Positions 1-64,000 of a DNA stretch of 64,000 nucleotides are shown here, one piece after another (positions within the stretch are counted from its first letter, which is position 1; each line of letters starts with the position of its first letter). The translations under genes and the position numbers were made by a program. Where the stretch lies: contig JBMNIH010000002.1 of assembly GCA_050950825.1 (NCBI GenBank), positions 416,001 to 480,000 of the forward strand, in the 5' to 3' direction. The notes under the pieces were generated by a model. The model saw only the letters and a list, made by a program, of their open reading frames with translations. It had not been told where the DNA came from and made no database searches. This stretch comes from Clostridia bacterium (lineage in GTDB: Bacteria; Bacillota; Clostridia; JAAYHZ01).

Positions 1-1
1 G

Positions 2-91
2 GAAATCGAGTTCATCCGAAGACTGGAGTTGGATGAAAGGGATTTGGAAAAAATAATGCATGAGAATGTAGAGAAACTATTGGGAATATAA
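2..91 (+). CDS. 3' end of a probable amidohydrolase-family protein (partial, runs off window)
   Basis: Frame reads EIEFIRRLELDERDLEKIMHENVEKLLGI*. The 'EKI.xENxxKLLG' tail is typical of amidohydro_2 proteins. Confidence 0.5.
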   Translation, partial: EIEFIRRLELDERDLEKIMHENVEKLLGI

Positions 92-112
92 AAAGGGCGG
101 TTAAGCCCTTTA
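91..112. terminator. Bidirectional intrinsic terminator
   Basis: AAAAGGGC-GGTTAA-GCCCTTTT hairpin between convergent stop codons. Confidence 0.7.
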
Positions 113-1150
113 TTCACGCATTTCCGTTTTTCGCAGCTGGCCGCAAGCGGCTTGAATATCGCTTCCTAATTCCCTCCTTACGGAAACGGGAATCTTTGCG
201 TTCGTAATGATGTTTTGAAAGGTCTTCACGGTTTCCGGGTTCGGCTTTGAATAAGCCGTTTGGCGAATGCTGTTTACGGGAATTAAGTTTACATGACACA
301 AAAGGCCCTTTAAAAGCCGGACCAATTCGTACGCTTGCTTTTTATCCGAATTGACGCCTTCGATCAAAGCGTATTCGAAGGTCACTCTTCTTCCGGTTTT
401 GTTCACGTAATACCGGCAAGCCTTTATAATCTCGTCAACGGTCCACCGGTTTGCGACGGGCATGACGGTTTTTCGAATATCGTCATTGGGGGCATGAAGG
501 GATACGGACAAATTCACCGGCATGTTTTCTTCCGCGAATTGACGTATTTTAGGCACAATCCCGCAAGTGGACACGGTGATTTTTCGATATCCGACGTTAA
601 ATCCTTCCGGGTCGTGAACGGTCTTTAGAAACAAAATCAAATTGTCATAATTGTCAAACGGCTCTCCGATCCCCATAACGACAATATTGCCGATTCGATC
701 CCCGGCCGTTTTCTGCATGAGGTATACTTGGCGCAGCATTTCATAAGCCGTCAAATCCCTCGAGAAGCGTACGTCGGAGGAAGCGCAGAATTTACATCCC
801 ATTTTGCAGCCCGCTTGGGATGAGATGCATACGCTGTACCCGTGGAGATATTTCATCAAAACTCCTTCGATACAATTGCCGTCGTGAAGCCGAAAAAGAA
901 ACTTTACGGTATCGTCTATGGATGAACGGTATTCTTTTTCTACGGTTACGGTTCCGAATTTAAAGTCTTGCTTCAATTGCTCCCTTAACGAGGCCGGCAG
1001 AGATGTCATATCGTCGATGGCGGGAACTCCTTGAATGAGATACCGTTTCAACTGGTTAAATCGAAACTTTTGCCCGGTCTTTTCCGTTACATAATCCAAA
1101 AGAGCTTCATCGGGCATCTCTTCCAAATAGAGGTTCATTTCTTTTTTCAT
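110..1150 (-). CDS. rlmN: 23S rRNA/tRNA m2A methyltransferase RlmN (radical SAM)
   Basis: CxxxCxxC (CKMGCKFC), MGIGEP, SLHAP and AACGQL motifs; follows rsmB. Confidence 0.95.
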   Translation of the reverse strand: MKKEMNLYLEEMPDEALLDYVTEKTGQKFRFNQLKRYLIQGVPAIDDMTSLPASLREQLKQDFKFGTVTVEKEYRSSIDDTVKFLFRLHDGNCIEGVLMKYLHGYSVCISSQAGCKMGCKFCASSDVRFSRDLTAYEMLRQVYLMQKTAGDRIGNIVVMGIGEPFDNYDNLILFLKTVHDPEGFNVGYRKITVSTCGIVPKIRQFAEENMPVNLSVSLHAPNDDIRKTVMPVANRWTVDEIIKACRYYVNKTGRRVTFEYALIEGVNSDKKQAYELVRLLKGLLCHVNLIPVNSIRQTAYSKPNPETVKTFQNIITNAKIPVSVRRELGSDIQAACGQLRKTEMRE

Positions 1151-1176
1151 GGGTTTTTCTCCTTCTAATAATATAT

Positions 1177-2511
1177 TTACACCCGCCTTATCAATTTCGC
1201 GGCAAAAAACCCGTCGGTTCCGTGTACGTGAGGATACGTATTGACAAAGCTTCCGGTAGCATATCTTGTTATCTTTCCCGGTTCGTAACGAATTTCTCCA
1301 AGCTCAAAATTCGGATGCTCCTTTAAAAACTCTTTGATCCTGTCCTCGTTTTCTTCCGGAAGGACGGTACATGTACTGTACACCAAAGCTCCGCCCGGTT
1401 TTACGTACATACAGCATGTATCCAAAATGTCTTTTTGCAGTCGTAAAAGCTCGGGCTCGTCTTCGTAATTCCACTTAATGTCCGGCTTTCTTCGGATAAT
1501 TCCGAGTCCCGTGCAAGGAACATCCAACAAAACACCGTCTGCGGATTCTTTTAGGTCTTCTATGAGTACCCGAGCGTCATGAACCGTACATTCGATGTTT
1601 TTCCTGCCGGCTTTTCGGAAGGTCTCCTCCATTAAGTCCACCTTGTGCTTATGAATATCCATGGCCAATATCCTTCCGGTATCCTGCATCATTTCGGATA
1701 GGGCCATCGTTTTTCCTCCCGGAGCGGCACAACAGTCGAAAACCACGGACCCCGGCTTCGGGTCCAACGCTTTTACCGGCAAAGAAGCGCTTTCGTCCAT
1801 CACAACGAAAGCTCCCCTGTTGAATTCGGGGGTATCAAACAACCCCGAAGCGCTTTTTAATTTTAAAACCGCTTCTTCCGCAGCCGATTTTTCCGCCTCA
1901 AACCCTTGTTTAATGAGCGATTGCAATAACGTATCCGGATCGGTTACAAGGGTGTTGACCCGAATATAGAGATCCGGCCTTTCCAAGCAAGCGGCGCAGA
2001 ATTGTTCCGTTTCTTCCAAACCGAAGACCGGAATAAGCTTTCGGATGATTTTCTCCGACATGGAATATTTCAAGGACAGGTATTCAACGGGCTCTTTTGC
2101 CTTATCGGGCAAAACCAAGGGCTGCTCGGAACGGGCGATGCTTCTCATCACCCCGTTTACAAACCCTGCAACCTTCGGATGAGAAAGCCTTTTGGCCAAA
2201 TCCACCGTTTCGTTGCATGCGGAATAAGCCGGTATAAATTTGCTGAATACCAGCTGGAAGACCCCTAATCGCAGTACGTTTCGTATTTTTTTATCGATGG
2301 AATTTACGGAACGCTTTGAAAAACGCTCGATAATCCGGTCCAATGTAAGCTTGTAGGATACGGTTCCGTAAACCAGCATGGAAACAAAACGCCTTTCGGC
2401 GGCATCGGCTTTTCGGTTTCTTAGTACCTTATTCAAAGCGATGTTCACGTAGGCGTTATTCTCCAATACATCGTATATAATTTCGTATGCCGTTTGTCTC
2501 GGTGAATCCAA
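1177..2511 (-). CDS. rsmB: 16S rRNA m5C967 methyltransferase RsmB/Sun
   Basis: NusB-like N-terminus, DCCAAPGGKT, DVPCTGLG, YSTCT motifs. Confidence 0.95.
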   Translation of the reverse strand: MDSPRQTAYEIIYDVLENNAYVNIALNKVLRNRKADAAERRFVSMLVYGTVSYKLTLDRIIERFSKRSVNSIDKKIRNVLRLGVFQLVFSKFIPAYSACNETVDLAKRLSHPKVAGFVNGVMRSIARSEQPLVLPDKAKEPVEYLSLKYSMSEKIIRKLIPVFGLEETEQFCAACLERPDLYIRVNTLVTDPDTLLQSLIKQGFEAEKSAAEEAVLKLKSASGLFDTPEFNRGAFVVMDESASLPVKALDPKPGSVVFDCCAAPGGKTMALSEMMQDTGRILAMDIHKHKVDLMEETFRKAGRKNIECTVHDARVLIEDLKESADGVLLDVPCTGLGIIRRKPDIKWNYEDEPELLRLQKDILDTCCMYVKPGGALVYSTCTVLPEENEDRIKEFLKEHPNFELGEIRYEPGKITRYATGSFVNTYPHVHGTDGFFAAKLIRRV

Positions 2512-3189
2512 TTATTTTCTTCTCCTTAATAAAAGCAGTCTCATCAAGCTTGCAATGGCCGTCAGCGCGGAAGCGACATAGGTCATGGCAGCTGCGGTAA
2601 GTACTTTTTTAGCGCCTTTTAGCTCCTCCTCGGTTAATATGCCGTATTCATCCAAGCCTGCCAAAGCCCTCTTGGAGGCGTTCAATTCCACCGGCAGCGT
2701 GATCAGATAGAAAACCACCGCAGCCGAGAACAAAACGATTCCGATATTAAACAGAACCGGCATATTCATAAACAAACCGATGATGGCAAGCCACGGACCT
2801 GCGAAGGACCCGATATTGGCAATAGGATATACCGTTGATCTTAGTACCAAAGGCCCGTATCCCACGGCATGCTGTATAGCATGTCCGGTTTCATGGGCGG
2901 CAACCCCTACGGCCGCAACGGTGGATCGACCGTATACCGGTTCGGATAGGGCAATGACCTTTTTTGACGGATCGAAATGATCCGTAAGCGATCCTTGGGT
3001 AGCGGTTATTTCAACGTCGTAAATCCCGTTTTGTCTCAGAAGCCGGCTTGCCACATCATACCCTGTAAACCTTCCCGAGGTTTGCACCTTTGAATATTTC
3101 GAAAAAGTAGCCTGTACTTTGGCTTGCGCCCACAAGGCGATCAAAAACGCCGGCAGAACCAGCATTAAATAATACTCGTCATAAAACAC
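2512..3189 (-). CDS. Membrane zinc metallopeptidase (YugP/Zn_peptidase_2 family)
   Basis: AAHETGHAIQH, TLPVELNAS, AAAMTYVA; usual position between fmt and rsmB in Clostridia. Confidence 0.9.
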   Translation of the reverse strand: MFYDEYYLMLVLPAFLIALWAQAKVQATFSKYSKVQTSGRFTGYDVASRLLRQNGIYDVEITATQGSLTDHFDPSKKVIALSEPVYGRSTVAAVGVAAHETGHAIQHAVGYGPLVLRSTVYPIANIGSFAGPWLAIIGLFMNMPVLFNIGIVLFSAAVVFYLITLPVELNASKRALAGLDEYGILTEEELKGAKKVLTAAAMTYVASALTAIASLMRLLLLRRRK

Positions 3190-4147
3190 AGGATACTCCC
3201 CCTTTACTATTATTTCCGTAAGGCTTTAATACAATACCCTTTTCGAGATTATGCCCGCATACCCCGATAGGCATGCAACGGCAGTTTTCAAACTGTATTT
3301 CATAAATCATAACGGTTCCGGGATTCGCCGCGATTTCAATGTAATCTTTGGTAATCTCCAGAAGGGTCCCGGGCTCCGCATCGGTTATACGGTCGGTGTA
3401 ATAGGATTGGATCAGTTTCATTCTTTTGCCTTCGTAGAAGGTATAGGCTCCGGGCCACGGCGTAACGCCGCGAATCCGATTATGAATGTCGATAGCCGGT
3501 TTGTTCCAATCGATACGTCCGGTTTCCTTATCCACCATGGGTGCGTAAGTGGCTTTTGAATGATCCTGAGGAATTCTTTTTAAAGTACCCTCGTTAAGCT
3601 TTTCCAGCGTTTCCTTTAAGACCTTCGCTCCTAACTCCGCCAAAATGTCATGCAATTCTCCTACGTTCATACGATCGTGAACGGGAATCTCTTCCGAAAG
3701 CAAAATATCGCCGGTATCCATTCCCCGATCCGTCATCATTGTCGTGATGCCGGTGACGGTAAATCCGTTGATCAACGCATGGTGGATGGGTGCAGCGCCT
3801 CTTAACAAAGGAAGCAAGGAAGCATGGACGTTGACGGTACCGTAAACGGGAATGTCCAAAACCTGTTGAGGTAAAATCTTACCGTACGCAACGGTAATCA
3901 TCACGTCCGGTTTCAACGTCTTTAATTGCTCCAAAAATTCTTGAGTTTTGACGCTATCCGGCTGCAGCACATTCAAATTGTTTTTTAAGGCTACTTCTTT
4001 TACCGGCGGGCAGCACAGTCTTTCTCCTCTGCCCTTCGGCTTATCGGTTTGCGTAATGACACCGACTATGTTGTAGCCTTCTTTTATTAACATTTCCAAA
4101 GAGGGAACGGCAAATTCCGGTGTCCCCATAAAAACAATCCTCATCAA
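3179..4147 (-). CDS. fmt: Methionyl-tRNA formyltransferase
   Basis: VFMGTPEFAV and NVHASLLPLLRGAAPI motifs. Confidence 0.96.
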   Translation of the reverse strand: MMRIVFMGTPEFAVPSLEMLIKEGYNIVGVITQTDKPKGRGERLCCPPVKEVALKNNLNVLQPDSVKTQEFLEQLKTLKPDVMITVAYGKILPQQVLDIPVYGTVNVHASLLPLLRGAAPIHHALINGFTVTGITTMMTDRGMDTGDILLSEEIPVHDRMNVGELHDILAELGAKVLKETLEKLNEGTLKRIPQDHSKATYAPMVDKETGRIDWNKPAIDIHNRIRGVTPWPGAYTFYEGKRMKLIQSYYTDRITDAEPGTLLEITKDYIEIAANPGTVMIYEIQFENCRCMPIGVCGHNLEKGIVLKPYGNNSKGGVSCVL

Positions 4148-4159
4148 CTCTATCCCGCC

Positions 4160-4636
4160 TTATTCCATTGGTATTTCTTGATCTTCTTCGTCGTACAGCT
4201 TGACGGCTCTGTCCTTAAACAAAATTCCGTCCAAATGGTCCAGCTCGTGACAAATACAAACCGCAAACAATTCCTCGGCTTCGTATACATGCTCGTTGCC
4301 TTCGCGATCCATAGCTTTAACCGTCAGCTTTGCCGGTCGGATTACGTCTCCCGTCATACCGGGTACGCTTAAACAGCCTTCTTTACAGGTTTGTTCTCCG
4401 GACGCTTCCACAATAACCGGGTTCACCATTTCTACGGGGCCGTCTCCAACGTCGATAACCACGATTCTTCTTAAGATACCGATTTGGGGTGCGGCAAGGC
4501 CGATCCCTCCGGCATCGTACATGGTATCAAACATGTCATCTATTAAAACCGCCAGTTTTTTATCGTACTTATCTACGGATTTTGCTTTTTTAGTCAGCAC
4601 ATCATCTCCGATTTTTACAATCTTTCTTATTGCCAT
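4160..4636 (-). CDS. def: Peptide deformylase
   Basis: GIGLAAPQIG, EGCLSVP, HELDHLDG motifs. Confidence 0.96.
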   Translation of the reverse strand: MAIRKIVKIGDDVLTKKAKSVDKYDKKLAVLIDDMFDTMYDAGGIGLAAPQIGILRRIVVIDVGDGPVEMVNPVIVEASGEQTCKEGCLSVPGMTGDVIRPAKLTVKAMDREGNEHVYEAEELFAVCICHELDHLDGILFKDRAVKLYDEEDQEIPME

Positions 4637-4789
4637 GTTTTTTCTCCATTCTTCTAAGGATTTATATTTTATATATATTTGTTAACGATACGATATACTC
4701 ATCGCTCATAGTTCAGCTACAATATAATATACCATAAAGTTATAAAAGATACAAAAACGGTCCTCTCTCTTTTTTAATTTTCTTGTATA

Positions 4790-4825
4790 AAAAACGGACC
4801 GGCGCTTTTTACCCCGGTCCGCTTT
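4790..4825 (-). terminator. Intrinsic terminator of the ABC module
   Basis: CGGACCGG...CCGGTCCG stem with an A-run on + (U-tail on -), downstream of the permease stop. Confidence 0.7.
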
Positions 4826-4846
4826 GAATCTTTATTGTAAATACCT

Positions 4847-6217
4847 TTATTCCGTTCGGATCGCCGATAAAGCGCTTAGCTTCATGGCACGTCTTGCCGG
4901 AGAATATCCGGATATCAAGCCTACGAAGGTGGAGAACACAACTGTCGCCAACAAAAGCCAAGGAGGTATAATGGATATTTTTTCAACCTGCACGCCGTAT
5001 CCCATTCGGCCCATTAAGGCGGGCGCAAGGAATTTATTCAAAAGATACGATGCGCCGATGCTTAATCCTCCTCCGACGACACCCCCGATAAATCCGATCA
5101 AGCCGGATTCGATCAGGAACATTTGGCGGATGTTTTTCAGCAAGCATCCTAACACCTTCATAATACCGATCTCTCTTGTTCTTTCGTAGATGGCCATGAT
5201 CATGGTATTGGTGATACCCAAAGCCGCAACCAAAAGGGAAATGGCGCCGATGCCTCCTAACACCGCTTGGATTATACGGGATGTTTTCTGAATCTCCTGC
5301 ATCTGGTCCATAAGGGAGTACGTCTGGAAACCCATCTCCTTGATGGCATTTTGCACATCCACCACCTTGTTCATGTCTTTAACGCGAACCTTGATCTGAC
5401 TGTACGTCGTATCCGCCGAGGTGGGTCTTCTTCTTCCCCCGCCTTGCAGCCTTTCATTTTCTTTAATCAGCTTTTTTACGTAATCCAGGTTGGCAATGGC
5501 ATACCAAGAATAGTTCTGAGACCCTTCCCAAGACAAAAGTCCGACTCCTTCCACGTTATAGCGCTTCGGCCTTCTTCCGCCTTCAATAGGTGTTTGGTGA
5601 GGTTCCCCGTAATTCATGTCAAAGGTCAAGATCAAACGATCCTCCAGCACGTTGACATTAGGCTCTTGGTTCGCCGACCAGCCCCAATAGCCTCCTCTTC
5701 TGTCACGAGGGTTGTAGAAGTTCATGGGGACGTCGGAGCCGAAAACAATGGCGTTGGTGTCGTTTACGGTTAAAAGTCGTCCTTGATCCACTTCGAAATC
5801 GAAATATTCCATGGCCTCCGGATTAACGCCCATAAGCTGAACCCATGCAATATAGCGGCCGGAGCCCATCTTGACGGATGTGGTAAGCATCTTCAATACG
5901 GATTGAACTCCGTCGATGTTTGCGATTTTTTCGCAGGTGGCATCGTCCAGCTTCGGCTGTTCGGAATCGCTTCCTCCGACTTTCACAACATCCATGGCGT
6001 AGTAACCTCCGCCATTGTAATTGTAAACTTGGATGACGTTTAAGCTACCCATCCGTTCCAAGCTCTTTTGGAAGCTGATATTGATACCGAAACCTAAGGA
6101 CAGCATCAGCGTAATGGACATGGTACCGATGAGGACGCCTAATACGGTCAGAATGGTTCGGACCTTTCTCCGCCATAAGTTGCTTAAGGACATAAGGATA
6201 AGGTCTAAACTATTCAT
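4847..6217 (-). CDS. MacB/FtsX-type ABC transporter permease
   Basis: RTILTVLGVLIG, ERTREIGIMKVLG, PARRAMKLS motifs; large extracytoplasmic loop. Confidence 0.9.
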   Translation of the reverse strand: MNSLDLILMSLSNLWRRKVRTILTVLGVLIGTMSITLMLSLGFGINISFQKSLERMGSLNVIQVYNYNGGGYYAMDVVKVGGSDSEQPKLDDATCEKIANIDGVQSVLKMLTTSVKMGSGRYIAWVQLMGVNPEAMEYFDFEVDQGRLLTVNDTNAIVFGSDVPMNFYNPRDRRGGYWGWSANQEPNVNVLEDRLILTFDMNYGEPHQTPIEGGRRPKRYNVEGVGLLSWEGSQNYSWYAIANLDYVKKLIKENERLQGGGRRRPTSADTTYSQIKVRVKDMNKVVDVQNAIKEMGFQTYSLMDQMQEIQKTSRIIQAVLGGIGAISLLVAALGITNTMIMAIYERTREIGIMKVLGCLLKNIRQMFLIESGLIGFIGGVVGGGLSIGASYLLNKFLAPALMGRMGYGVQVEKISIIPPWLLLATVVFSTFVGLISGYSPARRAMKLSALSAIRTE

Positions 6218-8669
6218 CCTCGTTCATCCCTTTCTTTTTCTTAATCTTACGTTTCCGAATTACGATAATCAAAACAACGATAACGGCAACACCGACTACG
6301 GAAAGCCCGATAATTAAAATCAGGTTAACCTTAGAGGGAGCTTGTTCCATACCGGGTTCAAAGGGCATTTCACCGTACACGTCTTCGTAGTAGTACCCCG
6401 GTCTATCAAAGGATTGGGCTTCCAAAACGGTAAAGGTGTATTCTTTGACGATTTCCGATTGGTTACCCATTTCGTCTTCAAAGCTTAAGGTCAACTTCGC
6501 TTTGCATTCTCCCAATTGGGTGGGTATAATCGACGCTTCGAAATAGTCGCTGGCTCCTTGGTTGAAGCTGCCGGCGAAATAAGATAAGCCTTCACCGCTA
6601 AAATCCCCTTCCAAAGTAACCAACAGATTATTCACCGCGCTTCTTCCCATGTTGTAAAAATCGGTGTACACCCAAATGGGCGTTCCCAAATATACTTGGT
6701 AAGGCAGATTCAAATCGTTGACTTGGATTCGAGGCAGCTGGTATATGGGAATGCTTATTATTTCTTCCGCTTCGTATTGTCTTCCGGTTTCCGGATCCTG
6801 TACTCCTTCTTCGTCTTCATACTGCAATGTCGCTTTCATCTGGTAGGACTTGGTTGTCAGGTCCGGTTTGGCGTAAAGCTTGATTTCTCTTGCTACCGAC
6901 TGTTCCGGACCGATGGATTCGATATAGAAGGTGTTGCTGCTGGCTACCGGCGTAAAGGACCCGTCTACGGATACAAGGGTGACTTTAATGTTTTTCGTCG
7001 CCAATTCCTTACTGGTGTTCAAGAAATGCAGCTTCAGTACAAATTCCGTTCCCGCATTGACGTTCTCCGTGTCGAACTCGTAATTGTCGATGATAATCTT
7101 CGGAACGGTTTTCACCTTGCTTCTTTCGTTCACAACATTGACCCCTACATAACGTACGATGCTTTCTTTAACGACGTTTCCTCCCTTATCCGTATCGTAT
7201 TCCACCGTTACCGGGATGGCATAGTTCTTCGAGGATGCGCTGTTTTGCGGAGAGAGCTTGAAGGAAAAGTCTTGGGATTGACCCGGACTTAAAGAATCCA
7301 CGGTTATGATGCTCAAGGATTTCGGAATGAGGACTCCGTCCGGGCTCACGGATACTTTTATGTTTTTTGCCACGGAGGATCCTGCATTTTTCAATTTTAC
7401 ATATACGGTAAACTCGTCGCCTACTTCGATATTTTCCGTAGGAGCGCTTAGGCTTTCTATAACGATTTCACCGCTGCCCGAAGAAGCCGGTGCGGCGGCA
7501 AAGGGCGGAATCACCGTATGGGTCTTGGAGTGGGAGCTGTCCTTTTCGTCTTTGTAGTCGGTTCTCACCTTCATGCTGATGATTCCCGATGAACCGTCTC
7601 TTACTTTTAAAAGAACAAACTCTACGACGGCGCTTTCGTTTCCCTTCAACAGTCCGATATTGACTTGGTTGGCGGCGTTTTTGACTACAAACCCGTCGTC
7701 TTCATAGTCGTCCAAATAAAGAACCGTATCCTTCGCATCGGAAGAGCCCGTATTGGTAACGGTGAAGCGAATCTTCACTTCTTGACCGACGGCAGGGCGG
7801 TCTTTATCGACGGATATATTGCTAATTTCCGTATCCGGTTTCGTATAGGTATTGGTAACACGAATATTCACCGTCTCCGATACTTGGAATGATTTTTGGT
7901 AAATATTACTGAATTCATAGCGGAGAGTGACGGGATAAATCCCCGGTTCTACCATCTTGGAAACATAACCCGTAAAACGAACGGTTTCGGTTTTCCTCGG
8001 AGCAATGGTAGAGAACTTTTTCACTGTTTTCAAATCGCTGAATGTAATATATTCCGAAAGCTTTCCGAGATCAATGGTAATTTTTACATCCATTGCGGTG
8101 TACAAGCTGATGTTGGACACCGGGAATATCAATTCGGCGTTCTTTCCCCCTTGAATGACAGGCATCGTAAAATTATCGGATATTTCCAAAACCGGATCTA
8201 GCGACAAAGAGTATTGATCCCCCGGTACGGAAGGAGTGGAGCTATCGACGTTGATATAAACGGTTTTGACGGCTTGTTGGCCTTCTTCTCCGTCCTTCGT
8301 ATATTCGAATATTAAGACCACTTTGTTTCCGGTTCCTTTGTGCATCATGTTGGCTAACATGAAGTTTCCGGCATTATCCACCACCGGAATGTCATATACG
8401 GTGGGAACACCGTCCGCTATGTAAAAAGCGGAGTTTTCTTGGTCCAGCGTTACGCGGACATCTTTGATTTCTTTACCGCTTCGGTTTTCAAACATGACCA
8501 GTAAATTGAATTTTTCATTTCTCGGTACTTTTTGCAATTCCGTTGCCCCGGACATGGGCTTATGCATCGTTATGGTAATATCCGCATCCGATGCATATGC
8601 GATATCGGAGTCAAGTACTCCGGAAATCAGAAAAATTGCCACTAATAGAACACTGATAAATTTTCTCAC
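6210..8669 (-). CDS. Secreted, C-terminally anchored multi-Ig-like (CARDB/COG1361-type) protein
   Basis: Signal peptide, repeated 'VxNxGxxxAxxV...L.PG' beta-sandwich units, C-terminal TM plus basic tail; lies between ABC ATPase and permease. Confidence 0.75.
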   Translation of the reverse strand: MRKFISVLLVAIFLISGVLDSDIAYASDADITITMHKPMSGATELQKVPRNEKFNLLVMFENRSGKEIKDVRVTLDQENSAFYIADGVPTVYDIPVVDNAGNFMLANMMHKGTGNKVVLIFEYTKDGEEGQQAVKTVYINVDSSTPSVPGDQYSLSLDPVLEISDNFTMPVIQGGKNAELIFPVSNISLYTAMDVKITIDLGKLSEYITFSDLKTVKKFSTIAPRKTETVRFTGYVSKMVEPGIYPVTLRYEFSNIYQKSFQVSETVNIRVTNTYTKPDTEISNISVDKDRPAVGQEVKIRFTVTNTGSSDAKDTVLYLDDYEDDGFVVKNAANQVNIGLLKGNESAVVEFVLLKVRDGSSGIISMKVRTDYKDEKDSSHSKTHTVIPPFAAAPASSGSGEIVIESLSAPTENIEVGDEFTVYVKLKNAGSSVAKNIKVSVSPDGVLIPKSLSIITVDSLSPGQSQDFSFKLSPQNSASSKNYAIPVTVEYDTDKGGNVVKESIVRYVGVNVVNERSKVKTVPKIIIDNYEFDTENVNAGTEFVLKLHFLNTSKELATKNIKVTLVSVDGSFTPVASSNTFYIESIGPEQSVAREIKLYAKPDLTTKSYQMKATLQYEDEEGVQDPETGRQYEAEEIISIPIYQLPRIQVNDLNLPYQVYLGTPIWVYTDFYNMGRSAVNNLLVTLEGDFSGEGLSYFAGSFNQGASDYFEASIIPTQLGECKAKLTLSFEDEMGNQSEIVKEYTFTVLEAQSFDRPGYYYEDVYGEMPFEPGMEQAPSKVNLILIIGLSVVGVAVIVVLIIVIRKRKIKKKKGMNEDE

Positions 8670-8684
8670 TTTAATACCCCCAAA

Positions 8685-9413
8685 TCAAATGCATTCTTCA
8701 ATTTTTTCTATGTCACCATCAAGCATGTGAAAAATTCGATGGGCATATTTCGCAACGTTCATATCGTGAGTAACAATGATTAAGGTTTGGTTGTGTTTCG
8801 CAGCCATGTCCACAATCATGTTCATGATTTCGGTGGAAGTTCTCGAGTCAAGATTCCCGGTCGGTTCATCGGCAAAAATGATCTCCGGTCTTGCCACGAA
8901 AGCTCGGGCGATCCCCACTCGTTGCTGCTGACCGCCGCTCATCTCCGAAGGCTTGTGAAGCATTCGGTCCTCCAGCCCTACCGCAATTAACATCTCTTTG
9001 GCCATTTGCGTTCTTTTTCTTCGGCTTACGCCTCGGAATATCAAGGGCATGGCTACGTTTTCTAATGCCGTGGAAAAAGGCATCAAGTTGTAGGACTGAA
9101 AGATAAAACCGATATGGTTTTGTCGGAATATGGCAAGCTTTTTTTCCGACAGCTTATCGATATCCCATCCTGCAATCCGAATGGTTCCCTTTGTAGGCCT
9201 TTCCAATCCGGCCATCATGTTCAGTAATGTGGACTTTCCGGATCCGGAAGTACCTAAAAAACAACAGATTTCGCCTCTTTTGATGGTGATATTGATGTTG
9301 TTCAGCGCCACAACGGATTCGCTTCCTACTTTGTAAACCTTTCGCAGGTCTTTAATCTCGATGATGTTTTCCGTTTCCGTGTATGTATTTTTCGCAACTG
9401 CAGCTTCCTGCAA
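8685..9413 (-). CDS. ABC transporter ATP-binding protein (LolD/MacB type)
   Basis: Walker A GTSGSGKS, signature MSGGQQQR, FADEPTGNLD, VTHD. Confidence 0.93.
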   Translation of the reverse strand: MQEAAVAKNTYTETENIIEIKDLRKVYKVGSESVVALNNINITIKRGEICCFLGTSGSGKSTLLNMMAGLERPTKGTIRIAGWDIDKLSEKKLAIFRQNHIGFIFQSYNLMPFSTALENVAMPLIFRGVSRRKRTQMAKEMLIAVGLEDRMLHKPSEMSGGQQQRVGIARAFVARPEIIFADEPTGNLDSRTSTEIMNMIVDMAAKHNQTLIIVTHDMNVAKYAHRIFHMLDGDIEKIEECI

Positions 9414-9548
9414 CGGTCATCACTCTCCTTATGCCTTCTATTTCTACTAAAAAACAACTTCCTCTTTTGAATGACAACTTTTAGACGATTTGTCATGCTA
9501 AAATGTTCCATTGTTTTTAGTTTTTTTGAAAAAAATTCATGTGAAATC

Positions 9549-11999
9549 TTAAGGGTTAATATCCGTATAGAGCCGAATATTTTTTGATTTTACATTCGAC
9601 TCCGTATCGGATCGTATACCGTTCATCAATCGAATCAACGGGTTCATCTTCGCGGATTTAATAATAATCCTCCATACGTATCGATCCGCAACTCTTTCCA
9701 CCGGAGCTCTCACCGGTCCTAACACCGGCCCGATTCCTTCCATCATATAGTGAGCGTCGATGGAAGCTCGGATCCGACGGATGACACCCTCCGCCAAGGC
9801 ATCGTCTTCCGATTCCACCGTAATGAACCCGAGATTGCAAAATGGCGGGTAGTCCAACAACCTTCTCATTCGTATCTCGTATTCATAAAACCCTTTGTAA
9901 TCATGATTTTTTGCATATTGCACCACGTAATGCTCCGGGTTATAGGTTTGAAGGAGGACCTTCCCCTTTTCCTCCCCTCTTCCGGATCGGCCGGAGGCTT
10001 GAAGCAAAAGCTGAAAGGCTCTTTCGGTGGCGTTATACCCTTCGGTGTACAGCATGGAATCCACCGAAAGAATTACGGACAGGACAACATCGGGAAAGTC
10101 ATGGCCTTTTGCTATCATTTGCGTTCCCAAAAGCACATGAGCCTTCTTGTCACGAAAATCTCCTAAGATTTGATCGTACGAGTCTTTTCTCGTGACCGTG
10201 TCCGTATCCATACGCAGCAATTTCACGTCGGGGAAAAGGGATTTTAATTCCTCCTCCGCTCTTTGGGTTCCGATTCCGGGCAGAATCAAACCTTTTTTCC
10301 CGCAAGTCGGACATTCATCCGGCATTTTTACGGTATACCCGCACATATGGCATAAAAGCCGATGTCGGGACTTATGATATTTCAGGGTCAGACTGCAGGA
10401 AGGGCACATAACGGCTTTCCCGCAATCGGTACATAAGGCGTATTGGGAGTACCCTCTTCGATTCAACAAAATCAACGCTTGCTTTCCCGCCGCAAAGGTT
10501 TCTTTTAAGGCCTCCGTCGCCGTACGCGAATACAAGGACAGGTTACCTGAAGCCAATTCCATCCGCATATCCGTAATTTCTACGTCGGGTATACCGCCCC
10601 CGGTGGCTCTTTCGGTTAGCTCGAACCTTTTCATCAGGCCGGTCTCGCATTTGTACCAAGTATTCACCGAAGGAGTAGCGCTTCCCAAAAGCAAAAGTGC
10701 ATTTGCCCCTTTGCAGCGGAAGGCGGCAATTTCCAAAGCGTTGTATTTGGGATTTTTGTCGGATTTGTAGGAGGATTCGTGTTCCTCGTCCACAATAATC
10801 ATGCCTAAATTGGATAGAGGTGCAAATACCGCCGAGCGCGCACCGATTACAATTTGGATTTTTCCCTCCGAGACCGCCATCCATTGGTCGTACCGTTCTC
10901 CTTGGGAAAGGCGACTGTGAAAAACGGCGATCCCCTTTTGGAAACGACTTTTAAATCGTGCCACCGTTTGCGGAGTTAAAGAGATCTCCGGTACCAAAAC
11001 GATGACCTGTCTGCCGGTTTCAATCACCTTTTCGATCAATTGCAAATACACTTCGGTCTTTCCGCTTCCCGTGACGCCGTACAGCAAAACCGATTCATAA
11101 CGGTTTTTCATATACAAATCCAAGATACCGTCGATGGCCTTTTGCTGCTGCTCATTCGGTTTCTTTTTTTCATCCTGCGGAACGTGAACATCGAATAACG
11201 GGCTTCTTGTTACCTTTACGGTATCGAATTTAGCCAGCTGCAGCTTGACCAAACGGTTCAGCATGTAATCGGACATGCCGAAGGATTTTTTCGCGTCTTG
11301 TACGGATATATGAGGGACTTGCATCAAGACTTCAAGAAATCGTATGTACTTGATATTTTTAAAACCGTCTCGGTCCAAAAGGTCTTTGACGGTTGCGTCG
11401 TCGGCGGCTTTTTTAATCACCTTTACGGTTTTGTGGCCGACGGTGCTTTCTTTTTCGTCAAAGATCCTTACCAAGCCTTCCTCCTGCATTTTTTTCAAAA
11501 GCTTCGTAAACTCTTTCGTCGGCACCGATTGCCGCAAGTCCTTTTCCTCTACGGTATACTCATCCGCATTTTTCAACACCGAAAGAAAGGGCTCGAAGGA
11601 AGGATGTTGATCGTATTCCGGATCGAAGGCTTTCTCCGTTAAGGCGATATAGCGTGCGACCTTCGCCCCGGTTCCGGGCGGCACCATCAATCGGTACGCA
11701 TCCGCCCACGTACACATATACCTTTGCTTCATCATCTTAACCAATTGAAGCATGTTAGAATCCAGCACCGGTTTTGCATCCGCCAATGCTTTGATGTCCT
11801 TTAATCTCCCTTTGGCTTCCTCGGCTGTGCCGATTTCCATAACCATTCCTTCCGTCGGTTTATCGGAAGCACCGAAAGGAACAATGACCCTCATACCGGG
11901 CTTGACTTGATCGATATATCCATCCGGTATTCGATAGTCGTAAAGCCGGTCAAAGCCGGTCAATGCATGTCCGATGGCGATTTTCGCAATTTTAAGCAT
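9549..11999 (-). CDS. priA: Primosomal protein N'
   Basis: GVTGSGKTEVY, DEEHE, Cys-rich zinc region, GTQMIAKGHDFP. Confidence 0.96.
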   Translation of the reverse strand: MLKIAKIAIGHALTGFDRLYDYRIPDGYIDQVKPGMRVIVPFGASDKPTEGMVMEIGTAEEAKGRLKDIKALADAKPVLDSNMLQLVKMMKQRYMCTWADAYRLMVPPGTGAKVARYIALTEKAFDPEYDQHPSFEPFLSVLKNADEYTVEEKDLRQSVPTKEFTKLLKKMQEEGLVRIFDEKESTVGHKTVKVIKKAADDATVKDLLDRDGFKNIKYIRFLEVLMQVPHISVQDAKKSFGMSDYMLNRLVKLQLAKFDTVKVTRSPLFDVHVPQDEKKKPNEQQQKAIDGILDLYMKNRYESVLLYGVTGSGKTEVYLQLIEKVIETGRQVIVLVPEISLTPQTVARFKSRFQKGIAVFHSRLSQGERYDQWMAVSEGKIQIVIGARSAVFAPLSNLGMIIVDEEHESSYKSDKNPKYNALEIAAFRCKGANALLLLGSATPSVNTWYKCETGLMKRFELTERATGGGIPDVEITDMRMELASGNLSLYSRTATEALKETFAAGKQALILLNRRGYSQYALCTDCGKAVMCPSCSLTLKYHKSRHRLLCHMCGYTVKMPDECPTCGKKGLILPGIGTQRAEEELKSLFPDVKLLRMDTDTVTRKDSYDQILGDFRDKKAHVLLGTQMIAKGHDFPDVVLSVILSVDSMLYTEGYNATERAFQLLLQASGRSGRGEEKGKVLLQTYNPEHYVVQYAKNHDYKGFYEYEIRMRRLLDYPPFCNLGFITVESEDDALAEGVIRRIRASIDAHYMMEGIGPVLGPVRAPVERVADRYVWRIIIKSAKMNPLIRLMNGIRSDTESNVKSKNIRLYTDINP

Positions 12000-12654
12000 G
12001 ACGGATCGTCCTTAGCAAGTAGGTTTTTATGTCTTCCATACACTCGAAAACACGATCCGCCAGATCGCTTTCTTGGTTTCGTCCTTTTGACGAATAAAAT
12101 GCGATGCACCTCATACCGGCTCCTTTGGCGGCGGTAATGCCGTTTTTCGAATCTTCAATGACAATGCATTCCATAGGGTCCACGGACAGTCTTTTTGCGC
12201 ATTCGATATAGATGTCCGGTGCCGGTTTAGTACGAGGAATGCTTTCGCCGCTTAAGATCAATCGGAAATGATCCAAGATCCCCAGCCGATCCAAAATCTC
12301 ACGAATATATACCAACGGGGAAGATGAAGCTACCGCCAAGGTTACGTTTGTTTCCTCCCGCAGGGCTTTCACAAGCTCGACAACCCCTTCAAAGGGGCCG
12401 AACGTCCCGCTTCGAAACTCATCCAACATGTAATTTAATTGCAGCTCCAAAAGCTCTTCCACCGTCTGCGAAAAGCCGTATTGCTCCTTCAACATTGCAA
12501 ACATCTCGTCTCCCGCCGTTCCCATCCAAGTGTTGTATTCCTCCGGCGGCATGGTGATGTTCAAGGATTCCAAAATCCGCATATCCGTCTTTTTATATAT
12601 CGGCTCGCTGTTCACAATAACGCCGTCCAGATCAAAAATAACCGCCTTTATCAT
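11992..12654 (-). CDS. HAD-superfamily phosphatase (beta-PGM/CbbY-like)
   Basis: FDLDGVI, ASSS, KPAPDIY, IEDS motifs. Confidence 0.9.
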   Translation of the reverse strand: MIKAVIFDLDGVIVNSEPIYKKTDMRILESLNITMPPEEYNTWMGTAGDEMFAMLKEQYGFSQTVEELLELQLNYMLDEFRSGTFGPFEGVVELVKALREETNVTLAVASSSPLVYIREILDRLGILDHFRLILSGESIPRTKPAPDIYIECAKRLSVDPMECIVIEDSKNGITAAKGAGMRCIAFYSSKGRNQESDLADRVFECMEDIKTYLLRTIRHA

Positions 12655-12670
12655 TTCTTTTGCACATCCT

Positions 12671-13750
12671 TTATCTCCATTTTTCTATTCGCTTGACTAC
12701 GCTGTCCAGCATTTCTTTATCCTTAATGCCGGAGATATGGTGAAACCATACACCGTCCGGCTTCAACGTTTCAAACACCAAATCCAATTCACGTATATGA
12801 ATATCCAAATAGACGCCTTTTCTTTTGGCTTGGATCTTTTGATATACGGGAACCCAACGGGCGTACCCTTCGTTCCCGGCTCCGCATACCCATTGAACCG
12901 CTCCCAACTCCTTGATATCCAACACGGTATCCAAGTGCCGTAAGGCACCGATGCCGTCCAAGTGGTAGATGGAATGATCCAAATACTTGCACTCTTCCAT
13001 AATGCCGGGAAGGAAAAATTCATTGAACATTTCACGGCCGATCATATAGGAAAAGTCGCAGGAAACGATGAAGTACTTTTCTTTGCTAACCCCCGGAAGC
13101 CAAGAGGTTATGGGCATGCCGGCGTTCTTTAGCTTTTTGTAAAACCGTTCGTATATATAAAAGTATTCCTTGTAGGATTTTTCAAGGGCTAATTTTACAT
13201 ACTCCGGATTCTCCAGCAAATCGATACACAGGTTGGCCGGATCTCGTAAGGCCGCCAAATGATCGCCTCCGGGATGGTAATCGGTATGCCCCACGATAAA
13301 GGATTCCTTACCCAATTCCAAAAGACAATCGATATACCGGTTCATCGCGAATAACAGCGGATGCTCAAGATCCAATGTTCCCTTATCGAAATCCTTTTCC
13401 CAATCCAAAATGACAGGCTCGGTCCATGTGGTGGTTTCGCCGAAATGATACGGGCAGCCGCACCAAGCGCTGAAAATTTCGGGACCCATGTTAGGGAAAA
13501 CCACAGGGAGAGCATCGTAGTAATACCGGTAATTACCGATGTTTATGGCATCGCACTCGGCGCGAAACTCAACGTCCAGCCATCTTTCCCGGTGGCTTTT
13601 GTACTCTTTTTTCGGTACGGGAACCGGGTTTTCCACCGGTATTATTACGCTAACCAAGGGACGATCGAGGGTTTCTCCGTGAAAAAATGCTTCGTATCTT
13701 TTATAGGATTCTTCAAAGTCAGGTTTGTGTTTAAAATACATGGCTACCAC
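12671..13750 (-). CDS. UroD/methylcobamide methyltransferase-like TIM-barrel protein
   Basis: LAALRDPANLCIDL, SCDFSYMI, YHLDGIGALRHLD, VQWVCGAG pattern. Confidence 0.65.
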   Translation of the reverse strand: MVAMYFKHKPDFEESYKRYEAFFHGETLDRPLVSVIIPVENPVPVPKKEYKSHRERWLDVEFRAECDAINIGNYRYYYDALPVVFPNMGPEIFSAWCGCPYHFGETTTWTEPVILDWEKDFDKGTLDLEHPLLFAMNRYIDCLLELGKESFIVGHTDYHPGGDHLAALRDPANLCIDLLENPEYVKLALEKSYKEYFYIYERFYKKLKNAGMPITSWLPGVSKEKYFIVSCDFSYMIGREMFNEFFLPGIMEECKYLDHSIYHLDGIGALRHLDTVLDIKELGAVQWVCGAGNEGYARWVPVYQKIQAKRKGVYLDIHIRELDLVFETLKPDGVWFHHISGIKDKEMLDSVVKRIEKWR

Positions 13751-13815
13751 CCTTTACGTTGGAATTATCGTAATTATATCATACCCGGCCGGAATTTTCC
13801 TTTTACCGCTTGCTT

Positions 13816-15564
13816 TTATCTCGGTTTCTTAAATAGCAAAAGAAAAAGAATCACCAAAACCAAAAGGATCGAAAGTAAAGAACCGTCCCCTTCCTCTTCC
13901 AAAAACCCTTTCGGCGCGTCTTTTTCGGAAAACAGAACAATAGGCCTTCCGCTTTCGTCCGTCACCGCTTCTTCTCCCGAAGGGTCCGGATAGTAGCGAT
14001 AAGGATCCTCTTTCGAATCCTCTTCCCTTCCTAAAGGCTCAAACCGATGCTCGAGATAATAACGGTTTTTGACGGATTTTTGATACTTTTTGTAAAAGTC
14101 CTCCGATCGTATGGTCAACACCTTTCCGCATTCCGTTCGGTCCGGTTTTACGGTGATGGTCGCTTTGTACCGGTCCGGAGGAACGGCAAACTTAATATCC
14201 CCCTTGATATTATTCACCCTCATGGTATAAGGAGAGTATTCGTTGTCGTCGAAAACCACGTCTATCGTATAGCACGCGGTTTTATCTTTTGTTCTTATAC
14301 AGTGTCCTAAGGGAGCCATGGCGGTCCTTCTTTTGGGTCTGGACAAGTCCCCCGCGCTTCCGATTTTTTCTCCGGGACTGTATTGGAAAAGAATCCGATC
14401 CTTGTATCGAGGAAGATCGATAAAGTAATCGAAGGGTCGGTATCGATCCGGCCACCCCATATAGGGTTCCCCGAAATCCCATTTGCCGTTACCGGGTTTT
14501 AAGTTAATGAAAAACCCATGGTTGACGAACACCCGGTTTATCTCGTTTTTCCTATCGGGGTACATACTCGTCAATCCTTCGTACACGTCGGTAAAATCGT
14601 TGTTAAATCTTTTTAATACCGCCCAAATCTCTTCCATAGACATATGAACGGGATCGTCGTTGATTTCGTCATACAAATCCCACAGAATCCCGCATATGGC
14701 AAACTCCTCTCCCATTCCGAAATAGTCCACGGGTAAAAAATCGATTTCCATACTGCCGATCGGGTTATATACGTCTTTAAAAGCGTATCCGTTATATTCT
14801 CCGATCATTAAAGACATAAATTCGGCAAAGCCCTCCACATAGGAATCGGCGGTGGAATCGTTCAGAAAACCGGCATGATTCTTTTCAAATCCCCCCTGCG
14901 TTTGGGGCCACTTTTTATGAAGATTAAACAGAATATGATGGCTGTACTCGTGCCATTCTCTGTTCTGCGGTGCGTTTTCATTGTTGACCGACATGTCCGT
15001 TTCGGAGATAACAAAAATGTCGTCGAAGTAATAGGTATTGTCCAAAGATCCGTAGCATACGACGTAAACCGTGGGGATGTCAAACTCCTCGTATACGTTT
15101 AAAATCTCCCGATAGAAGAATACCGCATCCTTTAAATATTGATATACCGTAACCAATTGGTCGTTGTACTTTCGGTTTCCTTCATCCTCCGATTGAATCT
15201 TGAAGGTTTGCCAAAGGTCGGAAGGGCTTTTTACCGCAATGTCAAAATCGTTTTTCAAATGGACCATAACCCCCTCGTCATTCAAGATCCCGATCACATA
15301 GAAAGGCATATCATTGAATCGATGTTCAAACCGTGTGGTAACACGGAATTCGAAAGGAAAATCCTTATCCACGGGAATGTAAATGCGGCCTTCTTCATCG
15401 GTAACGAACGACAAGGTCGTATCGTCAAGGAACGCTTCCGTTCGCATGCCTGTAATCGGACGGCCGGCTTTATCGGTAAATTGTACCGCAACCGTAGATT
15501 CTTTCGCATGTGTTTTTAAAGGAAGAATAAATATCAACAGCAATAGCAAGGCGGCTTTTTTCAT
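13816..15564 (-). CDS. Secreted, membrane-anchored putative zinc metalloprotease
   Basis: Signal peptide, HEYSH followed by EGFAEF (gluzincin-like), C-terminal hydrophobic helix plus KKPR. Confidence 0.6.
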   Translation of the reverse strand: MKKAALLLLLIFILPLKTHAKESTVAVQFTDKAGRPITGMRTEAFLDDTTLSFVTDEEGRIYIPVDKDFPFEFRVTTRFEHRFNDMPFYVIGILNDEGVMVHLKNDFDIAVKSPSDLWQTFKIQSEDEGNRKYNDQLVTVYQYLKDAVFFYREILNVYEEFDIPTVYVVCYGSLDNTYYFDDIFVISETDMSVNNENAPQNREWHEYSHHILFNLHKKWPQTQGGFEKNHAGFLNDSTADSYVEGFAEFMSLMIGEYNGYAFKDVYNPIGSMEIDFLPVDYFGMGEEFAICGILWDLYDEINDDPVHMSMEEIWAVLKRFNNDFTDVYEGLTSMYPDRKNEINRVFVNHGFFINLKPGNGKWDFGEPYMGWPDRYRPFDYFIDLPRYKDRILFQYSPGEKIGSAGDLSRPKRRTAMAPLGHCIRTKDKTACYTIDVVFDDNEYSPYTMRVNNIKGDIKFAVPPDRYKATITVKPDRTECGKVLTIRSEDFYKKYQKSVKNRYYLEHRFEPLGREEDSKEDPYRYYPDPSGEEAVTDESGRPIVLFSEKDAPKGFLEEEGDGSLLSILLVLVILFLLLFKKPR

Positions 15565-15747
15565 TTCAAATCGTCCTCTTCTTACATATTCATCCTATTT
15601 TTTGTGAATACGCTGTGAAATATTCTTTGTTTGCCAACCAAATGCTTTATGCTTCATTGACGCTGCCGTACTCGTTATGGTAGATTGTGCTTAACAAACT
15701 TTCTAACAGCCGGTATACCTATCGAAATGCCGGCAAGGAGGAAAATC

Positions 15748-18700
15748 ATGGATCAGATCATAATGCCTCGCTTAGGTAAAATCGCGAAACGTGAAACCGT
15801 CTTGAAAGATGAAAAGGTTTTCATCCTCACCCCTGACACCGATTCGGGAAGAATTTTCGGAGAACAAGTCAAGGAAAAAATATCGCCCTATACTTCCCGT
15901 GTTACGGTCTTAAATGACGGATCCAAGGATCTTTTCAAAGAATCCGCCCTTTTTATCGTTGCAGGGAATTTGGTGAACAATCCTTGCGTTCGTTACCTGT
16001 ATTACAAGTCCTATGTCATAACGGACCTGTGCTACCCCGGGCCCGGAGGATACGAGGTACGTACCCTGTTAGACCCCTTCGGGAAAGGCAAAAACATTCT
16101 TTTTATCGGTTTTTCCGACGAAGAAGGATTTCAAAAAGGCGCCCGGATCTTCTTGGAACGGATCACCTGCGATACGGTACCGTTTTTAAGAACCGTCTAT
16201 TATACCCGATTGCCGGTTACGGATAAGACCTTTAAGCGTTTGGCCGAATCGAAAGAACCGGATAACATCAGCCTTCTTCCGTCCGCCCATGTTAACAATT
16301 GGTACATGAAAGCATGGCTGGCCTATGCAACGGGAGAACAACAATATGCCGACGACTATATACGGGCCTGGAAAAAGCTTTTAATGTATGCCGAGCAAAA
16401 TCCGGACGAACCGGGCTTGAGCAACTCTACTTGCATCGGCATGTCGGCACACAGCGGATCTTTTTGGATCGCCATCCACGGCGGAATCATACCGGAAGAC
16501 CTTCAGGAAGATATCGAAAAAGTGTTGTACCGTTGGATGTGCAGCCGATTCGGAGCGCAACATGCCGCATCCTACAAGGACACTCGGCAGCCTCCCCACA
16601 ACATTACCATGTTTGTCGCTTTGGCATGCACTTACCTTTCGGAGTACTTTATAAAAACCTACGGTATGAACGAAACGCTGCAGAAGGTTGTAGAAATCGC
16701 CAAAAGACCTTTTGAATACTTCTCCTCCGGCCATTGGCGTCCCTACTGCGACGATTCTTCCTATTCTTTAAGCGTCAGTCTTCCTTTGGCAATCGCCTAT
16801 TCTTTCTTCGAAGAAAACAATACGTTTTTAAACACCTCTTTTAAAGACGCCAAGCCGTTTATTTTATCAATGCATATGCCCTCCGGCTTTATACCGTCCA
16901 TCGGAGACGGCGGCGTTGCAAAATTGGCATCCACGGTATGCCGTACTTACGCCTATTACTACAAGGACGGCCAAATCCAAGCTTTGTGCGATCGTGAACC
17001 GGATAAAAGCCGTTTGGATCCTACCGGCTTTACCTTGCCCTTCCGAGCCTTCTGCGGTGTAAAACCGGAACCGGAGGATTTGAATAAGGACGACCTATCG
17101 GTACTTGCTCTCAACCGTTGGCATTACGAAGCATCGGCGGCAAAATCCGAAGAAGGAAAAATTGTACCTTACCACAAAGCCTTTGATAAAATCAGCATGC
17201 GCAAATTTACAAAATCAGGCTGGGATTATCTATTGATTGACGGTCTCGGCATCGAAACCCACTGCAAAAACAACACGTTGGCCATTTTGGATTTGAGCAT
17301 TAACGGTATTTCCTGTTTTGTGGAGGAAAGCGGATACCGCTGGCCGGATCGAGAAAGCTGCACTACGGTCACCGTTTCCGGAAAAGGTTACTCCGGTATG
17401 ACACCGGAATTGGCGTGTCTCGACCGTATGGAGCAAACCGACGAGACCCTGTACATCAAGGCTACGGTACCGGGCTTCAACGGGACGGATTGGACAAGAG
17501 AGCTGTTTCTTGTATACGGAAAAGGCGCCGTCATCCACGACACATTTAAAGCCTACCGGGAGGACGATTACGTCTTTTACAGCCATTTTCGGATACCTGC
17601 GGAAATGAAAGCGGACGGCAATGCGGTACGCGGAATACGAATCGGACAAAACGGCGAAGAATACGAGCAAATAACCGCTTCCTTCTCTTCCTTCGATCCC
17701 GGAGTATCCGTTGAATTTATCGATATCGGATCGAAGAAATTCGAAAGCGGAGATATGGGAGAGCCTTGGTACAAAAAACCGGAAGGTCCGGATGCCATGG
17801 ATATGTGGAAAGAGCGCTACGGAAGCGATAAAGCCGTTATCACCAAGTATACCTCCTTCGTCGGAGCCAAGATGAAAGCCGAGGATACCGTATCCGTTAC
17901 CCACCTGCTGCAGGTCAGACGACCCGGTGCGGATAACGCCTACTTCGACCAAACGGAAGACGCTTATTGGATCGTATTTCCCGATGAAGAGGAGCATTTT
18001 AAGGAATACGCTCTCCCCTTTACACCCGCCCTTTTCTCCGATGAGCCCGTCCGGTCGTTAAGCGCAACGGAAGACGGAGAGCCTGTTACCGTCAAAACGA
18101 AAAAAGCTTTTAAAAAGAACATCAAGGGCTGTACCGTCACCGAAAAAGGAAACATTCTTGCATTTTACGACAATATCGTGAGGTATTTTAATAAAAGAAG
18201 GAGCTTGGTATTCGAGCAGGCATTTCCGGGGAATGTCCGCTCCGTAGCGGCGATCGACTTGGACGAAAACAGAACCGTTTTGGCCGTAGGCTACGATAAC
18301 AAAAACATACGCGTTCTGGACGGCAAAGGAAATCTTTTATGGGAAACGGAAATTCTTCGCCGGCCTACCATGCTGAGCAGCTGGGAAACCAAATACCCTA
18401 AAGTGTTCTCCTTGTGCTTCGTTAAAACGGAAGACTCTTATCGCTTGTTTGCAGGCTGCGGTGACAACCACGTCAAATTATTCGACGACAAAGGAAATCT
18501 TCTTAATACCTTGTTCGCCGACTACCGAATCATCGACCGCATGATTGCCGATGATGTGGATCAAGACGGCAACACGGAAGTTATGGCCTATGCGTCGGAC
18601 GAAGCAAGCTCCGGAATCCTTTATATCTACGACGAAAACTTGAATGTCAAGTACAAGGCATCCGCCGGCGGATGGCTGTACACCGTAAAAGCCGCGGCTT

Positions 18701-19125
18701 ATGCCCATATGAATCAAAAAACCTATTTTGCCGTCGGAGTGAATACCAATAATACGCTGTCCGTTTATGAACTGTCATCCGGAAAGCTCAACCTTTTGTT
18801 TTCAAAAGACATCGCGGGAGCCAACACGGCAGTGTGCTTCGATACGGAAAACAAGGTCCTTTATGCGGGAAGCGACAAGGGATACATCAAAGCCTTTGAT
18901 TTGACGGGATCCGAGCTCTATTCTTGCTATGTCAATATGCCCGTTTTAAAGCTTGCCGTTTGCAACGGGCAATTGTACGCGGTATCGGATAAAAAATTAT
19001 TGCGAACCGACCTTTCGTTAAACGTTACGGGTTCCTTGGCTCTGCCTTCGAAGCTACTCGATCTTATCCGAAAAGACGATAGTCTCCTGCTTGTTTTGGA
19101 AAGAGGAATCCATACCGTTTTATAA
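15748..19125 (+). CDS. Large hypothetical protein, possible polysaccharide-lyase-like with C-terminal beta-propeller
   Basis: ORF of about 1125 aa with AGGAGG RBS before ATG 15748. Helical core with HN and PSIGDG motifs; C-terminal propeller-like repeats (DVDQDGNTEV). Confidence 0.6.
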   Translation: MDQIIMPRLGKIAKRETVLKDEKVFILTPDTDSGRIFGEQVKEKISPYTSRVTVLNDGSKDLFKESALFIVAGNLVNNPCVRYLYYKSYVITDLCYPGPGGYEVRTLLDPFGKGKNILFIGFSDEEGFQKGARIFLERITCDTVPFLRTVYYTRLPVTDKTFKRLAESKEPDNISLLPSAHVNNWYMKAWLAYATGEQQYADDYIRAWKKLLMYAEQNPDEPGLSNSTCIGMSAHSGSFWIAIHGGIIPEDLQEDIEKVLYRWMCSRFGAQHAASYKDTRQPPHNITMFVALACTYLSEYFIKTYGMNETLQKVVEIAKRPFEYFSSGHWRPYCDDSSYSLSVSLPLAIAYSFFEENNTFLNTSFKDAKPFILSMHMPSGFIPSIGDGGVAKLASTVCRTYAYYYKDGQIQALCDREPDKSRLDPTGFTLPFRAFCGVKPEPEDLNKDDLSVLALNRWHYEASAAKSEEGKIVPYHKAFDKISMRKFTKSGWDYLLIDGLGIETHCKNNTLAILDLSINGISCFVEESGYRWPDRESCTTVTVSGKGYSGMTPELACLDRMEQTDETLYIKATVPGFNGTDWTRELFLVYGKGAVIHDTFKAYREDDYVFYSHFRIPAEMKADGNAVRGIRIGQNGEEYEQITASFSSFDPGVSVEFIDIGSKKFESGDMGEPWYKKPEGPDAMDMWKERYGSDKAVITKYTSFVGAKMKAEDTVSVTHLLQVRRPGADNAYFDQTEDAYWIVFPDEEEHFKEYALPFTPALFSDEPVRSLSATEDGEPVTVKTKKAFKKNIKGCTVTEKGNILAFYDNIVRYFNKRRSLVFEQAFPGNVRSVAAIDLDENRTVLAVGYDNKNIRVLDGKGNLLWETEILRRPTMLSSWETKYPKVFSLCFVKTEDSYRLFAGCGDNHVKLFDDKGNLLNTLFADYRIIDRMIADDVDQDGNTEVMAYASDEASSGILYIYDENLNVKYKASAGGWLYTVKAAAYAHMNQKTYFAVGVNTNNTLSVYELSSGKLNLLFSKDIAGANTAVCFDTENKVLYAGSDKGYIKAFDLTGSELYSCYVNMPVLKLAVCNGQLYAVSDKKLLRTDLSLNVTGSLALPSKLLDLIRKDDSLLLVLERGIHTVL

Positions 19126-19147
19126 TTACAAACTTTTAACATAAGGG

Positions 19148-19190
19148 ACAGTGCAGAAGGGATAAAAATTCCCGAAGCACTGTCTTTTTT
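19148..19190. terminator. Terminator between convergent genes
   Basis: GACAGTGC...GCACTGTC stem followed by a T-run. Confidence 0.55.
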
Positions 19191-19198
19191 AAATCTTC

Positions 19199-19636
19199 TT
19201 AGGAATGAGATTTCTTTTTTATGCTTTCGATATCCTCGACAGGCAACCAATCGTCCATATTGCCGTAATTGCTTCGATCAATGGTAAAAGGTACGATTTC
19301 CCGGTAATTTTCAATCTCAATCAGCACAAGATATCGTTTTCCGGCCCACCGCTTTATCTGATTGGGAGTAAGACAAAGCATTGCCTGATAATCCGATATC
19401 AGCTTTTGAGACTCTTCCTCCGTCAACTTTTCCGAATTCAACACCTTTTTTACCGTGGCACGGCATCGCACCGACCCTTTGCCGTTGTTTTCGACGAACC
19501 ATAAAACATCGCCGGGGTGAACGCGCCCGTAGGGCAGTTTTCTTCCGGCAGCGCCACGGATAATCATGCTTTTTTGACCGTTTCTAAGCTTATCCAATTC
19601 CTTTTCTTTCGCATCAAGATAAACAACATGATTCAT
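19199..19636 (-). CDS. ASCH/PUA-like domain hypothetical protein
   Basis: 'GxKxMIIRG...GRVxPGDxLxF' pattern resembling the ASCH fold; GGAGG RBS. Confidence 0.6.
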   Translation of the reverse strand: MNHVVYLDAKEKELDKLRNGQKSMIIRGAAGRKLPYGRVHPGDVLWFVENNGKGSVRCRATVKKVLNSEKLTEEESQKLISDYQAMLCLTPNQIKRWAGKRYLVLIEIENYREIVPFTIDRSNYGNMDDWLPVEDIESIKKKSHS

Positions 19637-19672
19637 ATACGAAACCTCCGCTTATTTTCCTATCTGTTTTTG

Positions 19673-19926
19673 TCAATTATTGCGGTCCCTTTTCCCCATT
19701 AGGATACGGAACCGGTCCAATCCGCACCCGTCCGTAATATCGCCAAACGGGTAAATTGCAAAAGCCATTATGACTCCACGCAATACCCGTACAAGAAGCC
19801 CAAGGACTACGGTCAACCGGTCGGAGGACTTCATCATCAAGACAAAGCCGGGATCGTTTTCGAAATATACAAAGTGTACCACGGAGTATACGGGATAACG
19901 GGGTACCCCGGTATTGCATTTTTCAT
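19673..19926 (-). pseudogene. Frameshifted remnant of a small membrane protein gene
   Basis: Strong RBS plus ATG at 19926 (ATGA overlap) closes after 29 codons, while a hydrophobic 'LRGVIMAFAIYPF' segment continues in another frame. Confidence 0.35.
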
Positions 19927-21455
19927 GATCCCTCCTCCGATCCATTATATATCAAATATTGATGATAACCCTTAAGATCCGTATTCGGTATTGCCTTTTG
20001 TTCTATTCTTGGATATTCGACTAGCAAGGCGGATATCAAGAGCGCTATGGCGAACACGAATATTGCGCAACCAAGCCATACAGACAGAATCGGATAAACC
20101 GAGGTAATCAATAAGTATTCCGAGCCAGCGCACCGCATTAGAATTCCGAATAGAATGAATGCTATACCTACTCGAAGCACTCGGAAGCATTTTTGCTTGC
20201 GTTGATAATAGGGCGAGATTTGCCTAAATACCAAAAGAAGGCTTATTGAGATCAGGATACCGATCACCCCGCAGAGTCCGTATTGACCGAGGACAATCCT
20301 TCCCATGCCCGCGGACGGGAACCCTCGCCAACGGGCCCAATCCCTTAAAACATATGCAAAAAAGAGCCGGCTTTGTTGGCTGTTCGTCAGGATGACAATG
20401 GCATCTCCTGTTTCAGGAACGGCCTGGAAATGGGTCATAATACCGTTCCCTTGGCCGCCGTGGGAGATCGAGAGCATGCCGTTTGGCAGCTTTTCGATAA
20501 AGTGACCCAATCCGTACCCCTTAAATAGCAACCCGTAAATACCGATTCTTTGGCTTTGGGGAGTATACATAAGCCTTATGCTTTCACCGCTTAACACGGA
20601 AGTTTCTTTCATACCCGAAGCCGCAAAACGAGCAATGTCATTGGCCGTAGCGAACAGACCGCCCGATGCCTTAGAAGGATAGAGATAGACCGGCACCGGT
20701 TCTCCGCCGAGGTTATAACCCGTCGGAAGAAAAAGCGACGCCTTTCTGTCGATTTCAAAGGTTGCGCTTTCCATGCCTAGCGGGAGAAAAATTTCCGTAC
20801 GGATATACTCCGAAAAGCTTTGGCCCGTAATATCCTCGATGACAATTTCCAATAGATTGTAGCCTGTGTTGGAGTAGGAAAATCTCGTTCCCGCCTTGTA
20901 TACCGGCACCGCTTCCTCGAATGTCACGTCCCGGTTTGAGGGCATTGTCTCGCCGGGGGAATAGACACGGGTAAAATCGCCTAAGGGTAGCCCTGCAGTG
21001 TGGCTCAAAAGCTGCCGTGTCGTAATGTTTTCTATCAAATAGTCCGATTTTAGGTATTGCGACACCGGAGCGTCCAAGTCGATTAAGCCTTTTTCCACAA
21101 GTCGCATAACGCCCCACGCCGTAACGGATTTTGTAATGGATTGAACGCTCATGGGGGTATTGATCGTCAGTTTTCTGCCGCTTTCCGCATCGGCATACCC
21201 GTAAGCTTCGGTCCATACGACTTCACAATCCTTTACAAGGGCGATGTTGCAGCCCGGTATGCGATACTTTTTCATCAAAGCAGGGATACGCCGGTTCATA
21301 TATACCTTAAAATTGTCAAGAGACGCATCCGCATGTATATCCCGTTTAATTTGCAGACTACCGGAAAAAAGCGCAACAAGAAAGCCGAATAATAAAGATA
21401 TTAGGATAAACCGAATCCATATCCCGGAGCTCTTCCATATTCTTGATTTCATCAT
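19923..21455 (-). CDS. Serine hydrolase, beta-lactamase/AmpC-like family, with C-terminal TM helices
   Basis: SITK (SxxK), LLSHTAGL, YSN, HGG motifs; start set at ATG after GGAGG. Confidence 0.88.
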   Translation of the reverse strand: MMKSRIWKSSGIWIRFILISLLFGFLVALFSGSLQIKRDIHADASLDNFKVYMNRRIPALMKKYRIPGCNIALVKDCEVVWTEAYGYADAESGRKLTINTPMSVQSITKSVTAWGVMRLVEKGLIDLDAPVSQYLKSDYLIENITTRQLLSHTAGLPLGDFTRVYSPGETMPSNRDVTFEEAVPVYKAGTRFSYSNTGYNLLEIVIEDITGQSFSEYIRTEIFLPLGMESATFEIDRKASLFLPTGYNLGGEPVPVYLYPSKASGGLFATANDIARFAASGMKETSVLSGESIRLMYTPQSQRIGIYGLLFKGYGLGHFIEKLPNGMLSISHGGQGNGIMTHFQAVPETGDAIVILTNSQQSRLFFAYVLRDWARWRGFPSAGMGRIVLGQYGLCGVIGILISISLLLVFRQISPYYQRKQKCFRVLRVGIAFILFGILMRCAGSEYLLITSVYPILSVWLGCAIFVFAIALLISALLVEYPRIEQKAIPNTDLKGYHQYLIYNGSEEGS

Positions 21456-21754
21456 ACATCCACCTCCGAATTTCTCACCGAACGGCACGTGCATTCCGCT
21501 CCGATTGTCCGGGTCTCAACAATGTAAATACCCTCATAAAAAATCATAAGCGGCACGGTCGCGGCAATCGGAATAAGCTGCCCATTCATATGTGAATTCA
21601 TACTTTTTAATGCTCTAAGACCGTCCAACTCTTTTATTTACGAGCTTCTCAATAAAAATCATTTGTATTTCTTCCCTCTTCCCGCTAAAAGGAACACAAC
21701 AGGGTTAGCAGAAAAGAATGAGGAGCATATTCTTCGTTAGTACAAACCCGTTCA

Positions 21755-21961
21755 TCATGCGACATCTCCCGTATGGTCTGCGGTCTGTTTTTCTTTCGAT
21801 TTTTTATTCACGGAAATCGCTCCGAGAACAACCCCCACACCGGCTCCGATATACAGCCCCGTAACCACGTTTTGAAAAAGCGCCCCGAGCATAATGCCGA
21901 CGGCAGTGCAAAAGCCTATAGCCGTCCCTAAATTCCAATAATCCTTTATTCTTCTTTTTTC
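21755..21961 (-). CDS. Small glycine-rich two-TM membrane protein
   Basis: GxxxG repeats (GTAIGFCTAVGIMLG...GAGVGVVLG); GGAGG RBS. Start coordinate approximate. Confidence 0.6.
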   Translation of the reverse strand, partial: EKRRIKDYWNLGTAIGFCTAVGIMLGALFQNVVTGLYIGAGVGVVLGAISVNKKSKEKQTADHTGDVA

Positions 21962-21983
21962 CATTCGATTCAACCTCCCATCT

Positions 21984-22163
21984 TCATCTTGTATTCAAAT
22001 AGTTGATACCTTTAATCACCCTTCCGGCTTCACCGTATGTTTGTTCTTTTTTGCGATGCACTTCGTGCGCTTCGGTATCATAGAAGCACGGATGAACATA
22101 TTCTTTTGCCAAATGTCGCAAAAACCGGATCCATTTTTTACGGATACACTTTATCAGTCTCAT
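21984..22163 (-). CDS. Small hypothetical protein (59 aa, below ORF-track cutoff)
   Basis: AAGGA RBS then MRLIKCIRKKWIRFLRHLAKEYVHPCFYD...NTR*, directly upstream of the small membrane protein. Confidence 0.35.
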   Translation of the reverse strand: MRLIKCIRKKWIRFLRHLAKEYVHPCFYDTEAHEVHRKKEQTYGEAGRVIKGINYLNTR

Positions 22164-22302
22164 ACATTCCTTCTCTTCGTACCGTTTTCGGTTTTACCTC
22201 GTTCAGTGTAAAAGACATGACGGTCATATGATAAGTTACCGGAGTCATATATGAGGTAATAAAAAAACGGAAGCCGCAGCTCCCGCCTTAAAACCGAAGC
22301 TT

Positions 22303-22938
22303 TTAAAATCCCATCCGTTTGAAGTGCAATATGGCATTCGCTCGGTCCGTAATTCCGGCTTTGCCGTATATTTGACTGATATAGTTTTTAACCGTACCGA
22401 CGGTTAGGAATAGTGTACGGGCAATTTCTTGATTGCTTTTTCCTTGAATGAGCAAACGAATGATATCTTGTTCGCGAGGGGAAAAGTCCGAAAGGGACAT
22501 TTCCGGTTTGCCTTGTGTGCCGATATGCTTTGTAATTTTAGCGGCAATATTCCCGGGCAAAATGACGCTTCCGCATACGGTGTCACGAATGGCTTCCGCA
22601 AGCTTCGCTCCGCTGATATCCTTTAAAAGATATCCCGAAGCGCCGTTGGCAATGGCGCCGAGAATGGATTCATCGTCATCATATGTAGTTAATACCAATA
22701 CCGCCGTTTCGGGGAAATCCCGCTTAATCAGGCGTGTAGCCTCCACTCCGCCCATTTGCGGCATTCGAATATCCATAAGTACGACCTGCGGCTGATGGAT
22801 TTTCGTCTGTTCATAAGCTTCCATGCCGTTTTTCGCTTCCGCAACCACCCGAATATCCGCATTTGTTTCAAGTAATGCGCGCAGCCCGTCTCGTATGATG
22901 GTCTGGTCGTCCGCCAACAGTATCGTAATGGGATTCAT
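22303..22938 (-). CDS. NarL/LuxR-family response regulator
   Basis: LADDQ, LMDIRMP, GYLLKD receiver; SNQEIARTLFLTVGTVKNY HTH. Confidence 0.93.
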   Translation of the reverse strand: MNPITILLADDQTIIRDGLRALLETNADIRVVAEAKNGMEAYEQTKIHQPQVVLMDIRMPQMGGVEATRLIKRDFPETAVLVLTTYDDDESILGAIANGASGYLLKDISGAKLAEAIRDTVCGSVILPGNIAAKITKHIGTQGKPEMSLSDFSPREQDIIRLLIQGKSNQEIARTLFLTVGTVKNYISQIYGKAGITDRANAILHFKRMGF

Positions 22939-24338
22939 TGCGTATCCTCCTTTCCTTGTACGACGGGAATTACAAGGTTAACGGTAAACCCCTCTCCCGG
23001 CTCGCTTTCAATTTCCAATACCCCGCCTACGCTTTGCACACGCTCTCGCATAATGGATAGCCCGGAGCCGAACTTTACATCATCCGCTCCGCTACCGTTA
23101 TCCGTAAAAGCCACCCTCAGCTGTCCTTTATACGGAGCAATCAAAATATCCGCATGCGTTGCATGCCCGTGTCGAATGGCGTTGGTTGTACATTCCTTTA
23201 TCGCCGAGAGCAGTATGCCGGCTTGAAGAGGAGGCAATACAACCTTCGATTCCATAACAAGATGAATATCGAGCCCGGTATCGGAACGGATTTCCTGCAA
23301 AAGCCCTTCGAGAACGGAAGCAAAATCGGTTTCGTTACCCGCCCTGACGATTTTAACGGAAGCGCGAAGCTCCGAAAGACCCCGTCGCACCTGCTCTATT
23401 CCTTGACGCAGCTTTTGCGCCGCATTCGTCTCCGATACAAGTCCCTCCGCCGCTTCTAACGTCAGAACGGCGGCAGTCAGCGTATGACCGACCGTATCAT
23501 GCATTTCGGCGGCAATGCGATTTCTCTCCTCCACCACTGCCAAGCTCTTTAGCTTCTCGGATTGTCGGTTTACCGTATGAAGAGCCGATTCCAGCATAAT
23601 ACTTGTAATCATTTGTTTTTTCAATGTATAAAAGGCGATCAAGGCAAGTAAAACCACAAGGGTGTTAACGAAAAAATAGCGAATAAGGTCCGCCGTTTCT
23701 CCGCTTCCGGATAAATGTATCGTTCTTGCCGTGCCGCCCAATAGATAGGTGCCAAGTGCACCGATTCCATAGACCTTAGCCCGAGAGAGCGATGCATGGT
23801 TGATTGCACCGAACCCCGCTATGATGGAAAGAAACAAGTTGTCCCCCGAAACATCCAGATACTGGATCGGGATGCATAGACAAAGCTGTATCATCGGTAA
23901 ATACGGTTCGACGATAAGGCGCTTATTTACAGGGAGCAAATTATACAGCAGCATGATGAGAAAAGAGGCGGATAACAGCCAAAGAATGGGGATGTATGTA
24001 GGAGTGTCGACATTTTCCGCCAGCATATGCAGCCCCAACACTTGATAAGCAATCGTCAGCAGGAAAAAGACCCCTTTATTTGTCAGACGATTTGATTTTT
24101 CCGGTTCGTCATTCGTGTTGTTCTTTGGCGCTGCCTTTTCGGCGCGAAACAGGTAAAAAGCAATGGCGGCCAATCCGAAAACGGCAATTGACAAGAAATA
24201 GAGGGCGCGATGCAGCGGCTTACGTTCACGCACTCTTATATCCTCCACAATGAAGAGAATCTGCATCAATAACCGGAACAATATTCCAAGAAACAGAAAC
24301 GGCCAAATTCCTCTAATTTGCATTTCCTTACCTCGCAT
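22935..24338 (-). CDS. Membrane sensor histidine kinase (HisKA_3)
   Basis: EERNRIAAEMHDTVGHTLT, NAIRHG, DNGSG, GSGL; overlaps the response regulator start. Confidence 0.92.
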   Translation of the reverse strand: MRGKEMQIRGIWPFLFLGILFRLLMQILFIVEDIRVRERKPLHRALYFLSIAVFGLAAIAFYLFRAEKAAPKNNTNDEPEKSNRLTNKGVFFLLTIAYQVLGLHMLAENVDTPTYIPILWLLSASFLIMLLYNLLPVNKRLIVEPYLPMIQLCLCIPIQYLDVSGDNLFLSIIAGFGAINHASLSRAKVYGIGALGTYLLGGTARTIHLSGSGETADLIRYFFVNTLVVLLALIAFYTLKKQMITSIMLESALHTVNRQSEKLKSLAVVEERNRIAAEMHDTVGHTLTAAVLTLEAAEGLVSETNAAQKLRQGIEQVRRGLSELRASVKIVRAGNETDFASVLEGLLQEIRSDTGLDIHLVMESKVVLPPLQAGILLSAIKECTTNAIRHGHATHADILIAPYKGQLRVAFTDNGSGADDVKFGSGLSIMRERVQSVGGVLEIESEPGEGFTVNLVIPVVQGKEDTQ

Positions 24339-24619
24339 TCCTTGTGCTTTTAATTTTCCTTTCGTCCAACGGCAATATCGTATAAACGGTGATATGAATC
24401 CCGACCGGCCGTTTCCTTTTCGGATAATGACGGTTTACTTCGCCTTCGTATTCTGTGTTATGTCTGCATATATTACTTGAATACTACCGTATTTTTCCTT
24501 ATGCCCGTCAATGAAAACCGCTATTTAGGGTAGCTTTCTTAAAATTGTTAAATTATTCTTATCGATATTTTAACATAAAAATCTCGCTTCTTTGCCTTGA
24601 AGATCAATTTTTGTCAACA

Positions 24620-24660
24620 AAAAAAGACCGTGCACGGCATGTGCATCGGTCACTTTTTTA
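24620..24660 (-). terminator. Terminator after TetR gene
   Basis: A-run, GACCG-TGCAC...GTGCA-TCGGTC stem, T-run. Confidence 0.6.
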
Positions 24661-24665
24661 AAAGC

Positions 24666-25241
24666 TTAATACAGAAGGCCTTTTGCCAGCAACTTGCCTA
24701 CGTTATCTTTAATCTTTTTCACATCCGGTTTTTCTTTTCCGCGTACATAGCGGCCCATAACGCCCTGCATTGCCCCTAATAAAGCATAGGAGGCTATATC
24801 CGCATCCATGGATCGAATCACCGAATAGATCATGCCCTCTTTCATAACGTTGGCAACGATGTCTGCCAGCTCGCGAATTAATCCGTCGGCTACGTCACGA
24901 ATTTCCTTGTCGATGCTTCCGGTCAACTCGAAAAACAGAATATTGACAAAGCTGCTGTTTTCAACGCAGTAATCAATGAAAAAGTTGATGCAGTTTAGCA
25001 CTTGCCTGTCCGGAGAATATTCGCTGTAAGCGATATCGTTCAGCCTTTGTCCGATGTACCTGAATCCTTCTTTGATCACTTCGGTAAAAAGAGAAACCTT
25101 TGAAGGGAAATTGTAATACAATGTTCCTTTTGCCACACCGGCTTTTTCCGCAATCATATCCATGGTTGCCATGTAATAGCCGTTTTGTGAAAACACTTCT
25201 TGTGCCGCGTCCAAAATCTTTCTTCTCGTATCCATCGTCAT
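24666..25241 (-). CDS. TetR/AcrR-family transcriptional regulator
   Basis: IAEKAGVAKGTLYYNFPSK HTH; start moved to ATG after GGAGGT. Confidence 0.92.
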   Translation of the reverse strand: MTMDTRRKILDAAQEVFSQNGYYMATMDMIAEKAGVAKGTLYYNFPSKVSLFTEVIKEGFRYIGQRLNDIAYSEYSPDRQVLNCINFFIDYCVENSSFVNILFFELTGSIDKEIRDVADGLIRELADIVANVMKEGMIYSVIRSMDADIASYALLGAMQGVMGRYVRGKEKPDVKKIKDNVGKLLAKGLLY

Positions 25242-25258
25242 ACCTCCATCCAATGATT

Positions 25259-25279
25259 TGTACTGACCAGTCAGTTCAA
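25259..25279. promoter_or_regulatory. Putative TetR autoregulatory operator
   Basis: Palindrome TGTACTGACCAGTCAGTTCA just upstream of the TetR RBS. Confidence 0.55.
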
Positions 25280-25320
25280 TTATATCGCTCTGAGAAATCT
25301 TTGTCAACATTAAAAAAAGA

Positions 25321-25605
25321 CTATTTTTCAATAGTCTTTTGTGAATATTCTCTTATTATTTTCCGAATACCGGACTCGGATAGGTTGTATTCGCTGACCA
25401 ATTGTCCTACACACATTCCTTGCCGGTAGCATTGATAAATCTCCAAATTCCTTCTTTTATACTCTTCTCTCACGCCGTTCTTTTCTCCCCAAGCGGCTCG
25501 AGAACGGCTCTTTTTAGGAATGTAAATCAATTCGCCTTCAACATACTTTCGAATCTCATCTAAAATTCTATCGGGAAGTATGTCTTTGGCGTTCAAATAT
25601 TTCAT
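25321..25605 (-). CDS. CD3324-family (Mor-like HTH) protein
   Basis: MKYLNAKDILP...IYIPKK...AWGEKNG...YNLSESGIRKII signature. Confidence 0.85.
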   Translation of the reverse strand: MKYLNAKDILPDRILDEIRKYVEGELIYIPKKSRSRAAWGEKNGVREEYKRRNLEIYQCYRQGMCVGQLVSEYNLSESGIRKIIREYSQKTIEK

Positions 25606-25910
25606 GGTCTCCTCCTTAGCTATTCATAGCCGGAAGATTCCTTTTGATCACAAAAACATTTTACTTCCGGCTAAACCAAAAACCACCTTACTATTCCTTT
25701 ATTCATCTTATCTACATTTTGATCATTTCTTAGCCGAATCATTGACCTTCCTCCTTTCCGTATATTCTTCATATTCTTCTGCTCTTTCGCCGCGGATTTT
25801 TTTTAACGGCGAGGAAATCTCGCCGCACCGGCATCAAAACTTAGTTTCGAACCTCCGGTGAATAGAAATTTCCTCGCAAACTTTTGTCGATCAATCTATT
25901 CACCTCCTTT
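25606..25910 (-). promoter_or_regulatory. Attenuator-like leader with two uORFs (25841-25894, 17 aa; 25671-25742, 23 aa)
   Basis: Each uORF has a GGAGG RBS; several mutually exclusive inverted repeats (see findings). Confidence 0.55.
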
Positions 25911-25973
25911 TTATTTATCTTTTTATTTATTTTTTTAGCGCCGCAGCGCACGAAACAAGTTTAACAAATAAAT

Positions 25974-26010
25974 CCGGCTTCTGTCAACAAAAGAAGCCGG
26001 ACACTTTTTA
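25974..26010 (-). terminator. Hairpin/terminator after peptidase gene
   Basis: TCCGGCTTCT...AGAAGCCGGA inverted repeat. Confidence 0.55.
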
Positions 26011-26028
26011 TATAACCAATCATTCCTG

Positions 26029-28758
26029 TCATTTCTTTTCGATATTTAGAAACTTCCGTATATGGTTTCGGACCTCTATCATCTCTTCGTACTCGTAGAA
26101 GAAGAGAATCTTCTGTTCGGCAACGGTCTTGCCTTCGGGCTTGTTTCTTAAAACAAATTCCGCAAAGGTTTCGCATATGTCTTCGCTGCACTTGGTGGCG
26201 GCATACTTCGTAACAAAGGCATCGGACATCCTGTTATAGAAATCGTTGGCATTCATGTTTTCCCAATAAACAATGCAATCCGCCCAAAACCGGTTGTAAA
26301 ATGCATCTACGATGGATCCTTCCTTGAATTTCCCTCCGTTGTATCCAATGGGACGCTCTTCGGTTCCTTCGGGATCCATTTGGTTTTCGTTCAAGGTAAG
26401 AAGATGTCCGTACTCATGGATCAATACGCGAACGGTTTGGTCATAGCTACGATAATTGCCGCTTTCGTTAAATATGTCGTAGTAATCCAAAAAGCAAATA
26501 AATTCCGCCTTGTCGGTCCTTCGGTAGTTGGGCAAATCTCGTTTAATATATCCGGTTTTATTGCCTAAATAATCGGTAAACACGGCAAATCGGGAAATAT
26601 AGTCAATATCCTGAGGTCGCATAATGCCGGTAATCAAATCCCACAGCTTGGCATGAGCGGCATTGTCGGTCTCAATAATCCTTTCGGACACCGGATAAAT
26701 GGCTATGATTCGATCTTCCGGAACAAAAGGATATATGGATAAAACGTTTTTATCGAAATCGTAATCGTAATAATTCCCGTATATGGATGTCCATCCGAAT
26801 GTCGTATGAGAACGGTCTACGGGATTTCCCAACTGCCCGTAGAGTACTTCCAAAACCTTCTCCACCGATTTGTCCGTAAACCGGATTTCCACCGACTGTA
26901 ATAGGCCGAAGTAATCGTACACGAAGAAGGTATCGGTTTTCATATCGTCAAACCATTTGATGTTGTATTTCAGCTTGGTAATCCCTTCCGGATTCGGTTC
27001 GAGTTCTCCGAATATGCCCAGCTCTTCTTCTACATCCTTCACCGACTGCCTGTAAGGAAACAAAGCTCGGATGGACAAGGAAAAGGTTCTTTTGCTCATG
27101 ATGTTGTAGCCTTTGTCCAAGATACGAAGAGAAGGCGTATCCTTAGACAGCATACCGTAAAGAGCATCGGCCACAATGCGTGCCGCCTTTTTCAGGTATT
27201 CGGGATTTATATTCTCGATATTATCCTTCCGATTAAAATATTCTACCTGTATTCGATCCTGCGAAAGCTGAACGGAAGGAATGTCCGCAACGGAAAAGGT
27301 ACGATGATCCCCTACCATATCGTAATGCACATGAAGTGGTTCCCCGAACTGCCTGTAGGAGGCTCTTTCCATAAAATAGCTGACGATGTTCTTTCGGCCG
27401 TCCACGGTGTATATATTAAACCGACCTCCTTCGGCATCGGCTAGCATGTCCAAATTGATGCAGCCGATGATTTTATCCTTTGTTTTGTCATCCAATTCGG
27501 AAAGAAAAGCGTTGGAACCCACTTGGTCTTGCTTGTTTCCGCCTAATGCCACAAACCAAACCTCCAAATCGCCGGGAATGCCGACAACGGATTCCGCAAC
27601 AGCCAACAGAACCCCGATTCCGGAGCCGTTGTCGTTGGCGCCATTAGAGCCTTTGGCGGTGTCGTAGTGGGCGGTAACCAATAATATTTCATCTGCAGGT
27701 GCGGGTGCATGTTTTTTTGCAATAATATTTCGGGACGTGCCGTACCAGTTGCCGTTTCGTACTTCGATTTCCGCATAGACCTTCACGTTGTTTTTCACAA
27801 TTTCACGAAGCTCCGTGATATGGGATCTGTCCACTCCGATGGCCAATACCTTGTCTTCTTCATACAGCCCGTACATGATATTTTCATAGGCTTCCCCCAG
27901 CATGATAACGGCCAAAGCTCCGCTTTCGGCAATCAGGTCCAGGTATTGATAGAACAAATAATTATATGTATCAATGATAACAATTTTGTCTTTGTAGTCG
28001 GTGGCTTCGTCATACCAGACCAATTGGCCTTTCACGTATCCGTTTTTTGAATTCATAACCACGGAGGTTTCGAATCCTTTGCCGGGAATTCCGATAAGCT
28101 GCAGCCGGTTCACCGTAGGTATCTCTATTAAATAATTTCCGTATATACGGAAGGATTGTTGTTCTACGGTATAACCCATTCCTCTAAATCGGTCGTACAA
28201 GTAGTCCGCCGTATCGTTTTCGTTCTTCGTTCCGGCAAGCCGCTCCTTGCCGGCAATGGAACGAATATGGTCCAGGATTTTGTATTCGTCGATCCGATTC
28301 AACACCCTCACATTGACCAGATCCACCACAGGCTTTTTCTTCAAAATATCTTGGTTTTGAACGTATTCCACTCCCATGACATTCAAGAATAAATACAAAG
28401 GAGCATAGGTACTGCCGTCAATGATTTCCGGTGCACGAATCAAGGGCACTGTTCCGTTTTTAGTGACACATTCCCTGCTACCCGGCTTCACCACATAGAC
28501 GGCGTTGTTTCCGGTAATGATGACGCTGCGGTCCGTTTCGACCCAAAATACGTCGTAGCCCAACAACTCGCAGGTGGTGCGCAACGGTAAATAGATTTCG
28601 CCTTGGATCTCTTTTTGTCCTACCGCGAAAATGTCCCCGTTAGCATTTTGGACTTTAAATATCCTTTGTTCCGCTTTTACAGGTATAGGGATTAAGGTAA
28701 TGATACAAATAGATAATAACAAAGAAAGAAACCTTTTCAACTTTTCCCCTCCTAACAT
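26029..28758 (-). CDS. Secreted multidomain protein: copper-amine-oxidase-N/stalk domain, PA-M28 peptidase-like domain, C-terminal HEXXH metallopeptidase domain
   Basis: YLPLRTTCELLGYDVFW; AHYDT/GANDNGSG/INLDML; HEYGHLL and FVTKYAAT...EDICETF. Confidence 0.75.
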   Translation of the reverse strand: MLGGEKLKRFLSLLLSICIITLIPIPVKAEQRIFKVQNANGDIFAVGQKEIQGEIYLPLRTTCELLGYDVFWVETDRSVIITGNNAVYVVKPGSRECVTKNGTVPLIRAPEIIDGSTYAPLYLFLNVMGVEYVQNQDILKKKPVVDLVNVRVLNRIDEYKILDHIRSIAGKERLAGTKNENDTADYLYDRFRGMGYTVEQQSFRIYGNYLIEIPTVNRLQLIGIPGKGFETSVVMNSKNGYVKGQLVWYDEATDYKDKIVIIDTYNYLFYQYLDLIAESGALAVIMLGEAYENIMYGLYEEDKVLAIGVDRSHITELREIVKNNVKVYAEIEVRNGNWYGTSRNIIAKKHAPAPADEILLVTAHYDTAKGSNGANDNGSGIGVLLAVAESVVGIPGDLEVWFVALGGNKQDQVGSNAFLSELDDKTKDKIIGCINLDMLADAEGGRFNIYTVDGRKNIVSYFMERASYRQFGEPLHVHYDMVGDHRTFSVADIPSVQLSQDRIQVEYFNRKDNIENINPEYLKKAARIVADALYGMLSKDTPSLRILDKGYNIMSKRTFSLSIRALFPYRQSVKDVEEELGIFGELEPNPEGITKLKYNIKWFDDMKTDTFFVYDYFGLLQSVEIRFTDKSVEKVLEVLYGQLGNPVDRSHTTFGWTSIYGNYYDYDFDKNVLSIYPFVPEDRIIAIYPVSERIIETDNAAHAKLWDLITGIMRPQDIDYISRFAVFTDYLGNKTGYIKRDLPNYRRTDKAEFICFLDYYDIFNESGNYRSYDQTVRVLIHEYGHLLTLNENQMDPEGTEERPIGYNGGKFKEGSIVDAFYNRFWADCIVYWENMNANDFYNRMSDAFVTKYAATKCSEDICETFAEFVLRNKPEGKTVAEQKILFFYEYEEMIEVRNHIRKFLNIEKK

Positions 28759-28798
28759 GCCTAAGGCATCCGTTTTGCTTTTTTGCTTTTTACCTCTA

Positions 28799-29431
28799 CT
28801 ACTCTACTTCCTCGGTAAAATAAGTGTCGATCAGTTTTTCCGCCATGGTCTTTCTCATATAGGCTTGAAGCACGAGATCGACAACCAAAAGCAGCACCTG
28901 AAAAGGTTTTTGCCATTCAAGATCCATGCCTTCGATTTTTTCCGTCATGCTCGCCATATCGGCTTGAAATGCATTTTTTTCCGCTTCCTCAAAACGAATA
29001 AAGGTTTCATACATTTTATCGATAAAATCATGATCGGAATCTTCGCCGACGCGTTTTCCCCCTGCTTTCGCGTCTTTTTCATCCGCAGATTTTATTCTAT
29101 CCGACAGCGGTTTTAAAATGGCTTTTATATCGTTAATGGATAATACTTGCTTTAAGTAATAAATCATGATGAGCATTTTCATATGATTTCTGGTGTATTT
29201 TTTCAGGACAGGCGGAAAAAGAATGCCTTCTTTCGTATAGTTGTTAATCATGGTTTTGGTCAACATTTTATCTTCGTCGTTTCTTTTTAAGCTGCCTAAT
29301 CGATTCTCGATAAACGTGGTAACCTGGTCCACGTACAAATCGATATCCGGTATGGAATCCGGATCTATGGATTTGCATCCGAAGGTTTCTTCAAATATTT
29401 TGATAATTTCGTTTCTGTCAAAATTCGTCAT
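28799..29431 (-). CDS. DUF1836 putative transcriptional regulator
   Basis: IPDIDLYVDQV and LTKTMINNYTK signatures. Confidence 0.88.
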   Translation of the reverse strand: MTNFDRNEIIKIFEETFGCKSIDPDSIPDIDLYVDQVTTFIENRLGSLKRNDEDKMLTKTMINNYTKEGILFPPVLKKYTRNHMKMLIMIYYLKQVLSINDIKAILKPLSDRIKSADEKDAKAGGKRVGEDSDHDFIDKMYETFIRFEEAEKNAFQADMASMTEKIEGMDLEWQKPFQVLLLVVDLVLQAYMRKTMAEKLIDTYFTEEVE

Positions 29432-29551
29432 TAATTATAACCTCTAAATGTTGGTGACGGTAACATTATACATCATAGGTATTGAATTCGCAATAAAGTA
29501 CCGCGAATGGAATAAAAATTATCCGGATTCTATTTTCTTCTTATCTATCTA

Positions 29552-29580
29552 TTGACGTTTTATTCTCCAAGTTATATAAT
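29552..29580 (+). promoter_or_regulatory. Sigma-A promoter for SGNH gene
   Basis: TTGACG-17 nt-TATAAT. Confidence 0.7.
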
Positions 29581-29637
29581 TTCACTATTAAATCACATAG
29601 TATTCATTACTACTTGTTATGTTAAGGAGGTCTGCTT

Positions 29638-30360
29638 ATGAATCTACAGTCCGGCGAACCAAACGTAAAAATACTCCTTTACGGAGATTCCATTGCGAAA
29701 GGAATCGTGTTTGACGAAAGTTCAAATAAATATACGAAAGAAAAAGACTGCTTTTTTAATATCTTGTCTTCCAAATTAAAGGCAACGATCGAAAACGTTT
29801 CAAAGTTCGGAAATACATTAATACGTGCCAATCGAAAATTCGACGAAGAGCTTGCCAAAATCAAACCGGACATGACCATGATTGAATTCGGCGGAAACGA
29901 TTGCGATTTCGATTGGGACAAGGTAGCACAAGACCCGAAGGCTCCCCATTTACCCCATACTCCTCCGGAAGAGTTTGAATCCCTCTTGTCAAACTTTATA
30001 TTACGCATGCAAAAGCAGAACATAATGCCTCTTCTTCTTACCATGCCTCCTATCGACCCTTTTCGCTACTTTAAGTGGATATGCAAAGGGAAATCCTCAT
30101 ACGAAGAAAACATTTTGACCTTTTTGGGCTCGGAACATACCATATACCGCTGGCATGAAAAATACAATTTGATGATTTTGGAACAAGCGTCCTTACACCG
30201 CGTTCCTGTTGTGGATATTCGAAAAGCTTTTTTGTCGCACTTGGATATTCAAAATTATTTATGCCAAGACGGTATACATCCGAACGGCAAAGGCCATAAG
30301 CTCATTGCCGATACGGTATTCCGGTTTATGAAATCTCGTTTTCCCCAATTGGTTTTATAA
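29638..30360 (+). CDS. SGNH/GDSL hydrolase
   Basis: GDSI, FGGND, DGIHP catalytic blocks. Confidence 0.9.
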   Translation: MNLQSGEPNVKILLYGDSIAKGIVFDESSNKYTKEKDCFFNILSSKLKATIENVSKFGNTLIRANRKFDEELAKIKPDMTMIEFGGNDCDFDWDKVAQDPKAPHLPHTPPEEFESLLSNFILRMQKQNIMPLLLTMPPIDPFRYFKWICKGKSSYEENILTFLGSEHTIYRWHEKYNLMILEQASLHRVPVVDIRKAFLSHLDIQNYLCQDGIHPNGKGHKLIADTVFRFMKSRFPQLVL

Positions 30361-30431
30361 CGGATCCTTGTAAAATCGTGTTATATATTCTCATAATTGG
30401 AACATAATATCATTTGAAGGAGGTGTGGAAA

Positions 30432-30605
30432 ATGGCAAGAATCTTTCGCAGCGATTCGCGAATTATCTGCGATGTATACGAATGCCAATACTGTTCACCG
30501 GAAAACCGGTGTACGGCAAAAAGGATCCATGTAAAGCCTAGAAATTCTTTGACAAGAGACGATAATGATTGTGTAACCTTTACGCCGAGAAATATACGGA
30601 TATAA
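30432..30605 (+). CDS. DUF1540 small Cys-rich protein
   Basis: IICDVYECQY...CTAKRIHV...CVTF pattern; GGAGGTG RBS before ATG 30432. Confidence 0.8.
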   Translation: MARIFRSDSRIICDVYECQYCSPENRCTAKRIHVKPRNSLTRDDNDCVTFTPRNIRI

Positions 30606-30697
30606 AAGCAAAAAAATTAATTTTCACTACGGTTCGGCTTGTGATATAATACTTTTTTAAAAAGTACAAAAAAAAGGCTGGCAGTGAAGAAAAGAAT

Positions 30698-32275
30698 ATG
30701 ATCAATAACGAAGTAAATAGAAGAAGAACATTCGCCATTATATCGCATCCGGACGCAGGAAAAACCACATTAACAGAAAAACTGCTGCTGTACGGAGGCG
30801 CCATACGTATGGCGGGTTCGGTAAAGGCTCGAAAAGCGGCAAAATATGCCGTATCCGATTGGATGGAAATCGAAAGACAAAGAGGTATATCCGTAACCTC
30901 CAGTGTGATGCAGTTTCAATACGACAATTTCTGCATCAATATTTTGGATACACCGGGTCACCAGGATTTCAGCGAAGACACATATCGTACCTTAATGGCG
31001 GCGGACAGCGCCGTTATGTTGATTGACGGCGCCAAAGGGGTGGAACCTCAAACCATCAAGCTGTTTCATGTTTGCAGAATGAGAGGAATTCCCATTTTCA
31101 CCTTTATCAATAAATTGGACCGTGCCATCAAAGACCCCTTTGAGTTGATGGACGAGTTGGAAGAGGTTTTGGGCATTCATTCCTACCCCATCAATTGGCC
31201 CATCGGTACGGACGGGGACTTCAAAGGCATTTACGACCGCTCCTCCGGTCAAATATTGTTATTTGAAGGCGGTCAGCACGGGCAAACCTTTGTAAAATCC
31301 GTATCCGGAAGCTTGGATGATCCCATTTTCAAAGAAACCTTAGGCGATTATTATTACAACCGTTTGTGCGAAGAGCTGGAGCTTTTGGACGGTGCAGGGG
31401 AAAATTTCAGTTTGGAAGCCGTATTAAAGGGGCAATTGACACCCGTATACTTCGGCAGTGCCATGACCAATTTCGGGGTAAAGCCTTTTCTTGAAAGCTT
31501 TTTGGAAATGGCTCCTCCTCCCTCGGACCGAAAAGCCGGGGATACGGTTATCAAGGCCACGGACGAGTTTTTCTCCGCTTTTATATTCAAAATCCAAGCG
31601 AATATGAATCCCGCCCACCGAGACCGATTGGCATTTGCACGAATTTGCTCCGGGAAATTTATAAAAGGCATGAACGTATATCATGTACAAGGAAAGAAAG
31701 AAATCAAGCTCGCCCAACCGCAGCAGTTGATGGCACAGGATCGGGTTACGGTGGAGGAAGCTTTTGCGGGAGATATTATCGGGCTTTTTGACCCGGGCAT
31801 CTTCAATATCGGGGATACGCTGACGACCGGGGACAAAAACATTGCATTCGACCCCATACCCATGTTCCCTTCGGAAATTTTCTGCAAGGTTGCAGCCAAA
31901 GACTCCATGAAAAGAAAGCAATTTATCAAGGGCATGAACCAGCTTTCCGAAGAAGGTACCGTACAGATATTCAAAAAGATCGATATCGGTATCGAAGAGC
32001 TGATTGTAGGAGCCGTAGGAAGCTTGCAATTCGACGTGTTGGAGTTTCGTCTTCTGAACGAATACGGGGTTCAAATCCTTCGGACGACCCTGCCCTATCG
32101 TTATTTGCGCTGGATCAAAAAGCTTCCGGTGGAGTACGATCGCTTGAATTTGCCGGGCAGCGCCATGGTAGCTCGCGATCTTGAAGAGCGTTTGGTGATT
32201 CTGTTCGAAAACGAGTGGTCCATCAATTGGGCTTTAGAGAAAAACAAAGGCTTGGAATTGACGGATATGATTTAA
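30698..32275 (+). CDS. prfC: Peptide chain release factor 3
   Basis: RRTFAIISHPDAGKTT, DTPGHQDFSEDTYR, INKLD. Confidence 0.97.
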   Translation: MINNEVNRRRTFAIISHPDAGKTTLTEKLLLYGGAIRMAGSVKARKAAKYAVSDWMEIERQRGISVTSSVMQFQYDNFCINILDTPGHQDFSEDTYRTLMAADSAVMLIDGAKGVEPQTIKLFHVCRMRGIPIFTFINKLDRAIKDPFELMDELEEVLGIHSYPINWPIGTDGDFKGIYDRSSGQILLFEGGQHGQTFVKSVSGSLDDPIFKETLGDYYYNRLCEELELLDGAGENFSLEAVLKGQLTPVYFGSAMTNFGVKPFLESFLEMAPPPSDRKAGDTVIKATDEFFSAFIFKIQANMNPAHRDRLAFARICSGKFIKGMNVYHVQGKKEIKLAQPQQLMAQDRVTVEEAFAGDIIGLFDPGIFNIGDTLTTGDKNIAFDPIPMFPSEIFCKVAAKDSMKRKQFIKGMNQLSEEGTVQIFKKIDIGIEELIVGAVGSLQFDVLEFRLLNEYGVQILRTTLPYRYLRWIKKLPVEYDRLNLPGSAMVARDLEERLVILFENEWSINWALEKNKGLELTDMI

Positions 32276-32281
32276 GAACTT

Positions 32282-32310
32282 AAAAAAGGTCCCGCTGCAG
32301 GGACCTTTTT
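32282..32310. terminator. Bidirectional intrinsic terminator
   Basis: AAAAAAGGTCCC-GCTGCA-GGGACCTTTTT between convergent genes. Confidence 0.8.
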
Positions 32311-32321
32311 CATTTATCAAT

Positions 32322-33926
32322 CTATTTCTTTTTCTTTATTTTAACCGTACAATCCTTTTCCCGGGTTATATCGATATTCAAAACCGCCGCCCAGTAGCCT
32401 TCCGGACTTCTTCCTTCCTTTTCATAGGGATTGAAGGGTTCTACCGGCCATTGCAAGGAAAAACCGGTATTGGCAAAGGCAATATCGTAGCCTTTAAAGC
32501 TTACGGTATATCCTCCGTCTTTGTTTGCTACGGAGAAATCGTTTTCCTTCGGAATGACGGAAAACTTCAAAGGCAGTCCGATTTGGACTTGGTCCGGAGC
32601 CCGGTCCGCTTTGTATCCGAAGCTTAAAACGACTTCCTCTTCGGTTATGCTTTTGACCTTCACAAAGCAGCAGACATCCTCGTAAGACATGACAATGCTT
32701 TTGTTTTCCGGATCCTTCGATCCTTTATCGGGAACATACAAGACACGGTCCTTCTTTTGAATGAAGAAGGTGCCCCATCGAGGATTGTACTTGTTGTTGC
32801 CTCCTCCGATCAGCAAGCCTTTGTCTTGATGCCATACGCTTACAAGAAGCTGGCGATCCATGCCCCAACGGCTATCCGTTATCGGTGCCGTATAGGAGCT
32901 TAAATTGACTTGCCATCCGTCTTTTCGGAAAATTTGGACGTTTCCGTGGCTGAGATTCAATTCTTCTTTTATTACGTATTCTTTTTCGCTTAAGCTCGAT
33001 TCCGGCAGCCGTTCCAAATAACGGAGCAAGTTGACACACTGGGTGCTTAAGGATTGGTTTTTTCGAATGACTTGGTCCAGCATAAAGTCGATATAGCTTA
33101 AGCCACCTTCCAATTCCAAGTAACCGATTAAGTCCCCGGTACGAATGTTTCCGTCGTATTTGACGCGTCCGTCCGCCGTTTCCGCCAAAGTACCGTCCGG
33201 ATATACCGATACCTGCTGGAATTTGAAGGATCTTTCCAATGCCTGTGTTACGTCCACCGTTCCGCCGTAGAACTTATATACCCCCAATGCGTAGATATAG
33301 ACGGAGTTATAGGACAAGGTGGGTCCTTGATGCTCCGGCCAAAAACCGTCCGGATGCTGGCATTCGATGGTTTTTTCCATCATTCTGTTGGCTATTTCTT
33401 TGTAGTCTTCTCGGTTAAACAAGCAACCGGCCCGATAGGTAGCGGCGGCATTCCATACAGGAATATTGTGGATGTGCATAGACTGAAGTTCTTTACTAAT
33501 TCCGTCGTATGCCAGCTTTAATCCTTCCTCCCAATTCTTTCGGGTTTCTTGATCCAAGTGATCTTTCATCAAATCATAGGCTTGAAGCCAATGGAACATG
33601 GACCACGGCATGTAAATGTAGCCCCATTCCGAACCGTCGGTTTTTACGAACAATACTTGTCCGTCTTCACGTTGTGCAGCCCTTAAAGCGTTTCCTCCCG
33701 CTTTTATGATTTCGAAAGCCTTCGGGTCGTTATAATACGGATTTCCTTCAAAATCATGAAGATAAAGATAGGAAAGTAGAAAGATGTTGTCTTGATTGGT
33801 TACCGCCCAACCGCCGTTTGATTCCAAAAATTTTCCGGTTTTCGGATCGAACTTGACAATCCACCGGTCGCATCCTTGTACCAACAGCTTTCTGATTTTG
33901 TCAGCAACAACCGTTTTCAAAGCCAT
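32322..33926 (-). CDS. Hypothetical protein, possible (alpha/alpha) toroid lyase/hydrolase-like
   Basis: 534 aa; HNIPVWNA and QHPDGFWPEHQGPTLSYN motifs; beta-rich C-terminus. Confidence 0.55.
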   Translation of the reverse strand: MALKTVVADKIRKLLVQGCDRWIVKFDPKTGKFLESNGGWAVTNQDNIFLLSYLYLHDFEGNPYYNDPKAFEIIKAGGNALRAAQREDGQVLFVKTDGSEWGYIYMPWSMFHWLQAYDLMKDHLDQETRKNWEEGLKLAYDGISKELQSMHIHNIPVWNAAATYRAGCLFNREDYKEIANRMMEKTIECQHPDGFWPEHQGPTLSYNSVYIYALGVYKFYGGTVDVTQALERSFKFQQVSVYPDGTLAETADGRVKYDGNIRTGDLIGYLELEGGLSYIDFMLDQVIRKNQSLSTQCVNLLRYLERLPESSLSEKEYVIKEELNLSHGNVQIFRKDGWQVNLSSYTAPITDSRWGMDRQLLVSVWHQDKGLLIGGGNNKYNPRWGTFFIQKKDRVLYVPDKGSKDPENKSIVMSYEDVCCFVKVKSITEEEVVLSFGYKADRAPDQVQIGLPLKFSVIPKENDFSVANKDGGYTVSFKGYDIAFANTGFSLQWPVEPFNPYEKEGRSPEGYWAAVLNIDITREKDCTVKIKKKK

Positions 33927-33980
33927 GTATAATCCTCCCCAAAATTATATACTCACCGGATTTTTCAACCCGGGAAAAAC

Positions 33981-35417
33981 TTAATCCAAGCGTGCATTGA
34001 TTTCGTTGATGCGAGTGATTATCGATTCTCTTAAAGGACTCTCCGGAAAATGATCTCTTACATAGATAAAGATCTCTTTTGCCTTTTGGTATTCTTCTTG
34101 GAATTGGTATGCACGCCCCGTGTAGTAGTAAGCATAATCGATATATTGGTAATCCGAATATTTTTGGGCGATAACATCGAAAAACGGGATGCAGCTTGCG
34201 TAATCTCCTGTTTCATAAATGCAACGTCCTGCACGGTAGTAAAAATCCGCCGTGTATTCGCATTCATACTCGGTTTCGATACCCCGTTCAAAAAATCCCA
34301 GGGCTTCTTCATAGCGCCCGTTGTTGTAGGAGTTCATCCCTTGTTCATATAAATATGTACAAAGTCCGAAATAGGCTTCATCGTAAAGAGCATCATATAT
34401 GCTTTTATTCTCTTGGTTTAAGGTTCCCGCCGCTATGCCTTTTAATGCATCCGTGGCGGCGGTGTATTCGTTATTATCTATCATGGAACGGATTTGGCTA
34501 AGCTGTCCTTTCATAACATGGTTCTGCCATTCTTCTTCCAAAGTGCGCAGCTTTCCTTCCATTTCCGTCTTTTCTCGATTTAAGTCGGCAATAATCTTTT
34601 CCTTGTCTTCAATGTCTTTTTCCAAACGGTCCTCTTTTTGCTGATATTCTTGGATTTGCCGCTGGTATGAAAGTATGCTTTCTTGCGCTTCTTCCACTTT
34701 TTTATCGCTTTTGCCGCTTCCGACAAGATAACCGATTACGCTTCCGATAGCTAAGAAGATCATCAATAGAAAGGCGATACCGGCCACCCTCGTACCGTTA
34801 CCGGGCTCGGAGGGCGTGATTCTTCTTTCTTCAATTTTTCTTTGAATTCGCTCGGAAATGTCCTTGGTCATGTCATGCTGATTCCTTTTGAAAGCTTCGT
34901 CTTCCTTGCCGACAGCCGCAGGCTTCGATTCTTTTTCGGGCGGACGCTTCGAATTTTTGGAGCTTTGATTCTGTTGAGGTTTCGTTTTCTTTTCCGGTTT
35001 TGCTTTTTGAACGATCTTCTGTTTATCGGTACTGACAACGTGAGGACCTACGACTTTTTGAAGGGAAAGCTTTTTCTTCGTACTTTTCTTGCTTGGATTC
35101 GAAAAAAGCCGGTTCATGTAGTACCTCGCCTGCTCGTTCTTGGGATCGATAGACAAAAGAGCCTTTAACACGCTTTTCGCTTCCGATACTTCCTTGTTCT
35201 TATATAAGCTGAGGGCGAGCAAAAGATAGGCTTGCGGAACAAACTCGTCGGATGCAACGGCCTTTTTTAACAGTATAATCGCCATATCATCGCTGCCTTG
35301 TTTTAGCTTCTCTAACGCTTGGTTATAAAACAAATAAGGAGAATCGTAGGAGCCTCCCCCCGGTACCGTCTCGGGGGAAAATTCTTCAAACAGATCAATA
35401 TCGTTTCTTTTTTCCAT
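33981..35417 (-). CDS. TPR / TM / coiled-coil / TPR membrane protein
   Basis: N-terminal TPRs, one TM, coiled coil, C-terminal TPRs (AYYYTGRAY...FPES). Confidence 0.75.
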   Translation of the reverse strand: MEKRNDIDLFEEFSPETVPGGGSYDSPYLFYNQALEKLKQGSDDMAIILLKKAVASDEFVPQAYLLLALSLYKNKEVSEAKSVLKALLSIDPKNEQARYYMNRLFSNPSKKSTKKKLSLQKVVGPHVVSTDKQKIVQKAKPEKKTKPQQNQSSKNSKRPPEKESKPAAVGKEDEAFKRNQHDMTKDISERIQRKIEERRITPSEPGNGTRVAGIAFLLMIFLAIGSVIGYLVGSGKSDKKVEEAQESILSYQRQIQEYQQKEDRLEKDIEDKEKIIADLNREKTEMEGKLRTLEEEWQNHVMKGQLSQIRSMIDNNEYTAATDALKGIAAGTLNQENKSIYDALYDEAYFGLCTYLYEQGMNSYNNGRYEEALGFFERGIETEYECEYTADFYYRAGRCIYETGDYASCIPFFDVIAQKYSDYQYIDYAYYYTGRAYQFQEEYQKAKEIFIYVRDHFPESPLRESIITRINEINARLD

Positions 35418-35457
35418 TGCACACCCGGCTTACAAGTCGGTAAACCAAAGCCGGTTT

Positions 35458-36753
35458 TCACCGCCCTTCTTTGTATATATCGATGATTTCCTTTCTCGCC
35501 TCGTCTAAAAAAGTCAAAGACCCGAATACAATTACCAAATCATGATCGGATACATAGTTTTTGCAAAACCTCATCGCATCTTTTATTGTATCATGGGGAA
35601 ATACCTGTTTACAATAATTCTTTACCGTTTCTCCCAAATCTTGTGCCGTTAACCCTCTTTCTCCTTTTGTTGACACGGTAATCACGGCTTTTGCATCGGA
35701 AAACAAAATCTCGGATACGGCTTGGTAATCCTTGTCAATTAAAGAACCGTAAATATAGACGGGACGGATGCCGGGAAAGTGCTTGTCGACCATATCCTTC
35801 AAGGCTTGAGCGCACTGGGGATTATGACCTGCATCCACCATATACATGGGCTTTTCCCGTACAATTTCGGCTCGAGCTTGCCATTTGGCATTCATAAAGC
35901 CCTTTCGTATGCTATCCTCCGAGATGACAACCCCTTGCCGGATCAAGCACCGACACGCCGTCAAAGCTACGGAAGCGTTTTTCAGCTGATGCTCCCCTAA
36001 CAAAGAAATGCGAAGTCCTTTAAAAGATCCCTTGTTAAAGGTGTATCCCGAAAGAGAGGATTCGGTAACTTCAATGTCGTCAAAATCGGCGATGTATAAA
36101 TTCGCTTGCCGCTCCCGACATACCTTCCGAATAACCTCCTCCACTTCGTCCGTTTGCCGATACAGCACCACATCGATGCCGTTTTTGATGATCCCGGCTT
36201 TTTCAAAAGCGATTTGCGAAAGGGTATTTCCCAATATGGCGGTATGGTCGTATCCGATGTTGGTTATGACGGCACAAAGAGTCGTTTTTACGATATTGGT
36301 AGCGTCCAGTCTTCCTCCTAAACCGGTTTCCCATACCACGTAATCGCATTTTTCTTTTTGAAAATACAAAAGGGCAACGGCGGTTACCAGTTCAAATATC
36401 GTAGGAGAACGCTTCCCTTCCGCAATAATCTCGTCCGCCTTCTCCTTTACCTTTTCCGTCGCTTTTGCAAGCTCCTCATCCGGAATGTATTGTCGATTAA
36501 TCTGTATTCTTTCGTTAAAAACATCCACATAAGGAGATATATACAACCCCGTCTTATACCCTTGGGCTTGCAAAATGGAAGCGATAAATGCACAGGTGGA
36601 CCCTTTGCCGTTGGTTCCGGCTACATGGATGAATTTTAAATCGTCCTGAGGGTTTCCCAGCTTTTCCATTAAAAGCCCGATGATTTCAAGTCCGGGCTTG
36701 CTTCCGAATCGCGAAGTACCGTTAATATATTCCAATGCCTGTTGTACGTTCAT
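35458..36753 (-). CDS. folC: Folylpolyglutamate synthase/dihydrofolate synthase
   Basis: HVAGTNGKGST, ETGLGGRLDATN, EKAGIIK. Confidence 0.95.
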   Translation of the reverse strand: MNVQQALEYINGTSRFGSKPGLEIIGLLMEKLGNPQDDLKFIHVAGTNGKGSTCAFIASILQAQGYKTGLYISPYVDVFNERIQINRQYIPDEELAKATEKVKEKADEIIAEGKRSPTIFELVTAVALLYFQKEKCDYVVWETGLGGRLDATNIVKTTLCAVITNIGYDHTAILGNTLSQIAFEKAGIIKNGIDVVLYRQTDEVEEVIRKVCRERQANLYIADFDDIEVTESSLSGYTFNKGSFKGLRISLLGEHQLKNASVALTACRCLIRQGVVISEDSIRKGFMNAKWQARAEIVREKPMYMVDAGHNPQCAQALKDMVDKHFPGIRPVYIYGSLIDKDYQAVSEILFSDAKAVITVSTKGERGLTAQDLGETVKNYCKQVFPHDTIKDAMRFCKNYVSDHDLVIVFGSLTFLDEARKEIIDIYKEGR

Positions 36754-36756
36754 AAA

Positions 36757-39489
<2,733 letters not shown>

Positions 39490-39506
39490 TTCTCACTCCT
39501 TGTTTG

Positions 39507-39800
39507 TCATTCGAGATTCGATAATCTTTGTAAAACGATCATGTAGCCGTCGGCGCCGTAGTTAAGGCTGCGGCTCACCCGGCTGATGGTGGCCGGGGAT
39601 GCTCCCGTTTTTTCCGTTATCTCGGAATATTTATAATTTTTATACAGCATAATGGCAACCTGCAATCTTTGCGCCATGGCCTTAATTTCGGATACGGTGC
39701 AGATATCTTGGAAAAAAGCATAGCACTCGTCGACGGTTTTCAATTGCAAAATTCCTTCAAACAACTTGTCGGTCTCACGATCTCTGATTTTTGAATTCAT
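39507..39800 (-). CDS. YerC/YecD TrpR-related protein
   Basis: FFQDICTVSEI..MAQRLQVA and TGASPATISRV. Confidence 0.9.
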   Translation of the reverse strand: MNSKIRDRETDKLFEGILQLKTVDECYAFFQDICTVSEIKAMAQRLQVAIMLYKNYKYSEITEKTGASPATISRVSRSLNYGADGYMIVLQRLSNLE

Positions 39801-40506
39801 AAGCCACGCCCCACATATTTCCAATGTATTTTTTCAAAGGAAGGATTTTGTCCTTCATTTCTTCCAAAAACTTTCGGACCATAGGATCATCTTCTTTCTC
39901 TGCCGCGGACAATAGATCTTCCGCAATGCAATGAAAGGAAACGGGAATGCCTAATTCAATTGCTGCTTTTTGGATGATTCCGTTGCCTTCCATTATATCA
40001 TCAAATGCCGTATAATGCATTAAATTCGTATTATTTACAAGACCGGTTACTTTCACTCCGGAAACCGATTGAATCTCGTTCACGTAGCGGATGATACCTT
40101 CCGGGTCCGATGTCATGGGACGCTTTACGTTGACGACAAAGTAATGCCTGAAATCCTCCCGAAGGATCTTCTTTTTGTATGTGGCTACCGCCCTTGCGCC
40201 TAAATCGTCACCTCCGATATCGAGAACGGCAACGCTGTCTTTGTCTTCGAAGACTTTGTTGATCTCTGCCGGAAGAGCCGGCACATCGGTATTGGTGTTG
40301 GCGTAAACGGGCGCAATCACGGTGATGCCAAGCTCCTCCAGATACGTTTTGGCATCCGCCGAACGAAAATAGGGATTCACAATATCCATATCCGCCAAAT
40401 AGGTCTTGTATCCTTTGTTGAACAGAGCAACGGCCGTATTTAAAGCCGTTTCGGTTTTTCCGGAACCGAAGTGTCCCGTAAATATGTTAATTCTTCCGAA
40501 ATTCAT
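39775..40506 (-). CDS. P-loop (MinD/ParA-like) nucleotide-binding protein
   Basis: GHFGSGKTE, DMDIVNPYFRS, DIGGDDLGAR. Confidence 0.8.
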   Translation of the reverse strand: MNFGRINIFTGHFGSGKTETALNTAVALFNKGYKTYLADMDIVNPYFRSADAKTYLEELGITVIAPVYANTNTDVPALPAEINKVFEDKDSVAVLDIGGDDLGARAVATYKKKILREDFRHYFVVNVKRPMTSDPEGIIRYVNEIQSVSGVKVTGLVNNTNLMHYTAFDDIMEGNGIIQKAAIELGIPVSFHCIAEDLLSAAEKEDDPMVRKFLEEMKDKILPLKKYIGNMWGVAYEFKNQRS

Positions 40507-40528
40507 ATCTTCCCTCTTGCAAATTTTC

Positions 40529-41227
40529 TCATTGGATTCCGCACAAGTCCCGAATCACTTCTCCGGCTAACATGTATCCCGCAACAGGAGGTACGAAGGA
40601 GATGCTTGCCGGAGGCCTTTTCCCGGGGCTTGGATTGGGATCGGTTTTCGGCTCTTCTTTCGAATAGAGGACCTTCACTTTTTGAATGTTTCTGCTTCTC
40701 AGCTCTTTTCGAACCGTCTTCGCCAAAGGGCATACGCCGGTTTTCTCGATAAAGTCAATAAACAAGGCGTCCGTTCTTATCTTGTTTCCCATTCCCATGC
40801 AGCTGATGATTCGAATATCGTTCTTTTTGCAGGTTTCGATGATATGCAGCTTTGCCGTCACGTTGTCGATGGCATCCACCACGTAATCGCAGTCCATGAT
40901 GTAATCCAAAGAATCCTCTTTCGTAACGAAAACCGCTAAGGCTTCCACTGTCGCGTCCGGATTGATGTCTAAAATCCGCTCCTTCATTACCTCCACTTTC
41001 TTTTTTCCTAAAGTGGAATGAAGAGCCACAAGCTGCCTGTTGATATTGGATTTCACCACCGAATCGGAGTCGACAATTACCAATTTCCCGATTCCGCCTC
41101 TTGCCAAGGCTTCGATGCAGTGGGATCCGACGCCTCCGACGCCGAACACACAAACCTTGCTGTTTTTCAATTTATTTAAAGCTTCGGTTCCGATGAGTCT
41201 TTCGGTTCTTTCGAAAATATGTTCCAT
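40529..41227 (-). CDS. tcdA: tRNA threonylcarbamoyladenosine dehydratase (ThiF family)
   Basis: GVGGVGS, SNINRQ, DAID, CPLAK, SISFVPPVAG. Confidence 0.88.
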   Translation of the reverse strand: MEHIFERTERLIGTEALNKLKNSKVCVFGVGGVGSHCIEALARGGIGKLVIVDSDSVVKSNINRQLVALHSTLGKKKVEVMKERILDINPDATVEALAVFVTKEDSLDYIMDCDYVVDAIDNVTAKLHIIETCKKNDIRIISCMGMGNKIRTDALFIDFIEKTGVCPLAKTVRKELRSRNIQKVKVLYSKEEPKTDPNPSPGKRPPASISFVPPVAGYMLAGEVIRDLCGIQ

Positions 41228-41233
41228 ACCCCT

Positions 41234-42247
41234 CTACCCCTTTTGCCTTTCCTTAATGGTTTCCAACGCGATTTTAAAATATTCCGGCATATCCGTATGA
41301 AACTCCATGTACTTTCCTGTTCTCGGGTGAGCAAAGCCCAACGTTTTTGCATGAAGGATTTGCCCCGGGCCTATATTCAGATTGTCCTTCCCTCCGCCGT
41401 ATACCGGATCTCCCGCTATGGGATGACCGATATAGGCCATGTGGACGCGGATTTGGTGGGTTCGTCCGGTTTCCAGCTCCGCTTCGAAAACCGTAAAGGA
41501 ATCAAAACGTTCAACGGCCCGAAAACGCGTTACGGCTTCCTTGCCCCCGCTTGCCAAAACCGCCATTTTTTTGCGATCCGTAGGATGTCTTCCGATGTTG
41601 GTTTTGATGACGCCCTTGTCCGCAGGCAAAACGCCTTTGCATATACCGATGTATTCTCTTTTTATATCATGAACTTTAAAAAGCTTCGCCAAATTTTGAT
41701 GAGCGGCATTGTTTCTTGCCACTACCAACAGTCCGGAGGTGTCCTTGTCGATTCGGTGGACGATTCCGGGTCTTAAAACACCGTTGATGTCCGACAGCTT
41801 GTCTTTGTATTTAAACATCAACGCATTGACCAACGTTCGGTCTCGGTTGCCGGGTGCAGGATGAACCGTCATTCCGCGCGGCTTGTCCACGATGATAATG
41901 TCCTCGTCCTCGTAAACCACATTCACGGGAATGTCTTGGGGTTCTACGGTAAGAAGCTCCGGTTCTTCCATTAAAACCGTTACGATTCGGCCTTTTTTTA
42001 GGGATAAGCCGGCCTTTTTGGCAACCTCCCCGTCGACCCGAACCTTTCCCTCCGTTATCAATTTTTTGATATAGGAGCGGGAGTATTCGGTTATGCAAGA
42101 CGCTAAAAATACATCCAAGCGAACGGAATCCTCCGTACACTCGATATCAAGTATTTCCGCCTGCTCCGGGTCCCGCCCGGTTTCGTCGATATCCGGATCT
42201 TCTATATTTTTATCGAAAAAATCGTCTTTTTCCGAATAGATTTTCAT
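41234..42247 (-). CDS. RluA/RluD-family pseudouridine synthase
   Basis: S4 domain, HRIDKDTSG, GRTHQIRVH; follows lspA. Confidence 0.93.
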   Translation of the reverse strand: MKIYSEKDDFFDKNIEDPDIDETGRDPEQAEILDIECTEDSVRLDVFLASCITEYSRSYIKKLITEGKVRVDGEVAKKAGLSLKKGRIVTVLMEEPELLTVEPQDIPVNVVYEDEDIIIVDKPRGMTVHPAPGNRDRTLVNALMFKYKDKLSDINGVLRPGIVHRIDKDTSGLLVVARNNAAHQNLAKLFKVHDIKREYIGICKGVLPADKGVIKTNIGRHPTDRKKMAVLASGGKEAVTRFRAVERFDSFTVFEAELETGRTHQIRVHMAYIGHPIAGDPVYGGGKDNLNIGPGQILHAKTLGFAHPRTGKYMEFHTDMPEYFKIALETIKERQKG

Positions 42248-42762
42248 AATCCTTCCTTTCCTTTTTTACCCTTACCCGTATTCATGAACGCAAAATCTTC
42301 GTCGTTATAAAAAAAGAACATATAAACCAAAAGAAGAACGCTTCCGATTACGATGGCGCTATCCGCTATGTTAAACACCGGAAAACCGTATCCCCAGTAA
42401 AAGGTAGCGATAAAATCCGTGACCTTCCCCTGTACCAAACGATCGATCTGGTTTCCTACGGCGCCGCCTAAAATCAAGCAAGTAGCCCATTTTAAACATT
42501 TGTTATGAAACCTGGGGATGATAAAAACCAAAGCCAGAGCCATCAAACCGGAAAACACGGTCAAAAAGACGGTAGCGTTGGACAGCATCCCCCAAGCCGC
42601 ACCGGTATTGGTGTGGTAGGTGATGTACAAAAAGTTTCGGATGACGGGGATTTTCTCTCCGTATTCCAAATTGCTTTTGATCACCAGCTTTGTGATTTGA
42701 TCCAAGGCAATCACAATAACCGAAATCATGTACCAAATCATGTTTTTCTCCTTATTCTTCAT
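42244..42762 (-). CDS. lspA: Lipoprotein signal peptidase II
   Basis: DQITK, NTGAAWG, GNQIDR, VFNIAD; exact start uncertain. Confidence 0.92.
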   Translation of the reverse strand: MKNKEKNMIWYMISVIVIALDQITKLVIKSNLEYGEKIPVIRNFLYITYHTNTGAAWGMLSNATVFLTVFSGLMALALVFIIPRFHNKCLKWATCLILGGAVGNQIDRLVQGKVTDFIATFYWGYGFPVFNIADSAIVIGSVLLLVYMFFFYNDEDFAFMNTGKGKKGKEGL

Positions 42763-42815
42763 TATGTCTACCCGTAATCCTCCGTATACATTATATACCA
42801 TCTTTAATCGACAAA

Positions 42816-44462
42816 TCACTTGCAGTCCAAGCCTTCAACATCTCTGAAAAATACGAAAACATCCTTTCCGAAATTTCCGTTAATGGTGCGGGAATATACG
42901 CAGGAAACCTTTTTAAAGCCCAGACCGATATAGGGTACTTCGTTTAGTACAAAGTTCTTCACTTCTTTTAATCCTTCCACGGTTTCGGATAAATTCGATG
43001 CCTTATAGGTCTTCTCGCATATAGCCTTAAGAGGGCTGCCGGAAGGCAAGCTGCATACGTTGGACAATCGGTTCTCCTCTCCTTCCTTGTAAAGCATCCC
43101 GATGATTTCGGGATCCGGAACATAGCTTAAGTCTATGGAAGATACCAAAATGTCGTATTCTCTTCGCTTAATCAGATCTTTTACACGATCCGCCGACGGA
43201 GAATTGATCGCGGTTTGTATACCGCAAGCTTCCAACTGCTTTTTGATCTCCTCGGCCACCGCCAGCTTTTGCCTATCGTAGCCGTTAACCAATATACGTA
43301 AACGTAGCGGCGTGTAGCGATACGTGACAATGGTGTTGCCCTCCGCATCCACGGTGGTGATTTGCTGCACCCTTTGGTAGATGCCTCCGTAAAGAGGAAT
43401 ATTCTCCTGTTTCAAAAGCTCTCTTCCCGCCTCGATATCGAATTCCGTACCGTTTTTTCTCGAATCTCCGAGAAGAAAACTGTCCGGATGAATCGCATAG
43501 AAAGCTCGTACCACGTTATCTCCGTATACGCTTTCAACGATTCCGGCCGTATCCAAAAAGCAAGAAAGAGCTTTTCGGAAGTTCGTCCGATTCATATATT
43601 GGGCGCTGCAATTGAAGGATATAAAGATAAACTCGCTGCCCGTATAGGTATTGGAGAATAAATCCACTCTTTTTTCGTACAACGCTCCTTCGTCCGCCGG
43701 TACCGTGGAAATGCTGTTGTTTCCGGGCTTCAATATATTTCTTAAGTCTTTTTCCGACGTCACAAATTCCAGCTTAAAAAACAGTTTTTCTTTATCCTTC
43801 TTTTTTAACGTGATTCCGGTCTCATCCTCCGAAACAAACTCGAAGGGACCGGTACCGATCCATTTATATTTATCGTCTTCATTAGCCTTATGCGAAATCA
43901 CGGGCAGATTCATTCTCCAAGGCAAAAGGGAATCTTCCGTGTTCAATCTTATCACAAGGGTATTCCCCTCGATTTCCATGCTCTTTATGTTTCGAACGGC
44001 ACCGTAGTACGGAGAATCGGGACCGAGGCTTTTTACGGTCTCCAACGTAAAGAGGACATCGGAAGGCGTCAGCAAGGTTCCGTCATGAAAATAGATGTCT
44101 TGTGCAATGACGAATCGCCATGTCATCAAGTCTTCATCAAGATTCCATTTTAAGGCGACGGAGGGATTTACGTTTTGATTCTTGTCCGGCTCCGTAATAT
44201 TTAAAAACAACAATCGATAAAAAGCTTTTTCCGACTCCCCGGAAGGATTTAAAGGCCCGGAAGCGTCTTTTTTAAGAGCAGTCATCAAAATGACCGCCTC
44301 CTTTTCTTCCGAGGGAATTTCAACCTGCCCCGTGTAATCGGAAGTGTCCATATTATTCGTATACTCCTCGTCCGGGGGCAAGCAGCCGCTTGCCATTGCA
44401 AGCCACAAAGCAATCCCTATGCATAACAGCTTGTGTTTTAACGTCCTTCTTTTTTCTCTCAT
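42816..44462 (-). CDS. ABC transporter substrate-binding lipoprotein, family 5
   Basis: Lipobox ASGC, FHDGTLLT, GTGPF; ATGA overlap with the pgeF stop. Confidence 0.8.
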   Translation of the reverse strand: MREKRRTLKHKLLCIGIALWLAMASGCLPPDEEYTNNMDTSDYTGQVEIPSEEKEAVILMTALKKDASGPLNPSGESEKAFYRLLFLNITEPDKNQNVNPSVALKWNLDEDLMTWRFVIAQDIYFHDGTLLTPSDVLFTLETVKSLGPDSPYYGAVRNIKSMEIEGNTLVIRLNTEDSLLPWRMNLPVISHKANEDDKYKWIGTGPFEFVSEDETGITLKKKDKEKLFFKLEFVTSEKDLRNILKPGNNSISTVPADEGALYEKRVDLFSNTYTGSEFIFISFNCSAQYMNRTNFRKALSCFLDTAGIVESVYGDNVVRAFYAIHPDSFLLGDSRKNGTEFDIEAGRELLKQENIPLYGGIYQRVQQITTVDAEGNTIVTYRYTPLRLRILVNGYDRQKLAVAEEIKKQLEACGIQTAINSPSADRVKDLIKRREYDILVSSIDLSYVPDPEIIGMLYKEGEENRLSNVCSLPSGSPLKAICEKTYKASNLSETVEGLKEVKNFVLNEVPYIGLGFKKVSCVYSRTINGNFGKDVFVFFRDVEGLDCK

Positions 44463-45286
44463 GCGCGTATCCCCAATACGGCCAAGGATCGTCCGCAATT
44501 TCCGCCGCTTTTTCTGTAAGAATACATCATGGAGGAGTTGCATGCGGTACACAGATCGCAAACATCCGTATTCTTTTCCGACAACCCTTCTCGGATCAAG
44601 GTTTCCTTGATCAGGCCTTTTAAATCCAATCGGTAAGAATCCTTTTTCGGGACGATATATTTTTCGGCAAAAGAATGCTTTTCCGTAAATAAATCGTATA
44701 CATCCTTTCGGATTTCATAACAGCCGGCGCATATGGAGGGTCCGATCACGCAAGAAAGCTTCGATAAATCGGTACCGTAAGCCTCCTTCATAGCCCGGGC
44801 CGTTTTCGGCGCAATGAGGTTCAATGTGCCTTTCCATCCGGAATGAGCCAACCCGACCGCCTTATTTTCGGAATCGATAAAATACACCGGTACGCAATCG
44901 GCATGCTTTGTCGCCAAAACGATTCCTTTGCAGTCGGAGATCATGGCATCGTATACGGGTAATCGATCGTAAGGGATGTTCTGAAGAGAATCCTTGAATG
45001 TCACTTTCTTGATTTTGTCGGTATGCATTTGCATTACCATGGTCATACCCGAAGGATTAAAACCTAATTGCTCCCCCAGTATCTTTATATTCTCAAAAAG
45101 ACGAGGATCGTCTTTTTCGGTTCTTCTTGTAAAATCAAATTCCCTTCCCAAATCGTCGTATCCTCTTGTGTAACAGTGGATGAACTCATCGGAAAATTTT
45201 TCGAATGTATTAAAGAGGATATATCGATTCTTTATTACATAATTCATGAGAAACCTCTTTTCCATATTACAAAAAGATTCAATCAT
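44459..45286 (-). CDS. pgeF: PgeF/YfiH purine nucleoside phosphorylase-like protein
   Basis: QMH, ADCVPV, AHSGWKG, IGPSICAGCYE, CTAC, SYR. Confidence 0.88.
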   Translation of the reverse strand: MIESFCNMEKRFLMNYVIKNRYILFNTFEKFSDEFIHCYTRGYDDLGREFDFTRRTEKDDPRLFENIKILGEQLGFNPSGMTMVMQMHTDKIKKVTFKDSLQNIPYDRLPVYDAMISDCKGIVLATKHADCVPVYFIDSENKAVGLAHSGWKGTLNLIAPKTARAMKEAYGTDLSKLSCVIGPSICAGCYEIRKDVYDLFTEKHSFAEKYIVPKKDSYRLDLKGLIKETLIREGLSEKNTDVCDLCTACNSSMMYSYRKSGGNCGRSLAVLGIRA

Positions 45287-46067
45287 CCAACCGAAGGGTA
45301 AAGTTCAATCGGTTGATACGGAGGGCTTTTCCGGTTTTATCGTCGATTTCAATATGAGCCCCGTTGAAGATCATTTCTCCTTTTTGGGGAGAAAACTTCA
45401 CGGGCATGCCGGTAACGAACCGGCTGATGGAAGAATCTCGGTCCGTTCCTAATATGCCCTCTCCGGGACCGGTCATACCCACATCGGTAATAAAGGCGGT
45501 ACCGAAAGGAAGAATTCTCTCATCGGCGGTTTGCACATGGGTGTGGGTTCCCACCACCGCGCTGACTCTGCCGTCAAAATGCCATGCAAATGCACACTTT
45601 TCGGAAGTGGCTTCTCCGTGAAAATCCACAAGAACCGACTTTGTAATTTCCTTGATCTTCGGCAGCTCTTCTTCGCATGTTTCGAAGGGACAGTTGCAGG
45701 GCTGCATATATACGCGTCCGGAAAGATTGATAACCGCTAAGGGGCCCGCTTTACCGTCTAGAATAAACCGACCTCTTCCGGGACTTTGCTTGCTGTAGTT
45801 AGCGGGACGTGCCATGTAAGGATCGGAATCTATGGAATACAGGATTTCATCTCTTGCCCATACATGATTGCCCAAAGTAATCCCGTCTACGCCCATATCG
45901 TACAGCTCGGATGCAATTCTTCCGTTGATCCCCTTCCCCGCCGCCGCGTTTTCGCCGTTTGCAATACAATAATCCCACCGGATCTCGTTTTTTAATTTGG
46001 ATAAGCCTTTTTGAACCGTTAATACCCCTTGCTTTGCAAATATATCTCCGATAAATAATATTTTCAT
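45279..46067 (-). CDS. ymdB: TIGR00282/YmdB metallophosphoesterase
   Basis: GDI, NGENAAAG, TLGNH, DFHGEATSEK, GTHTHVQTAD. Confidence 0.92.
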   Translation of the reverse strand: MKILFIGDIFAKQGVLTVQKGLSKLKNEIRWDYCIANGENAAAGKGINGRIASELYDMGVDGITLGNHVWARDEILYSIDSDPYMARPANYSKQSPGRGRFILDGKAGPLAVINLSGRVYMQPCNCPFETCEEELPKIKEITKSVLVDFHGEATSEKCAFAWHFDGRVSAVVGTHTHVQTADERILPFGTAFITDVGMTGPGEGILGTDRDSSISRFVTGMPVKFSPQKGEMIFNGAHIEIDDKTGKALRINRLNFTLRLDD

Positions 46068-46930
46068 TATTCAATTCCTTTCTAACTTACGCTTATTATA
46101 ACACAGGGTGCCGGGAATGAAAACGACCACAATCGTCACATATATAGAAGATAATGTTTGTTTTTATAAAAATTCTTCACCCCGCATCATATAAACGTTC
46201 TTCAACCTTGATTGAAAAAGTAAAGTCCACTTTGCAAGGTTAAATTCCATCCATCCTAAAAAATTATTGCATAAGGTGGGATAAAATTATTCTAACAAGG
46301 AAGAATTGTTACTATGGAAGGATTTTTTCTGCAAAAAGCAAGTGAATGCTTCATTTATTACCTGTTTTTTTGCATAGCAAACAAACCGTGTTGATTTCTT
46401 CACTTTTTTGCAAAGGTAAAATCCACTACGGTTAAAAGGTAATAATTGGCAGAACGATGCCTTTCGGATAATTATTAATACTTTAATAAATCGGGATTCA
46501 AACAAATATTATTCGGTTCAATGAGTTTGGATCCCAATTTTTTTATTACTTCTTCACCAAACATAAATTTAAACACTTCATGAGGAGTTCTATCATTTAA
46601 AGATAATCCGGAGTAAGAATTTATGTGGTTCATTACAAGATTAATATCTTCCTGCACGAGATTATCGAAGCTTGTTCCTTTCGGTAAGATCTTCCTCAGT
46701 TCCCCGTGATTTTTTTCTTGTGATGCCCTTTGATAAGCTGAATACGAATCGCAATAAAAGACCTTAGTTCTAACTTCTCCGGTTACTCGGTAGTATTCAA
46801 TCGCTTTCGGGTTCGTAAATTCACTGCCCTTGTCAGCCAAAAGTATGGGAAACAGTTTTCTATTTAGCCCCCTAATATAATTGGAGAAACCATACGAATT
46901 TAGTAAAATGAATATAGGGGGTTAATCCAA

Positions 46931-47236
46931 ATGAAACACTATGATGATAAGTTCAAGGAACAAGTAATAAAAGAATGTCAAGAAGTGGGTAATATTTCCC
47001 TTGTTGCTAGACGCCATGATATATCCAAAACTACTATATATGGTTGGATAAAAGCTTATAAGAAGAGAGGTTCAGTCACTCCACTTCCTAAAAATAAAGA
47101 CAATAGAGTAAAAGAATTAGAACATAGGCTTAATGTTGTAAGCACAGAAAATGATAGATTAAAAAAGCTTGTTGCAGAAAAAGAGTTAGAGCTGCTAATA
47201 CTTAGAGAATTAAGGGATAGAGTAAACCCCAAGTAG
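46931..47236 (+). CDS. IS3 OrfA (HTH plus leucine zipper)
   Basis: YDDKFKEQVIKE...VARRHDISKTTIYGW...ENDRLKKLVAEKEL. Confidence 0.88.
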   Translation: MKHYDDKFKEQVIKECQEVGNISLVARRHDISKTTIYGWIKAYKKRGSVTPLPKNKDNRVKELEHRLNVVSTENDRLKKLVAEKELELLILRELRDRVNPK

Positions 47237-48195
47237 CCGACAAGGTTGCAATTGCATTAAGGTGGATAAATAAAGGTTATGATATATCTTTAGTACTTGG
47301 CTTTGTCGGCATTGCTGCATCCACCTATTATGAATACATAAAAAGGCAATCAAAATCTAATAGAAATCATAATATTGCAGCATCTAATAAAGATAATGGA
47401 AGGCCTAGACCTGGTTATTCATATACAAAGACCGGTAGAAAAGTATCTGATGAACAAATAAAGGAGTGGTTATGCAATTTAATATCAGGAGATGGTTTTC
47501 CCTATGGTTACCGTAAACTAACAATATGTCTTAGAGAAGATTATGATCTAATTATCAATCATAAAAAAGTATATAGGCTGTGTAAAGAATTAGATATACT
47601 AAGACCTCAAAGAAAAATAAAGGAAAAGAGTTCTAAGCATTTAGCTAAGAAAGAAACAATATCAGCTCCCAATGAGCTTTGGGAAATGGATGTAAAATAC
47701 GGATATATAAGCGGAGAAGATAAATTCTTCTTTCAACTATCTCTAATAGATGTATTTGACAGAAGCATTATAGATTATCATATAGGCTTATCCTGTAAAG
47801 CTTCTGATGCTTGCAATGTATTGAGAAATAGTATAAGAAAGCGCAATATATATGGTGGTTTAAGGACACCTAAGATAAGGACAGACAATGGCCCTCAATT
47901 TGTATCTAAAGAATTTGAAGAATTCTGCAACAGCAATAATATAGTTCATCAAAGGATACCAGTAAAAACTCCTAATATGAATGCACACATAGAATCATTC
48001 CATTCAATATTGGAAGATGAATGTTACAGTCGCAATGAATGGAACAATTTTAAGGAGGCATACGAAACAATAACTGAATATATGAATTATTATAATAATC
48101 GCAGAAGGCATGGAAGCATAAAATATATGGCTCCAAATAAATTCTATGAAGCAATTATGAGAAAGAATGTAAAAGCTAAAGCATTTGCTGCATAA
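47221..48195 (+). CDS. IS3 OrfB (DDE integrase), -1 frame relative to OrfA
   Basis: Frame open from 47221; YGYRKL, WEMDVKY, RTDNGPQF, NAHIESFH. Confidence 0.85.
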   Translation, partial: SKPQVADKVAIALRWINKGYDISLVLGFVGIAASTYYEYIKRQSKSNRNHNIAASNKDNGRPRPGYSYTKTGRKVSDEQIKEWLCNLISGDGFPYGYRKLTICLREDYDLIINHKKVYRLCKELDILRPQRKIKEKSSKHLAKKETISAPNELWEMDVKYGYISGEDKFFFQLSLIDVFDRSIIDYHIGLSCKASDACNVLRNSIRKRNIYGGLRTPKIRTDNGPQFVSKEFEEFCNSNNIVHQRIPVKTPNMNAHIESFHSILEDECYSRNEWNNFKEAYETITEYMNYYNNRRRHGSIKYMAPNKFYEAIMRKNVKAKAFAA

Positions 48196-49747
48196 TCTCC
48201 ATAATTAGGGGGTCAAACCGTTTTCGAAACGTGTCAAGACCCAAAAGCTCTGTCAGTTTGTCGAAAACATCGATTACCGATTGCGAATCGTTCGAGTCTC
48301 GTAAAAATGCAAGCATAAATTCGGTTTTAACAAAATGCAACGTCATCAGCACTTTACCGCCTTTTGTACCAAGCACCGAATCCATTTCCACGACGAAAGG
48401 AGCATTAACATCTGCCATCACTTTTTTTGTAATCATCATACGTGCGTCCTATTCGGCATTCGCGATCCACTTTATGAGTTACGCCCGGTTTTTTGCGAGA
48501 TCGATATCTTACTTTTCTGGGCATATCAATATTACGAGCCGTGAAGAGGCCGTAGTCAACGTAATTGTATAACGTCCTTTCGCTGTACATAATTTTATCG
48601 GCATTGTTTACGCAAATATGATGAATGGACTGGCCTTTTTTCAGAAGAGGTGATATCACGGTATCCAATTGTTGCAACGATTTTTCATCGATTGCCACAC
48701 CGGAACGTGATTCCGAACGTGTATATTCATATTCTTTGTCTGCAACTTTAGCGTCGTATATCATTTTTTGCAATGAGCACTTGCGTTTTGTCGAGCATCC
48801 GTTACATACGTAAGGCGGTTTTTCGAGAGCATCACACTTCTGTTCTACGAAAGCATCACAGAAGTCATTGCACAGTCTGCATATGCTACAGATCCCTTTT
48901 TCGCAAACTCCGCTTTTTTTACATAGCGAACGTTTATGACAACCGATCCTGTACTTACATGCATTGTACGATTGGCCGAAAGCACCTGTCTTTCGTTCTA
49001 CCCGATGTCGACGAACTTCTTTGGATATTGTCGTGCAATCTTTACCGAGTATTTTACCGATTTCCTTAAAAGATTTTCCCTCCTTCAATAAGTTTTCGAT
49101 ATCTTTCCTGTCTGATAACGTCAAATGAGTTGACATCATTATGGTTCTCCTTTCAAAATCATTTTGAAAGACATCGTTCTTTTTTAATGATTGCACTGAT
49201 ATCGGTAAGTAATACATGTCTTGTTAGTTTTTAGTTTTAGATCATGACAAAAGTCCATCCGGTTAAAAAGACAAGCAATGGCCTTTTGCGGCATAAACGG
49301 CCTCCTTCCCGGCAAAGCCGGGTCCCTTCCATTTATTCCACAGTGCCATGCTTTTCTTTTTTCGCCATGCTTTTGAACATATACCGAGGGATGAAGGGGA
49401 GATGCAAGCGACCAATTTCTCAACATCCCTCGTCTTTTATATCGTAGCATGGCGAACACCGTATTACTTTTATATTTGTTTAGGTAATGATAGTCTCAGG
49501 AATCAGCTAAAAATGCATGCTTTCTTTACTAGTAATTTTTTGTATTTGCGTTTGCATTAGTAAAGTCCACAATATTTTTATTAATATTTTTGCAAAAGTA
49601 AAATCAACTGCAGCTTTCGAAGGGTGGACTTTACTTTTTCAAATGAGCAGAACGTTCTTCAACGACGAATTTGTAAAGGAAAACCTTCAGTATTTTTCGA
49701 TATATGGTATATTAATATGTAAAAAACCGTTTGCTTGGAGGGGAATG

Positions 49748-50803
49748 ATGAAAAGCATGATGACGTCAAGAGAAAGAGTGTTATCGGTTTTTAAAGGAAA
49801 GCTTCCGGACCGAGTTCCGTGGATGGAAGGAATTACGGAGAATAAAATCGCAACCGCCGTTTGCGGAGAACCGATTAATGTTAAATGGGAGGTAAGTCCG
49901 GCAGGGTTTCCCGTTCAATCCGGAAGAGAGCTTGCACAAGAACAGATCAAAGTCAATAAGGTGTTCGGCAAGGACAATATTCAGTTTTCAGCCTTTGCCC
50001 CCATATTTGCTCGAAGAATGACAAAAACCGATGACGGAAGCAATGTTTTGATAGGCGACGGCATGATTCGTACTTTTGAAGACTTTGAGAAAATATTCCG
50101 GCTTCCCTCACCGAAGGACCAAGAATTCGTCGAAAAAGCTCGAGAATTCATCAAGTACAGCGAAAATTATTGTACCGTAGCGTGTATCCGATTAGGTATC
50201 GGAGCGACCCTTTTGTCCATGGGCATCGAAGGGTTTTCTTATGCCATGGCGGACGACCCGGACTTAATCCGTGCCGTCCACGACGCTTACGCTTCATGGA
50301 CGGAAGAAGTCTTAGACGTTATCCATGATTGCGGTTTTGACATTGTATGGGCTTTTGACGACATCGCGTTTAATAACGGTCCGATTTTTTCACCCGCTTT
50401 CTACGAAGAAGAAATTCTCCCCCGAGAAAAAAGAATTATCGATAAAATCAACGTTCCGGTCATTACCCACAGCGACGGCAATATGACGCCGTTATTGGAT
50501 ATATGGTTGAAGCTAGGTCAAGACGGAATTCATCCTATTCAACCGGATGTGATGGACATTGAATACGTGAAAGAAAAATACGGCCGGCAGGTGGTTTTGG
50601 TAGGCAATATATTCATGGATGATTTGGTTCACAAAAATCCCGAGGATATTAAAACACAAGTAAAAGACAGAATCGAACGAATCGGAAAAGACGGCCGCTA
50701 TATCATATCCTCAAGCAACAGCCTAACGGATAACATGAAACCCGAAAACGTAAAAGCAATGATCGAGGCCATCGAAGAATACGGATATTACGAAACGAAA
50801 TAA
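49748..50803 (+). CDS. Uroporphyrinogen decarboxylase/methyltransferase-family protein
   Basis: MTSRERVL...PDRVP, FDDIAF, HSDGN, IHPIQP, GNI, YIISSSNS; start after GGAGGG. Confidence 0.85.
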   Translation: MKSMMTSRERVLSVFKGKLPDRVPWMEGITENKIATAVCGEPINVKWEVSPAGFPVQSGRELAQEQIKVNKVFGKDNIQFSAFAPIFARRMTKTDDGSNVLIGDGMIRTFEDFEKIFRLPSPKDQEFVEKAREFIKYSENYCTVACIRLGIGATLLSMGIEGFSYAMADDPDLIRAVHDAYASWTEEVLDVIHDCGFDIVWAFDDIAFNNGPIFSPAFYEEEILPREKRIIDKINVPVITHSDGNMTPLLDIWLKLGQDGIHPIQPDVMDIEYVKEKYGRQVVLVGNIFMDDLVHKNPEDIKTQVKDRIERIGKDGRYIISSSNSLTDNMKPENVKAMIEAIEEYGYYETK

Positions 50804-52185
50804 GAAGGGGGCTGTTGCACTAAAAAGAAATAGTGCACAGCCTCTTTTTATTTAATTGATAAAAAATAAATCCCGATGCCCAAGAAGCAAGGGATTTATA
50901 GTAAAATAACAATATGAAAACCTTAAAACTTAATAAGAAGTATACATTTAAACGAAGAAATTATCAACTAAAACTTCCAATAGAATTGGAATATAAAATT
51001 CCTGACGATGATCCGGTTCGCTTGTTGAGTCATTTTGTGGAGGAGATGGATTTAGAAGATTTGTATTCGACTTATTCTCGTATAAAGAGAAACCAAGCAA
51101 GCCCGCGTCAGATGCTTAAAATCTTAATTTACGCATACATGAATCATATTTATTCATCAAGAGACATAGAAAAAGCATGTCGTCGCGATGTAAATTTTAT
51201 GTACCTTTTAGAGGGTATGCCGGTACCTGATCATGCAACGTTTTCCAGGTTTCGAAGCTTGCATTTCACACCTTGTGCCAAAAGAATTTTGAGTGAAATG
51301 TCCGAATTTCTCTATGATATCGGAGAATTATCCGGCGACGCCATATTTATTGACGGCACGAAAATAGAGGCGTGTGCAAACAAATACACTTTTGTCTGGA
51401 AAAGAGCGGTCACAAAAAATCAAGAGAAGTTGCTTGCAAAATTGGCGGATTTCTTCGCGGAATGCGAGGAAAAGTACGGAATCAAAATAGTATACAATAA
51501 TCAAGTCGAAATGAAACACGTTAAAAAGTTACGCAAGAGACTGTATGCCATAAAGAAGGAAGAAAACATCGAGTTCGTACATGGAAAAGGGAAGAGAAAA
51601 ACACCTTTCCAACGATCCATTGAGACTTTGGAGAATTATTTGGATAAGCTGAAGGAATATACGAAAAACATACATGTATGCGGAGACCGCAACAGTTTTT
51701 CAAAAACGGATCACGATGCGACGTTTATGAGAATGAAAGAGGACGCCATGGGCAACGGTCAGCTGAAAGCGGCATATAACATTCAACATGGCGTTGACTC
51801 CGAGTACATAACATGGGTAACGGTGAATCAATGCACAACGGATGCACCGACTCTAATACCTTTCTTGAATGAAATGAGATCCCATTTAAAATTCAAATAC
51901 AAAAAAGTTGTCGCGGACGCAGGATACGAAAGCGAAGAAAACTATATTTACTTGGATAAAAACGGCCAATCGGCGTATATTAAACCGTTAAATTACGAAC
52001 AATCCAAAACCAAGAAATATAAAAATGACATTGGTCTTATGGAAAATATGGAATACCATGCAGAAGGAGATTATTACGTCTGTCATAACAAGAGAAAACT
52101 TGTCGTTAGCGATATAATAAAGAAAAGAAGCAAAAACGGATTTTTGAGCGAGAAAACGGTTTATACATGCGAAGATTGCAGTGAT

Positions 52186-53892
52186 GCTCATTTGAAAAAG
52201 TAAATTCTACCCCCCGAGATACCTAATGTGGAATTTACTTTTTCAAATTCAGAAGTGGAATTTAGTTTTTCAAAAAGGTAAGATGTTTATGGTGGTGCCT
52301 CTTTTGGAGGTACATATGAACAAGAACAAACATTTGACCTTGGAGGATAGGAATACTATTGAACTAAGATTAAAGGAAAGAGAATCCTTCAAAGCTATTG
52401 GACGTGAGCTTGGCAAGGATCCAACTACTATCGCTAAAGAAGTTAAAAACCACCTTCAGTTTAAAAAGACCGGTTGCTATGGAAAAGCCTTTAATGACTG
52501 CCGCATTAGAAAAAACTGTACTGTACGGCATCTTTGTGGCAGCAAAAGGTGCAGACGTTACTGCTGCTTCTGTAACACCCATTTTTGTTCGACACTTTGC
52601 CCTGATTACCGGCAGGAAACATGTCAAAGACTTTCAAAGTCTCCTTATGTCTGCAATGGCTGCGAAGTCAAAACTTCCTGTACGCTGGAAAAAAGAACTT
52701 ACTCTGCACTGCATGCGCAAAGAGAATACGAAGCAGTCCGTTCAGAGTCACGTCAGGGCGTACAACTAACCGAAGAAGATGCGCTGAGACTGGATTCTCT
52801 TATCAGCCCTCTCATTATGAAAGGCCAGTCTCTCCACCACATATGTGTTAGTCATGCAGATGAAATCATGCTCAATGAACGCACTCTCTACAACTATGTG
52901 GACAAAGGCTTCTTTGCAGCCAGAAATATTGATATGCCTCGTGTTGTACGAATGGGAAAACGCAAGAGGAAGAATGAACAGTTCAAGGTGGACAAGAAAT
53001 GCCGGAACGGTCGCGCTTATCAGGATTTCCTTAAATTTATGGAGGAACATCCCGGGCTTCCTGTCGTTGAAATGGATACGGTCGAAGGAAGAAAAGGCGG
53101 CAAAGTGCTGTTGACGCTGCATTTTACCATACCTCAGCTAATGCTCGCATTTATCCGGGATGCCAATACTTCACAGTCCGTTATTGACGTGTTCGATAGG
53201 CTTTACAAAGGACTTAATCCGGATGTATTTCGCAGCTTGTTTCAAGTGCTTCTCGGGGATAATGGTAGTGAATTCTCCAATCCATCTGCCATTGAAATGG
53301 ATTCTCAGGGAAAACAAAGGACCCGAATTTTTTATTGTGACCCTCAGGCGTCATATCAGAAAGGTGCAGCTGAAAACAACCATACGCTGATCAGACGTAT
53401 AATCCCCAAGGGAACATCACTTGACAATTTTACGCAGGAGGACATAACACTTATGATGAATCACATTAATTCCTACAAAAGACTCAATCTCGGTGATAAA
53501 AGCCCTTATGAAGTCTTCTCTTCCCTTTACGGTGAAGAAATCCTAAAAAAGATGGACGTGGAACCTATCGCGTCAGATATGGTCATCCTTCGTCCATCCC
53601 TTCTTAAAAAATAAAACTTTAATAAAGAGGCACCACCTGCCGTAACTTCATAAATACACAATAAACAGGGGTGGAATTTACTCTTGCAAAAAGTGAGCTA
53701 ACATTTCACCCTTTATTTAGTGCACCCTAAAAACGGTTGGTTTTGCGCTCTTTACTCATATTTTATACTATTCATAAGTAAAAGTCACTGAAAATAAACC
53801 TTATTTTATTGCTGGATTAATATTGTTTTCTCCCGGTTTCAGAATCTGTGGAATTTACTTACGCAAAGTGGAATTTAACTTTTCAATTCACC
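52186..53892 (+). mobile_element. IS30-like element B (apparently intact)
   Basis: 25-bp imperfect IRs GCTCATTTGAAAAAGTAAATTCTAC / (rc) GGTGAATTGAAAAGTTAAATTCCAC; 13-bp direct repeat AGATTGCAGTGAT at 52173-52185 and 53893-53905. Confidence 0.92.
52316..53614 (+). CDS. IS30-family transposase with Cys-rich insert, 432 aa
   Basis: HLTLEDR HTH; VEMDTVEG, GDNGSEF, AENNH (DDE); GGAGG RBS. Confidence 0.92.
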   Translation: MNKNKHLTLEDRNTIELRLKERESFKAIGRELGKDPTTIAKEVKNHLQFKKTGCYGKAFNDCRIRKNCTVRHLCGSKRCRRYCCFCNTHFCSTLCPDYRQETCQRLSKSPYVCNGCEVKTSCTLEKRTYSALHAQREYEAVRSESRQGVQLTEEDALRLDSLISPLIMKGQSLHHICVSHADEIMLNERTLYNYVDKGFFAARNIDMPRVVRMGKRKRKNEQFKVDKKCRNGRAYQDFLKFMEEHPGLPVVEMDTVEGRKGGKVLLTLHFTIPQLMLAFIRDANTSQSVIDVFDRLYKGLNPDVFRSLFQVLLGDNGSEFSNPSAIEMDSQGKQRTRIFYCDPQASYQKGAAENNHTLIRRIIPKGTSLDNFTQEDITLMMNHINSYKRLNLGDKSPYEVFSSLYGEEILKKMDVEPIASDMVILRPSLLKK

Positions 53893-54272
53893 AGATTGCA
53901 GTGATTGCTCCTTCAAAAGTAAATGTATAAAAGGAAATAGCAAGATTCCGTTGACTGAAAGGGTAAAAAGACTTCACGTGGCGAAGGAATTTATCCGACA
54001 ACGAGAAAAAGCCATGGAAAGAATACGGAGCGAAGAAGGCTGCATGCTTAGAATAAACAGAAGCATACAGGCGGAAGGATCTTTCGGAACAATAAAGCAG
54101 GACATGGGATTTCGGAGATTTTTGTGCAGAGGTAAGGCGAATGTACTTGCCGAGAGCATACTACTGGCTATGGCTTTTAACGTAAATAAGCTTCACAGTA
54201 AAATTCAAGCCGGACGAACCGGTACACATCTTTTTCAATTTGAAAATAGTGCTTAAGTGAAAACAAATTAAA

Positions 54273-54335
54273 GAAAAAGCCGATTATTACAAAAGGTGTA
54301 TTAAGTGCACCCTTTTTTAGTAATCGGCTTCTTTG
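54273..54335 (+). terminator. Long hairpin after IS1182 transposase
   Basis: AAGCCGATTA...TAATCGGCTT stem with inner AAAAGGTG/CACC-TTTT pairing. Confidence 0.6.
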
Positions 54336-54447
54336 TTGATTAAAATTAATTAAAATTCTTTAAATTCAAGGTAAAATATTGAAAAAGAGGCAGTGCATCA
54401 GAAGTTTAAAAAACCTCTAATGCAACAGCTCCTTTTATTTATCGCCT

Positions 54448-55761
54448 TTATTTTCGATTCGCCCGGGCAACCTTTTCGATGATGGAAGCGGCCAATTCGC
54501 AGTGTTCTTTTTCATATTTTTCGCTAAAGCTGGACCATCGGATAAAGGTTTTCAAAAAGCGATGAGCGTTAGGGCAAGTATTTTCATCGTATACATAATC
54601 AAAGGACGCCGGAGGCTTGCTGAAAGGATAAATCTTTTTCTCCGCTTTGCGTTGCAGAAATTTTAAGGATTCGGGCATTAAATAGTACTTGCCTAATCCG
54701 GCATCGCCGATACCTTCATCGGCTAATCGCTTCACAAATTCCTCGGGTGTACAGAGAAACTTTTCCGGGTCTATTCGAAAGCCGAACATCCAACAGGAAT
54801 ACAGGTCGACATAATCCGGAATTTCCAAAGGGAGTATCCCGTCAATATTACGAATCAAACTTGTCAAATACCTTGCCATTCGATCGATTTTTTCAACGGC
54901 CGGCTTTATGATTTCCAGCTGTGCCAGTGTCATTGCCGCCGTACAGGAAGGCATACGGTAAGCCAGGCCTTGGTCCTGATGGACTCTTCCGAAGCCCGGT
55001 ACCGTTTTGGCGTCTCGGCTGTGGCCCATATATCGTGCTCGGTCCGCAATTTCATCGTCGTTCGTAATGATGCAGCCCCCTGTATCGGAGCCTAAAGTCT
55101 TTTCGGCATCAAAGGAAAAAGCCGCCGCCTTGCCGAAGGTTCCTGCCAATCTTCCTTTATACTTTCCGAATACGGCTTGGCATACGTCCTCGTAAACAAT
55201 AAGCCGGTGTTTTTCCGCAAGCCGAAGAATAGGGTCCATATCGCAGATAATACCCGTTTTATGAACAACAAGAACGGCACGGGTTCTTTCGGTGATGCAT
55301 TTTTCAATGGTTTCTGCGGAGACGTTCACGCTTCCTTCTTCCGTATCGGCAAACACGGGAATGTAATTCTCGTACAAAAGACCCAAAACGGTACCGTAAT
55401 CGGTAACGGGGCTTACGATGATTTCATCGCCCGGTTCAAAACCAAAGGTTGCGGCTAGAACATGAAGTGCCGGCGTACAACCGGGCGTAGCGATGCAGTG
55501 CTTGACACCGTATTCCTTTGCAAATGTTTTTTCAAACCTTGTCGTCATATCCGAAGCCAAACCCGAGTCCACCACTTCCTGCAAATACTTCATTGCATTG
55601 GGTCCTATAATCCGCGGAAATAAGCCGGGCAGTTTTGTATTGAAATCCTTAAATGCATCCGCTCCGAATTTTGCATTTTCCGGTTTTCCCATATCCATCG
55701 GTAATCCTCCTGTCATGTCGTTATGGAAAGTGTACCGGAACACCTTGTGCATTTTTAACAA
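54448..55761 (-). CDS. DegT/DnrJ/EryC1/StrS PLP-dependent aminotransferase
   Basis: GDEIIV, YEDVCQA, FSFDAEKTL (PLP Lys), YRM; true start probably near 55698. Confidence 0.85.
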   Translation of the reverse strand: MLKMHKVFRYTFHNDMTGGLPMDMGKPENAKFGADAFKDFNTKLPGLFPRIIGPNAMKYLQEVVDSGLASDMTTRFEKTFAKEYGVKHCIATPGCTPALHVLAATFGFEPGDEIIVSPVTDYGTVLGLLYENYIPVFADTEEGSVNVSAETIEKCITERTRAVLVVHKTGIICDMDPILRLAEKHRLIVYEDVCQAVFGKYKGRLAGTFGKAAAFSFDAEKTLGSDTGGCIITNDDEIADRARYMGHSRDAKTVPGFGRVHQDQGLAYRMPSCTAAMTLAQLEIIKPAVEKIDRMARYLTSLIRNIDGILPLEIPDYVDLYSCWMFGFRIDPEKFLCTPEEFVKRLADEGIGDAGLGKYYLMPESLKFLQRKAEKKIYPFSKPPASFDYVYDENTCPNAHRFLKTFIRWSSFSEKYEKEHCELAASIIEKVARANRK

Positions 55762-55955
55762 AATTCAAAGGTTTGTTTATACATATGTGATACGTATCTT
55801 TAGAAAACTTGGAAACAGATTATGGCAACGAACTGCAGGATTGGTATTTACTAGTATGAATCATCACATATGTTTAAAATTACCTCATTATTTAATTAAA
55901 AATAATCGATACTCTTTGTTACACTTAAGACACAACCGTATTTCGAAAGGAGGTT

Positions 55956-57788
55956 ATGGATATGTTTAAGAAAATAATGGTGTTTATGACTGTCACTTGT
56001 ATTTTGTTCGCATTCTCCTCGTGCGGCATTGCACCTTCGAGTGAAAAGGAGGAGACAACTTCGGTCACAACAACGACACCCGGTACAACAACCAAGTCTT
56101 CGGAAACCACAAAATCCGCAGGAACAACGACGACAACAAGCACGACAACAACGGTTACTACCGAAGCGAATCCTTTAGGCGAGTTTTATGAAATCTCTTG
56201 GCTGGTTCGCTTTACGCAAAATTACGAAGAAGGCCGATGGGACGAGCTGGAGCTGGAGGAATTGTTTAATGTGGACATCAAGGTTTGGAATATCGACGCC
56301 AATAACGACAATGAAATGATGATGATGTATGCCGCAGGTGATGTTCCGGACTTTTACTGGTGTACAGGGAGAGTAAAGGAAAATTACGAGCAAGGACTCA
56401 ATCGGAGCATTCCGAAGAAAATGATCCGAGAATTTGCGCCGGTATTCTACAATATGGTGGATCAATACGAAGGCGGCTGGAGCAAGCTGGCGATTAACGG
56501 CAACGAAGAAGAGCAATACGGTATCAATCGTATGGACGTATACTTTTTAATGCCCTACACGGTTCCCGTATTTCGACTGGATTGGCTGGAAAATTTAGGG
56601 TTTTCTTTGGACAATTTGGCCTCCATTGATTCGAACAACCGATATTTCATTACGGACCGGCAATTCACTTTTTCCGAGATTAATGAAATTTACAGGGCTT
56701 TAACCGAAGACGATCCCGACGGAAACGGAGAAGACGATACGTACGCCTTGGTGTTTACGCCCAGCCATTGGTTCAATGCCTCTTTAATGTCTTCCTTCGG
56801 ATTTGTGGACGACAGCCGTTATTTGTATTACGACAAAGTAACCGGCAACTATGTTCAATATTTCGCATTCGAAGGCTACAAGAGATATTTAAATTGGGTC
56901 ACAGATCTGTTGGAGAAAGGCTATATCCGTGAGCTGCCGGGCCAAGAGGACTGGTTTAACGAATATTTGGCGGCCAGCGGAACGGGTAAAGTCGGCTGCT
57001 TGGCCGGGATGCTGGACGGATTCAACAGGGTGGATTATGATTTCTTCAGCACGTATCCGCCCAATACGGTCCACGACAGCGATCCCGACGCCCTTTTTGT
57101 GGTCACTCCCCCTCATCAAACGGAGGACGGAACCGGCCGGTATAAAGGGTACGGAGATTCTCCTTTTATAGACGGGTACGCGTATACATTCGGTGCCGGT
57201 GTGGATGACGGAAAAGCGGAACGCATATTGCGAATAATCAACTACATCAACGAAAATCCCGATGTCAAGTTTCGGTTCGACAACGGCATTGAGGGCGTAC
57301 ATTACAAATGGTCGGGGAAACCCTTCAAAAGTCCTTTGATTGTAACACCCATTGATAAAGTACCTCGAAAGTATACCCACGGTGCAAACATGCGTATTTT
57401 CGGTACCGCCGATATCTATTTTGACTTGTATCAAAAGTTTAATTACAGCGCAACCCATATCATGATGTTCGATTACTGGAAAGAAAAGGATCTGTATCGG
57501 TATGCGCTGGTGCCGGATAAATGGATCAGCAGTTTGGATGTACCGGATGAAATATACGACGCGTATTCGGATAAAAGTAATGAAGTTATGTCCGGCATCA
57601 ACTCTTTGGTTTCCGATTTTTATAACCGAGCTTTCAGAGGCCAAATCTCCAATATCGACAACGAATGGCAGCAATACATCGACACTTTATACAATGCAGG
57701 ATATGATGATTTGGTTGAATACTTTAACGATGAAAAATGGCCGATGTTTAAAAACTACATTGCGGATTTTACGGCTACACTGCGCTAA
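55956..57788 (+). CDS. Carbohydrate ABC substrate-binding lipoprotein (LplA-like) with Thr-rich linker
   Basis: Lipobox FSSC, Thr tract, RLDWLENLG, DPDGNGEDDT, GIEGVHY. Confidence 0.85.
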   Translation: MDMFKKIMVFMTVTCILFAFSSCGIAPSSEKEETTSVTTTTPGTTTKSSETTKSAGTTTTTSTTTTVTTEANPLGEFYEISWLVRFTQNYEEGRWDELELEELFNVDIKVWNIDANNDNEMMMMYAAGDVPDFYWCTGRVKENYEQGLNRSIPKKMIREFAPVFYNMVDQYEGGWSKLAINGNEEEQYGINRMDVYFLMPYTVPVFRLDWLENLGFSLDNLASIDSNNRYFITDRQFTFSEINEIYRALTEDDPDGNGEDDTYALVFTPSHWFNASLMSSFGFVDDSRYLYYDKVTGNYVQYFAFEGYKRYLNWVTDLLEKGYIRELPGQEDWFNEYLAASGTGKVGCLAGMLDGFNRVDYDFFSTYPPNTVHDSDPDALFVVTPPHQTEDGTGRYKGYGDSPFIDGYAYTFGAGVDDGKAERILRIINYINENPDVKFRFDNGIEGVHYKWSGKPFKSPLIVTPIDKVPRKYTHGANMRIFGTADIYFDLYQKFNYSATHIMMFDYWKEKDLYRYALVPDKWISSLDVPDEIYDAYSDKSNEVMSGINSLVSDFYNRAFRGQISNIDNEWQQYIDTLYNAGYDDLVEYFNDEKWPMFKNYIADFTATLR

Positions 57789-57825
57789 TAAACAGGTAAA
57801 AAATCAATTGTTCGGTTCTACTTGC

Positions 57826-57857
57826 CGATGCCCTTGCAAAAGGCATCTTTTTTTATG
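57826..57857. terminator. Intrinsic terminator
   Basis: GATGCC-CTTGCAAA-AGGCATC followed by a T-run, between convergent genes. Confidence 0.65.
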
Positions 57858-57869
57858 CTTTTTTGCGAT

Positions 57870-58733
57870 TTATCCTTTGGTGTTAAGCTCCAGATTGTAG
57901 TTCTTCTTATTTTGGATCCGATACTGCATGGGAGAAATTTTCTCGTACTTTTTAAAGAAGATGCTGAAATATTGGCAGGAATTGAATCCGCACAAGTCGG
58001 ATATATAGCCTACGGAATAATCCGTTTCTCTTAACAACCGCTTCGCTTTGTCGATGGTGGCTTTAATGATGTACTCCTTAGGAGACAAACCGGTAACGGC
58101 TTGAAATTTTCGAGAAAAATACTCCCGGCTATATCCGGCCATTCTCGATAATTGATCGACGGTAAGGGTAGGATTGCCGTGTTCTTGGATATATCGGATA
58201 ATGGCCCCGAAATTTTCTTGCTTTATGCTTTCGGGCAATACCGTATCGTTTTTGCTTAAGCTTTTATGTTCCAGCCGATAACTTCGAATAATCCGCACTA
58301 ATGTTATCAAACCCAATGCATGAATCGTTTCCCGGTAGTAATACTTTTCATTGATTGCCTCTTCCACCATTTTCTCCATATAGATACCGATTTGCTCGTC
58401 TTTACAATCCATTCGGCGGGGAAATGCCATCATAACGGTATTCAGCTCGGGATCGTTTATCCGAAATTTAAAATCCAACGTATGAGCACCCTCTTTGGAT
58501 ACGACGGAAAACTTATGCATCTCCTTCGGTTTAAATACGGCCAGTTGCTTTTTTACCAAATCGTAGCACGCACCGCCATGCTCGATTTTTATTCTTCCGG
58601 CAATACAATACATAATGTGGTAGCTGTCTCTATGGTCATGCTCGGGATCCACATGATTTTTACTGTAAAAGCATTTTTCCACTTTCCATACGGTAATCCA
58701 TTCGTTTTTGCTCGTATGCATCCTGCATATCAC
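57870..58733 (-). CDS. AraC-family transcriptional regulator
   Basis: Cupin N-terminus; YFSRKF and CGFNSCQYFSIFFKK...SPMQYR. Confidence 0.92.
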   Translation of the reverse strand: MICRMHTSKNEWITVWKVEKCFYSKNHVDPEHDHRDSYHIMYCIAGRIKIEHGGACYDLVKKQLAVFKPKEMHKFSVVSKEGAHTLDFKFRINDPELNTVMMAFPRRMDCKDEQIGIYMEKMVEEAINEKYYYRETIHALGLITLVRIIRSYRLEHKSLSKNDTVLPESIKQENFGAIIRYIQEHGNPTLTVDQLSRMAGYSREYFSRKFQAVTGLSPKEYIIKATIDKAKRLLRETDYSVGYISDLCGFNSCQYFSIFFKKYEKISPMQYRIQNKKNYNLELNTKG

Positions 58734-58863
58734 CTCCCGAAAATGAACTCAGGTTCATTATAGCATAAAATTACTTTACAGTATAAAGATTACCGGCGAA
58801 CATAGGGATGCAAAAGAAATGAATGCCCGGACAAAAGCCCGGGCGACGTTCGCTTCGGCTTCG

Positions 58864-59616
58864 CTATAGTTTTTCCATAATGAGCTTGACGTTTTTATCC
58901 AGCAGATCGGCAAAGTATTTAATATTTTCGTCGTTAAATCGAAGAGAGGGACCGGATATGCTGACACCGGCAATCACTTGGCCTTTTCGGTCGAAAATGG
59001 CTTTTCCTACGCATTTTATGCCGTATTCGTTTTCCATGTTATCAACGGCATAACCCCTTGAAGCGGTTATCTTAAGCTCCTCCATGAGTTTGTCTTTGTC
59101 GGTAATGGTATTGCTTGTAATTTTTCTTAATCCTTCAGATACGATCTCCGTTATTCTGTCTTCCGGCAAATGGGCCATGATCGCCTTGCCGATAGCGGTA
59201 CTGTACAGCGGCGCTTTCTCGCCGAGTATGGTTTTCGTAGGTACCGTATTTTTCGGATATACCATATCGAGGTACAAAACTTCGTTTTTGTCCGGTATTC
59301 CCAAATACACGATTTCATTTGCCGCTTTGGAGATTTCCTGGAGGTAGGGCATTGCGACCTTCCGAAAATCCATTCCGGAAGTAATTACGTAAGCCAGCTC
59401 CAATATTTTGTTTCCTGGCCGATATTTGTTGTTTTCATTGTTTTTAATAATATACCCCGCTTCTTCAAAAGTGGAAAGTATATTGAAAACATTGCTTTTG
59501 TAAAGCCCCAGCATTTCGCTTATTTCCGTTATTCCGAGCTCCGGCGTTTTTTCCGTGAAACACTCCAGAATCTTTAACGCTTTGTATAACGATTTTACCT
59601 TAATACGATCTTCCAT
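58864..59616 (-). CDS. IclR-family transcriptional regulator
   Basis: VKSLYKALKILE, LYSTAIGKAI, GYAVDNMENE, ISGP; start reset to ATG 59616. Confidence 0.92.
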   Translation of the reverse strand: MEDRIKVKSLYKALKILECFTEKTPELGITEISEMLGLYKSNVFNILSTFEEAGYIIKNNENNKYRPGNKILELAYVITSGMDFRKVAMPYLQEISKAANEIVYLGIPDKNEVLYLDMVYPKNTVPTKTILGEKAPLYSTAIGKAIMAHLPEDRITEIVSEGLRKITSNTITDKDKLMEELKITASRGYAVDNMENEYGIKCVGKAIFDRKGQVIAGVSISGPSLRFNDENIKYFADLLDKNVKLIMEKL

Positions 59617-59632
59617 AACCGTCCTTCCGATT

Positions 59633-60634
59633 TCATGAATGTCTTTCGCATGACAGTATGTCTTCGATTGTACATCTGACGTATGCGATCCTTTCTCTTT
59701 TCCATGTATAGGTAATGGATATTTCGTTTCCTTTGGCAACAATCGAAGGATAGGAGTATTCTCCTTCTTCATCTTCGAGAATACATGTAACGGGCCATGT
59801 CGCTCCGTTATCCCTTGATAAGCTCACTACCAGAGGAGTACGAGGTCCCCAATCCTCGCTTACGGGATTGTATACCAAAGCTACGGTTCCGTCGTCAAGC
59901 TTTACCGCATCGATGCCACTGTTATTATTCGGCAAAGAGGTTTCATATACCTCACCCCACGTCCTTCCTCCGTCCGTCGAATCGCTGCGGCATATCCTTC
60001 CGCAGGTGCTCCTTAGCAGCATATGCACCTTTCCGGGCTCCGATTCCCAAAGCGTGGGCTGGATCACACCCTTGCCGCGAAACTTTTGACGATTGATAGG
60101 AACGAAGGGACTTTTCTCCCATGTATATCCGTCGTCCGCGGAAATATCCGTAAAAGCGTTCCAATCCCCGATTTCGTTGGAGGCCGGGGCAAGCCATACC
60201 CCGTTGTGCAATACGATGGGCTTGTTTTTTACGGGTCCTCTTCCTCCGATATCTCCCGGAACCAACTCCTTCGGTTCGCTCCACCGGATTCCGTTATCCC
60301 GGGAGACCCTATACTTCGTATGCCATAGGCTGTCGTTTTCCCCTACCTTGTAATACAAAATGATTCTTCCGTCGGGGGCCTTAAAAAGAACCGGGTTCCA
60401 ATGGGCAATGCCTTCCTCGTCCGCGAGAACTTGCGGGAAACTCCAATTACCGTCCTTGCGCCTTGCGTACCAAATCGCTGTATCGGGTTTTTTTTCCGCC
60501 GTTCCTCCGAACCAAGCCGCAAGGGTATCTCCGTTGTCCAACTCCACAAGCGTGGAGGCGTGGCAGCTTAAAAACGGTCGGTCGTCCCCAAAAATATATT
60601 CTTTTCTTTCCGTTATTTTACATCCTCTTTTCAT
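59633..60634 (-). CDS. BNR/Asp-box sialidase-family protein
   Basis: Asp-boxes SRDNGIRW, SADDGYTW, STDGGRTW, SRDNGATW; YSYP. Confidence 0.88.
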   Translation of the reverse strand: MKRGCKITERKEYIFGDDRPFLSCHASTLVELDNGDTLAAWFGGTAEKKPDTAIWYARRKDGNWSFPQVLADEEGIAHWNPVLFKAPDGRIILYYKVGENDSLWHTKYRVSRDNGIRWSEPKELVPGDIGGRGPVKNKPIVLHNGVWLAPASNEIGDWNAFTDISADDGYTWEKSPFVPINRQKFRGKGVIQPTLWESEPGKVHMLLRSTCGRICRSDSTDGGRTWGEVYETSLPNNNSGIDAVKLDDGTVALVYNPVSEDWGPRTPLVVSLSRDNGATWPVTCILEDEEGEYSYPSIVAKGNEISITYTWKRERIAYVRCTIEDILSCERHS

Positions 60635-60649
60635 GATTCCCTCCTCGTT

Positions 60650-62632
60650 TCACGGATTTCGAAAATCTTTGGACGGTTCCCAATCCCATTTCAATTCCCT
60701 TCTGAACCACATGTACACCTTTCCGTCTTCGGCACCCGATACGATGTCCGGTTCGCCGTCGCCGTCAAGATCCGTACACCAAGGGGAGCACTTGTGACAC
60801 ACAAGATCGATGGGCGTTCCGTCCTTGAACGTAATCAGTCGCGGTCTTTCAAATACGGGTTCCGAATCGGTCCCCGCATTCTTAAGCCAAAATAAGGTGG
60901 CTTTCCGCGGGAAAAATGCATTAATATGTACGTTCAGGTCCCGATGGGTACCTCCTATGATGTCCGTATTGCCGTCTCCGTCCCAATCGCAGGCAAAAAG
61001 CACCGTTCTACCGAGATGACCGCCCGGACCGCAGCATTTGACGGCACATCCGTCCGTGTATCGTAATAGACGGCCTTCACGTACCGCCGTGCAATCCTTC
61101 TCGTCTTTTTCGAAGAACTGCGCCAAGCCGTCTATGTTGACGGCGATCAATCTTCCGTTATTCCATAGAGCAGGTCTTGATCGCCAAGCCGTTGCAAAAT
61201 CCTTACCGTTTAATTGTAAGACAACTCCGGTATCAAATACGGGGTGGGTTCGGGTGCCGATGTTGCGATACCACGTTATTTTCCCCGTTATATCGTTGGT
61301 AAGCAGGTCAACCAGCCCGTCCCCGTCCCAATCGACGGCCAGAGGATTCGTATACCCCCATCTTTTTTCGGCCGGCCCCTGTATCGAACCCGAATCCCCG
61401 GCTTGGTGGCGTATCCGTTTTCCGTCCTTTGTTTTTAAGGGTTTACCGGCGCGATACGAAAACTTGTAGGGCTCATTGGCCGTGTTTTCAAAATACCACA
61501 AATAGCCGGACGAGTCTCCGACCACGAGGTCCAAGTCTTTATCGTTATCCGCATCGATGAAGCACGGTACCGACAACGTTTCCGCCCTTACGTCCCCTCC
61601 TTGCTTTAGAAGAGGAGGCCGTTCTACGAAGCCTTCGTCCGTGTTTTCAAGCCAAAATACCGTCCCCGGATTCCCCGAAACCAAGATGTCCGTTTTTCCG
61701 TCCCTATTGATGTCAAAGGGAAAAAACGACGTAAAGTAATGGGCTCTTTGCAAAGGACTGCATTTCATCTCCGTCGGTGAACCGACGGGCTTTAACGGTT
61801 TGTCCGTCTTTAGCATGTAGAGCCGGTCAATATTCATTCTTACAAGAAGCTCCGGCTTTCCGTCTCCGTCCAAGTCTGCCGGTACGGCGTCTAGTACGTG
61901 ATCCCATGAACGAAAGCGGCAAATCTCCTCGACGTCTTTATATACCGGATTTTCATTGGACCCGGAATTGTAAATAACATAGAGTATCGTATCGCCTTGT
62001 TTTCCTCTCCATTGTCCGTTGTCATCGTAACCTCTTCCGAAACCGGCGGTAGGATGTTCGTTGTCTCTCCAAAGGCTCATCCCGTCCGGCCAATATTTTG
62101 AGCTCCAATCGGAACAAGACATCAAAAGATGAACCGCCTCATTCCCCGGCAGAGTAAAAGAATGCAACGAGGCAAGGGAAGCGCCCTTCGGAGCACGGAG
62201 CTTTTTTAAAAGCTCTTCCATGCACAGCACCTTTTCTTTGCTTGCTTCGAATACGGGGTTGCTTCGCGGTCCGATATTTCGATACAGCATTAAACAATCA
62301 TCCTTCAGCGTCAGCAAATAAAACCCCGTTTTCTCATCCGTCGGCAAAGGGATGCAATATCGGCCTTCGATTCCTTCTAAAAATTCGGCAGGCTTGTAGA
62401 CGGGAATGGTATTTTGAAATCTTTGGTCCTCTCGGTATAAGTAGGTTCCGCCTCCAAAAAAGCGGGGATTGGCGTTGTACAAAATATCACTGCCTCCCGT
62501 ACCCGTCCAATCGACTACGGCGACGGACCCGTCCAAGGCTTCCCCTAACTCGGTAAACTCGTCCGGAGAGGTTTGCATGGCACGCATCAAATACTTGTTC
62601 ATAACACGTATCTCCTTAAAACCCCTTTTCAT
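60650..62632 (-). CDS. FG-GAP/VCBS-repeat beta-propeller protein
   Basis: Repeated D[LW]DGDGxxD[LI] motifs and NxGTxxxPVF; no signal peptide. Confidence 0.8.
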   Translation of the reverse strand: MKRGFKEIRVMNKYLMRAMQTSPDEFTELGEALDGSVAVVDWTGTGGSDILYNANPRFFGGGTYLYREDQRFQNTIPVYKPAEFLEGIEGRYCIPLPTDEKTGFYLLTLKDDCLMLYRNIGPRSNPVFEASKEKVLCMEELLKKLRAPKGASLASLHSFTLPGNEAVHLLMSCSDWSSKYWPDGMSLWRDNEHPTAGFGRGYDDNGQWRGKQGDTILYVIYNSGSNENPVYKDVEEICRFRSWDHVLDAVPADLDGDGKPELLVRMNIDRLYMLKTDKPLKPVGSPTEMKCSPLQRAHYFTSFFPFDINRDGKTDILVSGNPGTVFWLENTDEGFVERPPLLKQGGDVRAETLSVPCFIDADNDKDLDLVVGDSSGYLWYFENTANEPYKFSYRAGKPLKTKDGKRIRHQAGDSGSIQGPAEKRWGYTNPLAVDWDGDGLVDLLTNDITGKITWYRNIGTRTHPVFDTGVVLQLNGKDFATAWRSRPALWNNGRLIAVNIDGLAQFFEKDEKDCTAVREGRLLRYTDGCAVKCCGPGGHLGRTVLFACDWDGDGNTDIIGGTHRDLNVHINAFFPRKATLFWLKNAGTDSEPVFERPRLITFKDGTPIDLVCHKCSPWCTDLDGDGEPDIVSGAEDGKVYMWFRRELKWDWEPSKDFRNP

Positions 62633-62633
62633 T

Positions 62634-63566
62634 TCACGATCTTGTTATCGGTATTCCGAACGCCCGAGCGTATTCCGCCGAAAGGGAATGCAAAAATTCA
62701 ATTTCATATCGGTGAGAGATATCAAAGCCGGAGATCTCCTTGCTTCTGCATTCAAGCCGAATCCCTAATCCCTCCAATTGCATATAATACTTCGCATTGA
62801 CGGGATAGTATTGGTATTCGATGGCCGAAGCAAACCCGAGAAAGCTTTGAAGTCTTTTCGCCTGCTCCGGGTTGCTTGACCGCAACATCATCAACCCTTT
62901 GTAAAGCTCGGGATGAAAATTCGCCATAACTCCGCTGTATCCCGCCGCTCCGTACTCCAAAGTCTCTAATAAAGTCGCCGCATTCGCATTAAAGACCTTC
63001 AAACCTTTCGGCGATGCCTTCCGTATTTTCTCCTTAATGAGCTTAGGATTTCGGCAGGTATCCTTTAAAAAGAAGAATCTTCCGGTGTCGGCAAGCCATT
63101 CCGCAAGCTCGGGCGTTACGATCCGTTTGTAAGGATACGGACACTCATATATTCCCAAAGGGATGTCCGGAATCCATTGAAGCAAGCTTTCGATGTTTTT
63201 CATAAGGACCGAGTCCGGCTCATCCCGTCGGGCCAGCCGGCTGCCGATGAGAACCAAGGCATCAATGCCCGTATCCGCCATGGCCTTTAGCTCCTCCCTT
63301 TGTTCTTTCACGGATTCCGAAATATGCCCGGACGCGATTACGGGAACCCTGCCTCTTGCCAGCTCCTTGACGGTTCGTGCAAGGCGGGTTCTTTCCTCCA
63401 AGGTCAAGAAAAACATTTCGCTTGACTGGCAGACGGCAAACAAACCGTCCACCCCTTTGTCGATATACCACTCCACAATATTTTCCAAAACACCGTAGTC
63501 GATTTTATTGTCTTTAAAAGGCGTTATCATGGTAGGCCAAATCCCGTCCGGAATAACGGCTTTCAT
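62634..63566 (-). CDS. Dihydrodipicolinate synthase/NAL-like class I aldolase
   Basis: MITPF, CQSSE, YECP, LKDT; start reset to ATG after AAGGAG. Confidence 0.88.
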   Translation of the reverse strand: MKAVIPDGIWPTMITPFKDNKIDYGVLENIVEWYIDKGVDGLFAVCQSSEMFFLTLEERTRLARTVKELARGRVPVIASGHISESVKEQREELKAMADTGIDALVLIGSRLARRDEPDSVLMKNIESLLQWIPDIPLGIYECPYPYKRIVTPELAEWLADTGRFFFLKDTCRNPKLIKEKIRKASPKGLKVFNANAATLLETLEYGAAGYSGVMANFHPELYKGLMMLRSSNPEQAKRLQSFLGFASAIEYQYYPVNAKYYMQLEGLGIRLECRSKEISGFDISHRYEIEFLHSLSAEYARAFGIPITRS

Positions 63567-63567
63567 A

Positions 63568-63999
63568 TTATGCACTCCTTTCACTGTCGCGTTGTGTATC
63601 CATTCTTGTCTGCATGATCCTTCGAACTTCCTCAAGGTCCTCCTGCGTATCCACACTCAGCGCGTTGTAGTCGTACCGGGTTTTCACCACCTTGATTTTA
63701 TACCCGTGCTCCAGCACCTTAAGCTGTTCTAAAGATTCGGTCAGAGCCAAGGGTGTATTTTCAAGATCGACGTAAGTTAAGAGAAACTCTTTTCGATATG
63801 CGTATATGCCAATATGTTCATAAACCTCGAGGTACTCCGATTTTCTCGGATATGGAATCAAGGACCGGGAAAAATACAAAGCATTGCCTTGGCGGTCGGT
63901 GACCACCTTCACCGTATTGGGGTCATGGAACATGCTTTCCTTTGCGATTCGGTATGCGCCTGTGGCCATAACGGCATTCTTGTCCTCTAAAAGCGCCGA
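63568..63999 (-). CDS. kdsB: 3-deoxy-manno-octulosonate cytidylyltransferase, C-terminal part (runs off window)
   Basis: PNTVKVV, ALYFSRSLIP, HIGIYAYR, ESLEQLKVLEHG, SVDTQEDL. Confidence 0.88.
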   Translation of the reverse strand, partial: SALLEDKNAVMATGAYRIAKESMFHDPNTVKVVTDRQGNALYFSRSLIPYPRKSEYLEVYEHIGIYAYRKEFLLTYVDLENTPLALTESLEQLKVLEHGYKIKVVKTRYDYNALSVDTQEDLEEVRRIMQTRMDTQRDSERSA

Positions 64000-64000
64000 A

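What the first reader, a model, noticed from the sequence alone, without database searches (positions are those of the whole stretch)
52291..53641. IS30-like transposase mRNA: the 3' UTR is complementary to the arm of the RBS-occluding hairpin, a candidate full-length-mRNA translational switch
Seen in element B: the leader folds GUGCCUC(52295-301)/GAGGUAC(52307-313), burying the GGAGG RBS. Exactly 9 nt after the stop codon, AAAGAGGCACCACC (53624-637) is the perfect 14-nt complement of GGUGGUGCCUCUUU (52291-304), which is the hairpin's 5' arm plus an unpaired toehold. The 3' segment itself forms a mini-hairpin GGCA-CCACC-UGCC whose loop matches the toehold. Element A has the same architecture with different sequence (next finding). 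Inference: end-to-end pairing opens the RBS only once the whole ORF is transcribed. This would uncouple translation from transcription and silence truncated or read-through transcripts; a 3'-derived sRNA could alternatively act in trans. It is the reverse logic of hok fold-back inhibition. I know of no description of this for IS30, but could not search.
Basis: partly seen in the sequence, partly recalled or inferred. Interest (0 to 1): 0.88.

Follow-up and report, generated by a model that had tools for sequence, protein, structure and literature searches.

The report
Transposase mRNA ends pair together
A jumping gene of the IS30 family carries two short matching stretches, one just before its transposase gene and one just after it, and related elements keep this match while changing the letters, so the two ends of the message most likely pair and control how much transposase is made.

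Summary
GGTGGTGCCTCTTT (52291-52304) and AAAGAGGCACCACC (53624-53637) are a perfect 14-nt inverted repeat, 12 nt before the ATG and 9 nt after the stop of an IS30-family transposase.

It is not the terminal inverted repeat. A second identical copy, 13-bp target duplications and empty-site contigs place the element at 52186-53892. The arms lie 105 and 255 nt inside its ends.

Of 122 unique homologous loci, 86 keep a leader/trailer helix, against 15% of non-cognate pairs. There are 73 distinct arm pairs. In two-gene variants the 3' arm moves behind the last ORF. That is base-pairing covariation, not protein-site conservation.

In B's subfamily the 3' half of the 5' arm is nearly invariant and buries the Shine-Dalgarno sequence. 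Predicted SD accessibility is 0.04, rising to 0.85 when the arm is sequestered. In more distant subfamilies this occlusion is weak (0.49 to 0.58).

The 5'-3' pairing is therefore strongly supported. The [quoted passage not shown] is plausible for B's subfamily but untested. Transcript ends were not mapped. Five literature searches found no description.

The parts
52186..53892 (+). Whole insertion sequence 'B' (1707 bp), IS30 family
   Evidence: A 100% identical second copy covers window 52185-53893. The flanks differ outside these limits. RNA-library contigs of 3 runs join 52172 to 53893 across the empty site.
52173..52185 (.). Left copy of the 13-bp target duplication AGATTGCAGTGAT
   Evidence: Direct repeat D5, 100%. 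The second copy has its own 13-bp duplication.
53893..53905 (.). Right copy of the 13-bp target duplication
52186..52274 (+). Left end: terminal inverted repeat plus three copies of the GTGGAATTTAC..TTTCAAA motif (52190-52210 reversed, 52228-52248, 52255-52274)
   Evidence: Repeat family D1 and inverted pairs I1-I3. The first two copies form a 21-bp hairpin.
52279..52284 (+). Putative -10 box TAAGAT, 6 nt before the 5' arm (inferred)
   Evidence: Aligned TATGAT/TAAGAT block in the subfamily. A -10-like hexamer lies upstream of the arm in 58 of 69 distinct arm pairs, spaced 5-8 nt in 44. The scan tool did not call it.
52291..52304 (+). 5' arm; its 3' half is the anti-SD strand
52295..52313 (+). 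Local hairpin that buries the SD GGAGG (52306-52310)
   Evidence: RNAfold of the leader: 8 pairs, SD unpaired probability 0.04; also seen.
52316..53614 (+). Transposase CDS, 432 aa: HTH_38, a Cys-rich stretch, an IS30 DDE core
   Evidence: Pfam HTH_38 at 3.5e-15. NCBIfam NF033563 at 114.5 bits, cut-off 80. Homologues begin at this ATG.
53624..53637 (+). 3' arm, perfect complement of the 5' arm
   Evidence: The stop-to-arm spacer is 6-17 nt in 63 of 69 distinct arm pairs.
53668..53698 (+). Innermost right-end copy of the GGGGTGGAATTTAC motif, 30 nt after the 3' arm
   Evidence: D1, I2. A motif follows the 3' arm by 22-41 nt in 58 of 69.
53848..53892 (+). Two terminal motif copies forming the right inverted repeat
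   Evidence: D1.

Best explanation
The two arms are the two strands of a long-range RNA helix in the plus-strand transposase mRNA. The helix joins the first bases of the transcript to a site 9 nt past the stop codon and closes the whole coding region into a loop.

In B's subfamily the 5' arm has two possible partners. As it is transcribed, its 3' half (GUGCCUCU) folds onto GGAGGUAC and hides the ribosome binding site. Once the 3' arm has been made, the longer 14-bp helix displaces that hairpin, starting from the four unpaired 5' bases, and frees the SD.

Only complete transcripts would then be translated. Messages that lose their 3' end would shut off again.

Shown: the sequences, their covariation and their placement. 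Inferred: the promoter and transcript ends, that pairing occurs in cis in RNA, and that its effect is activation.
For: 1. The complementarity is conserved while the sequence is not. 86 of 122 unique loci have a helix score of 8 or more, against 2186 of 14762 non-cognate pairs. There are 73 distinct arm pairs, with 887 Watson-Crick pairs and 21 others inside the helices.

2. In 47 subfamily loci, 93.4% of 605 cells are Watson-Crick. Row-permuted partners give 84.5% (maximum 86.9% in 1000 permutations) and slid partners give 28-51%. Double compensated variants occur at 9 of 13 pairs.

3. The arms bracket the transcription unit, not the transposase as such. In two-gene variants the 3' arm sits 12-24 nt after the ORF2 stop and 170-320 nt after the transposase stop. 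Six of 30 such loci have a perfect helix of 11 nt or more, against 10 of 870 non-cognate pairs.

4. The 5' arm always abuts the translation start region, ending at -12 to -31 from the ATG. Helix pairs 7-11 (GCCUC, the anti-SD) are nearly invariant (1, 2, 2, 0, 0 changes), while pairs 1-6 change 2-7 times. This fits a double constraint.

5. In 39 leaders of the subfamily, SD unpaired probability is 0.04 alone and 0.85 with the arm blocked. The arm makes 4 or more pairs with the SD-AUG region in 38 of 39.

6. The arm duplex is more stable than the leader fold in 77 of 77 leaders, by 8 kcal/mol or more in 65. Long-range pairing probability in full-length folds is 0.97, 0.96, 0.82 and 0.99.

7. 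Strand. A clade at 75-87% nt identity keeps U.G at pair 6 in 4 members, and its sister has C-G. Internal A.C mismatches occur only in single copies.

8. A -10-like hexamer lies 5-8 nt before the arm in 44 of 69 distinct arm pairs.
Against: - No transcript start or end was mapped. All RNA runs were contigs only, and the scan tool called no promoter before the arm.
- Overall wobble counts do not favour a strand: 9 G.U against 6 A.C. Plus- and minus-strand duplex energies are equal (-28.8 vs -28.8, p = 0.98).
- In 38 leaders below 65% identity the SD is already fairly open (0.49 alone, 0.58 with the arm blocked). The arm makes 4 or more pairs with the start region in only 15 of 38.
- In the full-length fold of L062 the SD becomes less accessible (0.59 to 0.10), though through partners that are not conserved.
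- 24 of the 30 loci without a proximal helix also show no perfect helix of 11 nt or more within 400 nt.
- No terminator follows the 3' arm.
Confidence: 0.5

Rival explanations
1. The RNA helix forms as above, but its main job is to protect or process the message. Pairing the 5'-terminal bases blocks 5'-end-dependent decay, the helix stops 3' exonucleases just past the stop codon, or it is a double-strand RNase site. Any effect on the SD is secondary and subfamily-specific.
For: - The helix is conserved in subfamilies where the SD is not buried.
- The 5' arm begins at the predicted transcript start.
- No terminator follows the 3' arm, so a structure there could define the mature 3' end.
- There are precedents of 5'/3'-UTR pairing that affects decay: icaR with RNase III (passages) and hbs (listing and start of abstract only).
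Against: - It does not explain why the anti-SD half of the arm is invariant in the subfamily.
- It does not explain why the 5' arm always abuts the SD.
- Helices of 8-16 bp are short for RNase III (recalled).
Confidence: 0.2
2. The closed form is the silent one, as in hok. End-to-end pairing locks the full-length message, and translation needs 3' trimming or another trigger.
For: - In leaders below 65% identity the SD is open without the 3' arm.
- In the L062 full-length fold SD accessibility drops from 0.59 to 0.10.
- hok and icaR both work in this direction (passages).
Against: - In B's subfamily the 3' arm pairs with the anti-SD strand, not with the SD, which should free the SD.
- The SD partners in full-length folds lie at different ORF positions in different elements.
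Confidence: 0.1
3. The complementarity acts in trans. Either a stable 3' fragment carrying the 3' arm opens the leaders of other copies, or an antisense RNA from the right end masks the 3' arm. This would make expression depend on copy number.
For: - In one RNA run a 176-nt contig over 53559-53734 has depth 84 against 7-11 for the ORF contigs. Contig depths cannot rank regions, so this is a weak hint.
- A promoter-like site on the minus strand (53788 to 53760) would read across the 3' arm.
- Co-resident subfamilies in this genome have unrelated arms.
- ISPpu9 is a precedent for an RNA that opens a transposase RBS in trans (abstract and passages).
Against: - The tight, conserved spacing to the stop codon has no obvious use for a trans-acting RNA.
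- No promoter or terminator delimits a small RNA.
- There is no Rfam match.
Confidence: 0.1
4. The arms act in DNA: as relics of ancestral IS30-type inverted repeats, as paired protein-binding sites, or as a single-strand panhandle that brings the ends together.
For: - Their distances to the ORF resemble those of the terminal repeats in E. coli IS30 (recalled).
- Overall wobble counts show no strand bias.
Against: - Sequence is free while complementarity is kept, the opposite of a protein site. The true end motif GGGGTGGAATTTAC is conserved across the same loci.
- This element's own terminal repeats match at only 18 of 25 positions (my count), whereas the arms match at 93-100%.
- The adjacent motifs are direct repeats, not inverted.
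- A persistent U.G fits a transcribed strand.
Confidence: 0.08

Closest known systems
hok mRNA fold-back (tac/fbi) of plasmid R1
   Same: The very 5' end of the message pairs with its 3' end. A local 5' hairpin forms first during transcription. The pairing is kept by covariation in the family (passages citing Thisted 1995 and Moller-Jensen 2001 in PMC3868564; the rest is recalled).
   Different: In hok the closed form is silent and 3' trimming activates it. Here the 3' arm pairs with the anti-SD strand, so closure should expose the SD. There is no toxin ORF and no Sok-like antisense gene.
icaR 5'/3'-UTR pairing in Staphylococcus aureus (PMC3868564)
   Same: A 3'-UTR segment of a bacterial mRNA pairs with its own 5'-UTR at the translation start region (passages).
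   Different: The icaR 3' motif UCCCC pairs directly with the SD, blocks ribosomes and recruits RNase III. Here the 3' arm contains GAGG and pairs with the SD's competitor.
B. subtilis hbs 5'/3'-UTR interaction (PMC5737220)
   Same: End-to-end pairing in a Firmicute mRNA, linked to RNase access and translation (search listing and start of abstract only).
   Different: It is a single housekeeping gene. No anti-SD competition is described in what I saw.
RBS-hiding structures of IS200 and IS10, and ISPpu9 Asr9
   Same: Transposase translation is kept low by a hairpin over the SD (IS200: listings). In ISPpu9 an RNA complementary to the 5'-UTR is proposed to unfold it and raise translation (abstract and passages).
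   Different: Those hairpins are opened, if at all, by separate RNAs or not at all. ISPpu9 belongs to the IS110 family and its activator is an antisense sRNA. Here the opener lies in the same message behind the stop codon.

Membership tests
IS30 family insertion sequence | DDE transposase matching the family model | tested here: met
   NF033563 at 114.5 bits, cut-off 80, E 7e-33.
IS30 family insertion sequence | N-terminal helix-turn-helix DNA-binding domain | tested here: met
   Pfam HTH_38, residues 3-44, 3.5e-15.
IS30 family insertion sequence | Terminal inverted repeats of about 20-30 bp | tested here: met
   The ends at 52186 and 53892 match at 18 of 25 positions by my count. Pairs I2 and I5.
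IS30 family insertion sequence | Short target duplication (2-3 bp in IS30 itself; figure recalled) | tested here: not met
   13 bp in both copies. I recall that longer duplications occur in some members.
IS30 family insertion sequence | Copy-out/paste-in through circles or dimers | not testable with these tools
   Family mechanism taken from the listing and start of abstract of PMC9333248. No junction contig was seen.
hok-type fold-back mRNA | 5'-terminal bases pair with the 3' end | tested here: inconclusive
   Complementarity and covariation are shown. The real RNA ends are not mapped.
hok-type fold-back mRNA | The closed form is translationally silent; toxin ORF with antisense partner | tested here: not met
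   The 3' arm pairs with the anti-SD strand. The only ORF is a transposase.
icaR-type 3'-UTR anti-SD | The 3'-UTR motif is complementary to the SD itself | tested here: not met
   The 3' arm AAAGAGGCACCACC is SD-like, not anti-SD.
IS200-type RBS-sequestering hairpin | Stable local stem including the SD | tested here: met
   Predicted only: -11.1 kcal/mol, SD unpaired 0.04. The arm makes 4 or more pairs with the SD-AUG region in 38 of 39 subfamily leaders.

The most novel reading that the evidence does not exclude
The helix is a bacterial 'closed-loop' device. It places the stop codon (9-11 nt from the helix on one side) next to the SD and AUG (2-12 nt on the other side). It would then do three things:
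- license only intact messages;
- sit as close to the stop as a terminating ribosome allows without being unwound;
- hand terminating ribosomes back to the start of the same mRNA.

Rare first initiations would then give short bursts of transposase from one complete transcript, and the RBS would re-close as soon as 3' decay removes the arm.
Probability: 0.12. Interest if true: 0.88.

Novelty: new variant of a known kind. Interest (0 to 1): 0.72.

Why it matters
Transposase output is the main brake on insertion-sequence activity. Known brakes are local hairpins, antisense RNAs, frameshifting and Hfq.

A helix joining the two ends of the message, kept by compensatory change in a clade with more than 7700 predicted proteins, would add a different principle: translation tied to the completeness of the transcript.

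It would also be one of very few bacterial 5'/3'-UTR interactions, and the only one I know of with dozens of natural compensatory variants. That offers a ready-made mutational series for testing how long-range RNA pairing, co-transcriptional folding and ribosome loading interact.

The arms are short and orthogonal between subfamilies, so they could also serve as design parts.

Tried and rejected
- **Terminal inverted repeat.** Rejected. The element ends 105 nt and 255 nt outside the arms.
- **Chance.** Rejected.
- **Known RNA family.** None. There were 7 Rfam hits at E 0.14-0.89, all far below gathering scores and all on the left-end hairpin or leader.
- **Strand from wobble counts.** Uninformative overall: 9 G.U against 6 A.C. 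An earlier pass gave 3 against 2, and plus and minus duplex energies were equal. Copies in genomes are probably young and neutral, so single mismatches say little.
- **Whole-mRNA folds for SD accessibility.** Rejected as a test, because the SD found non-conserved ORF partners (933-941 in B, 622-637 in L062).
- **RNA evidence.** All 24 listed runs are kept as contigs. Laying 4 of them showed the ORF and 3' region in RNA-library contigs and the empty site. It gave no starts, ends or strand. Parts without cover (52224-52285 in X1-X3) and the depth-84 contig in X2 are not evidence.
- **Promoter and terminator scan.** No site before the 5' arm or after the 3' arm. The numbers found did not exceed shuffles. 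The right end is not unusually structured (z = -1.59).
- **3' mini-hairpin.** Not conserved.
- **Canonical IS30 elements.** I looked at 10 loci. One had too short a flank. In the five of 315-351 aa, the longest complementarity lay about 89-103 nt upstream of the ATG, like terminal repeats, with no SD-adjacent arm. This is a small sample.
- **Ungapped search limits.** It misses bulged helices that I saw by eye in L171 and L105 (output). 24 of the 30 loci without a proximal helix remain without a detected arm.
- **Literature.** Searches found no description of 5'/3' complementarity in IS30-family or other transposase mRNAs. Subscription journals are mostly not covered, and no supplementary files were opened.

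Full report
**What is there**

The finding lies in a 1707-bp insertion sequence at window 52186-53892. A second copy in the same genome is 100% identical from window position 52185 to 53893 and then diverges. Both copies are flanked by their own 13-bp direct duplication: AGATTGCAGTGAT here, at 52173-52185 and 53893-53905 (D5), and another 13-mer at the second site. RNA-library contigs from three runs join 52172 directly to 53893, which is the empty site.

The single ORF (52316-53614, 432 aa) matches the NCBIfam IS30 model at 114.5 bits against a cut-off of 80. It starts with an HTH_38 domain. Each end carries three copies of a GTGGAATTTAC..TTTCAAA motif.

The 14-nt arms therefore lie 105 nt and 255 nt inside the element. 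They are not its terminal repeats.

**The observation**

GGTGGTGCCTCTTT (52291-52304) and AAAGAGGCACCACC (53624-53637) are perfectly complementary (I6).
- The first ends 11 nt before the ATG.
- The second starts 9 nt after the stop.
- The leader folds into an 8-bp hairpin (52295-52302 with 52306-52313) that contains GGAGG. The predicted unpaired probability of the SD is 0.04.

Element A on the other strand shows the same layout with unrelated letters and one U.G pair. Its ORF is interrupted by an IS3-family element.

**Is it selected?**

The protein has more than 7700 relatives, mostly 432 aa and named IS30 family transposase in Clostridia. I fetched 160 loci. Of these, 148 had a full-length match. 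With the window they gave 122 unique leader/trailer pairs.

I scored the best ungapped helix between -45..-6 and the first 70 nt after the stop.

| Helix score | Cognate pairs | Non-cognate pairs |
|---|---|---|
| 8 or more | 86 of 122 | 2186 of 14762 |
| 12 or more | 45 of 122 | 616 of 14762 |

Most of the non-cognate hits are between members of one subfamily. There are 73 distinct arm pairs. Examples from the output are AGCGGCGCCTCTT, TGGAGGCGCCTCTT, GGATGGTGCCTCA, CGTGTTGGGTTT, GTAATGCCTGCCT, CACCAGCAGCT and GCGATGCCGGGC, each with its exact complement downstream.

In the 47 unique loci of 65% identity or more, 13 aligned pairs gave these figures:
- 93.4% Watson-Crick of 605 cells.
- 84.5% (maximum 86.9%) after permuting the 3' rows.
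- 28-51% after sliding the partner.
- Fully compensated variants at 9 of 13 pairs.

Sequence changes while complementarity stays. The neighbouring end motif, in contrast, keeps its sequence. This is the pattern of base pairing, not of a protein site.

**Placement**

Among 69 distinct arm pairs at the expected places:
- The helix is 8-20 bp long, mostly 12-14.
- The 5' arm ends 12-31 nt before the ATG.
- The spacer between stop and 3' arm is 6-17 nt in 63, with a peak at 9-11.
- The end motif follows the 3' arm by 22-41 nt in 58.

In variants with a second small ORF, the 3' arm sits behind that ORF. Examples:

| Locus | Perfect helix | Distance after transposase stop | Distance after ORF2 stop |
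|---|---|---|---|
| L183 | 12 nt | 318 nt | 12 nt |
| Family C of this genome | 11 nt | 188 nt | 18 nt |

Of the 30 loci without a proximal helix, 6 have such a distal perfect helix of 11 nt or more, against 10 of 870 non-cognate pairs. The other 24 show none by this ungapped method. A few of those have bulged helices that I saw only by eye.

The arms therefore bracket the whole coding unit.

**RNA or DNA, and which strand**

Overall wobble counts do not help: 9 G.U against 6 A.C, and equal duplex energies on both strands. The tree is more telling. A clade whose members are 75-87% identical in CDS keeps U.G at pair 6 in four members, while its sister has C-G. Internal A.C mismatches occur only in single copies. 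A wobble that survives divergence fits pairing in the plus-strand transcript.

The 5' arm is also tied to plus-strand signals.
- A -10-like hexamer lies upstream in 58 of 69 distinct arm pairs, 5-8 nt away in 44.
- This predicts a start at the first bases of the arm.
- The generic promoter scan did not call this site, so the start remains an inference.

**What the pairing does**

*B's subfamily.* Pairs 7-11 of the helix (GCCUC and its complement) hardly vary, whereas pairs 1-6 change 2-7 times on the tree. That half of the arm is also the strand that pairs with the SD.

In 39 subfamily leaders the SD is 0.04 unpaired alone and 0.85 when the arm is blocked. The arm duplex is more stable than the leader fold in all 77 leaders. 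Full-length folds give the long-range helix a probability of 0.82-0.99.

This supports a three-part switch:
1. The hairpin forms first.
2. The longer helix then displaces it, starting from the unpaired 5' bases.
3. The SD is left free.

*Subfamilies below 65% identity.* Here the SD often sits in a loop and is open without help: median 0.49, and 0.58 with the arm blocked. The arm pairs with the start region in only 15 of 38. The universal feature is therefore the closure of the message. The RBS switch may be one use of it.

Global folds cannot settle the direction, because the freed SD pairs with arbitrary ORF sites.

**RNA data and databases**

Only contigs were available. They show that the ORF and 3' region occur in RNA libraries, but give no ends. 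Rfam has nothing.

**Comparison with known systems**

End-to-end pairing of bacterial mRNAs is known for hok, RNAIII and icaR (passages of PMC3868564) and for hbs (listing only). In those I could read about (hok, icaR), the closed form is the silent one.

RBS hairpins are known in IS200 (listings). In ISPpu9, an IS110-family element, an antisense sRNA is proposed to open such a structure (abstract and passages).

Here the opener would be part of the same message. Five canonical IS30 elements of about 350 aa showed no such arms.

Five searches found no description of this feature.

**Verdict**

- The conserved 5'-3' complementarity is real, with near certainty.
- Pairing in cis in the mRNA is likely.
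- The "translate only when complete" switch is the best reading for this element, at about even odds. It needs end mapping and a compensatory-mutation reporter.

Noticed in passing
window 52173-52185 and 53893-53905; L002 1489-1501 and 3209-3221: Both copies of the element made 13-bp target duplications, far longer than the 2-3 bp I recall for IS30. The target in the window (TGCTCCTTCAAAAGTAAAT after the insertion point) resembles the element's own left end.
   Followed up: partly
window 50914-52185 plus 53893-54256: Element B split the transposase gene of an IS1182/IS5-like element: DUF772 and DDE_Tnp_1 upstream, DDE_Tnp_1_6 fragment downstream. Five other right ends of that element in the genome are 93-95% identical.
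   Followed up: partly
window about 46200-49200, minus strand: Element A, a 53%-identical relative of B, is itself interrupted by an IS3-family element (ORFs 46931-47236 and 47686-48195; HTH_Tnp_1 and rve). The stretch 46-54 kb is a cluster of nested insertion sequences around a URO-D-like gene.
   Followed up: partly
window 52190-52248: The terminal motif and the next motif copy form a 21-bp near-perfect hairpin at the left end (I1). It could block read-through transcripts or be a transposase-binding structure.
   Followed up: no
window 53559-53734: In RNA run X2 a 176-nt contig over the stop codon, the 3' arm and the inner end motif has depth 84, against 7-11 for the ORF contigs. It may be a stable 3' fragment or a unitig shared by many related elements.
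   Followed up: no
G000 C7:156413-158000 (family C); loci L181, L183: Some relatives carry a second small ORF (63-102 aa) that overlaps the transposase stop (ATGA). Its function is unknown. The 3' arm follows this ORF.
   Followed up: partly
window 53788 to 53760, minus strand: A promoter-like site (GTGACT, 17 nt, TAAAAT) would drive an antisense RNA across the 3' arm. The number of such sites does not exceed shuffles.
   Followed up: no
window 52460-52700 (protein residues about 50-125): The transposase has a Cys-rich stretch between the HTH and the DDE core. No Pfam model covers it. The arms were seen only in relatives of this long form, not in the five canonical ~350-aa IS30 elements examined.
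   Followed up: no
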